From Promethearchaeota archaeon (GTDB taxonomy: Archaea > Asgardarchaeota > Heimdallarchaeia > Hodarchaeales > Hodarchaeaceae), in the NCBI GenBank assembly GCA_048938105.1, contig JBHLMN010000024.1, positions 22,413-86,412 on the forward strand: a stretch of 64,000 nucleotides of DNA, read 5' to 3'. Below the pieces are notes generated by a model. That model had not been told where the DNA came from and did not search any database. It worked only from the letters and a program-made list of their open reading frames with translations. A program made the translations under genes and the position numbers. Positions 1 to 64,000 of this stretch are shown in pieces (position 1 is the first letter of the stretch; the number at the start of each line of letters is the position of its first letter).

Positions 1-2
1 AC

Positions 3-197
3 AACTTATATTATGGTCTCGCATTAATTTTTTCGATTCTGGGAATTTTATCAACTTTGTGGTTAGTTTTCTTTGTAGAAACTAGCAAAGAACGTACAAT
101 TCGTGAACGGATAATTGGCTCCACAATTCGTTTAGTTCTAATGAGCTTATTCTTAGGTTTAGCTTTGCATTTTTGGATTCTTTTCAAACCAATTTGA
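3..197 (+). CDS. 5'-partial small two-TM membrane protein, OST5/TMEM258-like (not in ORF track)
   Basis: Manual translation NLYYGLALIFSILGILSTLWLVFFVETSKERTIRERIIGSTIRLVLMSLFLGLALHFWILFKPI*; two hydrophobic helices and a charged loop; SLFLG resembles the TMEM258 SLFMG pattern. Confidence 0.55.
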   Translation, partial: NLYYGLALIFSILGILSTLWLVFFVETSKERTIRERIIGSTIRLVLMSLFLGLALHFWILFKPI

Positions 198-423
198 TTC
201 TTCGTTCTATTGTTTATAACTGAACCCCAGAAAGACGATACATAGAGAAAAAAACAATAAATGAAATTGATTTGTCTCAATATTGGTTCATTAGTTTTTA
301 ACTAAGTATTTCAAGTTGCTAAAGAGTTTTTCCTTTAATAGAATAAATATCCAACCATAAGCTTTTTTAATAGCTAATCGGGAAGTAACATGATTTTTTT
401 CCTGTCAGTGCAATTGTCATCAA

Positions 424-753
424 TTGTATGGGAGAAATCATTTGTCGCTACTAGATCACTATCTTCAAGAGGAAAAATCTTATTGGAGCATACAGGCTCT
501 CCTAAGAAAAGCAATATGCAAGGGGAAATGGGTGTTGCTGTATGGTAGCCGAGTAATTGCTGTTTCAGAAACAAGAGACGAAATTGTAAGTCATTTTCAC
601 GATTTTTCTGAAAAATTAGATCCGAGGCACCATCTTCCCGGGGCTATCTGTGTACAGGTAGGGAATGAAAATAAATTCTACAGGATTCCAGTAGAAGAGG
701 AAGAAGAGGACGGAAAATCGGAACGTATTGAAAAACTGGTGACTCAGCTTTAA
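424..753 (+). CDS. Hypothetical protein, DUF5678-like
   Basis: GKWVLLYGSRVIAVSE pattern resembles DUF5678; acidic tail. Confidence 0.45.
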   Translation: MYGRNHLSLLDHYLQEEKSYWSIQALLRKAICKGKWVLLYGSRVIAVSETRDEIVSHFHDFSEKLDPRHHLPGAICVQVGNENKFYRIPVEEEEEDGKSERIEKLVTQL

Positions 754-804
754 TAGGAAGTTACTGATAACTAATATGTGAGGGGAAAATGCTGTTCATA
801 GTCT

Positions 805-2634
805 CTATTCAACTGTTACTGTTTTGGCCAGATTTTTTGGCTTATCAGGATCAAAACCACGTCGAACAGCAGTGTAATAAGCAAGCATTTGTAAAGGTAA
901 TATGTGGGTCACAGGCCTAAGTAGAGGCATAGAAGTTTCAGGTAGAATAAATGAATAATCAGAGCGGTTTATGATAGCATGGTCTTGTTCTGTTACTGAA
1001 ATGATGTATGCACCTCGTGCGATCATTTCTTCAGTGTTACTTAGCATTTTTTTAGCGGTCCAATCATTTGGAGCAATCATAATTACTGGAAAATTTGGTT
1101 CCACAATCGCGATAGGACCATGCTTACTTTCGCCTGCAGGAAACGCTTCTGCGTGGATATATGAAATTTCTTTGAGTTTTAACGCACCTTCTAGAGCGAT
1201 AGGCATATTAAAACCCCTTGCGAGAAAATATGCATGATCTTGATTTGAAATCTTTGAAGCTAATCTCTTAGCTTTGAATTCATTTTGATTGATGATTGTA
1301 CGAGTTATTTGTGGCGTTTTTGTGATGAGATTCTCAAGATTACGAGTGAATTCACTTGTGTTTGTAAGACCAATATCATGTTCTACTTGAAGTGCTAATC
1401 GTGCGAGGAGAGCTACTTGTGCAGTATGAGTTTTGGTTGCAGCAACACCAATTTCTGGTCCAGCTTTCGTATAAAGAGAAATTTGACTATAACGCGGAAT
1501 GGAGGAGTCAATAACATTTACTATTGAAATAATTGAGGCACCTAGTTTACGAGCTGGCGTTAATCCTTTCATCACATCCAGAGTTTCACCAGATTGGCTA
1601 ATTGCTATGATTAAAGTATCTTCATCAATCAGATGAGAGTAAGTTTTATATTCAGAAGCAATCACTTTATACAATGGTTTTTTTTTCAGAATTCGATGAA
1701 ATTGGTGGTAACCTGTCAGTCCTGCATGATAGCTTGTCCCGCAAGCTAAAAATATGATTCTTTCTGAGTTTATTATCTTGTTAGAGGCTTTCATAATTGC
1801 AGCTGGGTCTGTTTTTAACGTATTTTTAAGAGCGATTGGTTGTTCATGGATTTCTTTTAACATAAAATGGGGATACCCACTTTTTTGCGCACTCTCGGTG
1901 GTCCAAGATATAATAACAGGTTTTGGTTGAACTCTACAACCATTTTTCTCAATATAAACGTTTTGAGGGGTTAAGGTGGCAATTTCACCATTTTTCAGAA
2001 CGATTACCTTTTTGGTGTATTCTAAGAAAGCAGGAATATCGCTCGCAGCAAATTTCATATCTTCCCTGACACCAATAACCAAAGGGCTATCTTTTCGGGC
2101 TAAAAAGACTGTTTCAGGTTCTTTAGAGTAGATTAGGGTGATTGCATAAGTCCCTTCTATTTTATTCAAGACTCTCTTAAAAGCATTAATAGCTAATGAA
2201 TTTTGATTAGTCTGTTTCAATTCTTCCTCCATAAGATGAGCAATAACCTCAGAATCAGTTTCTGACGAAAATTTATGGCCATTTTCATAGAGGGCATTTT
2301 TTAATTCTAAATAATTCTCAATGATCCCATTATGTACAACAATAATATTTCCTGTGCAATCAGAGTGCGGATGAGCATTTTCTCTGGTGATTGAGCCATG
2401 AGTAGCCCAACGAGTGTGGCCAATTCCGATTGTTCCTGGGAGATCCTCAAGGGATAATCTCCTATTGACTTTGTCAATAGTTCCAACATCTTTTAACATT
2501 TCAATTTTTCCATTATTGATGGTAGCAATTCCTACACTGTCATAACCACGGTATTCAAGTTTTTTCAAACTGGTAGTGATCATTTTGGAGACATTAGTCT
2601 TTGAACTCGTTGTAATTGCAATGATTCCGCACAT
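805..2634 (-). CDS. glmS: Glutamine--fructose-6-phosphate transaminase (isomerizing)
   Basis: N-terminal MCGI, LEYRGYDS, GHTRWATHG, SQSGET, C-terminal PKNLAKTVTVE. Confidence 0.98.
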   Translation of the reverse strand: MCGIIAITTSSKTNVSKMITTSLKKLEYRGYDSVGIATINNGKIEMLKDVGTIDKVNRRLSLEDLPGTIGIGHTRWATHGSITRENAHPHSDCTGNIIVVHNGIIENYLELKNALYENGHKFSSETDSEVIAHLMEEELKQTNQNSLAINAFKRVLNKIEGTYAITLIYSKEPETVFLARKDSPLVIGVREDMKFAASDIPAFLEYTKKVIVLKNGEIATLTPQNVYIEKNGCRVQPKPVIISWTTESAQKSGYPHFMLKEIHEQPIALKNTLKTDPAAIMKASNKIINSERIIFLACGTSYHAGLTGYHQFHRILKKKPLYKVIASEYKTYSHLIDEDTLIIAISQSGETLDVMKGLTPARKLGASIISIVNVIDSSIPRYSQISLYTKAGPEIGVAATKTHTAQVALLARLALQVEHDIGLTNTSEFTRNLENLITKTPQITRTIINQNEFKAKRLASKISNQDHAYFLARGFNMPIALEGALKLKEISYIHAEAFPAGESKHGPIAIVEPNFPVIMIAPNDWTAKKMLSNTEEMIARGAYIISVTEQDHAIINRSDYSFILPETSMPLLRPVTHILPLQMLAYYTAVRRGFDPDKPKNLAKTVTVE

Positions 2635-2978
2635 TTTCTAAGTTTCAACCCTGATCTTCATCTGAATGGAATGAATGGCAATTAAAAGAATAATAAAAGC
2701 ATTTAATATCCCAAAGTAAGGATTTATATTTTTTCGCTTTAGCTTTTCTTGAAGTTAAGAAAAAAACAACAATTCAAGAAGATAAAGCTACAGTTCTAAA
2801 AAGGAACTAATGGGTTTAATTACACTTGTTTTCATGAAAATAGTTTTTAATCCGAAAGTAAAACAACCTAACTAATCTTTGCAACTAACTGATCTAGTTT
2901 ATTTTGGATCAGTAATTGTTAGAATTCTCAATCATACCTTAAAAACCAACAAAAATCTTCCGAGGGGATGATTTTTAA

Positions 2979-3881
2979 TTGATACGGAATATGTACAAAG
3001 TTACACCAAAAAAGGCACAGATCTTAGCCCACGATATTCGGTGGCAAATAATGGAACTCTTGATTAATGACGAAACACTATATGCAAAAAGTATTGCTAA
3101 AATATTAGAGTTATCGGAACAGAAGGTTCATTATCATTTGACTCAATTACGTGAAGCAGGTTTACTTGTACCACTTGGAGTTCGACGCATAAAACGAGGT
3201 CGTGCTAAGCTATTTAAACCCATAGCTAATCAATTTATCTTATCTTTGTCAAAAGAAGATAAAAATAACCACAAAACATCATTTGATATGATTTTTTGTA
3301 AACAATTTTGTAATAACGGAAAATTCTTTGGTAAAATTGTGGTTGGTAGTGCGGAACCACATGGTAGGTACGATGCGATTTCACGTGATGGATATCTTAC
3401 AGGGGAGCTCTGTTGGTATTTAGGAAATCATGTTACGATGGAAAGTAGTTCTGTTCCTTATTATGTGAGTACAGACTTGAATCATGATAAAGTAAATGGC
3501 AAAAAAAAGACTAATTTGATATTGATAGGAGGACATATCACCAATACCTTAACGGCCTTTTATAATGACATTCTTAAGTCTAAATTTGACATCTATTTCA
3601 GTGAAAATCGAATTATGAGCCAAAAGAAAGATTTTTCTCACCCTGCCCATGGATTAATAGCATTGTTTAAGAATCCTGAAATGAGTAATCTTTGGGTTCT
3701 CGTTTTAGCGGGAGTTCGTAGTTTAGGAACTCAAGCGGCAATTTATGCAATCATTTCTGATTATTGTGACTTATTGGCTGAAGATACTGAATTTGCTACA
3801 ATTTTACATGGAAAAAGTCTCGATGGAAGGCGAATAAATGGAGTAACGAAAGTTTTGAGTAAGAGGATACCTTCGGATTAA
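2979..3881 (+). CDS. ArsR-like wHTH transcriptional regulator with conserved archaeal C-terminal domain
   Basis: N-terminal HTH (IAKILELSEQKVHYHLTQLREAGLL); C-domain VVGSAEPHG and LILIGGHITN motifs. Confidence 0.75.
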   Translation: MIRNMYKVTPKKAQILAHDIRWQIMELLINDETLYAKSIAKILELSEQKVHYHLTQLREAGLLVPLGVRRIKRGRAKLFKPIANQFILSLSKEDKNNHKTSFDMIFCKQFCNNGKFFGKIVVGSAEPHGRYDAISRDGYLTGELCWYLGNHVTMESSSVPYYVSTDLNHDKVNGKKKTNLILIGGHITNTLTAFYNDILKSKFDIYFSENRIMSQKKDFSHPAHGLIALFKNPEMSNLWVLVLAGVRSLGTQAAIYAIISDYCDLLAEDTEFATILHGKSLDGRRINGVTKVLSKRIPSD

Positions 3882-4035
3882 TGCAAAAATCGAATTTGCC
3901 TAATGCCTATAAGAGGTCTATTTCCTTGAGGAGATCAAAAACTTCAAAATATTGTTGAAATATCTGTCTATTACCAGAATGAAACAGCTTTTTGGCTTAC
4001 TATGAAAAAAATAATGATGAAGAGATGGAGAAAGG

Positions 4036-4737
4036 TTGTCTGAAGTACAAAATTTACTAGAAAAAGCAATACAACAAAGAAGAAAAGTCCTTTCGGTTCA
4101 AGAATCCAAAAAAATATTATTACAAGAAGGTTTTCCAATAAATCCAACAGGTTTCGGAACCAACCTAGATGAGGTTCTGGCTGAAGCCCAAAAGATTGGA
4201 TTTCCTGTTGTACTTAAAGTTAGTTCTCAAGAAATTATTCATAAGTCAGATATTGGAGGGGTTGTCACTGGAATCAGAAATGATCGTGATCTTAAAGAGC
4301 AATATGAAATAATGCAACATAACATAGCCCAAAAAGCTGTTAATGCAAATATAGAAGGATATATTGTAGAAAAGATGGAATCTGGAATAGAACTCTTAGT
4401 AGGTTCAACTCTTGATCCCATGTTCGGACCAATCTTGGCATTTGGTTTAGGTGGGATATATGTTGAGGTTCTAAAGGATGTTGTTTTCCGTTTGATCCCC
4501 ATTAACCGAGAAGATGCAACAGAAATGCTTTCTGAAATAAAAGCAGCTAAAATACTAGATGGAATCCGTGGACAACCTCCTGTAAACAAAAAATCTTTGG
4601 TCGATTTAATGATGAAGACATCTGAGTTTATTGATCACCATACTGAGATCGAAGAGTTAGATTTAAATCCAGTCTTTGCTACAAAAGAGGGAGTATCGGT
4701 TGTAGATGCCCGAATTATTCTAAAGGTTGATGAGTAG
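4036..4737 (+). CDS. acdB: Acetate--CoA ligase (ADP-forming) beta subunit, ATP-grasp
   Basis: GFPVVLKV, HKSDIGGV, DPMFGP, FGLGGIYVE, ELDLNPV, VDARI. Confidence 0.92.
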   Translation: MSEVQNLLEKAIQQRRKVLSVQESKKILLQEGFPINPTGFGTNLDEVLAEAQKIGFPVVLKVSSQEIIHKSDIGGVVTGIRNDRDLKEQYEIMQHNIAQKAVNANIEGYIVEKMESGIELLVGSTLDPMFGPILAFGLGGIYVEVLKDVVFRLIPINREDATEMLSEIKAAKILDGIRGQPPVNKKSLVDLMMKTSEFIDHHTEIEELDLNPVFATKEGVSVVDARIILKVDE

Positions 4738-5131
4738 ATCGTGTATACCAGAATAAAAGAAAGCAGGAAATCGTCATTGTACTTCCTAACACAGAAAATA
4801 TGAGAGACAGAATCGAAAAAATGGAATATAAAGTTAAAAGTTTAAAAGTTTGAGCTAATAAAACTGGAATCAAAGCTACACCTCCTGCTAACACTAGTAA
4901 TCGAAATAATGACTCTAATTGCGTTATTTCATGAACCATGTTTCTCTTATTCAAAAAATACCCAATAACAATGCTGATTATCGCCCCTAATAAAACTGGG
5001 ATCCCCATTATAATCCACGTTTCGCTTCCAATGATGGTTAATCCAAACATTAGTACTAAAATCAAGCTAAATAAAAAAGAACTTGGAATCAAAACAAGCT
5101 CGAATCGTTGAAACGATGTTAAAGACACCAA
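4715..5131 (-). CDS. Hypothetical four-TM membrane protein
   Basis: Four hydrophobic stretches; 3' end overlaps acdB. Confidence 0.6.
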   Translation of the reverse strand: MVSLTSFQRFELVLIPSSFLFSLILVLMFGLTIIGSETWIIMGIPVLLGAIISIVIGYFLNKRNMVHEITQLESLFRLLVLAGGVALIPVLLAQTFKLLTLYSIFSILSLIFSVLGSTMTISCFLLFWYTRSTHQPLE

Positions 5132-5248
5132 AAAAACGGATCCTCATTTTTTTTTTCATAGAACAGATTTTTATCAAGATTTTAGGCAAACATAATATGA
5201 TTTTCAATAGATAATAAAAGATTTTTTACTATCTTCTCAACTTTCTTA

Positions 5249-5632
5249 TTGAGGATCAATATGCAACAAAAGTCATCATATCCATTAAGTCGTATGCAAA
5301 AAGAGCTCCAATTGAAAGTACTCATCCATTTCGGGATGAATGAGGAAGTCATCGAGAGAATGGGTGATGAATCTTATGGGGATGCTCTTACAAATTCAAA
5401 TGTCCTAGTTGTTCTTCAGTCCAATATGCCTCCGATGCCAATTCGGCTTTCTAATAATGAGATATATGAAATGATATTGCGAAACAATAGGGGGATCGTG
5501 GCTAAAGAAGGAAGAGCTAATCGCTATCTTGTTGCTTTACGAATGGATGCCACCAATGTATTAGTAGCTATTGGTGATGATTTAGATCCTGGGTTAATTC
5601 TTTTTGAGCTTCTGCAGTTTCACAAAAAGTAA
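5249..5632 (+). CDS. Roadblock/LC7-like small alpha/beta protein (true start probably 5261)
   Basis: ~120 aa; strand-strand-helix ending YLVALRM..NVLVAIG..DPGLILFEL typical of roadblock folds. Confidence 0.5.
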   Translation: MRINMQQKSSYPLSRMQKELQLKVLIHFGMNEEVIERMGDESYGDALTNSNVLVVLQSNMPPMPIRLSNNEIYEMILRNNRGIVAKEGRANRYLVALRMDATNVLVAIGDDLDPGLILFELLQFHKK

Positions 5633-5688
5633 GATGAGATTCAAGTTTGTAAAATATTTGGATAAAGATAATATGAGCTGATAAATCA

Positions 5689-6741
5689 ATGTCACCTAAA
5701 CATTTAGCAGTAAAACAACCTCAGATTACTTTAAATGACCGTTTGTTTGCGATCATCGTTCTTCTCAGACCACATCAATATTATAAGAATTTTCTTGTAA
5801 TCTTTGGTCTTTTCTTTTCTAGAAATCTGTTTCGAATTGACCTTTGGTTACCAATACTTCTGGCTTTTATCGCGCTTTGCCTTACTTCCTCTTTGAACTA
5901 TCTAATAAATGATTTTCGGGATCGAGAACGAGATCGCCATCATCCTGAAAAATCTAACCGACCTTTTCCTTCTGGAAAGGTTTCTACATTTTCAGGACTA
6001 TTAATAGCCTTTTTCTTAGTTGTCCTCATAATAATAATTTTGATTATTCTCCCCCCTTCACCAATAGAACAGTTTAATCTAGAAGAAATCTCATTATTGA
6101 CAAATCAAGAAAGTGAAATAGAGCACGCTAGTGTTTCAATTCCCTCAAAAACAGCTTTTATTTTAGTTTTAGGAGGTTTCTTTGTTACTAGCCAAGTTTA
6201 TTCTCTTTTTTTAAAACAAATTGTATTTGCAGACACAATCATGATTTCTGTTAACTATGTCTGGCGAGCAATCGCAGGTGCCGTGCTTATTGCGATCTCT
6301 GTCTCTCCCTGGCTTATTATTCTTTGTTTTATAACAGCGATGATGCTTTCATTAGCCAAACGGAAGGGTGATATATCAGTATTAAAAGAAAAGGCGAGTT
6401 TACATAAACAGGTTTTTAATATGTATACTCCAGAGCTCTTAGATCAGAGTTTAGCAACTATCACTGCGATTGAACTTCTTGCTGTATTTATCTATTTAGT
6501 AGAACGTCATCCATACGAAACAGTATTTATTGTACTCGCACTCCCTTTATTTACCTTTGGAATCTTCCGATATCTATTTTTAGTATCTAGTAATAGCATT
6601 ATAGGTCGTAGAGCTGAACGATTGTTCTTTGATAAACAGCTATTATTAGTAGGAGTAATCATAATTCTACTTTTTTTCACTGCAATCTATTTTCCCAACC
6701 TTCTTGATAATATATTAGGAATTCCAGATCCTAAATTCTGA
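5689..6741 (+). CDS. UbiA-family prenyltransferase, decaprenyl-phosphate phosphoribosyltransferase-like
   Basis: LRPHQYYKN, YLINDFRDRERDRHHPEKSNRPFPSG, AKRKGD; multiple TMs. Confidence 0.88.
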   Translation: MSPKHLAVKQPQITLNDRLFAIIVLLRPHQYYKNFLVIFGLFFSRNLFRIDLWLPILLAFIALCLTSSLNYLINDFRDRERDRHHPEKSNRPFPSGKVSTFSGLLIAFFLVVLIIIILIILPPSPIEQFNLEEISLLTNQESEIEHASVSIPSKTAFILVLGGFFVTSQVYSLFLKQIVFADTIMISVNYVWRAIAGAVLIAISVSPWLIILCFITAMMLSLAKRKGDISVLKEKASLHKQVFNMYTPELLDQSLATITAIELLAVFIYLVERHPYETVFIVLALPLFTFGIFRYLFLVSSNSIIGRRAERLFFDKQLLLVGVIIILLFFTAIYFPNLLDNILGIPDPKF

Positions 6742-6914
6742 TGGTCATCAGAAAGTGTATACAGACAAGTTCCTACATTAGAAATAGTACAAAATCAAAG
6801 TAGGATCGTAAAAACCTCTGGAAAAAAAGCAATAAGCTGGAGAACCTTCATCTCCTATTAAAAATATATAGAAAAAAAGAGACAGAAAACATTTAAGATT
6901 GATACTTTCAATCA

Positions 6915-7286
<372 letters not shown>

Positions 7287-7622
7287 TTTTAATTCATTCT
7301 CCAGCATTACTGTTCTATTTTAACCGCATTCCTACTCGTACAGTGAGGAATTAAGGATTATCTAGTGACAAAGATATATGGGCTTTATTTTTATAAATAT
7401 TTATTTCTCTTTTGATTATCTTTTAGGTATACTCTACTAATTCTTAAAACCAAGTAGAAGTCTATAAGAGGAAAATGAGAATTAATAATTACTAAAAGCA
7501 TAACCTTGGGTAAAGAATTAATAATTTGCCTCAAAAAGGTTTCTAAGAGGATTAATAATTGAGGATCCATACTTAGATGTAAAGCTTCTAATTATAAAGA
7601 CAGATTTAATCTGGGAATAGCT

Positions 7623-10067
7623 CTAATATACTCTATATCTATCAGATTTGACAATCAAGGAATATTGAAAAGGAGTATCCTTATCAAAGATCACTTCTGC
7701 AAAAAACCAAACCGTATCTCCGTACTCAAGAACATCATACTCAAATTTAACACTGGCAAAGCCTGAACCATCAATAGACGAGGACTCAATTAAAGTTTTA
7801 GGAGCAGTTTCAGAAGGAGAATTTCCAACATAAAAATCAATCTTTTGATCAAGGTAATCGCAGCTTGGCTGCCAAGGGTTCCATTTATTATCGAGAATGG
7901 ATCCTGAAACCATCATAAGGCGAGCAGAAATATTGAGGTTGTCTTGAAAGTCTATTATCGTATCGTTCCACGATATGGATTCACCATTAACAGTTGTCTT
8001 ATTCACATTCCATGGTTTGGCTAATGATTCAGCTGGCCCATAAGTATGGTAAGGCCAACTTGAATTAATCAAGAAACACTTTTTTACTGTTGATAGGACA
8101 GGTACGTCAATAGGAGTGCCTATTGGAAGTACATCTGCCATAAATTTGAGGAGAGGGTCAAAGCTGACCCACTCAACTCGATCCTCAATGATGGGTTGAG
8201 GGCCACTAGTATCGATCTCTTTGATGGGAACAAGAACCTCAGCCCACGCATGAAGCATCATGTTAGTAATTATTCGCTTAGAACCGTCTTCTGACGCTTC
8301 TCCTCCTAAATAACCCACTACAACACGACTTGGGATTCCCCGTAATCGCATTAGAGTGACAAAAAGTGAAGCGAAATGAATCGAAACCCCATTCCCATTA
8401 AAGAGGAACCACTCATTATAGTCCTCATTATCTTCAGGATGAGCCATAGTTCCTAATTGGTTTCCTAACCACATGTCAAAATCAAACATAAGTCCAAGTT
8501 TTCCAGTTGAATCAGTAACATTGATTGGGTCTGGGCTTGACGGAAGACCTATTGCTGCAGTCACTCGAGGGTCTGTGTTTATGTATTGTTGAGGAGCTAG
8601 TCTTTGCATATCGGCCAATGCTTGCGCAAAAACAGTTTGATTCTCATTAGTGCATTCATAAGCATTACTTACAACCAAAGGAGCCCAAACTTCGTATTTA
8701 TTGTTATTATTAGATAAGGATCTATCATGGACATAACAGGGATTAGGAAGTGTTCCTGTCTCGTTTGGTAACTGTAAATAAATGGCTTGAGTATCACTCC
8801 AATCTGATGGACTTAAGATATTTTCATACTCATCTTTCGTTGTTGAAAACATTGCAGCATCATAAATTGTATCACTTACATTCTTATAATCCATGGTGTA
8901 CTCAAATATTCCCTCCTCACTTGACGTTTCATCATCTATTGCAACATCAGCATAGATTCCTAATAGATCGTCAAATGAAGAGCCATAAGGGTAAGGATAA
9001 ATCTCTTGGGATTCAGCTGAGTCTATTGACAGACTACTACCACTAGCATCATACAACTCAAAAGATGCAGCATCGACATATGAACCGAATTCGCCGTTCC
9101 AAGTCGTTGGGAGACAGTTAGGAAATGAATTGTGTACCGAGACATCCACAAGTTCCTCACTGTAATCTAAGGGAATCTGAACCGTGAATCGAGCTGTTCG
9201 GTCTGACTCATCAATTTCATGAGAGTATGGGGTACCTTCTACAGTAGGAGTCAATGAACGATAACCCAATGGATCATAACGCCACCATCCAATCACATCA
9301 GTCCCACTAGGAGAACCGTGCAGTTCATAAGTTGTGAGACTCCCTATCCGCCAATAAGCTGGGGGAAAAGATCTGTCACTTTGGTCGCTCGAGACATTGA
9401 ATAAAGCTTTATACGGATTTTGTAATCCTGCAGTAAATTGGTCAAGAAGATTTTCAAGAAGATAGGTGGCATCCCAAGTTGGTGTATTATACAACTCCCA
9501 ATTGATGTCTTTCTTCTCGTAATCTTCAAAACGAGTACTTTGCCTGGGAGTTGCCAACCCCACAATTTCCGTGATATAAGTCCCCATAAATAGGGCAATA
9601 ATTAGAAGTGTAGGTAAGAGATTTAACAGGTTTCTACTGATATCTTTCTGCGCAAGTTGGTCAATTCTAGTACGAGCAACCTTAGTCAAAGCAAGCATGA
9701 AGATGATAGCTAATGAGATCATTTGGTGGAGGAAAAATGGGGAGGCAGCTCCTGAGACAATCTCCATATATTCTATTGTCGCGATATTGAGTAATATTGT
9801 TTTAAAAATCTCAAATACGAGTGCAAAACCATAAGGACCAACCATTTTTCGGGAACGTCGTAATAGAAACCATTCTACCATTGTAACAACAGAAATCATG
9901 CCGAATCCAGCAATGGCTTGTTGATAAAATTGCTCCTCTTGAGTACTTGTGCCAATTTGGGCTTGAACGAAGGATATGGCCGTTATTAAGCAAGTAAAAG
10001 CGCTAGCTAATACAAGGTAACGAATTGCTGAAGGTGCAGGATCCTTTCCTAGCTGTTCTGTACTCAT
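7623..10067 (-). CDS. Membrane-anchored transglutaminase-like (TgpA-type) protein
   Basis: N-terminal TMs; GVSIHFAS...MRLRGIPSRVVVGY, HAWAEV, WVSFDP; the catalytic Cys position is Ser. Confidence 0.85.
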   Translation of the reverse strand: MSTEQLGKDPAPSAIRYLVLASAFTCLITAISFVQAQIGTSTQEEQFYQQAIAGFGMISVVTMVEWFLLRRSRKMVGPYGFALVFEIFKTILLNIATIEYMEIVSGAASPFFLHQMISLAIIFMLALTKVARTRIDQLAQKDISRNLLNLLPTLLIIALFMGTYITEIVGLATPRQSTRFEDYEKKDINWELYNTPTWDATYLLENLLDQFTAGLQNPYKALFNVSSDQSDRSFPPAYWRIGSLTTYELHGSPSGTDVIGWWRYDPLGYRSLTPTVEGTPYSHEIDESDRTARFTVQIPLDYSEELVDVSVHNSFPNCLPTTWNGEFGSYVDAASFELYDASGSSLSIDSAESQEIYPYPYGSSFDDLLGIYADVAIDDETSSEEGIFEYTMDYKNVSDTIYDAAMFSTTKDEYENILSPSDWSDTQAIYLQLPNETGTLPNPCYVHDRSLSNNNNKYEVWAPLVVSNAYECTNENQTVFAQALADMQRLAPQQYINTDPRVTAAIGLPSSPDPINVTDSTGKLGLMFDFDMWLGNQLGTMAHPEDNEDYNEWFLFNGNGVSIHFASLFVTLMRLRGIPSRVVVGYLGGEASEDGSKRIITNMMLHAWAEVLVPIKEIDTSGPQPIIEDRVEWVSFDPLLKFMADVLPIGTPIDVPVLSTVKKCFLINSSWPYHTYGPAESLAKPWNVNKTTVNGESISWNDTIIDFQDNLNISARLMMVSGSILDNKWNPWQPSCDYLDQKIDFYVGNSPSETAPKTLIESSSIDGSGFASVKFEYDVLEYGDTVWFFAEVIFDKDTPFQYSLIVKSDRYRVY

Positions 10068-10283
10068 TCATTTCACCGAAAAGAGTCTCAACGTCTCAAT
10101 AAGTTGTTGGGGGTTATCATCATAAGTAATACTAGTATTTTATATCATTTTATGCTTGAAGCTTATAAATCATAGTGTTTTATATCATTGATTCTTTTAA
10201 AGGTAATCTACTGAACTCACCCTTCTTGAGAAAATAATTTGATTTTTTCTTTGTTATCATATCAACCGAGTAAACTGGGGAAT

Positions 10284-12764
10284 TTAACTATCCTGGAAAA
10301 AGAATAAAGAACAAAAAACGCATAAACGATATGGTTTTTTCCCTCGTTTTACAACAGCTAGTGTTTGCTGTCCACATTTTTCACAAGGATTACTAAGAAT
10401 AATTGATGTTCCTTTACGAAGATTTGGAGCCTTCCAAGTTCGATTACAGCTCTTACAGCTTACATGTGTAATTTGTTGGTTAAATTTTATGAGAACAACC
10501 CCTCCACAGTCTGGACAATTACCAAGATTTTGCTCGGGAGAGATGACCTCCCAAGACCCCGAAAAAGGGCAATCAGTTCTATTACAATCAGTACAAAACC
10601 ATGGCCGATCGTTCTTAGCTTCTCTTGTCCAACAGATAGGACACAAAACCCAACTGTAAGATTTAGAGGAGATCAATAATGGACTTCCATTACAGATACG
10701 ACACTTCTCATACTCTATTATAGATAAATCACCTTTTTTGGGGAGAGGAAAGCTTATCTCGCAAAGAGGATTAGAGCATTTTAAAAACCGTGAATCTCCT
10801 TTTCCTTGGTGAAGAACAAGATTTCCTTGACATTCTGGACAGACACCAAAAACCTTACCAATTCCAGTCATTGATTTAATACTTTGAGCTAGAGTTGAGA
10901 AAATTTCCTCTTGATTGACTTTCATTTCCTGTAAACCACGAGTTGTCAATTCAATCACGAGTTTATCAACATCTTCGGGAGTCTTTTCGTGGTCTCGAAT
11001 TTGCTGAGTCCAGGATTCAACTTTCCCTCGGATTTCTGGAATAATGAGATCTTCAGCATTTTGTGTTAAAACCTGATATAGGGCCACTCCTAGAGAGGTT
11101 GGAACTAAAATCCTTCGTGGCCCTTGATTTTTTGTATACATCCGTTTTTGAACAGTGTCAATATGCGTAGATCGCGTGGCATCAGTCCCAAGGTTTAATT
11201 TTGCCATTTCACGGATTAACTGGGATTCACTCCATAATGAAGGCGGTGTTGTGAATCCTTGATGTTTAAAGGCTTCGATTGTTTGTTTACTCCCTTTCTC
11301 TAACCGAGGTAATTTCTTTCCTTTAATTTTCTTAAATTTATAGAATTTTAAATATCCAAGGTTAATAATTCTTCGTCCTTTTGCAATAAATTCTTCTGAT
11401 GCGGCAGTTAATATGATATATTGATTTACAACCGTAGCTTCAGAGTGGATAGTCGCCAAAAATCTCCATACAATATAAGAATAGATATTCCAAGCATGGT
11501 TAATTATTGCAGGAGTTTTTTTCAAGATTTTTTCAATTTCAGATTGGTTAACCGCTTTTACTGGTTTTATTGGCTCATGATCTTTTGTAAATTTCCCCTT
11601 ACTGGGATTTAGGACACCTCCCTGGGCAATACACTCTTTTGCCGTAGACCCAAAGATATCATGAGATGTAAACTTTTGAGTTAATTTCGTCAAGTCTTTT
11701 TCAAGATAGAAGGAACTCTCTGTTCGAGGGTATGTTATAAGGCCATTGTTGTATAATCTTTCAGCGATATCAGCAACTTGTTTTGGACTAATTCTAAAGA
11801 ATTGAGCACATTCTGATTCAAGAGTATCTGTATCCAAAGGTAACGGGCGTTTGATAATCCCTAGCTCTTCATTAAACTCCGTGATGGTTCCTTCATTATC
11901 TTTTTCTAGAACTGAAATCAAAGAATCAACGGTTTTTTCATCAGTTTCAGGATTACCTTTCCAGTTAAGAAATAAGGGACCTTCTGATGTAGATATTTTG
12001 ATTGAAATTCTCCAAAATTTCTCGGGAGAAAAAGCCCTATTTTCTAAAAATCTGTTTGTTATTAACCACAGTACACTAGTCTGACATGGCCCATATGAAA
12101 TTATCCTGTTTTGAATACCACGGTTTTGAATTCCAACAGTGAGAAACCGAGTTATTGAGGAACCCATCCTCAAATCCTGTTTCCTGAGAGAATCTACTTG
12201 CTTAATCCAATCCCAGTTTAAATCTGTCTGCGATTCAAACGCTTTCTTAAGGCTGCTAGGATTCGTACTGATAAAATGCATTCGACCATGGCGAATTTTG
12301 TTATTGACGCGAGTAGCAATTTCAAGGATTTGACGTCCAATGGACTCACCATGACCGTCCCAATCAGTAGCAATAACAATAATGTTAGATTCTTTTCCTA
12401 TTTCCTCAATGTGGGATAACATATTCACCTGAATAGGAACCTCTATAGGGTCGAGCTCGATCAAATCTAAAGGATCTGAATTATGCCAATTCGTATCCTT
12501 ATCAAAAGGCGGAAGATAATCGTAATTAAGGATATGACCAGTGACACTCGTGATAATGAGGCTATCTTCTTTTCGAAGACGGTAATCATCTTTTTCTATC
12601 GCAAAATTAATGTTTTGGTTATCGATGGTGCTTTCATAGATGTAATTGTATCTTGTTTTGCCTTTTCGACTTTTGAACTTGAGTTTATAGACAATAGAAA
12701 AAGCTCTAACCAAAGCTCGCGCAATAGAAGGTTTTTCAGCTAAAATTGAAATGGTTGCGCCCAC
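10284..12764 (-). CDS. Type IA DNA topoisomerase (Top3-type) with C-terminal Zn ribbons
   Basis: AEKPS, TSVTGH, TDWDxxGE (TOPRIM), SYGPCQT, ITYPRTES active Tyr, GTDATR, multiple CxxC. Confidence 0.95.
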   Translation of the reverse strand: MGATISILAEKPSIARALVRAFSIVYKLKFKSRKGKTRYNYIYESTIDNQNINFAIEKDDYRLRKEDSLIITSVTGHILNYDYLPPFDKDTNWHNSDPLDLIELDPIEVPIQVNMLSHIEEIGKESNIIVIATDWDGHGESIGRQILEIATRVNNKIRHGRMHFISTNPSSLKKAFESQTDLNWDWIKQVDSLRKQDLRMGSSITRFLTVGIQNRGIQNRIISYGPCQTSVLWLITNRFLENRAFSPEKFWRISIKISTSEGPLFLNWKGNPETDEKTVDSLISVLEKDNEGTITEFNEELGIIKRPLPLDTDTLESECAQFFRISPKQVADIAERLYNNGLITYPRTESSFYLEKDLTKLTQKFTSHDIFGSTAKECIAQGGVLNPSKGKFTKDHEPIKPVKAVNQSEIEKILKKTPAIINHAWNIYSYIVWRFLATIHSEATVVNQYIILTAASEEFIAKGRRIINLGYLKFYKFKKIKGKKLPRLEKGSKQTIEAFKHQGFTTPPSLWSESQLIREMAKLNLGTDATRSTHIDTVQKRMYTKNQGPRRILVPTSLGVALYQVLTQNAEDLIIPEIRGKVESWTQQIRDHEKTPEDVDKLVIELTTRGLQEMKVNQEEIFSTLAQSIKSMTGIGKVFGVCPECQGNLVLHQGKGDSRFLKCSNPLCEISFPLPKKGDLSIIEYEKCRICNGSPLLISSKSYSWVLCPICWTREAKNDRPWFCTDCNRTDCPFSGSWEVISPEQNLGNCPDCGGVVLIKFNQQITHVSCKSCNRTWKAPNLRKGTSIILSNPCEKCGQQTLAVVKRGKKPYRLCVFCSLFFFQDS

Positions 12765-12861
12765 AATTAAAACCCAAATAGTTTTTTACAATCTAAAATT
12801 CTTCAAATTGATAATCAGTTTTAAAGATAAAGAAAATTACATTCCCCTCTAGGTTGATCTT

Positions 12862-13383
12862 ATGAGCCATCTTTCTCCGTTTCGCTTATATATTACCGGA
12901 GGAACAGGAACAGGAAAGACAAGTGTGGCCAAAAAGCTTACTACAATTATGTCTCTTGAATATTCGGAATTAAACACTATAGTTCTTGAGAAAGGATTCT
13001 ATCTAGGGTATGATATTAATCGAGATTCACTAATAATTGATGAAGATCTTATAGCTGCCTATTTAGAGAAAATAATAACCAATAAACAACGAATTTGCTT
13101 AGTAGGGGGGATTATTCCTTTGAAAAACATTTTTGACCTTATAATTGTCTTGCGTTGTCGTGCTGACATCCTTAGACAGCGATTATTATCTCGGAATTAC
13201 CCAGAAGAAAAAATTGAAGCAAATATTGAAGCTGAAATAATGAATATTGTCTATTACGAGGCCATTGAATTCTTCTCTGACCAAAATGTCATTGAGGTTT
13301 ATAATGATGAAAATTCAATTGATAAAACATGTGATCAAATCATCTTAAAAGTACGTCAGCATCATCCGAGCGTTTTGGAATGA
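12862..13383 (+). CDS. Adenylate kinase, AK6/Fap7-like
   Basis: ITGGTGTGKT P-loop; LRQRLLSRNYPEEKIEANIEAE lid motif. Confidence 0.88.
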   Translation: MSHLSPFRLYITGGTGTGKTSVAKKLTTIMSLEYSELNTIVLEKGFYLGYDINRDSLIIDEDLIAAYLEKIITNKQRICLVGGIIPLKNIFDLIIVLRCRADILRQRLLSRNYPEEKIEANIEAEIMNIVYYEAIEFFSDQNVIEVYNDENSIDKTCDQIILKVRQHHPSVLE

Positions 13384-14049
13384 CTGTTTAACTGAATTAA
13401 GAGGGGTTCCAGAGGTCGAAATAACAGGAGGCATATGTCCAGGAAGAAGTACCTGAATTTCTAATTCCGATAAGCGTTTTAGAGATTCCACTAAATCTTT
13501 GCTATTCCCAGAACGTAAATCAGTTCGGCCGAAGGAGCCCTGAGGGAAAGCAGTATCCCCGCTGATTAAGATTTGATTTTTCTTATCCCATAAAGAAATC
13601 GATCCATGGGTGTGACCAGGGGTGTGCAATACTTCAAAAGAGAAATTTCCTATATTTATGACATCTCCTTCAAAGACCTCTTGTGAAATATCAATGGGAG
13701 AACATTCTGAAGCCATAAATGGTACGATATAGGAACTATCTCCAGATTTCAAGTGTTGAGCTTCAATTTCTGAGGTTATTACATCTAATTCAAGTTTTGA
13801 TTGGAGAACCATAATACCTCCAACATGATCAATATGACCATGAGTCAATAAAACTCGAGTAATGTTCCTACGGGTAATAGCTTCTTCTAAAATTTTAATA
13901 CTTCCCTTATGGGCCCCAAAACTAAAGTTCATCCTATCTCCTAGGCCGGAATCAATCATCAAGGATTCTCCCTTAGATTCAACAATGAAAACATTACAAT
14001 CTAAGCCTTGACCAAGCATCCAAGTTATTCCAGGTGCAATTTGTTTCAT
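13345..14049 (-). CDS. MBL-fold metallo-hydrolase
   Basis: THGHIDHVGG, HTPGHTHGS, SGDT, PGH. Confidence 0.93.
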   Translation of the reverse strand: MKQIAPGITWMLGQGLDCNVFIVESKGESLMIDSGLGDRMNFSFGAHKGSIKILEEAITRRNITRVLLTHGHIDHVGGIMVLQSKLELDVITSEIEAQHLKSGDSSYIVPFMASECSPIDISQEVFEGDVINIGNFSFEVLHTPGHTHGSISLWDKKNQILISGDTAFPQGSFGRTDLRSGNSKDLVESLKRLSELEIQVLLPGHMPPVISTSGTPLNSVKQSFQNARMMLTYF

Positions 14050-14194
14050 AAAGACATCCCCAGGATTATTCTGAAAAAAATTGTAACGCAGTAAGTCCTT
14101 AAGCTCCTTGAAAGGAAATGATAAAAAAAGTGAAAGACTGGACTCTGTGGTTCTAACGCCGCCATTAAGACCCAGTCAAGAAGGATAATAAATT

Positions 14195-14437
14195 TTATTC
14201 GTTGGCCCCTTCAACCACGATCATGGTCAAAGTTGAACGGACATTATCTAGTCCGCGTATGTTAGTTGTTATGATCTCTTTTAGCTCGTCCATAGTATCG
14301 GCTTCAACCTTAGCCACAATGTCATAAACACCGTACACAATCCATGCACCAACCACACCTTTCGTGGACTTCAAGTCCTCAAGGACTTCGTCTTCTGATC
14401 CGATCTCAGCATTAACTAAAACAAAAGCAGCGGGCAT
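14195..14437 (-). CDS. Stand-alone Lrp/AsnC ligand-binding (RAM) domain protein
   Basis: AFVLVN..G, VYGVYDIVAKV, V.STLTMIV. Confidence 0.9.
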   Translation of the reverse strand: MPAAFVLVNAEIGSEDEVLEDLKSTKGVVGAWIVYGVYDIVAKVEADTMDELKEIITTNIRGLDNVRSTLTMIVVEGANE

Positions 14438-14757
14438 TCTTTCACCTCAAAATTCTCTATGATTATAATTTATTCAATTTGTTACTATTAACCCCCACAG
14501 CTTATGTATTTAAAAAACCTCCTAAAAATTTGTCGAACAAGTGCATTGAATTTTAATCTTTATTAAATTCAATAAGAAGTTCTAATGATCTCTTCTCCTT
14601 AGATTCGTTTCTGGATATTTTTATACGGATAATCTGCAAATCACGAGAAAATGACCGTAGGAAGAATTTTTCATGTGAAAAAATCTATGTGATATTACCG
14701 TAATGTTATGAATTTTATAATTCATTGAAGACACTTAAAGTTCGAGGACTCTTTAGT

Positions 14758-15282
14758 ATGAATAATCCTTTTGACCAGATATCAGGCCAAATTATCATAA
14801 AAGGGCGGATTTATTCAGCCAAAGAAGTCATTCGAGGGTTGTTAGAACAAGGAATAGCAATAACTGAGAGTTCTGAAGGATTGAAAATAGGTTTCAAGCT
14901 TTTTCAGCCCCAATCAACATCTTCTCCTACCACTCTAGACGAGTATGAAGTCATTAATTGTCCGTTTATTCCCTATATGTCCCAAATTACGACCCGTCTT
15001 AACGATCTTTCGTCTCGTTTAAGTCTTCCACATGATGATGAAGGTTATTCTCCACCTAAAAGTTCAATAAACTCACCTATACCTGAAAATCCAAGCACGA
15101 CATCCTTTTCACCTTTTAATGTATCCTCCTTTCAATCAGATGAGGAAAAAGAGAAAGAGAAATTCTTTAATTCAAGTAGTAACTTCTTTGACAACCGTCG
15201 TAAATGCCCATCGTGCGGGGCTACCATCCCCCAAAACGCGTTTTTCTGCAATAAATGTGGAAATCATGTGAGATCAGGTTGA
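14758..15282 (+). CDS. Zinc-ribbon domain protein
   Basis: C-terminal CPSCG...FCNKCG after Ser/Pro-rich linker. Confidence 0.75.
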   Translation: MNNPFDQISGQIIIKGRIYSAKEVIRGLLEQGIAITESSEGLKIGFKLFQPQSTSSPTTLDEYEVINCPFIPYMSQITTRLNDLSSRLSLPHDDEGYSPPKSSINSPIPENPSTTSFSPFNVSSFQSDEEKEKEKFFNSSSNFFDNRRKCPSCGATIPQNAFFCNKCGNHVRSG

Positions 15283-15357
15283 ATCAGTTTTTACATTAGT
15301 CCTCCCATTTCGATGTACCTTGATTTCTAGAAGAATATTAAATAGATCAAAAAGGAA

Positions 15358-15861
15358 TTATCCCGTTAGTCGTGTTTTCCAATCATATATTTTCTCGATG
15401 AGTTGTTCCTTTTCTACAGAAGAGATCTCTCTCATATTCTTAATTTGGTTTGCGTACCTTCCCATTTCATGGAATGCTGGATGAAATCCAACTTCAGCCG
15501 ATTGCATCACTTGGTCTCGCAAACGGGATAATGATTTAGCTATTTCAGGCCCCTTGGTCATAGTTTGAACCTGACTTAGAAATGAATCTAATAATCTCCC
15601 CGCTTTAGCACTTCCTCCAGAGCTAGGGACTTGTACCGAGGGTGATGGACTTGGTGCTGGAGTGGGTGTTGGTTTAGCTTTTACAACTTTTTTTGGTGTT
15701 GGTTGAGGGGTTGGTACTCCTTCCATAGCGGCGAAAATTTTTTCAAATCTAATAGATATCTTTTCCAGCTTATTTGCAAGAACTTTAGCAGTTTTAGTGA
15801 CCAATTCTAGATCTTCTTTAAGCTGTTCAACTTCTTTTTCCTCTGTCATGTTCAAATCCAC
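15358..15861 (-). CDS. Hypothetical protein: coiled coil, Pro-rich linker, helical C-domain
   Basis: ORF composition only. Confidence 0.65.
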   Translation of the reverse strand: MDLNMTEEKEVEQLKEDLELVTKTAKVLANKLEKISIRFEKIFAAMEGVPTPQPTPKKVVKAKPTPTPAPSPSPSVQVPSSGGSAKAGRLLDSFLSQVQTMTKGPEIAKSLSRLRDQVMQSAEVGFHPAFHEMGRYANQIKNMREISSVEKEQLIEKIYDWKTRLTG

Positions 15862-16170
15862 TTTTTCTGTATTTTAAACAATATTTCCTTATTTCTCTTT
15901 TTATCTCTTCCGATTTTATGTTAACTCAATCAAAGAATTCTTTTCCTTCTACAATCAGTATTGTAACGAATCTGACAACTTTAAGCTTTTAAATGAAGCA
16001 TCATTAAATGTTAAGAATGTAAAATGCCTCTTTAACACTTCAAACACAAGTCTTAATTAGAACGCGAGATCCTTAATTCAATTCCAACAGATAAACACTA
16101 CTATTAATATTATGAGTAATAAAATATCTCCTTAGTAATAGCTATAGGTGAATTGATAGAAGAACCATTT

Positions 16171-17415
16171 CTAGTATGCATTTAAAGCTAGAATAGCTGG
16201 TAATGGCTTTCCCATTAAAAATTGTATCATTGCACCTCCAGCAGTACTCACATAGGAAAGTTTAATGTTATTTTTTTCAATGATTGAGACACTATGTCCT
16301 CCCCCGGCCAATGAGAAACCTTTAGACCCACTCATTGCCTTAAAAACTTCTAATGTTCCCTTTTCGAAACCTGGTTCTTCAAATTTTCCCATTGGACCGT
16401 TTAATACAGTGGTTGCAGATTCTAATATTATTGTTCTGTACTCATTGATTGTTTGATCACCAATATCCAGAATAGGTGAGTCTAAGGGTAGATCTTTCAT
16501 TGAATACAATTTTCGACCTCCTTCATCCACAGCAAAATCGCTTTGAACTCTAACTCGCTCACCAAATTGTTTAATTAAATTTTTAGCTGGTTCAATGAAT
16601 TGGAGAAGTTTTTTCTTTGCCAAAAAATCGTATGTCTGATCTCCTAGTGAATTTCCCAGCACTATTAGAAGGAGTTGTGAAATCACACCTCCTGTTAATA
16701 CAATATCAGCAACATCATTTTTTAGAACATATTCCGCAACTTTAAAAGAATCTTCAGGTTTTATACCCCCCAAAATAAAGGTACAAGGTTTTTCGGGGTT
16801 ATCAACAACTCGTTGAAGATTATTAACCTCTCTTTCCATGATTAATCCTGCCACAGAAGGTAAAATGGCAGTAAAACCAACAAGACTCATATGAGAACGA
16901 TGAGCTGCTGAAAATGCATCATTCACAAAAATTTCCCCTACTTTAGCTAAACTTTTTATGTAGGGGCTTTTGGAATGTTCTTCAGCAGTTTTGTTTGCTG
17001 TTTCACCCTCTACCATGCGCACATTTTCTAGAACTAAGATATCTCCTGCATTCATAGTATTTATGCGAGCTTCCACTTCAGGCCCATGAGTTTGGGGGAA
17101 AAAATCAACTTTATACTTATCCCCCACAATTTGCTGAAGGTTATTTGAATGGGCCTCTAAGCTACTGAAATCAGAGCTACCTGGTCGTCCTTGGTGAGCA
17201 ATAACAACAACCTTTCCCTTAAGATCAGCAATATACTTGATTGTTTCCGCGTGAGCTTTAATCCTAGTTGTATCAAGAATATTTCTTTCATCATCCAAAG
17301 GGCAATTTAGATCTACTCGAGTCAAGCATACTTTGCCTTCAACATTAATCTCTGAAAGTGCTCTCATGTTTTCTAAAGAGCTTATGATAATTTTTTCAAT
17401 ATTTCTCATTTTCAA
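16171..17415 (-). CDS. pgk: Phosphoglycerate kinase (true start may be MRALSE, ~17370)
   Basis: RVDLNCP, AHQGRPG, LENVR, FVNDAFSAAHRSH, NGPMG, GGGH, STAGGA. Confidence 0.97.
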   Translation of the reverse strand: MKMRNIEKIIISSLENMRALSEINVEGKVCLTRVDLNCPLDDERNILDTTRIKAHAETIKYIADLKGKVVVIAHQGRPGSSDFSSLEAHSNNLQQIVGDKYKVDFFPQTHGPEVEARINTMNAGDILVLENVRMVEGETANKTAEEHSKSPYIKSLAKVGEIFVNDAFSAAHRSHMSLVGFTAILPSVAGLIMEREVNNLQRVVDNPEKPCTFILGGIKPEDSFKVAEYVLKNDVADIVLTGGVISQLLLIVLGNSLGDQTYDFLAKKKLLQFIEPAKNLIKQFGERVRVQSDFAVDEGGRKLYSMKDLPLDSPILDIGDQTINEYRTIILESATTVLNGPMGKFEEPGFEKGTLEVFKAMSGSKGFSLAGGGHSVSIIEKNNIKLSYVSTAGGAMIQFLMGKPLPAILALNAY

Positions 17416-17644
17416 AATTTTTCCAAAATTTGGATCTTGAACTATTTCTTTTAGATTTTATCATAAGAAATGTTTCTAAAAAGCCTCTAAACTTTATTAT
17501 TAAGATGAAAGAGAACGAAGAGACGATGAAAAGAGTCTAATATCGTGAATATAAGTTAGAAGGATTTTTTAGCTCCTCTTAGAAAATGATTAAAAGTAGA
17601 ATAATTTTGGTGAATTTTACAAAATAGAAGAATAGGTGTAAAAA

Positions 17645-18586
17645 ATGGCTGGTGAAGGGTCCGGTTATGGAAAGACCATCTTATTTGGAGAACATTTTGT
17701 AGTTTATGGCGTACCTGCGCTTGCATCTGCAATAGGTGACAAAACCGCATGTATTGTAGAATCTAAAGGTGGAAAAGGGTATGAATTGAATGATGACAGG
17801 CCAGAGGTTCCTGGATATAAAGAGAAGAAGCTTGATGAGCAAAAGGTCTCTATTAAGAATGTATTGGCTTTTATGGGAGTCAACCTAGATAAAAAGGCCC
17901 TGAAGATTACATTCGGGGGAGATCTCGTCTGTGCTAGTGGTGTTGGAGCTTCTGCAGCGAGTTGTGTCTCTCTTGCAAGAGCTATCAATGATGAATTCAA
18001 CCTTGGATGGGAAAATGAGAAAATAAATGCTGCTGCTTATGAAGGTGAAAAAGGATATCATGGAACTCCTAGTGGAATTGATAACACTGCTTCAACATAC
18101 GGTGGTTTGGTCTATTTTATCCGAAATCTTGAGGGAGGCCCTAATACAATAGAGACAATTAAACTAGAAAAACCAATTGAATTAGTGATTGCAAGTTCAG
18201 GAATGACTGCTAACACAGCTGTTGTCGTAGGAGATGTTCGTAAAAAGAAGGAGGAGGATCCTAAGTGGTTTGAGGATATAATTAAAGAATATCAAGAAGT
18301 GATAAAGGAGGGTCGTGAAGCTTTAGAAAATATGGAATTAGAGCGAGTCGGTCGGCTTATGGATAAAAATCATGAGCTGCTTCAGAAAGTAACCGTATCA
18401 AATGACGTCTTGGACAAAATGGTTAAGCTTGCAAAAGATAACGGGGCTCTAGGAGCTAAACTTACTGGAACTGGACGAGGAGGAAATATAATCGCGTTAA
18501 CTCCTAGTTCTGAACTTCAAGATAAAGTATACAATGCATTAAAAGAAGCGGGATATCCCGCGTGGAAAACATTAATCGGAGTATAA
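17645..18586 (+). CDS. mvk: Mevalonate kinase
   Basis: GKTILFGEHFVVYG, SGVGASAA, HGTPSGID, GAKLTGTGRGG. Confidence 0.93.
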   Translation: MAGEGSGYGKTILFGEHFVVYGVPALASAIGDKTACIVESKGGKGYELNDDRPEVPGYKEKKLDEQKVSIKNVLAFMGVNLDKKALKITFGGDLVCASGVGASAASCVSLARAINDEFNLGWENEKINAAAYEGEKGYHGTPSGIDNTASTYGGLVYFIRNLEGGPNTIETIKLEKPIELVIASSGMTANTAVVVGDVRKKKEEDPKWFEDIIKEYQEVIKEGREALENMELERVGRLMDKNHELLQKVTVSNDVLDKMVKLAKDNGALGAKLTGTGRGGNIIALTPSSELQDKVYNALKEAGYPAWKTLIGV

Positions 18587-18615
18587 TCTATAGTTCATAA
18601 GGTGGAAAAAAAGAA

Positions 18616-19923
18616 ATGTATTTTCGGGAATATATAAACAAACTTGAAAAAAACGGAAAAATTACAAGAATCAAGAAAGAAGTTAATATAGATATAGAAG
18701 CTGCTGCTGTCTTAAAAGCAGCAGAACCTACTCCACTTCTGTTTGAGAATGTGAAGGGATATTCGGATTTTCAGGTTGCAGGTAATGTTTTTTGTACGAA
18801 AGAAAGCATTGCTGATTATTTTGAGATTTCTACGGCACAATTGATTCCTCGACTCACAGCAGCTATTGATAATCGAAGTCCACCAGAGGAAATAAGTAGT
18901 GCTCCTTGTCAAGAAGTTATTATGGATGGTGTTGACCTCGATAAAATTCCAATTCTAAAACATAATGAACGAGACGGTGGTCGATACATCTCTTCAGCTG
19001 TTGTCGTGACCAAAGATCCAGAATTTGGTCAAAACTTAGATTTTCACCGGGCAATGCAATTCGAGAAAAACAGAATGAGTACTCGGATCATAAAGGGTCG
19101 GGATTTCTACAAGTTTTTAGAGAAATCAGGTGAAGTAGAAGCAGCTTATTGTGTTGGAAACACCCCTAATATCCTTGTTGCTGCTGCCACTTCCGTGAAG
19201 ACAGGAATTAATGAGCTAGAAATTGCAAATGCCCTTGCAAAAACTGAAGTGATAAAAGCTAGCTCAGTTGATCTTTTAATCCCTGCAGGATGTGAAGTAG
19301 TTTTAGAAGGAAAAGTTTTCATGGCTGATCGTGCATCAGAAGGGCCATTCATCGACTTAACCGAAACATACGACATAGAGCGCGATGAACCAGTCTTTGA
19401 GGTTAAAAAAATCACTCATAGAAAGAACCCTATATGGCAAGCACTTGTGCCTGGCGCTTTAGAACACAAAGTCCTTATGGGTATGCCACGAGAACCCACT
19501 ATCTTTAAATCTGTGAATGAGGCAGGTGTAAAGTGTCTTGATGTCAATGTAAACCCTGGTGGTTCCTCTTGGCTACATGCCATTGTTAAAATCGATAAAC
19601 AAAATGAAGACGATGGAGAAAAGGCTATACGCGCTGCTTTTGCTGGACATAGAAGCTGTAAGCATGTCTTTGTCGTGGATAAAGATATTGATATATATAA
19701 CCCCTTAGAGGTAGAATGGTCAATGGCTACACGCTTTCAGGCTGAAAGAGACTTAGTTGACATTGGAAAGGAGCCAGGGTCAAGCCTAGACCCAAGCGCA
19801 GAACCAGGAACAAAAATCACAAACAAAGTAGGATTCGATTTTACTGCACCACTAGTGACAAAAGGGAAAAGCTTTGCCCGTGCAGAGTTTCCTGAAGTCG
19901 ATTTAAAGGAGTATTTAGAATAA
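18616..19923 (+). CDS. UbiD-family decarboxylase, probable trans-anhydromevalonate 5-phosphate decarboxylase
   Basis: UbiD motifs (EGPF, VVDKDIDI, SSLDPS); clustered with mvk, AcnX L/S, ubiX, fni. Confidence 0.88.
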   Translation: MYFREYINKLEKNGKITRIKKEVNIDIEAAAVLKAAEPTPLLFENVKGYSDFQVAGNVFCTKESIADYFEISTAQLIPRLTAAIDNRSPPEEISSAPCQEVIMDGVDLDKIPILKHNERDGGRYISSAVVVTKDPEFGQNLDFHRAMQFEKNRMSTRIIKGRDFYKFLEKSGEVEAAYCVGNTPNILVAAATSVKTGINELEIANALAKTEVIKASSVDLLIPAGCEVVLEGKVFMADRASEGPFIDLTETYDIERDEPVFEVKKITHRKNPIWQALVPGALEHKVLMGMPREPTIFKSVNEAGVKCLDVNVNPGGSSWLHAIVKIDKQNEDDGEKAIRAAFAGHRSCKHVFVVDKDIDIYNPLEVEWSMATRFQAERDLVDIGKEPGSSLDPSAEPGTKITNKVGFDFTAPLVTKGKSFARAEFPEVDLKEYLE

Positions 19924-20303
19924 TAAGGAGGTTAAAACAGCAGTAATATTAATCTAATTCCTCCAGCTGGGTGTAATTAAAAATTATATCATGGTTTCTC
20001 TGTAGTTTTTATCAACAGCCCCTAGTTGCACAAATTATTCTCCATTCGCTTTTGGGTATAGCTGCAATGATTATTCTGCTTTTCCAGAGGTCAGGCTTGT
20101 CAAACAAATCTAAGACGACAGGATGAAAAATTCAAACTCACTCCCTCAAAATGTGGATATATTTTGGGTTTAGAAAAATAAGTTTTTGATTTATTGAAAA
20201 TCTAGTGACTTTTATCCGAAAGATTCTTAACTTCGTGAGACACGAGAAACTTAAATTCAGCCTCACACTTCTTAAGACAATAGATTCATGGTATTGAGCC
20301 ATA

Positions 20304-21164
20304 TTGCAAATCCAACATATGATTTCAAAACCCGCAATTGGGAAATCGCTTAATCAAGATTGTATCGGTGCAAGTGAGACTGGAATCTGGCTTCTTGATG
20401 GCATTTCGGAAGTTAGAAATCTATCAATAAAAAATGATGAAAATGCTGTTTTTTGGTTTGTAAATAGAATCAATGCGTATCTATCGCAATATCTTGATTA
20501 TCACGACCTCACAATAACTGAAATTCTAATAGCTGCTATTAAGGAAATTAAAGAGGAGATCACATCTCTTATTACTGTTGATATTAATTCTTTACAATAC
20601 AATGAACACCCCTCTGCTTCTATTATAATTGCTCGAAATATCCAAGATGAAAAACTTGAGATTTTTTCTTTAGGAGATTGTCTGGCATATCTTCGGACAT
20701 CAAACCAAGAGATATTAATTCAAAACCATGAATTAAAAAGAATTGAAGAGCAATTTCGAGACAAAATTCTCCAAAAAAAGAAAACTTATCCCCAAATGAG
20801 TCACAAAGATTTTTTAGCCAAAATAAAGATAATTGAGAGGTTGAAATACCTTCGAGATGACCTTTATCAAAACGACAAGTATAATGTCCTAAATTTAGAC
20901 TCTGTTATGATTAGTAAAGGACAATTATCAGTTTATCAATCCATTAATACAATCCTATTATTGAGTGACGGATTTTCACGTGTAATTGATACTTATCATC
21001 TGTTCAAAGATTATAATGACTTACTTGTGAACCTAAAGGAGCAGGGAGTAGAACAAATATATGAAACTATGCGTGAGATTGAACAGCGTGACCAGAATGT
21101 CCAACAATTTCCCCGTTTAAGAGTATCAGATGATGCTTCTTTGATCCTAGCCTTTCTTGAATAA
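20304..21164 (+). CDS. PP2C-like (PPM) phosphatase domain protein
   Basis: NQD, LLDG, SLGDC, LLSDGF, SDDAS metal-binding motifs. Confidence 0.8.
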   Translation: MQIQHMISKPAIGKSLNQDCIGASETGIWLLDGISEVRNLSIKNDENAVFWFVNRINAYLSQYLDYHDLTITEILIAAIKEIKEEITSLITVDINSLQYNEHPSASIIIARNIQDEKLEIFSLGDCLAYLRTSNQEILIQNHELKRIEEQFRDKILQKKKTYPQMSHKDFLAKIKIIERLKYLRDDLYQNDKYNVLNLDSVMISKGQLSVYQSINTILLLSDGFSRVIDTYHLFKDYNDLLVNLKEQGVEQIYETMREIEQRDQNVQQFPRLRVSDDASLILAFLE

Positions 21165-21234
21165 CCCCCTAAGTAATTCTGTTCTCTAAAATTTTGAAAT
21201 TATAAAGGACTCCCTCAATCGAATATAGAGATTC

Positions 21235-22236
21235 TTGAAGTTGAGTTTTATGAGTGAACTTTTACCTGAGATCCATCAATATAAAAAAATTATGGCGAAT
21301 TTGGACAAATCTTTTGTTGAAAAGGTTTTGAACTTTCTATCGGATGAAAATATCAAACATAAGGGGGGAGATTGGCTATACAAAACTATTCACGCTAATA
21401 CTGGCTGGGATTTCGTGTATTACTTCCCCAAACTTGCGATGATAATAAGAGATGATAAAACCATATTAAAAGTAATCAAAATTTTGTTAGAGAAGAAATC
21501 CTTTCCATCAAAGTTAAGGTTTTTTGCATATTACTTGCTTTACTCATTTCATCGGAATAACAAGGATTATTCAAAAGCAAAACAATTAGTAACAACCTAT
21601 TTTGGGGAATTTCAAAATGAACCATTATTTCATGTAACTAGGGCAACCATTTTATTTTCCTCAACTGATCCTGACGAGTTAGAACAAGCTATAAGCATAA
21701 GCCTGGAATTAATTCATCATGAAGCCTTTCAGGAGAATGTAGGCATTTATCAGACTTTTGCAAATGCGGTCATTCTTGGAATTGAACATGAAGTCGATTT
21801 AATTATTTCCAATAAATCTAAATATATGAACCAAGCATTAAAGCTGATTCAGAAAGCACTTACTCAGAAAAAATATGCTAAGTATTATTTCACCCTTGGA
21901 ATATTATTTTTTTATTCAGGTCAAGAAACCAAGAATATAACTAGTTTTAGGAAAGCTAAGCGAGCTATTCAACGAGCGATTGATGTAGAAGATTCCACTC
22001 GCAAAGATTATCCTTTGCGTTTGCTCGAATATCACAGCTATCTCGCGAGAATCGAAATGTACTCTGATTATCTCAGAATACATCATTCCCTCCAAGAATT
22101 CTCGATCACTCTCAAAGAAAATGTGCTAGAACTTGCTCAACAAATTTCAACACAATTTGGAATATCCGTAAGTGATTATATTGAAAATTTGGTAAAGATC
22201 GATACTGAACATCATCAGAGACATCATCAGCTTTGA
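21235..22236 (+). CDS. TPR-like helical repeat protein with C-terminal RHH-like domain
   Basis: Helical repeats (AKYYFTLG, AIQRAI); C-terminal FSITLKENVLELAQQISTQFGISVSDYIENLVK. Confidence 0.6.
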   Translation: MKLSFMSELLPEIHQYKKIMANLDKSFVEKVLNFLSDENIKHKGGDWLYKTIHANTGWDFVYYFPKLAMIIRDDKTILKVIKILLEKKSFPSKLRFFAYYLLYSFHRNNKDYSKAKQLVTTYFGEFQNEPLFHVTRATILFSSTDPDELEQAISISLELIHHEAFQENVGIYQTFANAVILGIEHEVDLIISNKSKYMNQALKLIQKALTQKKYAKYYFTLGILFFYSGQETKNITSFRKAKRAIQRAIDVEDSTRKDYPLRLLEYHSYLARIEMYSDYLRIHHSLQEFSITLKENVLELAQQISTQFGISVSDYIENLVKIDTEHHQRHHQL

Positions 22237-22439
22237 TTTGGTTCAGAAAAACTGGCACCAGATCGTTTAAAATTCTCATAGTAGATTAGACTACGCCTTA
22301 TCGCATCTTCAACAAATTTTTTTTTGTCATTATTAAAATAGTTGCCAAGATCTGGATATTTGGTAAAAAGAGTCTCGATTGCAGCAGCCAATCCGTCATC
22401 TATCCGAGGTCTAAACTTTTTATCTTGAATTTGGCTCAT
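22227..22439 (-). CDS. Ribbon-helix-helix DNA-binding protein
   Basis: FRPRIDDGLAAAIE...KKFVEDAIRR; 70 aa; GGTGAGG SD upstream. Confidence 0.7.
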   Translation of the reverse strand: MSQIQDKKFRPRIDDGLAAAIETLFTKYPDLGNYFNNDKKKFVEDAIRRSLIYYENFKRSGASFSEPNQS

Positions 22440-22483
22440 TACCTCACCTAAATCTGATTAGATTCTGTTTCCACTTTCTATAG

Positions 22484-22563
22484 ATGGGCTATATAAGGGA
22501 TATGAAATCCCGAGAATGGGATATGTTTATATAATGGGATAACCAATCCCATAAATGGGATAT
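22484..22563. promoter_or_regulatory. Divergent promoter with repeated GGGAT-N5-ATCCC operator palindromes
   Basis: GGGATatgaaATCCC 22497-22511; ATGGGATaaccaATCCCAT 22534-22552; half sites at 22484, 22516, 22555; TATA-like TTTATATA 22526-22533 and CTTATATAG on - strand 22489-22497. Confidence 0.65.
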
Positions 22564-22654
22564 CTTTGGGTTGATATGTGATCTTTCTCACTAAAACAAC
22601 TCATGTATTGTCCTAAAAACGAATATTAGCATCTTAATAGGAGAAATAGAATTT

Positions 22655-23950
22655 ATGGCACAATCAAAAGCAAATATCCCAAAAGCAATATTTCAGGCAC
22701 AAAAATTAGTCCAAGATGCGCGGTTGTATGATCATCAAGACCAATACCAGAAAGCAATTACTTATTACATGCATGCAACCAAAATATTCTTAGTACTACT
22801 GAAACGATACCCTCAGATACCCCTCCATAAGCAGCATGCTCAAGAGGTTCGACTGTGTCTGCAACGGGTACAACAACTTAAACCAATTTTAATGAATTCC
22901 ACACAATCAGCCAATCATCCCAAGACAGTACATATCAAATCAAAAGATGACCAAGAGTATGCTGAATTACGTGAGCGTATCCTTAGATGTCGGATCACTC
23001 CTAATCCTAGTCTCTCATGGGATGATATAATTGGTCTCGAAGAAGTTATCCACCAGATTCAGGAAACAGTCTTAGTCCCTCTTCAGCATCCCGAAATCTG
23101 GGAGAGTAGTATCAAACCATCCAGATCAATTCTCTTATTTGGGCCGCCTGGATGTGGGAAAACAAACTTAATTCGGGTACTAGCGGCAGAAATTGCCCCT
23201 ATACCTATCTTCAGTCCTCCAGCTGGGATTCTATTATCAAAATGGCATGGGGAAAGCCAGAAAATGATCCGGGCGTTGTATGAAACAGCTTGGGAACATG
23301 CCCCCTCGATCATTTTCATTGATGAATTTGATGGCATCTTTGGGTCAACCAACAATTCCCGAAGAAGAAATGGGGATTCAGAGGCATCTAGAATAACCAT
23401 TCAGATCCAAAAGGAGCTACAACAGTTTATGGATGGATTATACACCCCTTCGAGGAATGAAACAGTGACTATTGTCGCCACAAACTTCCCCCAGCGGTTA
23501 CAACTTGCTCAATTACGTCGTTTCGATAGGATTCTGTATATTCCACCCCCGTCTCCTTCCGCGATTGTCAAGATTCTTCAGCATTACTTTCGAAAAGTAT
23601 CTCATAATCTTGACGGCAATCTTCAATGGTTAGCACATCATGTTGTAAATAGGTATACCCCTGATGAAATACAAAAAATTTGTACTGGAGCCTATTATCA
23701 GGCACTTAGTAGGTCAGACAAGACTAAGCTCCCCCCACAAGTAACTTTGAAGGACGTTGCGCATTGTAAGGTAAGATTAAAACCTTTACTTCGATTTAAA
23801 GAAACTATTGGGGTGAGTACAATATTGTTTAGGATATGGAATGAGACCTTTGGGAGACCACCAATTGAATATCCAATGCAGCCTTGGGAAGAAGAAGATG
23901 TAAACCCCACTTTGTTGCTTAATCTGCAAAAGGCTCGAGAAAATCGCTAG
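22655..23950 (+). CDS. MIT-domain Vps4-like AAA+ ATPase
   Basis: N-terminal MIT helices (A..YD....YQKAITYY); GPPGCGKT, SKWHGESQK pore loop, IIFIDEFD, ATN.P, RRFDRILYIPPP, C-terminal WNETFG. Confidence 0.88.
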   Translation: MAQSKANIPKAIFQAQKLVQDARLYDHQDQYQKAITYYMHATKIFLVLLKRYPQIPLHKQHAQEVRLCLQRVQQLKPILMNSTQSANHPKTVHIKSKDDQEYAELRERILRCRITPNPSLSWDDIIGLEEVIHQIQETVLVPLQHPEIWESSIKPSRSILLFGPPGCGKTNLIRVLAAEIAPIPIFSPPAGILLSKWHGESQKMIRALYETAWEHAPSIIFIDEFDGIFGSTNNSRRRNGDSEASRITIQIQKELQQFMDGLYTPSRNETVTIVATNFPQRLQLAQLRRFDRILYIPPPSPSAIVKILQHYFRKVSHNLDGNLQWLAHHVVNRYTPDEIQKICTGAYYQALSRSDKTKLPPQVTLKDVAHCKVRLKPLLRFKETIGVSTILFRIWNETFGRPPIEYPMQPWEEEDVNPTLLLNLQKARENR

Positions 23951-23961
23951 GGGGAAGGGGA

Positions 23962-26900
23962 ATGTCTACACAGGAAGATCACGATGTTATTCTTGCTCAA
24001 CAAGAAGAAGAAAAGATAGAAGAAGAGGTGGAAGATAATGAAGAAGAAACTAACCTTGAAGAGGATCCTTCAGAGATTGATATTGATGAGGTGGCTCCAA
24101 GAATAGAAGTGGAGGAGCTGCTTGCAGAGCATGAAATGCTTGAACAAGAGTTCGAGGAATTTTTACCTCCTGATACTATTCTTACTTCTGAAGAGGAAGG
24201 AACGGAAGTAGAAGACTTTGATGAGGACATTGATGATAATTCAGCGGATACTATATGTATAGGCCAAGATACATTGGTTCTAGAGGCAAAATTTGAGGTT
24301 CAAGAGGCGGAGGACGAGGAGCTAGAGACTTATGAACTAATAGAAACTGAGCAGGAAATCCAAGACGAAGAGCCAGATTCGTCAGACCAACAAGAAGTGG
24401 ACATAAGTCTCGGGAATGACATTTGTGGAGAGGTTGAGGAAGATTCATCAATTTTAGAGGAAGATCAGGAAATTGAGTTTTCCAACATCAATCAAAATAT
24501 AGAGGAACTGCCAATTGAAGTAGAAGAAGCTGAATTAGAAATACATCAATTGGAAGAAGAGCTAGAAGAAGAGCTGATAACAGAATAGGTCAAGGTTATT
24601 GAAGATGAAGGGATCGAGGAATTTGAGGACATAAAACATCTAGAAGAAAGTCAGATAGAAGAAAATGATAATTTTGGTGATACAGATTGGGAATATGAAA
24701 CATTAGAGGAGCAAGATCTTTGTAATCAGGAAACACTGGATAGTGATACCACAAATTCTACTTCAATTGAAGCAATGGAACACGAAGAAACGAAAATTGA
24801 TCAGGAATTAGAAGAAAATCCATTAATTACTCTTGAATACCCGTTTGCTGAAGAATTAAAAGAGCAAGATAAATATACGCAAGAAATAACATGTGATCAG
24901 GAATTTGAGGAAATATCCATTAATGAACTTGAAAATCAAACTGAAGACGGTAGTGAGGAACTAGAAGAGCTGGAAAAAACAATTGAAATAGATGAGAACG
25001 TTGCAACACTTGAAACAGTCGAAATCACAAATGATGTGCAACCAGAAGATGAGAAACAATCTCAACAATCTATTACACTGACAAAAGGGCATACACTAAG
25101 TGATATTGGGAAAACTTCAATCCAGCAATTATTCAATATACTCAATAATCGATCTATAGAAACAAAGTATTCTGAGGATGTTCTTAAACCGCGATCCTTT
25201 ACTCTGACAATCAAAGATGAGGATTTTCACGATTTTTCTCTTAATTCACTAGATACCGAAATAAGCACCTTAGAGAAAATGTTGAAAGAAGTTGAATCAC
25301 CACGCTTGTTAACCCAATTTCATCCACAGATAGAGGATGATGTAAAGCAATCTCTTGAGGTTCAAACGTTTCAAAGTATTCATGAACATGATAGTTCATT
25401 AGAACTTGTTTCTCAAGGCCCCTCACTTCCCGAACCGCCTCCATATGATTTTCAAGCTGAATTGGACGAACTAGAGGAAGAACAGGATAGTTTAACAAGA
25501 GAACAACTTCTAAAATCGTTTGAAAGGGCGCAATGGACACAAATGACTGCTAATTTAGATTTAGCAAAGCAGAAATTATCTTTCATAAAAGCATACACAT
25601 CACATACTCCAAAAGCAGACCCTCCTCAAAAAATGACACAGACCTTTCAGAACAAGCAGATCTCCCGAAATAAAGCAGATACAGAAGAACAGATCAAAAA
25701 AGAAAAAACTGAATCAAATTTAGAGAAAAAAAATTATTTTAAACCTCTAGAAGAAACACTAATAGAACAAAATATTGAAAGGAAAAGACAATCGATAATA
25801 CAAACTGGGTATAAAGCCATAAAAACTGGAAAACATTCAGATTTGAGAGTGTTTGCAAGAAAGTGGAATGAACACATAACCAGAGGAGGAAGGCCAACAA
25901 CTAAAATGTGGGAAATGTATAACAAGATACAGGAGAAGTACGATAAACCAATAGTCTTATACAAAGAAAGTGGAAATAATACCTATCGAATGAGCATATG
26001 TGGAAAATTATTTTCTCAATTAGATTCAGGTAACATATCAGCGAGACAAATTAACAAAATATTTGAATATTGGCAAATTCAAAGTGATATGAAAAAGGGA
26101 ATTAAACCTTTTTTGGAAGTAACAATAAAAAATCCCACAACTGGAAAAACGGATACGTTTTGGATTCCAAATTCTAAACAAAAGGCATGGAACCCATATA
26201 AAGCAAAGAATCGTGAGTTTTTCAATATTCGTAGTTCTTCTTGGGCTAAAATCACAGAATTCCTAGCAACTAAGATTCAATTAAATGAGAAGGACATAAA
26301 ATTATATAATGAGATTGAGAAATCTCTTAGAAAAAGATACCCAAAACTGGGGATTCAAACAGTTAATGGACCTTTTACGACTTTGGGGAATCAAAAAGTA
26401 CTGTTTAAAAATATATATAAGTTGAATTACCCAAAAGACGTTATAGATGAAGCAATTAAACTAGCTTTTTGGAAATACGCTGGTACTCATGCTTATAATG
26501 ATACAAACACTGTTACTTCAAGAAAAGAAATTACACAGATGAGAATAGAATTCTCTAATTTTGGAAATTCAATTCAAAAAAACAAGATAACTCAAAGAAT
26601 ATACAACTTGAGTGTGGACGGTTCAGTCTCACATCAGAATTGGACTGATGATCTCGAATCATCAATTAAAAGTTTAGATCCAAATTTTATTATATATGAA
26701 AATGTTAATGGCGAGATTAATGGAATATCTGCCCCACATCTAGTCAGAAAGTTCAAGGATTTATTATTCTTTAAAGATAAGTATTCTGTAAAGAGTGCTG
26801 GTAGAATGTTCAATAATCTGATAGCATTAGCAGATTACGAACCACCATTAAATTTAGGTACTTATTATTGGAAAAAATTGTTTCCTAAAAATACTGATCT

Positions 26901-28380
26901 TCATCAATTAGGAATTCCAGAAGCTTATCAAACAACGTTTATATATCGTGATACAACCTCATCGGGGGCAGTTGGTAGGGCAAGATGGATGAATGACTTT
27001 CGAAATGAATTTTTGATGCCATTAACTGATTGGCTTAAAGTTTCCGAACTAAAAGACTTTTCTAAGCAAATTACCATTCAAAATCCTAGTACAGGAAAGA
27101 AATATAGAAAACGGTTCAATAATTTGAGTGCATATTTGAAATTTCAAGCAGGACTTGGTGAATGGAAAGATGAAAGATGGCAAGGTGTGTATAATAAAAT
27201 ATACGTTCTAAAATATGATCTTGAGCACATTTTGGCTATTACTAAATATGTCAGTGAATCAGTTCAGTTACCTGGAAGAGATAATAGAACTGGAAAAGAT
27301 AAGGAGAAGTTATTGGAATTCTTTCAAACGACTAATGCGGTAAAAATCATAAATATTGTACCTGAATCTAAAAATTTCAAATTCATTGTAAGTTTGAGTT
27401 CTAGAAAACAAGCATTAATGAAATTCTATAATAATCTTACTAAAAATAGTTCAGTTGGGGCAAAAATTGTCCAAGCACACCTTACATCTGTTCTGGAGAG
27501 TTGCATACCATTAACTATAGATCCATGGACAATACAAAAAGCAGTAAATCACAAACACTTAATAAAGGCACCTGAAAGTCTTGCGGAATTATTAACTGAA
27601 GAAGGTGACGGCCCGATAAATCCATTCTGTTCTGGCCTTTTTATGGATTCGAATTTTAGAGAAATTTGTAATACCGTTCATGATATCAATTTTAACATGA
27701 AATTTCTTCAGTATCCTAATACTGAGAGAGATTATATCATAACCCAATCAATGAAATCAAGGAAAATGGCTGATACTTATGGAGAATCTTTTACTGCAGC
27801 AAGTATTCCTGATGTTGTAACAAGTTATCAAAAAAATAGTGGTTCTACCGAATTGTTATTTATAAAAGTTGTAAGTAATAATATTTTTAATCATTTAGAA
27901 TCTGATATTAGTGAAATATTAAAGACTAATTATGATTCAAAAGATCCTTTTCGAATTTTCACTGCATTAGTTTTTTTAAAATCAGATCTGAATACTCTCC
28001 CACTGAATTCTACAAAATACAATGAATTAATGCTTCTACTTCAAAATCAAAATGCAGATGGATTAATTAATATTGAAATACCAGATTTACAAACAAAAGG
28101 ATTAAATCGTTTTGGTGAAATATGGGCATCTCTCAAAAATGAATACATAACAAATGAAATATATGAGGAATCCAGAAATGAATTTTTGAAAGATCCTGAT
28201 TCCTTTAAAAATCAATTAATCGAGGAAGTAATGAAAAAAATCAATAGTTTCCAAAAACTCAATCCTGTTGACCGTAAAACGGTAGAAGAAGGGCTTGAAA
28301 TAATAGATTTTGAAGCAACTACAAGAACAGAGTTTATTATGAACACTCTAATGAATTATTTCAGTCTTGCTTTACTTTGA
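23962..28380 (+). CDS. Giant protein (~1470 codons) with Glu/Asp-rich N-terminus and unique basic C-terminal region, interrupted by one in-frame TAG at 24586-24588
   Basis: ORFs 23962..24588 and 24775..28380 are in the same frame; the gap translates without stops as more acidic sequence (VKVIEDEGIEEFEDIK...). Confidence 0.7.
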
Positions 28381-28498
28381 ATAAAAGGGAGAGAAGTAGT
28401 TTATATATACCAATCAATAAATAGATACATTAATTTCTTATTTGTATATTATTTTCATAAGCGAAAATAAAGAGAATTGAACAACTGGAGGAACGAAA

Positions 28499-29680
28499 AT
28501 GGAATTAACCCCCGAAGAGCAAGATATGGCTGCTGGGAAGTATGGAAAGGCTACACAAACAGCGATGGAAATATTAGTCTCACTTGGCGAGATTTATGGA
28601 GCTAAACGAATGATAGACATAACTTCGGTTCAAATTGCTGGTGTAAGTTATGCAAACTTAAATGAACCTGGCCTAGAATGGTTGGAAGAAATGGCTGAAG
28701 ATGGAAAAGTACGGGTATTTACCACACTTAATCCAGCAGGTATGGATCTTGAAGAATGGAAAAAATTAGCCATCAGTGAGGAGTTTGCTGAAAATCAAAT
28801 CCGGGTAGTAGAAGCATTCGGAAAATTAGGAGTTATAACAACTTGCAGCTGTACTCCATATCTTTACGGGAATCTACCTCATTTTGGCCAACACATTGCT
28901 TGGTCTGAGAGTAGTGCTGTGTGTTATGCAAACTCAGTATTAGGTGCACGAACGAATCGAGAAGGTGGACCAAGTGCTCTTAGTGCAGCTCTTGTCGGAA
29001 GAACACCTGAATATGGTTTTCACTTAGATGAAAACAGAAAACCAGAAGTAAAAGTAGATGTGAAAACAAAACTTGAAGGAACATTTCAATTTGGAGCTTT
29101 AGGAAAAGTCTTAGGGGATCGTCTCGGTAAAAAGATTTCTTATATTACCGGAATTCCCAAAGCTTCGGTTGAGGAGCTAAAATCATTTTGTGCATCATAT
29201 GCAACATATGGGGGAGTAGCATTATTCCATATGGAAGGCATTACGCCTGATCGAGTTGACACAATTCCTTCTGAAACCACAGAAGTCACTGAAGATGATA
29301 TGAAAAGCGCTATTGCAGATCTTACTGAAGATACAGAGATTGATTTCATAAGTTTAGGATGTCCACATGCTTCTCTAGCGGAATTGGAATATATTGCTAA
29401 AAAATTAGAGAATAAGAAAGTTAATCCTAACAAAGAGATATGGATAACAACAGCTCGACCTACTAAACAAATCGCAGATCGTATGGGTTTTACTAAAATG
29501 ATTGAAGATTCCGGAGCAAAAGTTGCTGCAGATACCTGCTGTGTTGTAGCTCCCATTAAAGGACGATTCCATGGATTAGCATCAGACTCAGCTAAAATGT
29601 GCTATTATGGATCTGGTAGGAATAAATTCTCAGTCAAACTGATGTCAGTAGATGAATGTATAGAGGAGGCCTTAAAATGA
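28499..29680 (+). CDS. Aconitase X catalytic subunit (phosphomevalonate dehydratase large subunit)
   Basis: TLNP, CSCTPY, WSESSAVCYANSVLGARTNREGG, GCPH, DTC; MVA operon context. Confidence 0.92.
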   Translation: MELTPEEQDMAAGKYGKATQTAMEILVSLGEIYGAKRMIDITSVQIAGVSYANLNEPGLEWLEEMAEDGKVRVFTTLNPAGMDLEEWKKLAISEEFAENQIRVVEAFGKLGVITTCSCTPYLYGNLPHFGQHIAWSESSAVCYANSVLGARTNREGGPSALSAALVGRTPEYGFHLDENRKPEVKVDVKTKLEGTFQFGALGKVLGDRLGKKISYITGIPKASVEELKSFCASYATYGGVALFHMEGITPDRVDTIPSETTEVTEDDMKSAIADLTEDTEIDFISLGCPHASLAELEYIAKKLENKKVNPNKEIWITTARPTKQIADRMGFTKMIEDSGAKVAADTCCVVAPIKGRFHGLASDSAKMCYYGSGRNKFSVKLMSVDECIEEALK

Positions 29681-30066
29681 AGCTAACAGGTAGAAAAATT
29701 TACCACGGAAAGACTGAAGGGGAAGCTCTAGTTACTAAAGACAGTATCTCGTTTTATGGCGGAGTAGACCCAGAAACAGGGATAGTAGTCGAAAAGGGTC
29801 ATGAATTAGAAGGTGTGAACACTACAGATAAAATACTTGTGTTTCCAACAGGTAAAGGGTCAACGGTTGGCTCCTATGTAATCTATCAAATGGCAAAAAC
29901 AGGAAAAGGGCCTAAAGCCCTTATCCTTCAAGAATGCGAAGCAATTGTAGCTGTTGGTTGCATAATCTCATCGATCCCTTGTGTGGATCAGATTGATGTA
30001 ACCCAGATCAAAACAGGAATGAATCTGACCGTGGATGGCGATAAAGGCGAAGTTGTGATAAAATAA
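29677..30066 (+). CDS. Aconitase X swivel subunit, DUF126 (phosphomevalonate dehydratase small subunit)
   Basis: ISFYGGVDPETG, GKGSTVGSY; ATGA overlap with the large subunit. Confidence 0.92.
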   Translation: MKLTGRKIYHGKTEGEALVTKDSISFYGGVDPETGIVVEKGHELEGVNTTDKILVFPTGKGSTVGSYVIYQMAKTGKGPKALILQECEAIVAVGCIISSIPCVDQIDVTQIKTGMNLTVDGDKGEVVIK

Positions 30067-30115
30067 TCTATAATAATCACTCTTTTTTTTTCGTATTATT
30101 TGTTTATTAAAGCCT

Positions 30116-33100
30116 TTAGCCCTTTTCTTCTTTATCACTCCATAATACATCTAACACCCGACAAATATCTATCAATCTCCAATTTTCATACGTTAGAGCT
30201 TTTCCTTTCATAAGACCCAGAGTACTTCTATTTGTTGATGGAAAAATATCTCGTAATATATTCTTAAAATCATCTGAATCAGAGAATTCTTTCATTAGTC
30301 TTATTACTTCGATGTATTTTGCGCTCTTGTTAATATTTTTGTGTTCAATTTCAATAATTTTGTTTTCCCAGAATGATAGCCTGTTCTCCCGAAACAACGC
30401 TTCTGGAATACTTGTCTTAAAGATCGAACGATTTAATAAATCATCATCCCACTTTCCTCTATATTTTGTCCCTATTAAAAGTCGCCTTAATCCCTCCGTT
30501 GTGAATATTTCAGTAATTTCATTAGGTCTTTTTATTTGTAAATCAAACTCCAAATTGTTTCTCTTTCTTGGATGGGTTTTTTTAAGCCCTATAAGGTTCA
30601 TCTCCTTTATATCAACTGATCTTTCAACAAATAAACACCTTAATTCTTGCAATTCTCTCATTCTAAATAAATAAATAGACGATTTACCAAGTAGAGCATT
30701 ATAATAAATACTTCCCCCTTGTCTCACTCCCTTTACGGGAATAAATGTTTTGGGATCATCTTGTGTAAAGCTCTTATTAAAACTTGTAATATTGGGATTG
30801 AAATGAAAAAATAGAAACATCCCAAATAAAGTTTGACCATGATTCATTTGATCCCAATTCAGTCCTTTTCTAGCATTTGAAATTAATAATTTAGAGGAAG
30901 GAGAAAAAGAACCCTTAACTCTCCTATTCGCTTTTTGTCTTTCTATTCTTACAGAGGGTCTTTTAATCTCCCATAACGTAGCTTTATAATCATAATCCCC
31001 ATAAGCTTCTGAAGATGGGGAAATTACCATCCCATCAACACCCTGACCGTGTTCTCCTCCCAAATATAAACCATATACATATGAAAACAACGAAATTTCT
31101 CGTGGTGTTCTAGAATGAAAAACAAAGTATTTTTTATTTGAATTTCTAGACATTACCTTTTTTTTTTGACCAGTGTTACCCCAATTTACGCTAGAACCTT
31201 TTTTAAACCATTTGGATGCCATAGCAACTGATTTTTCCTCTGGGAATCCAATAATTCTGAATAATGAATAAATTGTTGGAATATAAGCTGCCCTAAGTCT
31301 CAAGTCATTTGTCATCCTTTTATTCGAATGCCACTTCCTAAATAATTTGCTACCATGATTAACATCTTCAGGAGCAGCTGCATATTCAAAAACATTGATT
31401 TTTAATTGGTTAATATTCCGTAATGTGTCAATTGGGTTATTGAAATATAATCTTGCACTTTCAGGGAAAACATCTTTTGAAATTCTAGGAATTCCACTGA
31501 GTTCTCTAGACCTCCACCGTTCACCTACATCAATCTGTGTGGTTAAATTGTTAAAAGAACATAAAAACATCGATGTTAATGTGACTGTTTTCATCAATAT
31601 ATCTGTGTGTGCTGATTCAGGAAAATGGTTTAATGGTTTACTTGGAGAGAGCCATAAATTTCTTCCAATATTATAAATCTCTTGAGTAATAGCCAAAAAT
31701 CTTGGATCATTTGCATCCATCAGATAATCGACAGCTAAAGATGCAATGCGTGATACAACATTTACAGATAACTCTAAGTTAGCCTTTGATAAAGCATTTT
31801 TCTCTGCCTTTCCAAACTGTAGTGCACCTCTATCATGCCTTCCTTCAATATCTGCGAATAATTCACCAAATTTTGTTTTAATTTTTTCCCTCATATTTCG
31901 CCTATCTATTCTCCCATCAATTATCACGCTTGGTGGTTTAATATTTAAAACGTCAAGAAATCCACCCTTTTTTGTAATTTCTTTGATCTTTTCTTTCTCT
32001 AATAGTCTTATAAGATTAATCATTGAAAGAAATCTTTCAGTAGTTCTTATTTCCAATAATGAATCTGTTATTTCTTTGAATTTTGTAAAACTGAATGTCT
32101 CAAATACTTTATTGAGTAAATGATTATTAACAAAACTCTTGATTGACATATTGGGGGAGATATTGATGTTTGGTTGAATAAATTCATTATGATAAGAACT
32201 AAACTCTAAAGACTTTGAAAACTTATAAAGTGTTGATAAATTAGTATCAACGATAGAACGTATTCCTGTTGAACCTTTAGTTGTACCTATTAACACTTTA
32301 ATATCAATAAAAGGAGATTTAAGTATGTATTCTAATCTCTCTAGATATTTCTCATTTTCTAGCGTGAGTTTTCTTTGAGAATCAAAAACTCGAATCAACT
32401 CTGATCTAACATCGTTGTGAATTGGTGATAAAACACCATTAATTCCTAAATCTTCCAAACTAGTTATTACTTCGCCAATTGAAGATTTTTCTGTATCCAC
32501 CAAAAGAAACAATCGAATGATATCATATTCCCTTTTAACCAGTTCATTTAATTCCCAATTTTTCAATAGATGAACATTGTCGATATGTCTTTCTCTTCTC
32601 ACTGATATCATTGTTAAAGCTTCATTGATATTCTTGGTTGCCTCATCTATAAGGTTGAAAGTCTGTTGAAAACTCATCAGATCATTATTTTCAAGATCTT
32701 CGTAGAAGTTAACACTAAATTTGTTGTTAAATTCTTTTTCTCTTAATACAACCTCTATTGCAATTCTTTTTGATCTATTTACACTCTTTGAGTCGGAATT
32801 CGTGAGTTTTGTGAACAGTTGTCCTTCAAGACTCTCCATGTCATTAAAATTAAAGAAGAGCGTCTTTACGGAATCTTCTCTTGATTGATTCTTTTGTAAT
32901 AGCTTAAACAACTGTTGATCTTTGTTTTTCATTTTGATTTTCTGTTCTTTTTCAAGTTGTTCAACAGATTTCTCGTTAGCAGCTTGTTGTGAATTTTCAA
33001 GTGACACAAGTTGTTGTAGTGTTCTTTCCTTTATGGACTCTTGGAACTGTGTTTCGTTTTCAGCAGACACGGGCTGTTGGGATATGTGGTTAGAACGTTC

Positions 33101-33246
33101 GATATTCCCATTTAGATCTTGCTGGATTAGTGTGGTTTCTTCTCTCTTTTGGAGATCAAGGTTTACCTCCTGACACCTCTCAATCTCTTTGATTTTTATT
33201 GTTTCTTTTGTTGGCTTTGAATAATGCTCTTTCTCTATTTTTGATT
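30116..33246 (-). CDS. 5'-truncated giant protein with PD-(D/E)XK-like motif; possible orphan effector cassette
   Basis: Frame stays open upstream of the annotated GTG (ESKIEKEHYSKPTKETIK...) up to the AcnX fragment, with no ATG; Gln/Glu-rich start; GVDGMVI...LWEIKR motif. Confidence 0.6.
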
Positions 33247-33612
33247 CACGCCCATTTTCCTGAATGTTTTTACTACACGAAGTTGGTTTTTCCCGAATTC
33301 CTCACTGATGGCTAATTTTTTTCCATTCTTCAAGATCCATTCTGTACCAAAGTCAATAGACTAAGATTTTCCAGCAGGATTAAGAATGGTAAAAATTCGT
33401 ACTTTACCATCAATAGCCATTTCAGCTAACCATTCTAGGCCTGGTTCATTTAAGTTTGCATAACTTACACCTGCAATCTGAACCGAAGTTATGTCTATCA
33501 AGCGCTTAGCACCGTATATCTCACCAAGCGCGACTAATATTTCCATAGCTTTTTGTGTGGCTTTTCCATATTTCCCTGCTGCCATATCTTGTTCTTCAGG
33601 AGTTTGTTCCAT
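33247..33612 (-). pseudogene. Inverted, degenerate 5' copy of the AcnX/PMDh large subunit gene
   Basis: MEQTPEEQDMAAGKYGKATQ near-identical to the 28499 gene; 29-bp insertion 33341-33369; extra A in an A-run; homology continues (ISEEFGKNQLRVVKTFRKMGV) to ~33247. Confidence 0.9.
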
Positions 33613-33850
33613 TTTCTTTATCTACTTATTTTCTTGAATCTATTTTATTTAATTTAAGTTGGAGAAAATGACGAATTAATTTATTTATCTATTGGTATTT
33701 TCTGATAGTGTAAAGAAATATTAGCTTTAATGACCCTTTTCTAAAAGGAGTATATACAAAAATTATATCTAGAATGATGTTTACAATAGAATAACGAAAT
33801 AAATATTAAAATAAAAAGGAATACTACGTTATAGTGACATTAGTGTAATA

Positions 33851-33955
33851 ATAATAAGCAAAATTCCCTGTGTAGATCAAATTGATACAACTAAAATAAC
33901 AACTGGATCGAAAATAGTCCTAGATGCCAGCACTGGCGTGGTTGAAGTAGAATAG
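33851..33955 (+). pseudogene. 3' remnant of a second PMDh small-subunit gene
   Basis: IISKIPCVDQIDTTKITTGSKIVLDASTGVVEVE* aligns with IISSIPCVDQIDVTQIKTGMNLTVDGDKGEVVIK*. Confidence 0.85.
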
Positions 33956-34047
33956 ATCGGAAATTTCATCTTCAACTAATCACCATTTCCTCCTTTTTCA
34001 CAAGATAATAGGAAAAGCTGGTAATATTATTGAAGGTGTGAAATCTT

Positions 34048-34620
34048 GTGAAGCCAAAGAAAATAATTGTCGGGTTAACTGGTGCTTCTGGAATACAATA
34101 CGGAATCGAAGTTATCAAAGCCTTGGTAGAAAGTAAAATCGAAACTCATGTTATTTTGAGTAAATGGGCAGAATTTGTACTTCAAGATGAAGTGGGTATT
34201 AAAAGCTCAGAAATTAAAAAAATGGCTTTTCAAGCATATAATAGTAAAGAGATGAATGCACCTCTTTCTAGTAGCTCAACATTGATAGATGGAATGGTAG
34301 TTATACCAGCTACAGTGAAAACAGTAAGTAATATCGCTACTGCGAATACTGGAAATTTGATCTCCCGAGCAGCAGACATAATGCTGAAAATGCGACGACC
34401 GTTGATCATTGGAATCCGTGAGACTCCTCTAAGCCCACCTTGCCTTCATAATCTGTCCCAGTTAGCTATTTATGGGGCAATTATTCTTCCGTTAAGTCCA
34501 GGATTCTATCATAAACCTCAAAATATTCAGGATTTGTTTGATTTTATAACTGGGAAAGTTTTAGATTGTTTAAATGTTCCAAATGAAAAATATCGACGTT
34601 GGAACAAAAAGGAGCCTTAA
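34048..34620 (+). CDS. ubiX: Flavin prenyltransferase
   Basis: IVGLTGASG, NLISRAAD, RETPL, PGFYHKP. Confidence 0.93.
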   Translation: MKPKKIIVGLTGASGIQYGIEVIKALVESKIETHVILSKWAEFVLQDEVGIKSSEIKKMAFQAYNSKEMNAPLSSSSTLIDGMVVIPATVKTVSNIATANTGNLISRAADIMLKMRRPLIIGIRETPLSPPCLHNLSQLAIYGAIILPLSPGFYHKPQNIQDLFDFITGKVLDCLNVPNEKYRRWNKKEP

Positions 34621-34626
34621 AAAGAC

Positions 34627-35760
34627 ATGGAAACGGAGTATAAGGTTGTTAAAGATATCCTTGAGAAAAAGGCCAATTTAACCTCTGACAGAAAGTTAGC
34701 GCATATCCAAATCTGCTTGGAACACGACGTTCAAGCCCGAAACACTACAACAGGTCTGGAAGACATTTCTTTTGTTCATCATGCAACAACTGATTTGAAT
34801 CTTGATGAAATTGATTTATCGGTCAAGATTTTTAATAAAAAACTCTCTGTTCCCTTAATCATTTCAGGGATGACTGGAGGCCATGATTTTGCCCATAAGC
34901 TGAATGCTTTCTTATCTCAAGCAGTTAATCAAACCAATATTGGTATGGGAGTCGGTAGTCAGCGGGCAGCGTTAGAAAATGAAGAAGTGAAAGAATCTTT
35001 TAACGTTGTCAGAGAACATGCTCCCGACTCATTAATTATTGGAAATATCGGAGCAGGCCAAATAGCTCAAGGGCTTACTAATGTTCAATTCCAAGAAATC
35101 ATCAATATGATTAACGCTGATGCTGTTGCGGTGCATTTTAATCCCCTTCAGGAGGCGATCCAACCTGAAGGTGACACCCAATTAAGAGGCCTGCATGAAA
35201 AAATTGAACAAATAATACACGAACATTCAGTCCCCCTAATTGCCAAGGAGGTGGGCTCAGGGTTTAGTCTTCACGATATTAAGCAAGCCAAGAAGATGGG
35301 GTTCAAAGCAATTGATATTCAAGGAGCTGGAGGAACCTCGTGGGCTGGAGTGGAAGCCATTCGGACACTTATACCGAAGTATAAGGACGCTGGTGAAGTT
35401 TTCTGGGATTGGGGAGTCCAAACAGCTCTCAGTACAATATTAGCTACAAAGAATTTTGAGGGAATCATCATTGGTTCGGGTGGGATAAGAAATGGATTAG
35501 ATATTGCGAAATTAATTGCCTTGGGAGCAGATGCAGCAGGGATGGCTATTCCATTTTTATTTGCAGTTCAGAAACACTCTACAGAGGCAGTTGTGCAGAA
35601 AATTGAAGAGATAACCTATCAGCTAAAATTGGCTTGTTTTCTTACTGGTTCTCAGAATGTCTTAGATTTAAAAAAAGCCCCTCTTGTAATTACTGGGAAA
35701 ACAGCCGAACTTCTGAAACTCCATGGAGTCGATCCCTCAACCTATTATTCTAGAGAATAA
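34627..35760 (+). CDS. fni: Type 2 isopentenyl-diphosphate isomerase
   Basis: RKLAHI, SGMTGG, GVGSQR, HFNPLQE.IQPEGD, KEVGSG, GAGGTSW, WGV. Confidence 0.96.
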   Translation: METEYKVVKDILEKKANLTSDRKLAHIQICLEHDVQARNTTTGLEDISFVHHATTDLNLDEIDLSVKIFNKKLSVPLIISGMTGGHDFAHKLNAFLSQAVNQTNIGMGVGSQRAALENEEVKESFNVVREHAPDSLIIGNIGAGQIAQGLTNVQFQEIINMINADAVAVHFNPLQEAIQPEGDTQLRGLHEKIEQIIHEHSVPLIAKEVGSGFSLHDIKQAKKMGFKAIDIQGAGGTSWAGVEAIRTLIPKYKDAGEVFWDWGVQTALSTILATKNFEGIIIGSGGIRNGLDIAKLIALGADAAGMAIPFLFAVQKHSTEAVVQKIEEITYQLKLACFLTGSQNVLDLKKAPLVITGKTAELLKLHGVDPSTYYSRE

Positions 35761-36507
35761 TAGCCAAAACAATCCTTGCTTGCGTAACTACAAATCTAAT
35801 TTATTCCTACATCTTATCTTATGTTTATGAGTATTAAATCCATCTATGATTTATTACCAGACGAATTAGGTTTCGAAAAGGAATCGCGAATGTCTATTAA
35901 ACAAATTCCTCTCTTTTTGTCATAAATCCCGAATATAATTTATTGATGGTTTTTAATTCAGAAAATACATAATTAAAAATGGTTCCAAAGGTTTTTATAG
36001 ATCTTATAACCTTTAATCAGCCATTAATACTGTATATCAGTAAGCTGGTCTTTTTCCCATGTATTTTCTACTCGATCTCGATTTTCAATATTTTAAGTGA
36101 AGTTAACTATAAAAAATAAATTATTTATGACTATACTTTCCTTATAACCGCATTAAAATAGTTTAACATCAAAATTAAACTATATTCATATATGAAATAT
36201 AAATATTTTATAGTAATTTGTTACTATTATAGTTGTATTATTTATATATATTAGGTTTAATATATACAAAAAGTTAATAAAGAAACTCTGGAATATCTAC
36301 TTGTATTGGAAAATCAATATTTCTCTTATGCTTAATTCTTAGAGAAAAAATCTCGTAGAAAAGAGATACAGTTCTAATTTCCTAAGAAATTATCATTTTG
36401 ATTAGCATTTCTTTTCTTAACAAAATAAATAGCAAATAAAAAACAATTTATTTACTAAATTAGCTTTTAAGGAATAAGAATTATTTAAAACTAACAGGAG
36501 GCTTCAT

Positions 36508-37656
36508 ATGAGAAATAAAAGGATTCAAGACAGCTCTATATCTATTCTCGGCTTAGGAAATGGAGGACATGCTTTTGCAGCTTATGCTAAATCAAAAGGC
36601 TATAAAGTTAAGATTTGGAATCGATCTACTTCTGTTCTTGAAGCGATAAAAGAGAATAAAGGTATTACATCCTCAGGATTATTGGAGGGACATTTTGACA
36701 TTGATGTAGTATCACATTCAATTTATGAAGTGATTAGAGAAAGTAAGATAATAATAGTGGTAACGACCGCTAATGCGCATAAAGAAATAGCAACAAGAAT
36801 TGCTCCTTATTTGGATGATAATCAAATCGTTGTTTTAAATCCAGGGCGAACTGGAGGTGCAATTGAAGTTAGAAATGCCATCCGAAACAATAATGGCCCT
36901 TTTAAACCACAAATAGTAGAAGCTCAATCTCTTCTATTTGTGTCTCGATGCTCAAAACCCAGCCAAGTAACAATTTCAGGGATAAAAAGAAGAGTACCAG
37001 TTTCAGCATTTCCATCCTGTGATAATAATCAAGTCATACCTTTCTTAAAAGACCTTAATAGTGCTTTTTGGGAAACGGAGTCTGTGTTGAACACTTCTTT
37101 TGATAATATTGGTGCGATATTTCACCCAACTCCTTTATTATTGAATGTTGCTAGATGTGAGGATCCAAAAGTTAATTATCGACATTATATTGACGGTGTT
37201 TCCCCCTCTGTTGCTTCTTTCTTAGAAAAAATGGACAATGAACGAGTAGCTATAGCAGATGCTTACGGAGTACAAGCAATTGCTTTAAAAAAATGGTTAA
37301 ATACAGTCTATGGAAGCAATGGAAGTACTCTATATGAAACCATTCATAATACGAAAGAATATCAGAACGTTATGGCACCATCAACATTAAATGTCCGTTA
37401 TATATTTGAAGATATTCCAACAGGTTTAATTCCGTTATCTAGCTTTGGAGATGAAGCTGAAGTTCCGACTCCTTTCATTGATGCTATTATTAATTTGGCT
37501 AATTGTATGTTCAATAAGGATTATAGAGCTCTTGGTAGAACTGTTGAGTCATTAGAGCTCAATAAAATTCCATCCTACCTATTAAAAGAGTATATGACTC
37601 TTGGTGATGAATTCTATATCGAAATAATGAAACGGGAGAGTGTATTAGAGGAATGA
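36508..37656 (+). CDS. NAD/NADP octopine/nopaline (opine) dehydrogenase family protein
   Basis: GLGNGG Rossmann, LNPGRTGGA, NIGAIFHP, RYIFEDIPTGL. Confidence 0.9.
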   Translation: MRNKRIQDSSISILGLGNGGHAFAAYAKSKGYKVKIWNRSTSVLEAIKENKGITSSGLLEGHFDIDVVSHSIYEVIRESKIIIVVTTANAHKEIATRIAPYLDDNQIVVLNPGRTGGAIEVRNAIRNNNGPFKPQIVEAQSLLFVSRCSKPSQVTISGIKRRVPVSAFPSCDNNQVIPFLKDLNSAFWETESVLNTSFDNIGAIFHPTPLLLNVARCEDPKVNYRHYIDGVSPSVASFLEKMDNERVAIADAYGVQAIALKKWLNTVYGSNGSTLYETIHNTKEYQNVMAPSTLNVRYIFEDIPTGLIPLSSFGDEAEVPTPFIDAIINLANCMFNKDYRALGRTVESLELNKIPSYLLKEYMTLGDEFYIEIMKRESVLEE

Positions 37657-39377
37657 GCAATAAAAACCTCATATTATGCGCCACATTAGGTTCTTGTGTT
37701 CATGTTGCTGGTGTATTTAATTTTATGCGGATTGCACGACAACAAGGTTATGAAACATCGTTTTTACGCCCCCCAAACACAATTGAAGATATTATCACAG
37801 AAATTATTAAACTAGATCCTGAAATTATTGCTTTAAGCTATCGTTTAACACCTGAAGCATGTGTTGAGATTGTAAAGGAACTTTATGACAAGATCACACC
37901 TGAAATAAGAAAGAAAAAGTGGATCTTTGGGGGTACTAGTCCTGTGTGTAATGCTGTTAGGCGACTGGGTGTATTTAACAAACTTTTTGGTGGAAATACA
38001 ACAGAAAAAGACGTTCTCAGATATTTAAGAAATTCCTTATCCTCTCCAGAAGAAAAAAATTCTTTTCCAAATAATTTAATTGAGCGAATAGAATTATATT
38101 ATCCTTATCCACTATTACGTGCCCACTTTGGCATTCCTTCCGTTGAAAAAACCCAGAATGGTATCGAAACAATAGCAACAGCTAAAATCATTGATATTAT
38201 CTCAATAGGGCCAGATCAAAATTTTCAAGAACACTTTTTTCGTCCTGAAGAGATGAAGAAATCGGAACAGGGTGCAGGAGGAGTTTCAATTCGTTCAAAA
38301 GAGGATTTAATTGGTTTTTATAAGGCTTCAAGGTGTGGGAATTATCCTTTATTACGTTGTTATTCAGGAACAAGAAATTTAATAAAAATGGCAAAACTGC
38401 TTAAGAAAACAATTAACAATGCCTGGGGAGCCACTCCCTTATTTTGGTATTCTGAATTGGACGGTCGAAGTAGTAGGGTATTGCAGGAAGCAATCAAAGA
38501 GAATCAAGAAAACATGGCCTGGTATGGCGCACATAAAATACCTTTTGAAGCAAATGAATCACATCATTGGAGTCTTCGCTCGGCTCCAGATGCTGTTGCT
38601 GTTGCAGCTGCCTTCCTAGGTGCATACAATGCAAAATTTGCTGGAGTGCAACAATATATTTCCCAAATGATGTTTAATACACCAATTGGTTTAGCACCTA
38701 GATACGATCTAGCAAAAATGTTAGCTAAAACAGAATTGATAGAAAGTTTACATACAAAAAATTTCACTACATATCGTCAGGTTCGTACTGGACTCTTAAG
38801 TTTTCCAGAGGATCCTCATCTTGCGAAAGGACAACTGGCATCTTCTATACAAATTGCTATGTTTATCAAACCACACATTGTCCATGTGGTTAGCTACTGC
38901 GAGGCTGATCATGTAGCAACACCTGAAGATGTGATAGAAAGTGCTAAAATAGCACATAAAGTGATTTCAAATTCTATAAAGGGATTACCTTCAATCTACT
39001 TAGATCAAAAGCTTGAGGCATACAAATCAAGGCTAATATCTGATTGTTATTTGATTCTTCAAGCAATTCAAAAAATCTCAGGAGAATCTGTGAAAGACCC
39101 TTTTACGCATCCATTAACATTAACAAAAGCAGTTAAACTAGGAATTTTCGATGCACCACATCTGAAGGGATCTGATGTAGCGCGTGGAGAGATTCACACT
39201 GCAATAATTGATGGAAGATGTTTGACTGTCGATCCAAATTCGTTTTCTATTTTATCAGAACTAGATCGTTTGAATAGAATTTTAGAAGAGAATGGATACC
39301 CGCTTATCGAAAAAGAATTGGAAAATTATGGAGCTAAACAGTTCTCGAGAAAATCAGTCATGTTACCTCAGATATAG
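37653..39377 (+). CDS. Cobalamin-binding domain fused to a barrel-like catalytic domain, function unknown
   Basis: GSCVHVAG (DxHxxG-like), ALSYRL, FGG B12 motifs; ATGA overlap with the opine dehydrogenase. Confidence 0.8.
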   Translation: MSNKNLILCATLGSCVHVAGVFNFMRIARQQGYETSFLRPPNTIEDIITEIIKLDPEIIALSYRLTPEACVEIVKELYDKITPEIRKKKWIFGGTSPVCNAVRRLGVFNKLFGGNTTEKDVLRYLRNSLSSPEEKNSFPNNLIERIELYYPYPLLRAHFGIPSVEKTQNGIETIATAKIIDIISIGPDQNFQEHFFRPEEMKKSEQGAGGVSIRSKEDLIGFYKASRCGNYPLLRCYSGTRNLIKMAKLLKKTINNAWGATPLFWYSELDGRSSRVLQEAIKENQENMAWYGAHKIPFEANESHHWSLRSAPDAVAVAAAFLGAYNAKFAGVQQYISQMMFNTPIGLAPRYDLAKMLAKTELIESLHTKNFTTYRQVRTGLLSFPEDPHLAKGQLASSIQIAMFIKPHIVHVVSYCEADHVATPEDVIESAKIAHKVISNSIKGLPSIYLDQKLEAYKSRLISDCYLILQAIQKISGESVKDPFTHPLTLTKAVKLGIFDAPHLKGSDVARGEIHTAIIDGRCLTVDPNSFSILSELDRLNRILEENGYPLIEKELENYGAKQFSRKSVMLPQI

Positions 39378-39540
39378 TTCCAGAATGGCTTATACATCTT
39401 TATAAAATTAGAATTCTAATGTTTAATTTATTATAGTATGGAAATCTTATTATTACTAAGGATTGAACTTATTAGACACATGTATGAAACACATACTCAA
39501 AATTTTTCGTAGTATATTTAAAATAATCGATTGGGTAAGA

Positions 39541-40038
39541 ATGGAAACTAGTAACATTATTTTAGGTAAACTGGAAGCTACAGAAGAAGATTTTTTAAAG
39601 TTAAAAAATACCATAAGAACCTATAGAGAAGTTTGTAACTATATCAGCGAGATTGCATACAATGAAGGGTGTTTTAATTCAGTTGCTCTTCATCATTTAA
39701 CTTACAAAGAGGTTAGATTCAAATATAACATTCCAGCGAACCTTGCAGTAAGAGCTAGAGATAAAGTTGTCCTAACATACAAGAAAAATAGGAAAAAGTT
39801 ACATATCTTTAAAAAACTGAGTATTGATCTAGATAGTAGGCTATTAAGCATATCATCAAATAAGGAGGAGGTAGTTATATCAATTGCGACAATAAATAAA
39901 CGGGTAAAATCTAAATTATTAATTGATCCATCACAAAAAGAATTCTTAAAGCACCCTATAGTCAAGGCAAGCTTAAGACTAGAAGCAAATGAGTTTTTCA
40001 TGAGTATTGTCGTCCGGCCAAAGAATGTTAATTCCTGA
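39541..40038 (+). CDS. TnpB/Cas12f-like N-terminal (WED/REC) protein lacking RuvC
   Basis: KLEAT, YREVCNYISE, LHHLTYKEVR..YNIPANLAVRA, F.MSIVV; stop comes before any RuvC-I GxDxG motif. Confidence 0.65.
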   Translation: METSNIILGKLEATEEDFLKLKNTIRTYREVCNYISEIAYNEGCFNSVALHHLTYKEVRFKYNIPANLAVRARDKVVLTYKKNRKKLHIFKKLSIDLDSRLLSISSNKEEVVISIATINKRVKSKLLIDPSQKEFLKHPIVKASLRLEANEFFMSIVVRPKNVNS

Positions 40039-40166
40039 TTTTAACCATCCTCTTGCGGGAAAAACTCTAAAAATGAAGTTTAAAGTCGTAGAAGTTAGCA
40101 ATTAAATAAAATATGGTTAAATGAAATAAAATTCAGGGATAACCCTTTTCATTGTATAATTACAGT

Positions 40167-40451
40167 TTAATACTGGTATACACCTTTCCTAGTTTCTTCA
40201 GAACGGATTTGAACGACTCCTCGATGTATTGCACACGAAACGCAAAAATATCGGATCATTGGAACACGAGGAACACGAGTTCCTTGTCGTCTTAATTCTT
40301 TCCTGATTATTGGATCTACTATTGATTTAAATACTGTTTTTCGTTTTGCCTTATCTCTTGGAACTAGTTGCCCACACGCGGAACATTGGACTTTCTGTGA
40401 TGAACCTTTTTTCCCTTTTGATCTTCCCCTACTTTTTCGTTTCCTTCCCAT
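40167..40451 (-). CDS. rps26e: 30S ribosomal protein S26e
   Basis: KRKSRGRSK, VQCSACG.LVPRDKA, FCVSCAIH. Confidence 0.95.
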   Translation of the reverse strand: MGRKRKSRGRSKGKKGSSQKVQCSACGQLVPRDKAKRKTVFKSIVDPIIRKELRRQGTRVPRVPMIRYFCVSCAIHRGVVQIRSEETRKGVYQY

Positions 40452-40986
40452 TATTATATTACCTCCTTTTTATATTCTTAACCATTATTAAAGATAATCA
40501 AATATCATAGGGGATTAAATGAGACTTATCATTATCTATTAACCTTAAACCTTGGTTTATCAGTGTATAAGGTTATTCTCGATCTCATATCATTAGTAGA
40601 TAGAGAAAAGAATGAAAGATAGGTGTTATTTTTTAAATATTAAAAAACCAAAGTATCAATCCCAAACGATGATTAGATTTCTTTATTGGTTATTACGGAG
40701 TACCAAGAAACCATATTATATATATTTCGTAATTATTCAGAAATTTTAATAAAAAACATAAGATTAATATAGCATTCTATTATAATATTAAAATATCATA
40801 TATGAAAATCACTTTTATAAAGAAAAAAAAGTATATAAAAGCTGAAAAATTCGTATGTCCCAAACAAATCAGTTATACCCAGAATTGAGGTCAAATCATA
40901 CATCGAAATAGACAAGTTAAACCAGATATTTTCTTGATGTGTATTTATTAATTTTTTGACCTACTTAGACTCAAGGATATTTACAA

Positions 40987-41373
40987 ATGTCAGGAATATG
41001 TGGCATAGCGAAGGAAAGGAAAAAAAAAGAAAAAACTCAAATGTTGGATAACCTTGAACATCGGGGAGGTTCAGGGCGAAAAGTAATAGAGACTAATGGC
41101 GTAACGCTCGGAATTGTATACCCAGAGGCACAAAGACACTATGTCGATTATTTTAATTTGCATTGTATTGAAGATGCAATTGGTAATCTTCAATTTGCTA
41201 GGGCTCATATAAATAATGATTCAATTATCTTAGAGCGAGATCCCCTATTACTGAATGGGTGGCTTCTAAATACTAAGGAAGAGTTATTTTACTACAGACT
41301 GTTTCAAGAGAAGTTTGGGGAGCTTAAGGAATTAGATTGGATAGGCCGGACGAAAGGCGCTCCAATAAAGTAG
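40987..41373 (+). pseudogene. Asparagine-synthetase-like gene with large internal deletion
   Basis: N-terminal SGICGI..HRG..RDP joined directly to C-terminal NTKEELFYYRLFQEKFG..GR; synthetase core absent. Confidence 0.65.
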
Positions 41374-41390
41374 TTAATGGGGAAGCAAAG

Positions 41391-41843
41391 ATGGAAGTAT
41401 CAAAAGAAAAAAAGACAAAAAATAAATTTGTTGAAATAGGGAATACAGTGAAAATTAAATATATTGGAAAATTGCACGATAACACCATTTTTGATCAATC
41501 CAAAGGAAATCAACCGTTAAGATTTGAAGTAGGGGTAGGTGAGGTAATAAAAGGCCTTGATGACGCTGTAATTGGAATGGAAATTGGACAAGAGAAAGAA
41601 GTTGAAATACCTCCCCAATTTGGATATGGGGGTTATAATCCAAGAAAGGTTAAAAAGATCCCCAAGGGTATTAAAGAAAGAGATCTAAAAGAAAATTCAG
41701 TAATTGATGTTAAACTAAAAGGTGGACGGTCAGTTCTTGCGACAGTTCTCGAAGTGACTAATAGTTATGTGTTACTTGATTTTAATCATCCTTTAGCTGG
41801 GAAAAAATTGTTTTTTAAAATTAGGCTTTTAGATATTGAATGA
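41391..41843 (+). CDS. FKBP-type peptidyl-prolyl isomerase (SlyD-like)
   Basis: YIGKL, FDQS, VIKGLD, PQFGYG, DFNHPLAGK. Confidence 0.92.
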   Translation: MEVSKEKKTKNKFVEIGNTVKIKYIGKLHDNTIFDQSKGNQPLRFEVGVGEVIKGLDDAVIGMEIGQEKEVEIPPQFGYGGYNPRKVKKIPKGIKERDLKENSVIDVKLKGGRSVLATVLEVTNSYVLLDFNHPLAGKKLFFKIRLLDIE

Positions 41844-42046
41844 TGAATCAATTTATTCTTCTTTCTCAACATTATTAAATTCATTAGCTCAATTGAATAA
41901 TCAAAAATTACATTAAAAAATCCAAATTATAGATAGTAGATGCAAAAAAAATGAATGTTACAAATAGAGAAGAGAAAAAGATAAAAAGTATTGTTATTGA
42001 AATTAGGGAATCTAAGCAAATCATTATTTTATATTATTAATATTTT

Positions 42047-43558
42047 TTATACCATAGATTCTTCCCAAATCTCTCCAGGGTTTAAACTTCGACTTCTTCC
42101 CATATTTGAAATAATGTCTTCTCTGTTATAGTATTTTTGAAATAAAGACCAATAAAAATATTCCTCTTTAGAAAGAAATGTTTTTGAAGCAGTAGAGAGC
42201 ATCTTATCGCTAATATGAGTATCAGTAAAATCTTCTAATATTTGCCCGACTCCAGTTCCAATTGAGAATTTTTCTTTCTCTCGCCAAACAATATTATATG
42301 GTAGATAACGCATTGCAACTTTACGGAGTATCCATTTATTATTTTGATTGATCTTTAACTTAGGATTTATATTGAATGCATATTTGACTAATTTTTCATC
42401 GAGAAAAGGAACACGACATTCTATGCCATGAGCCATTGTCATTCGATCAGCCCGCTGTAAATTGCTTCGATATAGGTCTTTAGTAATTCTATAAAGTTCG
42501 TATGAAAGTTCTTTATCATTATCTTGAAATAATTCTAAATAGTGATAACCTGCAAATAGCTCATCGGCACCCTCTCCAGATAAAACTACTTTAACATACT
42601 TAGAAGCTAATTCTGAGACAAAAAATGTTGGAATAGCACTTCGAATAAGTGCAGGATCACAAGATTCAAGAAAATAGATAATTTCTTCTAATGAGCTAAG
42701 AATTTCCTCTTTAGTAAGTAAACGTTCATGATGTGTTGTACCCAAATATTCAGCGACTTGCCGTGCATTTATGATATCAGGAGAACCAGGGAATCCAACA
42801 GAAAATGAATGTACTTCATCATTTATATAAAGATTAACAAGAGCTGATACTAAACTAGAATCCAAACCTCCGCTAAGAAATACTCCTAGTGGAACATCAG
42901 ACATTAACCGCTTTTTAACCGCTTCATTAAGTAAATTATCAATATCAGAACATGCTTGATTCATCTCTCTAATCCGATCAATAGGTTTTGGTAAATTATA
43001 GTACTTTTCAGGAGAATTTGAATAAAACATATAGGAACCTGGAGGTAATTCTTTAACTTTTACTACATAGTCCATAATTCCTTTTATTTCAGAGCTAAAA
43101 TAAAAACTATTTTTAGAATCACTACCATAATATAAAGGTTTTATCCCTATAGGGTCACGTGCAAGAAATAATCCAAAATCCTTATTCCAAATAACAAAAG
43201 CAAACATACCATCAAGTTTTGTAACACAGTTTTTCCCTTCATCTTCAAATAGGTGAAGGATGACTTCTGCATCACTATCTGTCTTAAAAGTATGGTCTTT
43301 TTCTAGTTTCTTGCGAAGTTTTCGATAATTATATATTTCTCCATTTTGTACTAATAGCAAATTATTTTTTTCATTAGATATTGGTTGTGTTCCTCCATCT
43401 AAATCGATAATTGATAGCCTTACATGCCCTAGAGCAATATCATACAGATATGAATAATGAAGTACTCTTCCATCAGGGCCTCTATGCTGCTGTAAATCTA
43501 AAATATTTACAATTGAATTATTTTCTTTATTTCCTAATATACCTGCTATTCCACACAT
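42047..43558 (-). CDS. asnB: Asparagine synthase (glutamine-hydrolysing)
   Basis: MCGI, HRGPD, RLSIID, NGEIYN, LSGGLDSS, SGEGADELFAGY, RVPFLD. Confidence 0.93.
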   Translation of the reverse strand: MCGIAGILGNKENNSIVNILDLQQHRGPDGRVLHYSYLYDIALGHVRLSIIDLDGGTQPISNEKNNLLLVQNGEIYNYRKLRKKLEKDHTFKTDSDAEVILHLFEDEGKNCVTKLDGMFAFVIWNKDFGLFLARDPIGIKPLYYGSDSKNSFYFSSEIKGIMDYVVKVKELPPGSYMFYSNSPEKYYNLPKPIDRIREMNQACSDIDNLLNEAVKKRLMSDVPLGVFLSGGLDSSLVSALVNLYINDEVHSFSVGFPGSPDIINARQVAEYLGTTHHERLLTKEEILSSLEEIIYFLESCDPALIRSAIPTFFVSELASKYVKVVLSGEGADELFAGYHYLELFQDNDKELSYELYRITKDLYRSNLQRADRMTMAHGIECRVPFLDEKLVKYAFNINPKLKINQNNKWILRKVAMRYLPYNIVWREKEKFSIGTGVGQILEDFTDTHISDKMLSTASKTFLSKEEYFYWSLFQKYYNREDIISNMGRSRSLNPGEIWEESMV

Positions 43559-43697
43559 AAAAATTGTACCTCTGGATACTAAGTTATCGGGATTTCACTG
43601 TGGTATCAACAATTCATAAAAACTATTAACATAGCACGAAGAACTGATAAAAAATAGCCAGTAAAAATGAATGATCTCCATTATTATAAATCTTAGA

Positions 43698-44201
43698 TTA
43701 ATAACGCCATCTGTCTTTATTTTGGATGCGTGGATTGCGGTAAGAGGGTTCAAAATAGTCGTTACGATTACTAGTGCGTCGTCTTCGTCGACGTGGATCC
43801 TCGTGATATTCATCTGAACGGTTATTGTCAAGATTGAGTTCTTCAAACTCTACATCGTCAATATTAGTAAGTTCTCCTGATCTACCCTTTGTTATGCGAA
43901 GGCGGTTGTTAAAAAGATTCATAAACCCATTTTCTAATTTATACCTCTGGCCTACTTCAGTTGTATCAATGTCGTCTTGCCAAAGGGTTAAAATGATCTG
44001 AGCAGTATCATCAGCTACTTTAAAATCGCAAACATGATGTGTTTCACCAGAATATTGTTTATAAATGTCTCTTATTTCGCCTTTTTCAACTACTTCAAAT
44101 ACAACTGTGATATTTTCCTCAAGTGGTTGTAGATCTTCAATTTTTTTTATTTCTTCCTCAGATTTTAATTCAGAATCGGCATAAATATTCATTTTTTTCA
44201 C
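43698..44201 (-). CDS. Single-stranded DNA-binding OB-fold protein with Arg-rich tail
   Basis: VADDTAQIILTLW, LENGF, GRSG; PRRRRR tail. Confidence 0.85.
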   Translation of the reverse strand: MKKMNIYADSELKSEEEIKKIEDLQPLEENITVVFEVVEKGEIRDIYKQYSGETHHVCDFKVADDTAQIILTLWQDDIDTTEVGQRYKLENGFMNLFNNRLRITKGRSGELTNIDDVEFEELNLDNNRSDEYHEDPRRRRRRTSNRNDYFEPSYRNPRIQNKDRWRY

Positions 44202-44801
44202 ATTTCTTGCTCAATTAGCCCAATAGATCAGATCTAAATCATTTCATTAAAGCTAATTCTGTATATTCTTGTTAGAAGACGATATTATCGATCCAAAAAA
44301 TAAAAAATTTTTTCATCAAAAATCCAGTCTTCTGTTAATAAACGCTGAGGCTAATCATTTTTATAAACCTTATGGTAATTTAAGTTTTCACTTTAAGAAT
44401 CGTTTTTTAAAAAATTTTCAATAATTTTTATACTCTTTAATCAAAGTTTAACAAAAATGATAAGATAATCATATATGATATCCAGATAATATTATCACAT
44501 CCCTTATATAATACCAAAAATCAGTGATTCTTACTTTAATCTCCAACAGATGAGGAAACTATCGTTTTAGGCGTGAAGTTAGACCTAAGAGGTTCGAATA
44601 TCATGAATGTGCAACTAATATTATCGATATTTCCTTAAGTAATCCTCCAGAAATCAATACCACGCAATATTCAAGTATAAAAATAATCAAAAGATCTGAT
44701 ATCAGCCTTTTTAAATAACAACGGCCGCCTAAAATGCTTAGATTCAAGTAAATAATCAGATATTTTGTTTAAATATATTAAAAGGAGAAAAGGTGAAAAA
44801 T

Positions 44802-45005
44802 ATGCCAGAATTTGCATCTGCAAGAATAGAACGAGTAATTCGTGCAGCCGGAGCTAAAAGAGTCTCTACTGGTGCGATTGATTTACTTAATGAAATTATC
44901 ACTGATAAAGGATTTGATATTGCCAAATACGCTGTAGAGATCGCTAGACACTCCGGACGAAAGACTGTTAAGGAATCTGACATAACGTTAGCTGCTTCTA
45001 AGTAG
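44802..45005 (+). CDS. Archaeal histone
   Basis: ERVIRAAGAKRVS, ARHSGRKTVKESDI. Confidence 0.95.
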   Translation: MPEFASARIERVIRAAGAKRVSTGAIDLLNEIITDKGFDIAKYAVEIARHSGRKTVKESDITLAASK

Positions 45006-45103
45006 GAAACAGTTATTTTAGTTATATCAGTCTTCCCTCCCTCTTTTTTCAGAAAAATAAACTAAATAATAAATGAAACTTTGGCTGGGGTAATATTTTT
45101 GTT

Positions 45104-46288
45104 TTATAGTCTACATTCGCGCCATAGATATTCAATAATAGTGTCTAAATGAAAGCTCAACAAAATCACATACTTATCTCCGGCTCCACAATATAAAAGC
45201 ACTTTATTATTTTTTATAATTAAACCTGTCGGGAAAACAACAGTAGGAATATCTACTGGATATATTTCATTACCATATAATTCCCAAGGTTTGGAAGGGA
45301 TATAAATTGGGTCTTTTGTACGGCAAAGCACTTTAGTAGGATTATCTAAGTCAAGAAGAGCAGCACAGATTGAATAGCTTCTATTTATCTTAGGATGCAG
45401 ACCATAAATACGAGCAATAGAGGGAGAAATCTCTCCTACAGCATGGTAAATCAACAACCATCCTTTTTCTGTCCGAATAGGAGGTGGTCCTGGACCAATT
45501 TTCTCTTTTTCATGGAGATAATGTCCTACTTCAAGTAGCGTTGTTTGCTTCCGATGTTGATACATCTTATTCCATAATGGTCTATATTTGAAGGGTTGAA
45601 GTAATTGGTCCATTCCTGCTTTCATGATATCAATATGTATGTTTTTTCCGAAACGTAATAGGATGTAATTTTCACCAGAAATGATTTCAGGAAATATTAC
45701 AGCATTTCGCATGTCAATATCTTCAATGATACCATGATAATTAATGTGTACAAAGTCCTGTGTTGAATATATAGCAATTCGATCACCTTTACTCCCAAAA
45801 TAGCCTTGAAAAGGGGGAGAAACTTTTCCACATCCGATTAGAAAATAACGTTCGTTGGTTTTAATGATCCTCGTATCTTCGATTCCATGAAAAAAATCAT
45901 TGTGATAGGTACCATCACCTTTGATTAAGGTATTGTGATGTCTTTCAAAATTAATTCCATCCTCACTAATAAGGATCCAAATCTTAGAAATATAATTCCT
46001 AAATCCAATTCTCTCTATTTGGAGCGTTTCATCGAAAAATTGCCCTCTTTGATATTCCGCATGAACTCTCGGACTTAATATGATTTTTTCATTATACATG
46101 GTTGCTCCTGAATTGAAAATTGATCCAATAAGGTACTGCCCATCTTCATACCAAGTTAATCCCATATTCGTTGGGCTAATAATTGGATTGTTTTCATAAG
46201 AATGCACTTTGAATATTCTAGTATTATCTTCGATTTCTACAATAGTTCCATCAGACAGATAACTGAGGGTCTTCTTTAAAGTTGACAT
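45104..46288 (-). CDS. GH130-like beta-propeller glycosidase/phosphorylase
   Basis: NPIISP, FNSGA, GIED.R, KIGPGPPPIRTEKGWLLIYH, VVFPTG, YCGAGD. Confidence 0.85.
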   Translation of the reverse strand: MSTLKKTLSYLSDGTIVEIEDNTRIFKVHSYENNPIISPTNMGLTWYEDGQYLIGSIFNSGATMYNEKIILSPRVHAEYQRGQFFDETLQIERIGFRNYISKIWILISEDGINFERHHNTLIKGDGTYHNDFFHGIEDTRIIKTNERYFLIGCGKVSPPFQGYFGSKGDRIAIYSTQDFVHINYHGIIEDIDMRNAVIFPEIISGENYILLRFGKNIHIDIMKAGMDQLLQPFKYRPLWNKMYQHRKQTTLLEVGHYLHEKEKIGPGPPPIRTEKGWLLIYHAVGEISPSIARIYGLHPKINRSYSICAALLDLDNPTKVLCRTKDPIYIPSKPWELYGNEIYPVDIPTVVFPTGLIIKNNKVLLYCGAGDKYVILLSFHLDTIIEYLWRECRL

Positions 46289-46570
46289 ACAAGGATTCCT
46301 CCAGATTTATCTATTTTACGGCCAGATTATTTTATTGGTATTTCACAGTTAGTTAGATATAGAAATAGAGAGATAGTCTACAAATATTCAAGAGAATAAT
46401 ATAATATTTTGGATGGGAAGGATTCAGAAAAGCCGTATAAAACTCAAATAAAAAACTCGTTCTTTCTTACACACATTGATGTTTAAATGATTTAGTTAAT
46501 CGGAATCTAGACAAAATTAGTTGTTTCATGCAAAGGAGTTTAAGATAGAAAAAAATGATCATTTAATAAT

Positions 46571-47536
46571 CTAAAATTGAACTAAAAACACAATGCGAGG
46601 AGCCGTTAGAAAAGAAAGTCTATACAGTCCCAAATGGATCATTAATTTCGCAATTTTGGAATAAATTTTATCTCCAAGAGTACCATGTTGAAAAATATTG
46701 AAATACTTCATGATCTCTCTTTTTCTAGAGCTTGTAGTTACTCCTATTGGATCATTATTAGGAAAAGGAGGAGTTGCATGATCAACTAACTTTCCATCGT
46801 ACTCAAGCGTGTTAGTCAATAATAATGTTGCTTTTTTTGCCTTTGCTTCACGTAATAAACGTAGATAAGTAAGAGCACTACAGTGATAATGAAGATGAAA
46901 TTTAGGAAGTTTTTGTGAAAAGCCTTTTTTAATAAGCATCTTTTCAGCGATTTTATGTGGGTATAACCAGAATAACGCTACCGAGGGAAGATATGGATGA
47001 GTATTTCGCCAATATAAGGAGTTTTCGATTGAAAATATGAACCTACCACTAGGACGTATGCACCTACGAACTTCTTTGAATAGATTAACCTTTTGTCTAT
47101 TTGATAAGTAATAAATGGAATTGATCATTAACACTATATCAATTGAATTTGAAGTAAAAGGAAGGGGGTCCTTCCCAAGATTTAATTGAGCCTCGTGAGT
47201 TTCTACATCTATTAATACCGAATTTAATTTTCGAGCCAACTCTAATTGCCGAGGATTAATATCAATGCAGTAAAATTTAGACGCATCCATTAAATGTACG
47301 AGTTTACGTCCAAAAAACGCTCCTCCGCAAGCTAAATCTAAAATAGTATCTAATGGTTCGATTATAGATAGGTAATTATATAATTCCATTTTAATGAATC
47401 GTTCTGCGATTTTTTCCCTTGCAATCCAATATTCATTAGTATAAAAATGTAAAGGATGCTGTTGATAAACATCAAAATGTTGTTGATGATCAAATAATTG
47501 TTGAAATTGTGCATCATAATTCTTAACATGTACCAA
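46571..47536 (-). CDS. Class I SAM-dependent methyltransferase
   Basis: ILDLACGGA, IDIN, LPF, IRPSG. Confidence 0.85.
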   Translation of the reverse strand: MVHVKNYDAQFQQLFDHQQHFDVYQQHPLHFYTNEYWIAREKIAERFIKMELYNYLSIIEPLDTILDLACGGAFFGRKLVHLMDASKFYCIDINPRQLELARKLNSVLIDVETHEAQLNLGKDPLPFTSNSIDIVLMINSIYYLSNRQKVNLFKEVRRCIRPSGRFIFSIENSLYWRNTHPYLPSVALFWLYPHKIAEKMLIKKGFSQKLPKFHLHYHCSALTYLRLLREAKAKKATLLLTNTLEYDGKLVDHATPPFPNNDPIGVTTSSRKREIMKYFNIFQHGTLGDKIYSKIAKLMIHLGLYRLSFLTAPRIVFLVQF

Positions 47537-47945
47537 TCATAATCTCCACCTATAATTTCAATTTATCCCTTTTCCAGTAGAAGGAAATTATATGTCAATA
47601 AGATAGTAGATATGTCGCGGAATAGGGAGGTTTAGGATGCACCTGACTTTTGAATAGAATAAGAAATAATCCATTTCTAGCTGGTGCTAAAATATAATGT
47701 GTAATCTGCCATATTATATAATCTATTGAAATCACAAATTATAATGTATATAATATACAATGGGCATATATTATAAGAGTTTCGCATGATAATTAGTTTG
47801 AGATATTTTATATTTATAAATAGCTAAAAAAGGAAAAGATAATAGATTTTCATATATGAAATTAACCAGATATTGGTGATAATCGTTAGAAGCGGGTTAA
47901 TTTAAACAAATAAGATTAAAAATTCGATTAAAGAGTTAGATATAT

Positions 47946-49031
47946 TTGAAAGTTGTAATAATTACAGAAGCATTCGGAGGAATAGCAACATATTCTGAAT
48001 TTCTTTTACAGGAACTTAATGTAATTGAAGGGATAGAAACTAGAGAAATCTGGCTTTTATACCCAGAAAACTATCAAGAAAAGGATATAATAAAATTTGT
48101 TCCCAAAAACAGAACAATTTTAAATGTTCCTTGCTCAAATTGTTTTAAAGACCTATTAATAACAACTATCAGACAGGATCCAAGCGAGATCATTCATTTT
48201 CAGTATGATCTAAGTATATTTCCATCACAAAATCATTTTTTGGAACTATTAACGGAAATACAGAGACAAACAAGCAAAAAGGTTATCATTACTCTTCATT
48301 CAATATATACTGATCCACCCTTCCTTAAAATGCTTAATGATTGTCAAATGATTAGCAATGCATTTATAGTCCATCAAAAAAATGCTAAAAACTTCCTTAT
48401 ATCTAAAGGAATGGATCCTAGCAAGATAACTATTATACCGCATGGTTCTCCTATAATAAGACCTAATTCCTCTAAAATACATTTCTTTAAAACAAATCTG
48501 TTTAAAGTAGCAATGATGGGATTTATAAAGAGAACTAAGGCTTTTAAAGAAACAATTTCCTCATTAATCACCAAAGACGATCTCGAAATTATTGTAGCAG
48601 GAATGGTCAAAGAATTTGAAGTAATACGTCAAATCGAACAATTGAAGCAGAAAGCTAAGGCGACTTTGACCCTAATCCCTCGTTTTTTAACTGATCGAGA
48701 ATTCATGTCTATAATGGAAGAAGCTAATTGTATAATCCTTCCATATGAACAGGACTATTTCTCTTCTTCAGGAATTTTACATTTTGCTGCTGGTATGAAA
48801 AAAATCGTATTAGTATCTCCTTCTCCAAAATTCAAAGAAATAACTAAAAGAATACCATTTTGCAATGTAAAGAATGGCAACTACTTAGAACGTATTGAAA
48901 TATTGCAGAATTCATCAGAAACAGTGAATCAAGTGAAAAAAGAGATGGCATCATTCGCTAGAGATACATCTTGGTCAATCAGTGCAAAAAAGACCTTTCA
49001 CTTATATCAAAATGTTTTGAGGAACCAATAA
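47946..49031 (+). CDS. GT4-family glycosyltransferase
   Basis: GGIATYS, ITLHS, IIPHG, ILPY..SSSG. Confidence 0.85.
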   Translation: MKVVIITEAFGGIATYSEFLLQELNVIEGIETREIWLLYPENYQEKDIIKFVPKNRTILNVPCSNCFKDLLITTIRQDPSEIIHFQYDLSIFPSQNHFLELLTEIQRQTSKKVIITLHSIYTDPPFLKMLNDCQMISNAFIVHQKNAKNFLISKGMDPSKITIIPHGSPIIRPNSSKIHFFKTNLFKVAMMGFIKRTKAFKETISSLITKDDLEIIVAGMVKEFEVIRQIEQLKQKAKATLTLIPRFLTDREFMSIMEEANCIILPYEQDYFSSSGILHFAAGMKKIVLVSPSPKFKEITKRIPFCNVKNGNYLERIEILQNSSETVNQVKKEMASFARDTSWSISAKKTFHLYQNVLRNQ

Positions 49032-49169
49032 CCCTCATTAAATGAGATATGTTGATTAACTAATATTTTAGAGATAAATAAACATATTCTTAGAACACTT
49101 TTAAATCACCCAATAAGATCTAAGAATTTTTCGAGAGATTAGATATGAATTAGAAAAGAAATGTGAACC

Positions 49170-49477
49170 ATGGATTCTTTCGATGTTATGATGGTACCAT
49201 TAATAAAAAGATAGACCAACAAGATCTCCCTGGTTTAGTGAAGTTAATGACTGATGACCACATATTCATAGATAACTCTGGAAGTGTAGATAAAAATATG
49301 GAAGAGGGGTGAAGACAGTTCTTTGCACATTATCCAGACTACAGAAACATATTCACCCCGGTAACTGTCACCGACAATGTTACTGTTCTAATTAGTTATT
49401 CTACCTGCTCTAATACTAAAATACGTGATAGACGTGTCTCTGAATGGAGAGTCTACTGGTTGGATCTGAGGGACTGA
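49170..49477 (+). pseudogene. SnoaL/NTF2-like pseudogene (not in ORF track)
   Basis: DQQDLPGLVKLMTDDHIFID..G*RQFFAHYPDYRNIF..VSEWRVY; internal TGA and a 5' frameshift. Confidence 0.65.
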
Positions 49478-49662
49478 AAAATTGCTTGAATATTGTTGTC
49501 AATACCTTAGTATGAATACGAAGAAGATTTTTATTGGTAACGATCTTTTATAACGTATAATTCAAACTAAAGGCACGTTTACAAAAGCTCAAGGTCTCAT
49601 ATCTTCAGTATTCTGAATGTTTTTATAATGGGAATCCCCCTAATTACCAACATGTGTAATCA

Positions 49663-50358
49663 ATGATATTGAGTTCAATCATAGGATTAACTCTCTGGCG
49701 GGACGATAATCCTTTTCGTCAGGTGTATAAGAAACAAAAGATAGCTATTTTCCTTCAGATTGCCGTCGTCATTGCTATACTGTCGTTCTTATCGAGTTTT
49801 TACTTTATAGCTGATCTATTTAGTAGCTTGTCTTTAACACTAATAATAGTGATCTGTCCTTTTGGCCTAGTATTATTTAGGAAAAGAGAAAAAAGATCAG
49901 TTGATTTTATTATTCTAGCGACTAGTCTGATCATAATATTATTCATTTTGCAGGCCTTTGGGTACTTCTTAATGGAGCCATTGTCTTTTAGAACTCAATG
50001 TACAGTCTTTGCTCCCTTATCCTATCCATTAATGGTTAGTCATCAAGAAACCATCGTTTCCGTCCCAAATCCTGAAAATATGTTTCATTATCATTCTTCC
50101 TATGTAATTGGAATAATTCTCCCGATATTTGGAATCCCAATTTCTTCCGATTATTTTTATTTAAGTTTCAACAATATTGAATACAACGAAAGAATATGGG
50201 AAAACTTAAGGTTACAGTACCAATTATTCATTTTTACGATATTTTTCCTTCTGAATTATGTCATAACAATTATTACGCTGAAATTTTGGGCAAAACAAGA
50301 GAATCAAATGAAAATAGCCGATCCATTGTCAGAAAATACAAAAAGTAAAGGTATTTAA
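49663..50358 (+). CDS. Hypothetical membrane protein
   Basis: About five hydrophobic segments. Confidence 0.6.
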   Translation: MILSSIIGLTLWRDDNPFRQVYKKQKIAIFLQIAVVIAILSFLSSFYFIADLFSSLSLTLIIVICPFGLVLFRKREKRSVDFIILATSLIIILFILQAFGYFLMEPLSFRTQCTVFAPLSYPLMVSHQETIVSVPNPENMFHYHSSYVIGIILPIFGIPISSDYFYLSFNNIEYNERIWENLRLQYQLFIFTIFFLLNYVITIITLKFWAKQENQMKIADPLSENTKSKGI

Positions 50359-50518
50359 TTGTTCTTAAGGTGGCGTTAGTTGTCTATCTGACTTAAAATC
50401 AAAGAAAAAAAGAGGGGTTGACTGTATTATTCTTTCAATTTAACAATGAAATCATTTCCTTCCTCTGAAACTAGAAGTTTTTCTTCCAAGATTTCTAAAG
50501 CATATTTTAGTTTTTTAA

Positions 50519-51061
50519 CTTCATACTTTTTCTTCCAATCTAGGTTCTTTTCGACATAAAGCTAAATTACTTGAACAAAAACTGGCAATTTTAAAACGTG
50601 AGTATAAATATTCTATTTGGGTACTATTTGAGTCCGAACGAGTGATATCACGAAGATTTTCTCAATCATTAAAGCGATTTATGCCCTCTGCTGATCAAAT
50701 TGTGACATCAATAATCTCACTATTAGAGATTCTAAGGGTCAATATTCCAAAGTACTCCAAAATCACTATTCATAAGTCTAATGTTCCAGTTTCAAATGAA
50801 TATTTTTCTACAAAAAATGGATTTATTCCACTGAATTCAAGCAATGTTACTGAAAATAACACTTTCCTCCAAAATTACGGTCACAACAATATTTTAAAGT
50901 ATTTAAATTCATTTTCTAGTTGTCATAATAATGGATATTTTATTCAGGAGAAATTAATGGATAGGAAAAAATATTCGAATGATGTGAATTTAAAATTTTT
51001 TGGGAGAAATGAAAAAATAAAGACAAATCCAGCCTTTCTCATGGAGGGATTATTTGAATGA
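50519..51061 (+). pseudogene. Probable 5'-truncated/degenerate hypothetical ORF preceding the RAMP operon
   Basis: Frame open upstream of the GTG at 50642; stop overlaps the next ATG (ATGA). Confidence 0.3.
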
Positions 51062-51763
51062 CTTTAGATGATTTAAATTCTGATTACTTTGAATGTTCTT
51101 TTCTCTTGACTCATTGGGTTCGTGGAACAGATATTATGGTTGAAATTATTAACCAAATCGAACGTCGAGTAGCCACTCTTCACCAGATATTTCGTTTGAA
51201 AAATGATCATCTGATTATTCCTAAACCATCACTGAGTTCTCCAGAAATTTTCACTTTTTGGGCACATGAATCCATTATTGATGAGGTTCTTCACCTTCCT
51301 GGTATTCGAGGCGGTTTTAGAGTAAATTGTCAAACTACACCATTACCTGATTCTTCCACATATAAGGGGAAAAAAACAATCTCCTCGACCTCGTAGAATC
51401 TTATTAGATATAGGAAGTGACACTAAAAAGATAATTCAGCAAATAAATCAATTAGGATTAGAAGTAGAACTCTTGTGGACTCATGTAGCTGATCTTCTAC
51501 ATTATGAGATTGTAGAGCTTTGTACATCCCAATATATTGATCTGATAGTAACAAAAAATCCACGAATATTGATGCCCCCAGAGGAATGGTTAGAACTTCT
51601 GATTCCTCACCGTACAAGGATCATTGTTATTCCTGAAGAAAAATTAGAATCACCAAAAGAATTAGCAAAAATGATCTATAAGTTTGCTCATTCTAAACGC
51701 AAGTTTAAGACCCAAAAACATCAATATCATTCCTTTCTAAATTCTAACTTGGAGGAGACTTGA
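51058..51763 (+). pseudogene. Two-domain protein with C-terminal PIN-like (Mut7-C/DUF5615-type) domain, frameshifted in an A7 run at 51370-51376
   Basis: Removing one A joins 51058..51396 to RRILLDIGSDTKKIIQQINQLGLEVELLWTHVADLLHYEIVELC...LIVTKN. Confidence 0.6.
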
Positions 51764-52603
51764 TTGAAGGCAAGAAAATTTGATAATCCATCTAGAATTC
51801 TAAAAGTTTTCTGTTATACTCCAATTAATAAACCACTCAATGGCCCTGTTTCAGGAGGGAAAGCTTCTCATTTATTACGCCTCCATCCAATTTCATATTC
51901 TTATCAAGGTAAAAAAAAGGAAAAGATAAAACAATCTGATACTTATTTTATAAAAGGTCTTCGAGGAGCTCTTAGACATCAAATAATGCAGGTTTGTAGA
52001 GAATATGATCTAGAAGTATGTCATACAAGTGATAAAAAAGCTGATAAACATAAAAATAGTCTTCTACCTGAGGGATTTCATCTATTGGGTTCGTGTGAGT
52101 TAAATGGGGATTGTATAATACACCAAATTTTCGGTTCAAAGGGAAATGAGGGCTTAATTTCAGTCTATGCAGATCCTATAACCTCAATTTCCCTTAAGAC
52201 TGCAAATCCTTTAGAAAAAGTTCAAAACGTACATATTGCTACTGAAAACCGGAATGTTCGTGCTTTCAATGGAAAATCACTCCAAAATTTTGCTGAACGT
52301 TATTTTTCAGGGAATTTTACATTTGAAATTGAAGTTTCAAAGTGTAATAAGGTTCAATTAGGAGCAATTATTGACGCTGTTATGAAATTACACAAATTAG
52401 GACGAGGTTTCAATAGTGGATATGGAAGAATACACATTAAACGTTTTCAATTGTTGAAACGCTATACAAAAATATTCCCGGAATGGAAAGAAGATAGTTT
52501 CATTGTAAAAGAAGAAATCGAGGAGAAATTCATTAAACAAGACGTACTTAAAGCCCTTCAAGCTTGGTTTGATTATGTTGAAGAGAGGGTTTCACCCAAA
52601 TGA
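51764..52603 (+). CDS. Cas7-like RAMP protein
   Basis: KGLRGALRH, C..H..C..C Zn-like cluster, IFGS, Gly-rich loop LGRGFNSGYG; GGAGG SD upstream. Confidence 0.8.
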   Translation: MKARKFDNPSRILKVFCYTPINKPLNGPVSGGKASHLLRLHPISYSYQGKKKEKIKQSDTYFIKGLRGALRHQIMQVCREYDLEVCHTSDKKADKHKNSLLPEGFHLLGSCELNGDCIIHQIFGSKGNEGLISVYADPITSISLKTANPLEKVQNVHIATENRNVRAFNGKSLQNFAERYFSGNFTFEIEVSKCNKVQLGAIIDAVMKLHKLGRGFNSGYGRIHIKRFQLLKRYTKIFPEWKEDSFIVKEEIEEKFIKQDVLKALQAWFDYVEERVSPK

Positions 52604-53469
52604 ATTTGATCCTTCAAGGAAAAATCCTTACTCCAATAATAACTAAACGAACATCATTTCGGTTTAAAGAATTCCACTTTAAGATAACTAAGCCTCGTAG
52701 ACGTTACTATAATAAAATAATCTCATTAAAATCCATGTACCCTTATAGTTTGATCTGTTATTTAGGAGAGATCGAAGTACATTGTTTTTGCAAGACAAAA
52801 AGCTTATTAAGAAGAAAATTGAACAATTTACTCAATATTAAATTTATAGGCCGATTTTGGAGTGAAGGATTAGGTTAAATTCGCTGGTTAAAAGGATATA
52901 TTGCCCATTCTGCTAAGAAGAAAACCAAGCCAACAAGAAAAATCAAAATTCGTAAAGGATTACCAGATCAAATATCAAAGAAAGTTGAAAAATTAGTTCA
53001 GTACGCTCTGCTTCACGATTTTTACAATACGAGCAGACATAAGTCAAAAATTTATGGAGAACCAGAAATAAATAATGCAAAACTGATAGAAATTTTAAGA
53101 CAACATCATGAAAAAACTGATAATCCTTTAATTCAGACATTTCAACATTATGATAGATTAGGGGCTAGAATAACGCGTAAATTTTACTCTCCTCGTACAA
53201 ATAGATATAATTGGTACGCAACTAAGACAATTGACTTTACAAAACTCGTAGACGAGATTGCAGAAGTAGCTGATCATCCGTGGAAGCTTTATGAATACAT
53301 TTATCAAAGTCAAGAATTGTCGCACCTAACTGAGTCATTACAGCATGGACATACATCTTTACGAAGACATCTGCTGATAGTGACAAATTTAATAGTGCAT
53401 GACTACCTAAGTAATAGGTTATGTTTTTGCACACCAAACGATTCAGGATACCGTTGCCAACATGTGTGA
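52600..53469 (+). pseudogene. Cas5-like RAMP fused to Cas10-type HD nuclease; one in-frame TAA at 52876-52878
   Basis: ILTP strand, G-loop IGRFWSEGLG*IRW, then in frame ALLHDF, RH, QHHE, YDRL, TSLRRHLL. Confidence 0.7.
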
Positions 53470-53564
53470 AAGTAGAAGGACTAGATATGCTGGTGTTAAA
53501 GGGTTCTGGTCGTACTTCCAATTGAATAAATTGGAGAAATCCTTAAGACGCCCGACCAAGGATT

Positions 53565-53595
53565 GGGTATGACTATTTAAACCGAAATAAGACCC
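53565..53595 (+). promoter_or_regulatory. Kink-turn in the rpl7ae leader (probable L7Ae autoregulatory site)
   Basis: GGG-UAU-GA-CUAUUU-[AAACCG]-AAAUAA-GA-CCC: 3-nt bulge, tandem sheared G.A pairs; abuts SD GGAGG 53597-53601. Confidence 0.7.
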
Positions 53596-53611
53596 TGGAG
53601 GTCGTAAAATT

Positions 53612-53989
53612 ATGAGTAAACCGTTTTATGTGAATTATGAACAGCCCGAGGGGCTAGATAGCGATGCTTTAGCGTTACTAGAAAATGTTAGCAGTGATCC
53701 TGCAAATATTCGCAAGGGAACGAATGAAACCACAAAAAGTATTGAACGTGGGGAAGCGAAACTAGTGTTTATTGCGCTAGATGTGGATCCACCAGAAATA
53801 GTTGCACATCTCCCTCTTCTTTGTAAAGATAAAAAAATCCCCTACCTCTATATTATTAGTAAAGAAGAGCTCGGAAAAGCCTGTAATCTTGGGGTGAAAA
53901 CAGCTAGCTGCTCGATAATAAACGAAGGCGAAGTCAAAGCCAAAATCGACAATCTAGCTGTTCGAATAAAAGAACTAGCAGGAATATAA
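53612..53989 (+). CDS. rpl7ae: 50S ribosomal protein L7Ae
   Basis: RKGTNETTKSIERG, DVDPPEIVAHLP. Confidence 0.97.
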   Translation: MSKPFYVNYEQPEGLDSDALALLENVSSDPANIRKGTNETTKSIERGEAKLVFIALDVDPPEIVAHLPLLCKDKKIPYLYIISKEELGKACNLGVKTASCSIINEGEVKAKIDNLAVRIKELAGI

Positions 53990-54001
53990 GGAGTTGTCTA
54001 A

Positions 54002-54217
54002 ATGAGTGAGGAAGAAATTTCTACTCCTGCTGAAGTCCTGCAGATTATTGGACGTACTGGTGTAACTGGTGAGATTACTCAAGTTCGTGTGCGTGTACTT
54101 GAGGGAAGAGATCGTGGACGGATTATTGTCCGTAATGTGAAAGGACCAATCAGAAAAGGTGACACCCTCTTATTAAGGGAAACAGAACGTGAAGCGCGAA
54201 ACCTGAAGCGTCCCTAA
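54002..54217 (+). CDS. rps28e: 30S ribosomal protein S28e
   Basis: [21 protein letters not shown]. Confidence 0.97.
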
Positions 54218-54240
54218 GCGAGCTAAGGATGTAATAATTA

Positions 54241-54441
54241 ATGGTAAGAATTTTCCCATGTGCTTTTTGTGGACACGATGTTGAACCTGGAACAGGTATC
54301 TCTTTCGTACGTAAAAATGGCCAAGTAGTAAGATTTTGTAGTCGTAAATGTCGTCGGTCGCTGATTGACTTTAAACGTGATCCTCGAAAATTCAAATGGA
54401 CTAAAAAGTACACTCCGAAGATGAAAACAACACAAGAATAA
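54241..54441 (+). CDS. rpl24e: 50S ribosomal protein L24e
   Basis: CAFCG..EPGTG, FCSRKC, PRKFKWT. Confidence 0.96.
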   Translation: MVRIFPCAFCGHDVEPGTGISFVRKNGQVVRFCSRKCRRSLIDFKRDPRKFKWTKKYTPKMKTTQE

Positions 54442-54451
54442 CTAACAAGGG

Positions 54452-55237
54452 CTAGGATTCGTCCTGCTCAGGAGAGTTATCTTCTTCTTCCTTCTTTTCT
54501 TCCCCTTCTTCTAGAGTGGCAGTTCCTTCATCTGTGGGGGTAGCTTCTTGGTAATCAAACAGATCAATGAATTTTACGACCTTAAAATTTAGAAAATCCC
54601 GAAGCTCTGTTGCAAGAGTATATTTTGCTATCGCTAGGCCTTCCATGAAGATAAGATAATTGGGTAAAGAAATAGATATGGCATCAGGATCTTCTGACAC
54701 TTCAATGGTAATTTCATCCATGTTGATTCCTGGAAAACGGCGTGAAATAATTTCTTTTCGTATATGCTCTTCCTCTTCTAGGTGTTCTACCACAGTGATA
54801 TCGAATACCAGATCTTTTCCTGCGAGAGGATGATTAAAGTCAATACGTGATCGTCCACCACCTACCCAAATTATGGTTCCACTTCTACCTGCCAATTGTA
54901 CTCGATTTCCCACCCTTGGGTCAAGATTAGCTTTACGAAGTCGTTTTGTGGGAACCATTTCAATTTTTTTGCTGTCTCTTTCACCATACGCATCTAAAGC
55001 CGTAATTTCAAATGTTTGAGGAGAATTTAGATCAAGTCCTACAAGGTTTCGGGCTAATCCTGGGATTAAGAACTTTTCATCCCCAGCACGACACAACAAG
55101 GGTTTATATGCCCGTTTTTCATCAAATATACGCTCAGAGCGAGCAACATCTTCTAATGTTGTGTCAAAAACTTTAGAATTTTCTTTTAATCGCCCAGTAA
55201 AGTCAATTTTAATCCAATCGTTTAATTTAACAGACAT
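54452..55237 (-). CDS. Long-type archaeal FKBP peptidyl-prolyl isomerase
   Basis: VFDTT, AYGERD, IDFNHPLAGK, C-terminal extension. Confidence 0.92.
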   Translation of the reverse strand: MSVKLNDWIKIDFTGRLKENSKVFDTTLEDVARSERIFDEKRAYKPLLCRAGDEKFLIPGLARNLVGLDLNSPQTFEITALDAYGERDSKKIEMVPTKRLRKANLDPRVGNRVQLAGRSGTIIWVGGGRSRIDFNHPLAGKDLVFDITVVEHLEEEEHIRKEIISRRFPGINMDEITIEVSEDPDAISISLPNYLIFMEGLAIAKYTLATELRDFLNFKVVKFIDLFDYQEATPTDEGTATLEEGEEKKEEEDNSPEQDES

Positions 55238-55258
55238 TTTGTTTCCTCAAGATAAAAA

Positions 55259-55726
55259 TTATTCCTCGTGACTACTATTTCGATCAACTACAATTAATTT
55301 CAAGTGATATCCCTGTTTACAATCAACAGCTTCATCTAAGATATCGACCACTCTAAATTTTTCACCTTCTTCAAGATAACTTGGTCGACAATGGTGATAG
55401 TAATGGGGACATTCAATTAAATCGCAATCACGATTGTTAAAGGTAACAGTTGCTCCCTCCACGGTAAGTTTTGCTCCTGTTGTGACTATATAGGACGGTT
55501 CGAATATTTCAACCGTCTGAACACCCTGCGCGAAAACGTCACAAGGATGAATTGTGTCTTTTACGCTTGCAACCTCATATATTCGGTTTTTTTCAAGTTT
55601 TAAACATACACCACGAAGGCGGCATTCAGAGCACTCTTCTGTTTCGCCAATGAAAATAAACTTATTTCCTGGTTTTGACTGCTTTACACCTAAAAGCGTG
55701 ATTTTTAAGGGTTTATCTGCAGTCAA
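55259..55726 (-). CDS. UPF0179 family protein
   Basis: ITLLG, CSECRL..VC, HPC.V, additional Cys clusters. Confidence 0.8.
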   Translation of the reverse strand: MTADKPLKITLLGVKQSKPGNKFIFIGETEECSECRLRGVCLKLEKNRIYEVASVKDTIHPCDVFAQGVQTVEIFEPSYIVTTGAKLTVEGATVTFNNRDCDLIECPHYYHHCRPSYLEEGEKFRVVDILDEAVDCKQGYHLKLIVVDRNSSHEE

Positions 55727-55858
55727 GAGGTTTCTTACTCCATATAGATCGATGTATTTTAAGATAAGAGGTCAATTGATAGAATTTAATATTTGAACTT
55801 AATTTTTTCCTTCTTTTCACCTGACAACTGAATTCTCTAATAAATAACATTAGTGCTT

Positions 55859-56413
55859 TTATTCTTCAATATATTCAAGTTCTTTCCTTCTTAATTCTTC
55901 CATGTTACTGCATCTTGCATAATCTTGGAGTAGATTAGAATTCAAACTTAGAAACTGATTTCCCCATTTAAAAATTGACATTAATTCCTTTGCTGTTTTT
56001 TCTTCTCTTAATACAAAAAATGCAGCTGCAAGAGCCTCAACACTAGAAAGCTTTGCCGATTTCCCATAGTTGGTCGGATTTGCTGCAATTAAAAGCGGGA
56101 GTCTTCTCAGATTCGGAAATTTTTTTGCAAAAATCTCTTCTGCGCGGTTCCAGGAGCAATCTAGAATAGTTAATCCAGATTGAACAAAAATCTTGTGATC
56201 CTTATAGGACAAGATCTCCTCTGCCTGAGGATTTAGAATCAGTGAAAAGCGAGGAATCTGGGGGATGCGCTTAACAAACCTCATATTATTAATGGAGGGT
56301 AGTCGACTTTGCCTGAATTTCCGCCAAGTTTTTAATCCTGTACATTTCTTTGGATCACATTGATCTGCATGAAAAATAGTAATTACAGATCGAGAATCCG
56401 AGTTATTTCTCAT
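55859..56413 (-). CDS. tsr3: rRNA aminocarboxypropyltransferase Tsr3
   Basis: QCDPKKCTG, LDCSW, LPLLIAANPTNYG, LSSVEA, FKWG. Confidence 0.95.
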   Translation of the reverse strand: MRNNSDSRSVITIFHADQCDPKKCTGLKTWRKFRQSRLPSINNMRFVKRIPQIPRFSLILNPQAEEILSYKDHKIFVQSGLTILDCSWNRAEEIFAKKFPNLRRLPLLIAANPTNYGKSAKLSSVEALAAAFFVLREEKTAKELMSIFKWGNQFLSLNSNLLQDYARCSNMEELRRKELEYIEE

Positions 56414-58253
56414 AATAATATTCGCCTTGATTTTTTTGGAGCCGATCGAGCTTGGAATCTAGTTTATTCACTCGTGGACGCCCACTCTTAGGATCCCGGC
56501 GAAAAGTAATTTTGATATTGCCAAGAAAGCGATTCATTCCTGTTCTAACGGAAGATGGTGAATAGGCTTTCCCATAAACGCCTGGCTGTCCAAGGAATAC
56601 TATTATTCGATCACTTGCGTAATCTTGAAAAACGATATCATGCTCAACAATGAAACTAGCCACCTTCCGACTTTTAATAAGCCGACGGATAACCTTAGCT
56701 ACTGTGAGTCGATCTTCAATGGATAAAAATGCTGAGGGTTCGTCAAATAGGTATATATCAGCATCTTTAGCTAGAGTGCTTACAATCGCAACTTTTTGTA
56801 GTTCTCCACCACTTAAGTACTTAAGTGGTTGGTCAAAAAGCTCAGATAATTGAAAAGGGCGGATTATTTCACTTTTAAACTGAGAGGTGGCAACAATTGC
56901 GCCGCTTGTTTCTAAAAGGAATGTTTCAACTGTCTGATCGCCATTCAATGAAATGTATTGTGGTTTATATGCTACTCGGAGGTTATCAGTTGTATTGTCG
57001 TTATCGGGGTTTTGTTCGTTAGCAAGAAGAACTCGGTCTACTGATCCTGAAGAAGGTGTTTCTAGGCCTGCTAACATCTTTATAAAAGTTGTTTTGCCAA
57101 TTCCATTAGGGCCTAAAATTCCAATTATTTCATTCTGGTGAATAGTCCCTTTACGAACATCTAATGAGAAATTACTTTTTTCAAAAACCTTAGACAAATC
57201 TTGATATGATAGAATATTATCTGAAATGATATTTTTCTCACGTACCGAAGATTTTTGAATGAAAATCGAGTAATCACGGAATCGCATGTTTTCAGAAGGG
57301 ATAAAGCCATCAAGAAAGACGTTTATTCCCTCTTTTTCAGAATATGGTTGGGATATAATACCATAAGACGATGGGCTGCCATAAAAGGTAGTTACATAAT
57401 CAGAAAGATAATCTAAGACAGCTAAATCATGTTCAACAACAACCACCGTCTTTTTGTGATCAATCAAACCTCGAATTGCTCTTCCAACACGAAGACGTTC
57501 ATTAATATCAAGAAATGATGACGGTTCATCAAATAGATAGATATCAACATCACGAGCCATTGCGACAGCAATCGCCAATTTCTGGAGCTCTCCGCCTGAT
57601 AGGATATTGACATCACGATCCCAGATTTCATGGAGAGCTAGCTCTTCTTGAAGTTCATCCAAGATGTTTCTTTCATCAAAACGCATCAAAGTATCTTTAA
57701 CAGTTCCCTTAACATGCTTTGCAATACTATCGATATATTGTGGCTTACGAACACATTTAATATTGCTATCAACCATTTTTTGGAAATAATTTTGCAGTTC
57801 AGTCCCTTTATAATACTCATGAACACGCTCCCAACTGGATTTCTCATCATGAATCCCAAAATTTGGTATGGTATCACCAGCTAAAATCTTCAAGGCTGTT
57901 GATTTACCTACTCCATTCTGCCCAACTAAACCATTTACTTTATCTGACTTTATAATAGGTAATCGAAAAAGTGTAAAGCCGTTTCTCCCGAATCTGTGAG
58001 TTAAATCTTTATCTAATCTTTCAGGTGTATTAATAATCGAGAGTGCACGAAATCGGCATGTTTTGGCACAGATACCACAACCAGTGCAAAATTGTTCATG
58101 AATAATTGGTTGAGAATCAGGGGTTTCAAACTCAAACATTTCAGTTCCTGAACGAACAACTGGACAGGATCCACGACATTCCTTTACACATCTTTTGGGT
58201 TTGCACTTATCAGCATCTAAGACAACAATTCGCATTTTATAAGGTTTCTCCAC
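56403..58253 (-). CDS. rli1: Ribosome recycling ATPase ABCE1/Rli1
   Basis: N-terminal FeS Cys motifs; two ABC domains (GQNGVGKS, GPNGIGKT, LSGGELQ); ITFRRD..GRPRVNK. Confidence 0.97.
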   Translation of the reverse strand: MEKPYKMRIVVLDADKCKPKRCVKECRGSCPVVRSGTEMFEFETPDSQPIIHEQFCTGCGICAKTCRFRALSIINTPERLDKDLTHRFGRNGFTLFRLPIIKSDKVNGLVGQNGVGKSTALKILAGDTIPNFGIHDEKSSWERVHEYYKGTELQNYFQKMVDSNIKCVRKPQYIDSIAKHVKGTVKDTLMRFDERNILDELQEELALHEIWDRDVNILSGGELQKLAIAVAMARDVDIYLFDEPSSFLDINERLRVGRAIRGLIDHKKTVVVVEHDLAVLDYLSDYVTTFYGSPSSYGIISQPYSEKEGINVFLDGFIPSENMRFRDYSIFIQKSSVREKNIISDNILSYQDLSKVFEKSNFSLDVRKGTIHQNEIIGILGPNGIGKTTFIKMLAGLETPSSGSVDRVLLANEQNPDNDNTTDNLRVAYKPQYISLNGDQTVETFLLETSGAIVATSQFKSEIIRPFQLSELFDQPLKYLSGGELQKVAIVSTLAKDADIYLFDEPSAFLSIEDRLTVAKVIRRLIKSRKVASFIVEHDIVFQDYASDRIIVFLGQPGVYGKAYSPSSVRTGMNRFLGNIKITFRRDPKSGRPRVNKLDSKLDRLQKNQGEYYYEK

Positions 58254-58576
58254 ACAGAATTATTTCATATGTCTTAATCACAATAAGATAGATAAATTAT
58301 GAATTGTGTTTCGATTATCACATCGTATTTTTGACTTAAATTTGTTAATAAATTACTCACATTTCCATTTATCACTCATTTTTTGCTTCAATCGAGTTTA
58401 AAATTTAGAACTTATCTTTTTCATCAATGAAAAAGTTCATCAAGATCTTGTGTTGTTCTTTTTTCTAATTCTTTACCTCTTTCCCGAACAATGTATTGAT
58501 ATCCCTCTTTATTTATTTAATCTGGGGATCTCCGAAGCCTTTCATCTATTTATTGCTAGTTAACAAGCCTTCATCA

Positions 58577-59821
58577 TTAATCACTAAACTTTATCTTTGA
58601 AAGAACTTCAATGGCTGTGATAGTATAAACCACTATGCAGTTGTAAATATCTACAATCTTAACATACTCGTTTGGACCGTGAGAAACTGATAATAAACCT
58701 GGCCCATAAGCAAATGCAGGGATGTCTTTCTTTATATAAAAGCGTGTCTCTAAAAGACCAGGACACATTTCTAATTCTGGCTCTTTTCCTGTGATAGCTC
58801 TAATACTATTTACTAAGGCTTGAGCTAGTGGATCATCTTCAGATATGCCAGAAGAGTCCCCATCTTGGAGGATCTCAAAGTCAAGATCAATTCCATCCTT
58901 CTTTGATTTATTAAGTAATCCGAGGATCTTTCGTTTTTCCACTTCAAGATCCTCCTCTGGATTAATTCGACGATCTACTGTGAATGAAACTTCTTCTGGA
59001 ACCTGATTGAAATTAGTGCCACCTTCACAATGTCCTCCTAGCATTAAAATTGAATATTTGGCTGGACTAGGATGGATATTGTACTTGGTAGTCTTCAATT
59101 CAACCTCCCTCTTCAGATTAAAGAGCCTGTTTGCTACCAAAAGCATGTTTTCAAAGGCATTAATACCTTGGTACTGTAAAGCTACATGAGCAGGCTTTCC
59201 TTTTATAATAATTCGTAAAGAAATCGCCCCCCGATTCGCGTTCCATACTACTCCACTCGTTGGTTCAGGTAAAAGCATACCTATAGCGTCTTTACCAAGT
59301 ATACCGTTATCAGATAGATATTTTGAACCTAATATCCCACCAGTTTCTTCATCTGGAACTATAACCAGTCCAATTCGGCCATTAAGAGGAATATTTAATT
59401 CTTTTATTATCTTGAGAGCATAAATCATAACTACTAGACCACTCTTCATATCTGAACTCCCACGCCCGAAAAGCTTTCCATCTTTAACATATGGGTGGAA
59501 TTGTAGATCATTTGAAGAAGGAACGACATCATAATGACCGTGAAAATAGAGGATTTTTTTCCCAGTACCATAAAAACTAAGAATACAATATCGTGGGAAG
59601 CCCGTGGTTTCAGAGCTTGGATTATTATTTGGGATTTCAATTATTTCATACTCAAGACCGATGTCAGATAATTTCTTTGCAATTACTTCCACACACGTTT
59701 TGTAAAATGCACCCGGGGGATTCTCAGTAGCAATGGCTATTAGATCCTGTGTAAATCCTAAAATCTCAGCCTTATATTCCGCGACCGCGTCTAGAACATA
59801 TTCTTTAATGGTTTCTTTCAT
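58577..59821 (-). CDS. M20 family metallopeptidase/deacylase (ArgE/DapE-like)
   Basis: GHYDVVP, GRGSSDMKSG, DEETGG, EPT, HGPNE. Confidence 0.92.
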   Translation of the reverse strand: MKETIKEYVLDAVAEYKAEILGFTQDLIAIATENPPGAFYKTCVEVIAKKLSDIGLEYEIIEIPNNNPSSETTGFPRYCILSFYGTGKKILYFHGHYDVVPSSNDLQFHPYVKDGKLFGRGSSDMKSGLVVMIYALKIIKELNIPLNGRIGLVIVPDEETGGILGSKYLSDNGILGKDAIGMLLPEPTSGVVWNANRGAISLRIIIKGKPAHVALQYQGINAFENMLLVANRLFNLKREVELKTTKYNIHPSPAKYSILMLGGHCEGGTNFNQVPEEVSFTVDRRINPEEDLEVEKRKILGLLNKSKKDGIDLDFEILQDGDSSGISEDDPLAQALVNSIRAITGKEPELEMCPGLLETRFYIKKDIPAFAYGPGLLSVSHGPNEYVKIVDIYNCIVVYTITAIEVLSKIKFSD

Positions 59822-60090
59822 TAGACCTCAAATGTACAAATAGAAGGGAGCTTATGAAATTATCCTAAGTTTGAATCTTTTTGAAGGAAAAAATGTACAT
59901 CAGGTTACCTAATTCAGTTGAAAGCAAGGAATAGAAAAAAAAGAGGTAAAAGCTGGTATTTCTTATCCCATAATAGTGGGGATTACCTAAACCAAGTATT
60001 TTATCAAGAGTATAGCTCACATGAAATTGAGACGAAGACGGAAAGATAGTAAAAACATGTTAACTTATATTCTCTCCTATATCGATTCTA

Positions 60091-60885
60091 TTGGTTAAGA
60101 AGTCTTTAATGAGGCCGAAAAAATTGAAACCAACAGTAGAATTAATGTATAATCGGTTAGCTGAATTCATATTAAATGAAATTGAACTTACTGAAAACAT
60201 GACGATCCTAGAAGGAGGATGTGGCAGAGGCCAGTTGACAATCCCTCTGATTAATTTAATAGAAAAAAAGATTCATAATTATCAATATTTTGCTGTGGAT
60301 CTTTCAAGTGGGCCTTATGAACATGCATTAGATTCATTGAGAGAAAAGATAGCTATAAAAGAATGGGATACAAGAATTGAAGTACTTGAAGGTGATGTAA
60401 CCGCAATTAATGGTGTAACTGATGAGTTCTTTTCACTCATACTATCTAATGAACTATTTTGTGATCTGGGGAGAATGGGGTTAAACAAAGCTCTGTCAGA
60501 GTTCTATAGAATATTAAAATCCAATGGTCAAATGTGCCACAGCGAACTCATTCCATTCCCAGCAAATTATCCGCAAGAGTTGTTCATCAAAGCTGATTCG
60601 TATTCTATAGAAACAGTAACATCAGAGTATGAGTGGTTTTCACCTTGCGCTGATGAAGTGATTGCATTAATGTATAAAACAGGTTTTAGAGAGTTTAAAG
60701 TAAAATATTTTGAAACAAATATCAAATTAGCTTTTAATGACGCCTTGGAAGAGCTAAAAGGCTGGCATATCGATGAAGGCTTTATCCACACCTATGAAAA
60801 CGAGTTGAAGGAACATGGAATAGAATATCCTCTTTCGCATGTCATCTATTGTAGAAAACCCAGAGTAAAGTCTAATAATATGTGA
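60091..60885 (+). CDS. Class I SAM-dependent methyltransferase
   Basis: ILEGGCGRG, AVDLS, GDV, RILKSNG. Confidence 0.85.
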   Translation: MVKKSLMRPKKLKPTVELMYNRLAEFILNEIELTENMTILEGGCGRGQLTIPLINLIEKKIHNYQYFAVDLSSGPYEHALDSLREKIAIKEWDTRIEVLEGDVTAINGVTDEFFSLILSNELFCDLGRMGLNKALSEFYRILKSNGQMCHSELIPFPANYPQELFIKADSYSIETVTSEYEWFSPCADEVIALMYKTGFREFKVKYFETNIKLAFNDALEELKGWHIDEGFIHTYENELKEHGIEYPLSHVIYCRKPRVKSNNM

Positions 60886-61073
60886 TTCTAATATAGAAAA
60901 GGTAAATCAAATTTGTAAAGATCAAATAAGATCACAGATTCATTATTACAATGTAAAAACGGTTTAAATCTCTAAGTTTTTCTAACTGTGAAAGATCAAA
61001 AGATTAAATGATATGTTCCCACACTTTCTCCTACATTAAGTGAAATCTTTTATAGATAGAATTTCCCTAATAA

Positions 61074-62054
61074 ATGGGAGTTGTAATGAATAAATACCTT
61101 AAATGCATAGGTATTGCATTATTGGGCCTTATTCTGGGGAGTTCTATACAACCTGTCTGTAATTGTTCATATATGCTCCCTGATAGGTATTTATCACGAT
61201 TAAAATTAACGGAAGATCCCAACATAATTTCTGCAGTGATTTATAATATTTCTAAGTGGCCAAGTGTCAAGTTATCAGATATAACTATTGATCTTGAGGC
61301 CCTTTCCATTTCTGCTCCTCTTCATCCTCCGAATGTTATTGGTCTAGGATTAAATAAAACTCAACAAGGACAGAGTAGTCGGTTTATATATGACTCTAAT
61401 AAGACACAATGGATTTTAACATCCCAAAATAATACCATTCTAATAAATGTTTCACTAAATATTAGGAATGAAACAGAGAAAAGATGGTTTGTTAATCCTA
61501 TTTTAAACCACGGATATTTAGTACTGGAGGATTCAAATGTGGGAAATTTTCTTAGTAATGCAACTGTTTTCGCTGTAGAATTCGAAACAAACCTCGTAAC
61601 AAGGTCAACAACAATGTGGGATTTTCTTGGAGACAGTGTGATAGTTTATGCAGATGAAGGACTAGTAGCTTCAAACGCAGGCTGTTGTTATTGTGTAAAT
61701 CATTACTATTACCGCTTCACTTCAGACTATAAATTGGAGTTCTTAGCTACAACTTACCTTTGGACATCAAAGGTAATTGATACGAGAACTCATCGGCTGA
61801 TAATGGTTCATTCAACAACCAATACCCTTGAAATCATTTATTATGATTCACATGACCCCATTTTCAAAGTAAAGAAGAGATTTTCTTTGGAGGAGATAGA
61901 TGCTTCGCTCCTGGATCAAACAACATCAAATTCAACTTCTACCTCACTAACAAGTCCAACAGTAACAACAACCCCACTACCAATATTTCCTGTTTTTTTA
62001 TCTTTAGTATTGATAAACCTCAATGTATTATATCAAAAGAGACCAAGAAAATGA
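61074..62054 (+). CDS. Secreted/surface protein with signal peptide, Ser/Thr linker and C-terminal TM anchor
   Basis: Hydrophobic N-terminus; TTSNSTSTSLTSPTVTTTP, then hydrophobic helix and basic KRPRK end. Confidence 0.7.
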   Translation: MGVVMNKYLKCIGIALLGLILGSSIQPVCNCSYMLPDRYLSRLKLTEDPNIISAVIYNISKWPSVKLSDITIDLEALSISAPLHPPNVIGLGLNKTQQGQSSRFIYDSNKTQWILTSQNNTILINVSLNIRNETEKRWFVNPILNHGYLVLEDSNVGNFLSNATVFAVEFETNLVTRSTTMWDFLGDSVIVYADEGLVASNAGCCYCVNHYYYRFTSDYKLEFLATTYLWTSKVIDTRTHRLIMVHSTTNTLEIIYYDSHDPIFKVKKRFSLEEIDASLLDQTTSNSTSTSLTSPTVTTTPLPIFPVFLSLVLINLNVLYQKRPRK

Positions 62055-62196
62055 TTTATATTGAAATTCATGAACCAAGGTCACAATACATTAAAAAATC
62101 ATTTATTTGTAAACACTAATTCATACAGAATTAAAGGAAAAAACAAATGAAGCCCAATAAAGCCTAACTAATTCTTTTAAAAAGCGATGAAAAAGA

Positions 62197-62691
62197 ATGG
62201 CTATTGAAATAATAAAGATTAAACTGACTTCTAAGAGGAGAATCATTGGCACAGGCTTGGTTCTTTACTTTAGTTCATTGTTTACTACATTAGTTATTCT
62301 AACTTTAGTTGTGACAGGGTGGAATAATATTTTCAGTTCTTCTATCCTTAGTTATCTCCCTTTCAATTTGATGTTTATTATCATACTTGTCATCCTAGCT
62401 CTCCCTGCCATACCAAGCTCCTATTTCTCCAGTTATTGGGGTAAAGACCAATCCGATGGCATATTCGTGGTAGTAGTCGCTGGACTAATCATAATTTTAC
62501 TATTTTTTCTTTGGTGGGGTTTAAACCTCCTCGTTTATCCACAATTTTGGGAAGGTTACTATCGAATGGTGGCGTTCTTAAGTGTCCCCATCTTCCTACT
62601 TTTCTTTTTCTTTCCTATTGGACTTTTTTCTACGTTTTTTGCAGCATTATTTGGTTGGTTAGGTTCTAAAGGATTAAGGCCAAAGGATTAA
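62197..62691 (+). CDS. Hypothetical four-TM membrane protein
   Basis: Hydrophobic composition. Confidence 0.65.
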   Translation: MAIEIIKIKLTSKRRIIGTGLVLYFSSLFTTLVILTLVVTGWNNIFSSSILSYLPFNLMFIIILVILALPAIPSSYFSSYWGKDQSDGIFVVVVAGLIIILLFFLWWGLNLLVYPQFWEGYYRMVAFLSVPIFLLFFFFPIGLFSTFFAALFGWLGSKGLRPKD

Positions 62692-62740
62692 AGGACCAAT
62701 GATTACTCATGAAAGTGTAGACGAATCCAAGTTACGGATT

Positions 62741-64000
62741 TTAGATTCTCTTCTGTTTTCGTAATAATATCCCAAGAATGGGAAGGACTATTGCTAGAAG
62801 GATGAAACCGCTAATGATGTTAGCATTAGAAAAAGGGGTAGAATTAGAATCAAGAACAGCTTGTGGATGAGCATCTTGATTCCCTGCATCGCCATCAATA
62901 CTATAGGGGTCGTCAGCAAACCCGTCACCATCTGCGTCGAGTTTCCTCCAATCATCCCAATAATTCTTGTCAAATGTATTATTCAGACCCTTATCGCACG
63001 CCTGAGAGCTGTCATTAGGATTATTTCTTCTAAAAATATTCCACAAGACACTACAATACGAAGACGATCTATCTATTGAAACACCATATCCGCTATTGTT
63101 GGAAACTGTATTATTGGAAATAGTGATGGTATCAGAAGAGCCAAGATGAATTCCAAGCGAATTGTTAGAGATTGTATTGCTGGAAATGGTAATATTGGTA
63201 GAAGTCCAAATGTGAATTCCTTCCTCGTTATAACAGACTGTATTGTTGGAAATGGTAATGTCTGAAGAAATCCCAAGAAAAATTCCCTCCCCAATATTGT
63301 TGGAGACTATGTTAGTAGAAATAACAATAATGGCAGAAGACCCAAGATGAATTCCATGCCAATTGTTGGAGACTATATTACAGGAAATAGCACAATTTTC
63401 AGACTCCATAAGATAAATTCCCTCTCCATTATTGTTGGAGACTCTATTGTTGGCAATGGTAATATCTTTAGAAGATCCAAAATGAATTCCTCCCTCGTTG
63501 TTGAAGACTGTGTTGTTGGCAATGGTAATATCTTTAGAAGACTCAAGATGAATTCCCCCCTCACTGTTAGAGATTGTGTTGTTGGCAATAATGATGATTC
63601 TAGAAGACTCAAGATGAATTCCCCCCTCACTGTTAGAGATTGTGTTGTTGGCAATAATGATGATTCTAGAAAACTCAAGATGAATTCCTCTCTCGCTGTT
63701 GGAGACTGTGTTGTTGGCAATGATAATGATTCTAGAAGACTCAAGATGAATTCCTCCCTCGCTATTGGAGACGATATTGTTGGAAATAGAGTTATTTTCA
63801 GACTCTATAAGATGAATTCCCTCTCCATTATTGTTGGAGACTCTATTGCTAGCAATGGTAATATCTTTAGAAGTCCAAATGTGAATTCCTTCCTCGTTAT
63901 AACAGACTGTATTGTTGGAAATAGTAATGTCTGTAGTGTACCATAGGTAAATTCCGTGATCGCTGTTGTGTGTGATTATATTGTTTAAAATAAAAAGTTC
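62741..64000 (-). CDS. 5'-partial NosD/CASH parallel beta-helix surface protein with C-terminal TM anchor
   Basis: Frame open from the window edge; GIHL.SS..I.I.NN.VSN repeats, NYWDDW, DAHP, TM plus basic tail. Confidence 0.88.
   Translation of the reverse strand, partial: ELFILNNIITHNSDHGIYLWYTTDITISNNTVCYNEEGIHIWTSKDITIASNRVSNNNGEGIHLIESENNSISNNIVSNSEGGIHLESSRIIIIANNTVSNSERGIHLEFSRIIIIANNTISNSEGGIHLESSRIIIIANNTISNSEGGIHLESSKDITIANNTVFNNEGGIHFGSSKDITIANNRVSNNNGEGIYLMESENCAISCNIVSNNWHGIHLGSSAIIVISTNIVSNNIGEGIFLGISSDITISNNTVCYNEEGIHIWTSTNITISSNTISNNSLGIHLGSSDTITISNNTVSNNSGYGVSIDRSSSYCSVLWNIFRRNNPNDSSQACDKGLNNTFDKNYWDDWRKLDADGDGFADDPYSIDGDAGNQDAHPQAVLDSNSTPFSNANIISGFILLAIVLPILGILLRKQKRI
63410..63930. 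repeat. Intragenic 66/69-bp tandem repeats encoding beta-helix rungs
   Basis: actcaagatgaattcccccctcactgttagagattgtgttgttggcaataatgatgattctagaa repeated at 63541 and 63607, with diverged copies on both sides. Confidence 0.9.

Follow-up and report, generated by a model that had tools for sequence, protein, structure and literature searches.

Our analysis suggests, with a probability that we put at roughly 55%, that the window (the whole 64,000-nucleotide stretch of Hodarchaeales DNA analysed here) carries a mobile cassette pairing a Vps4-like ATPase with a swappable giant effector, so far found in a single Hodarchaeales genus. It looks like an apparently new archaeal form of polymorphic toxin/effector system. 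The first-pass annotation, made from the letters of the window, had proposed a Vps4-linked toxin system; its observations are confirmed in part and its interpretation is partly supported. The cassette would comprise a small, divergently transcribed RHH-like gene, a Vps4 paralogue with MIT and AAA domains, and a giant effector with a constant front and an exchangeable rear. The features of the window are as follows.

20304 to 21164, + strand: PP2C-like gene, 286 aa (Pfam PP2C_2 at 23.5 bits, slightly below the cut-off)
21235 to 22236, + strand: 333-aa gene with a weak RHH_3-like C-terminus (weak Pfam matches only)
22227 to 22439, - strand: 70-aa RHH-like gene, divergent from the ATPase (by resemblance to a counterpart at locus L072)
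22655 to 23950, + strand: MIT + AAA ATPase, 431 aa, a divergent Vps4 paralogue (by domains, motifs and a separate clade)
23962 to 24588, + strand: 208-codon acidic 5' end of the giant, closed by an in-frame TAG (24586-24588)
24775 to 28380, + strand: main intact ORF of the giant (P0002), 1201 aa
25171 to 25512, + strand: conserved junction block containing PPPYDF (25435-25452) and, after it, an acidic helix (alignment A2, 8 giants)
25578 to 25581, + strand: recombination breakpoint, where DNA homology to two other loci stops (blastn)
25582 to 28377, + strand: C-terminal module F1, with domain A at about 25792-26664 and a terminal domain at about 27547-28377
30116 to 33070, - strand: ORF2, a 5'-truncated member of a second giant family (GTG start; the open frame reaches 33301)
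33247 to 33612, - strand: inverted AcnX-L fragment (residues 1-112), a rearrangement scar (77% by tblastn, and 78% by blastn to 28492-28826)
33851 to 33943, + strand: C-terminal remnant of AcnX-S preceding UbiX (31 aa aligned at 58% by tblastn)

The ATPase was found to share the main properties of Vps4/CdvC. Pfam searches matched its AAA domain (E = 6e-27) and, at the N-terminus, a MIT domain at 29.0 bits (E = 1.2e-6), slightly below the cut-off of 30; the orthologues in its clade carry a 'MIT (weak)' flag. Residues 4-316 of human VPS4B match its residues 2-312 (phmmer), its single AAA cassette retains Walker A and B, the KWxGES pore loop 1 and the RRF arginine fingers, and its C-terminal FRxWNxxFG helix aligns with canonical Vps4. 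Across the ATPases of alignment A3, the motifs GPPGCGKT, IIFIDEFD, SKWHGES and RRF vary little or not at all, and comparison with the orthologue in the sister genome G059 gives a dN/dS of 0.16, both of which count for a functional ATPase. It differs from Vps4/CdvC, however, in an extra conserved C-terminal tail (GRPPIEYPxxxWE), in having no ESCRT-III neighbour but a giant acidic protein as its constant neighbour, and in falling into a separate long-branched clade. In an ML tree the giant-linked ATPases stand apart on long branches (support 98/97), outside the tight canonical Asgard Vps4 clade; the phylogenetic check proposed in the first-pass annotation thus came out in its favour, as the ATPase does not group with housekeeping Vps4. 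Its remark that no ESCRT-III gene lies beside the ATPase extends to the whole window, which holds no Snf7 gene; the genome's Snf7 matches are on contigs C11 and C40 only, and a canonical Snf7-Snf7-Vps4 locus is kept on another contig. From its sequence, the ATPase appears to be a catalytically intact but fast-evolving Vps4 paralogue. A passage in Makarova et al. 2024 (PMC11188069) describes diverged, fast-evolving Hodarchaeota Vps4 paralogues outside the main Asgard clade and unlinked to ESCRT genes, which are probably the same as the ATPase clade of the window or its sister clade; that passage mentions no linked giant, junction motif or cassette swapping, all of which were found here.

At a membership threshold of E<=1e-60, the ATPase clade is present in 7 of 21 genomes of one Hodarchaeales genus and in 0 of 378 other Asgard genomes. 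A same-strand giant with the PPPYDF motif directly follows all ten intact clade ATPases (the window, G059, two loci in G054, G060, G061, G062, L072, L074 and L075), starting 6-64 bp downstream or overlapping the ATPase end. The start at 23962 agrees with the 11-bp spacing first reported for the window, and the expectation that a gene with an acidic N-terminus and a variable C-terminus always follows this ATPase held at every intact locus. ATPase and giant occur together in 6 of the 21 genus genomes and neither occurs in 12; in G066 the motif is matched only weakly and in part. ATPase remnants lie next to two further giants, which adds to the linkage. Two PPPYDF giants have no ATPase upstream, and this counts against the effector reading. 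So does the restriction of all these loci to one genus, which makes them less than fully independent of each other. Homologues are named Hodarchaeales or Heimdallarchaeota in the databases, in line with the Asgard setting recognised at the outset.

The cassettes lie in many unrelated genomic contexts. Between the window and G059, dS is 0.24 for the ATPase vs 0.49 for canonical Vps4, and this difference together with the unrelated contexts counts for mobility of the cassette. Upstream of the G059 ATPase there is a 69% identical copy of the PP2C-like gene, which travels with the cassette in that genome, along with a 68-aa remnant of the 333-aa gene. The 70-aa gene has a 93% identical copy at the same position in L074 and no Pfam match of its own; its C-terminal half resembles its 132-aa counterpart at L072 (21% identity overall), which matches RHH_1 at 25.3 bits vs a cut-off of 20.5. 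No tRNA gene was found in the window.

Each giant consists of an acidic, low-complexity N-region of about 220-570 aa, a junction of ~100 aa with the invariant motif PP(P/S)YDF, a ~40-aa linker and a C-terminal module of 425-980 aa from one of at least eight families that are unrelated by BLAST and alignments. A profile of the junction found 15 proteins among 5.8 billion. The window and G059 share 92% DNA identity over 22638-24817 (the ATPase and the first 850 nt of the giant) and 75% from there up to 25578, beyond which there is no homology and the C-termini are unrelated; homology to L075 stops at 25581. The giants thus have the constant N-terminal body and recombined C-termini of polymorphic toxins. 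The same layout of a constant 5' gene body with C-termini exchanged at a conserved junction is known from CDI, Rhs and LXG systems (Zhang et al. 2012, PMC3482391), as are toxin-partner gene pairs and orphan cassettes with their own partner gene. Unlike those systems, the giants start with an acidic disordered stretch that contains no recognised secretion domain, and they are preceded by a gene for a dedicated Vps4-like ATPase. Their C-terminal modules are also very large and mostly fall outside known families, and no candidate immunity gene lies next to the copy in the window. In archaea, polymorphic toxin systems of the classical kind are reported to be rare to nearly absent (PMC3482391).

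The window's own giant is not the ~1470-codon gene that had been proposed, since an in-frame TAG at 24586-24588 splits the frame. TAG terminates 19% of long ORFs, the ATPase gene included, and PylS was not found, so we take this codon as a real stop, reject a pyrrolysine reading and count two intact ORFs, of 208 and 1201 codons. G059 has CAG at the same codon, and the nonsense mutation in the window is recent. The N-region is also interrupted by stops or frameshifts in G059, L075 and apparently L076. Some of the region may therefore be unnecessary or in decay, which counts against the effector reading. The described contrast between an acidic N-terminus and a basic C-terminus was confirmed, with a net charge of about -147 over the first ~550 residues and a net basic remainder. 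The N-terminus is acidic without a hydrophobic leader, and no signal peptide was found; searches for a known secretion or trafficking domain found no Pfam domain in any N-region, which counts against the effector reading. Further, the C-terminus is not unique as had been thought. F1 is 52-81% identical in relatives that adjoin AcnX without an ATPase, and its occurrence in proteins with neither the PPPYDF motif nor an ATPase also counts against the effector reading. AcnX lies directly downstream of the window's giant, with no immunity-like or partner gene in between, which is another point against that reading. The AlphaFold model of F1 has a pLDDT of 72.8. F1 gave no clear match to a nuclease, a toxin or another fold or family in Pfam, in PADLOC, by PDB profile or with Foldseek and VIA-align, and the Atlas feature search returned nothing for it.

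Given the broken N-regions in four loci and the lack of a toxin domain in the window's proteins, one may ask whether the Vps4 paralogue instead belongs to a lineage-specific cellular machine with no conflict role, in which it remodels or disassembles giant scaffold assemblies and C-terminal variation is ordinary domain shuffling, or whether the window's copy is simply decaying. The wording 'fast evolving, subfunctionalized subfamily' in the passage on diverged Hodarchaeota Vps4 (Makarova et al. 2024, PMC11188069) would suit this idea. We nevertheless consider it very improbable: the C-terminus is wholly replaced between genomes whose ATPases are 92% identical, an orphan cassette carries its own copy of a partner gene, and the spread is patchy (7/21 genomes). 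All three properties are easier to reconcile with conflict genes than with a cellular machine.

The orphan cassette was found at the G061 locus, where a 269-aa ORF is 45% identical to the last 268 aa of that locus's own giant and lies beside a second copy of the partner gene. Within the C-terminal families F5 and F6, the gene downstream of the giant is homologous from locus to locus and the other flanking genes are not, giving each family its own candidate partner gene; that of F5 is a WD40-like propeller. The polymorphic architecture first proposed stands as regards the constant N-terminus, variable C-terminus, junction, orphan cassette and the partner genes of F5 and F6; the window's copy has no partner. 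Three F6 sequences share an invariant E...D...(D/E)xK pattern, and the C-terminus of another giant, P0016, has four HTH domains and LAGLIDADG_2 at 48 bits (Pfam); both count for modules that target DNA. Apart from the P0016 domains and the WD40-like partner, Pfam and PADLOC found nothing in any giant or partner gene, and a PDB profile search with the F6 module gave no match. No relation was detected among the F1, F5, F6 and ORF2 modules (hhalign).

Defence systems commonly combine a constant NTPase-linked module with variable effector domains. The cassette could accordingly be an intracellular antiviral or abortive-infection system, in which the ATPase senses or transduces an infection signal and sets a nuclease effector loose inside its own cell. 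The C-termini would then be interchangeable effector domains, and the partner genes would serve in regulation or sensing, not in immunity. Propellers like that of the F5 partner typically act as sensors or scaffolds, secretion signals are absent, the cassette is patchy and mobile, and PADLOC matched the AAA domain to IetA and TRIP13, although these matches are generic only. We regard this as unlikely, however, as no PADLOC model fits any giant or partner gene and no defence genes are common to the neighbourhoods of the different loci. Moreover, when an orphan C-terminal cassette comes with a partner copy of its own, this points to the turnover of toxin/immunity cassettes and not to a defence operon.

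ORF2 provides a second standalone C-terminal cassette. It was correctly described as having no start of its own, with no ATG at the head of a frame open up to 33301, and as unrelated at its C-terminus to the first giant (BLASTP). Its homologues P0047 (83%, 1142 aa) and P0048 (54%, 1069 aa) have their own ATG and an acidic N-region; ORF2 begins exactly at the junction of the full-length P0047, and an N-region swap is seen in this family. On these alignments, ORF2 appears to be a 5'-truncated member of another cassette family. The PD-(D/E)XK-like motif noted in it was recovered as a D...ExK-type motif (GVDGMVISP...LWEIKR, 30962-31039), which both homologues retain. A search for a nuclease fold among the ORF2, F5 and F6 modules gave a faint Herpes_UL24 match (E = 0.2), the Atlas feature search with ORF2 gave Mrr-like leads that were all sub-threshold. 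Neither ORF2 nor F1 could be assigned to a toxin or nuclease by fold or family, which counts against the effector reading.

F1-type and ORF2-type giants always adjoin AcnX, and ORF2 is flanked by AcnX fragments and an inversion scar. These observations, the LAGLIDADG_2 domain and HTH array of one C-terminus and a cassette dS below that of housekeeping genes are what would be expected if the giants were selfish, homing-endonuclease- or transposase-like proteins that insert at preferred sites such as AcnX genes, with the ATPase as a chaperone or remodeller and C-terminal diversity reflecting different DNA targets. This seems highly unlikely to us: PPPYDF cassettes occur in many unrelated contexts, family-specific partner genes are unexpected for homing genes, and no terminal repeats, integrase or transposase catalytic domain were seen.

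Rather we favour a swappable effector cassette, one copy of which, in the window, may have joined onto a giant gene already resident in the mevalonate cluster, upstream of AcnX. Rear modules would be swapped by recombination at the linker, sometimes together with a family-specific partner gene, leaving displaced cassettes behind; the modules may act on DNA or be toxic in some other way, and the partner genes may neutralise them. The ATPase may engage the junction or the acidic tail and thread it through its pore, so that the effector is activated, released or delivered. An AAA+ unfoldase encoded with polymorphic effectors is also known from ClpV (T6SS) and the Cdc48-like ATPase of PVC/eCIS, but those recycle phage-tail-like injection machines, and no such structural genes occur at the loci examined here. 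In the literature searched, we found no report of a Vps4-type ATPase linked to a polymorphic toxin system. More specifically, the Vps4 paralogue might be a motor dedicated to polymorphic toxins, driving a route native to archaea by which they are delivered or activated. Its MIT domain would read the PPxY-like PPPYDF and its pore would thread the acidic tail, so that the effector is either set free or loaded for export, perhaps into ESCRT-type vesicles; we hold this version to be improbable. A complex prediction for the MIT domain (residues 1-92) and the junction peptide scored 0.03, which weighs neither way on binding. A search for WW domains gave no match but, as its control stayed silent too, likewise carries no weight.

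These data provide a candidate function for the Hodarchaeota Vps4 paralogues noted, in the passage published in 2024, as 'fast evolving, subfunctionalized'. They also supply at least eight large protein modules of no known family, each of which lends itself to an on/off comparison with and without its partner gene, and they single out the short, invariant PP(P/S)YDF as a sequence that the ATPase may bind. Some phylogenomic studies place the Hodarchaeales closest to eukaryotes. If the motor version were true, it would be a prokaryotic precedent for the recruitment of ESCRT-type ATPases by short proline-tyrosine motifs. The cassette itself would represent a second use of ESCRT-type machinery in a group that is frequently described as near eukaryotes.

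The window's MIT+AAA ATPase and the giant, the large gene 3' of it, lie between UbiD and AcnX in a region framed by archaeal mevalonate pathway genes. Three further genes share this interval: one PP2C-like, one encoding 333 aa and, on the minus strand, one encoding 70 aa.

Genes of the window; GHMP kinase, UbiD, AcnX, UbiX and IDI2 are the archaeal mevalonate pathway genes that frame the region
17645, GHMP kinase
18616, UbiD
22655-23950, MIT+AAA ATPase, between UbiD and AcnX
28499, AcnX large subunit (AcnX-L)
29656, AcnX small subunit (AcnX-S)
30116-33070, minus strand, ORF2, the second giant-family ORF, between AcnX-S and UbiX
33612-33247, minus strand, inverted AcnX-L fragment, beyond ORF2
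33851-33943, AcnX-S remnant, beyond ORF2
34048, UbiX
34627, IDI2

The inverted AcnX-L fragment and the AcnX-S remnant at ORF2 indicate that the mevalonate cluster was rearranged around the giant genes. Separately, AcnX-L of five relatives (L066, L016, L078, L067 and L064) carries an insertion of 29-36 nt between the NPAG and MD codons, which is also present in the window's inverted fragment (33247-33612, minus strand) and absent from the intact copy (28499-29680). The insert folds as a stem whose changes are compensatory (TGGC/GCCA, TTAGC/GCTAA, AGTC/GACT and others), suggesting that this protein-coding gene contains a small intron of the BHB type. AcnX-L is split by gene callers into pieces of 85-101 aa and 312 aa.

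Contig C11 harbors the genome's canonical Snf7-Snf7-Vps4 locus, and on C40 (3999-6054) a second Snf7 gene is paired with a Vps4-like gene whose match has two TAA stops. The window ATPase shares 31-32% identity with the Vps4 and Vps4-like proteins of these two contigs and retains the Walker A and Walker B motifs, the pore loop (KWxGES), arginine fingers and C-terminal helix, along with an extra conserved C-terminal tail (GRPPIEYPxxxWE). This tail (GRPPIEYPxxxWEEE, window 23830-23947) resembles the giant motif EPPPYDFxxELEEE and could act as a pseudo-substrate. In a maximum-likelihood tree, the ATPase fell in an 8-sequence clade (support 98/97) apart from housekeeping Vps4, as had been proposed from the sequence alone. 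Branch lengths reach ~1.2-1.7 for deeper members of this clade vs a median of ~0.05 in the tight clade formed by the canonical Vps4 of the genus. Of the 21 genomes of the genus, 7 have a member of the ATPase clade at E<=1e-60, and the 378 Asgard genomes outside the genus yielded none at this cut-off. The dN/dS of 0.16 against the sister genome (G059) indicates that the gene is under purifying selection. Makarova et al. 2024 (PMC11188069) described three Hodarchaeota Vps4 paralogues that have diverged and lack ESCRT neighbours, in a passage that mentions no gene linked to them. We also observed a third Vps4-like clade (425-489 aa; L037 in G053, L039 in G051 and L051 in G052), the sister of the giant-linked clade, that adjoins not a giant but a conserved protein of 292-294 aa whose hydrophobic N-terminus suggests that it is possibly membrane-bound.

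A same-strand giant ORF lies 3' of the ATPase at every locus with an intact clade member (the window, G059, two loci in G054, G060, G061, G062, L072, L074 and L075), bearing out the linkage suspected in the first-pass annotation. The window giant begins 11 bp past the ATPase end, and spacing is -16 to +64 bp in five loci, 162 bp in L072 and 150 bp in L075. The ATPase-linked giants span 861-1500 aa, that of L075 being in two parts (378 + 947 aa). In G052, a broken ATPase is followed by an unrelated gene; at two giants the ATPase survives only in part, as a piece of 36 aa in G054:C158 and as an ORF of 99 aa with just the MIT domain in L073, and two giants have no ATPase. Further, a small divergent gene (60-133 aa) lies upstream in the window, L071, L072, L074 and L075, and that of L072 scores as RHH_1.

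The window giant had been read as a single ORF of ~1470 codons, which does not hold because an in-frame TAG at 24586-24588 interrupts it. In this genome TAG serves as an ordinary stop, ending 19% of long ORFs as well as the ATPase gene itself, and a search of the genome did not find PylS. The sister genome reads CAG at the matching codon and has lesions of its own, codon 4 being a TAG and a +1 insertion lying close to codon 102; the differing lesions indicate that they arose recently and independently, within the first 100-210 codons of both genes. The window giant keeps an intact 1201-codon ORF (24775-28380).

All giants share an acidic front (~220-570 acidic residues, +13 to +45 net acidic charges per 100 aa) and a block of ~100 aa ending in LPEPP(P/S)YDFxAELE, in which P, Y, D and F are invariant. 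A profile of this block matched only 15 proteins among 5.8 billion, and the two with a source name are labelled Hodarchaeales or Heimdallarchaeota. Past a linker of ~40 aa, the rear modules belong to at least 8 families that are unrelated to one another, and sub-domains are shuffled further, so the anticipated architecture of constant N-terminus and variable C-terminus is borne out. DNA identity between the window and the sister genome is 92% over 22638-24817 and 75% on to 25578, past which there is no DNA similarity between the two; homology to L075 stops at 25581. The dS between window and sister genome is 0.24 for the ATPase, half that of canonical Vps4 (0.49), and the cassette is therefore younger than the split of these genomes.

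Rear modules are thus exchanged between loci, but the window's own module (F1), likewise expected to be variable, is conserved at 52-81% identity in three proteins (P0003, P0004 and P0005). These lack the PPPYDF motif and an ATPase and are encoded directly upstream of AcnX, and the window giant therefore looks like a fusion of an ATPase-linked front to a giant gene already resident at the AcnX locus. A search of 1.84 billion cluster representatives gave 25 relatives for F1, its structure model reached a pLDDT of 72.8, and no search returned a known fold. Several other proteins of the genus, 600-1200 aa long, share domain A of F1 (window ~25792-26664) at 23-28% identity (C9:70097-70759 and C9:38166-38780 in the same genome; G049, G054, G059 and G066), which suggests that the shuffled giant proteins form a wider family.

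ORF2 has full-length homologs, P0047 (83%) and P0048 (54%), each with its own ATG, an acidic N-region and an ORF2-like position beside AcnX. P0047 and P0003, an F1 protein, match at 60% identity over the first 143 residues of the former and residues 71-192 of the latter and are unrelated thereafter, showing that rears have been swapped behind a second constant front (N2) as well. The ORF2 frame opens near this P0047/P0003 junction, where its homology to P0047 begins, and ORF2 is a displaced, 5'-truncated cassette.

Finally, one rear-module variant contains four HTH domains and LAGLIDADG_2, the F6 family has an invariant E...D...(D/E)xK pattern, and F5 and ORF2 have similar motifs; judging from motifs only, the rear modules would be nucleases. 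The two F5 giants (G054a and G060) are followed by homologous WD40-like partner genes (297 and 299 aa) and the two F6 giants (G054b and G061) by homologous partners of 220-232 aa; apart from these, no flanking genes are common to the F5 or F6 loci. In G061 the order is giant, partner, a 269-aa ORF and a second partner copy, and the 269-aa ORF is 45% identical to the last 268 aa of its own giant. This arrangement matches the layout of polymorphic toxin loci, with a toxin-immunity pair and an orphan cassette. We infer that the rear modules would be toxic and the partners would confer immunity, with a mode of action for the ATPase that may be the one first proposed, a co-opted Vps4 that processes, activates or exports large variable effectors.
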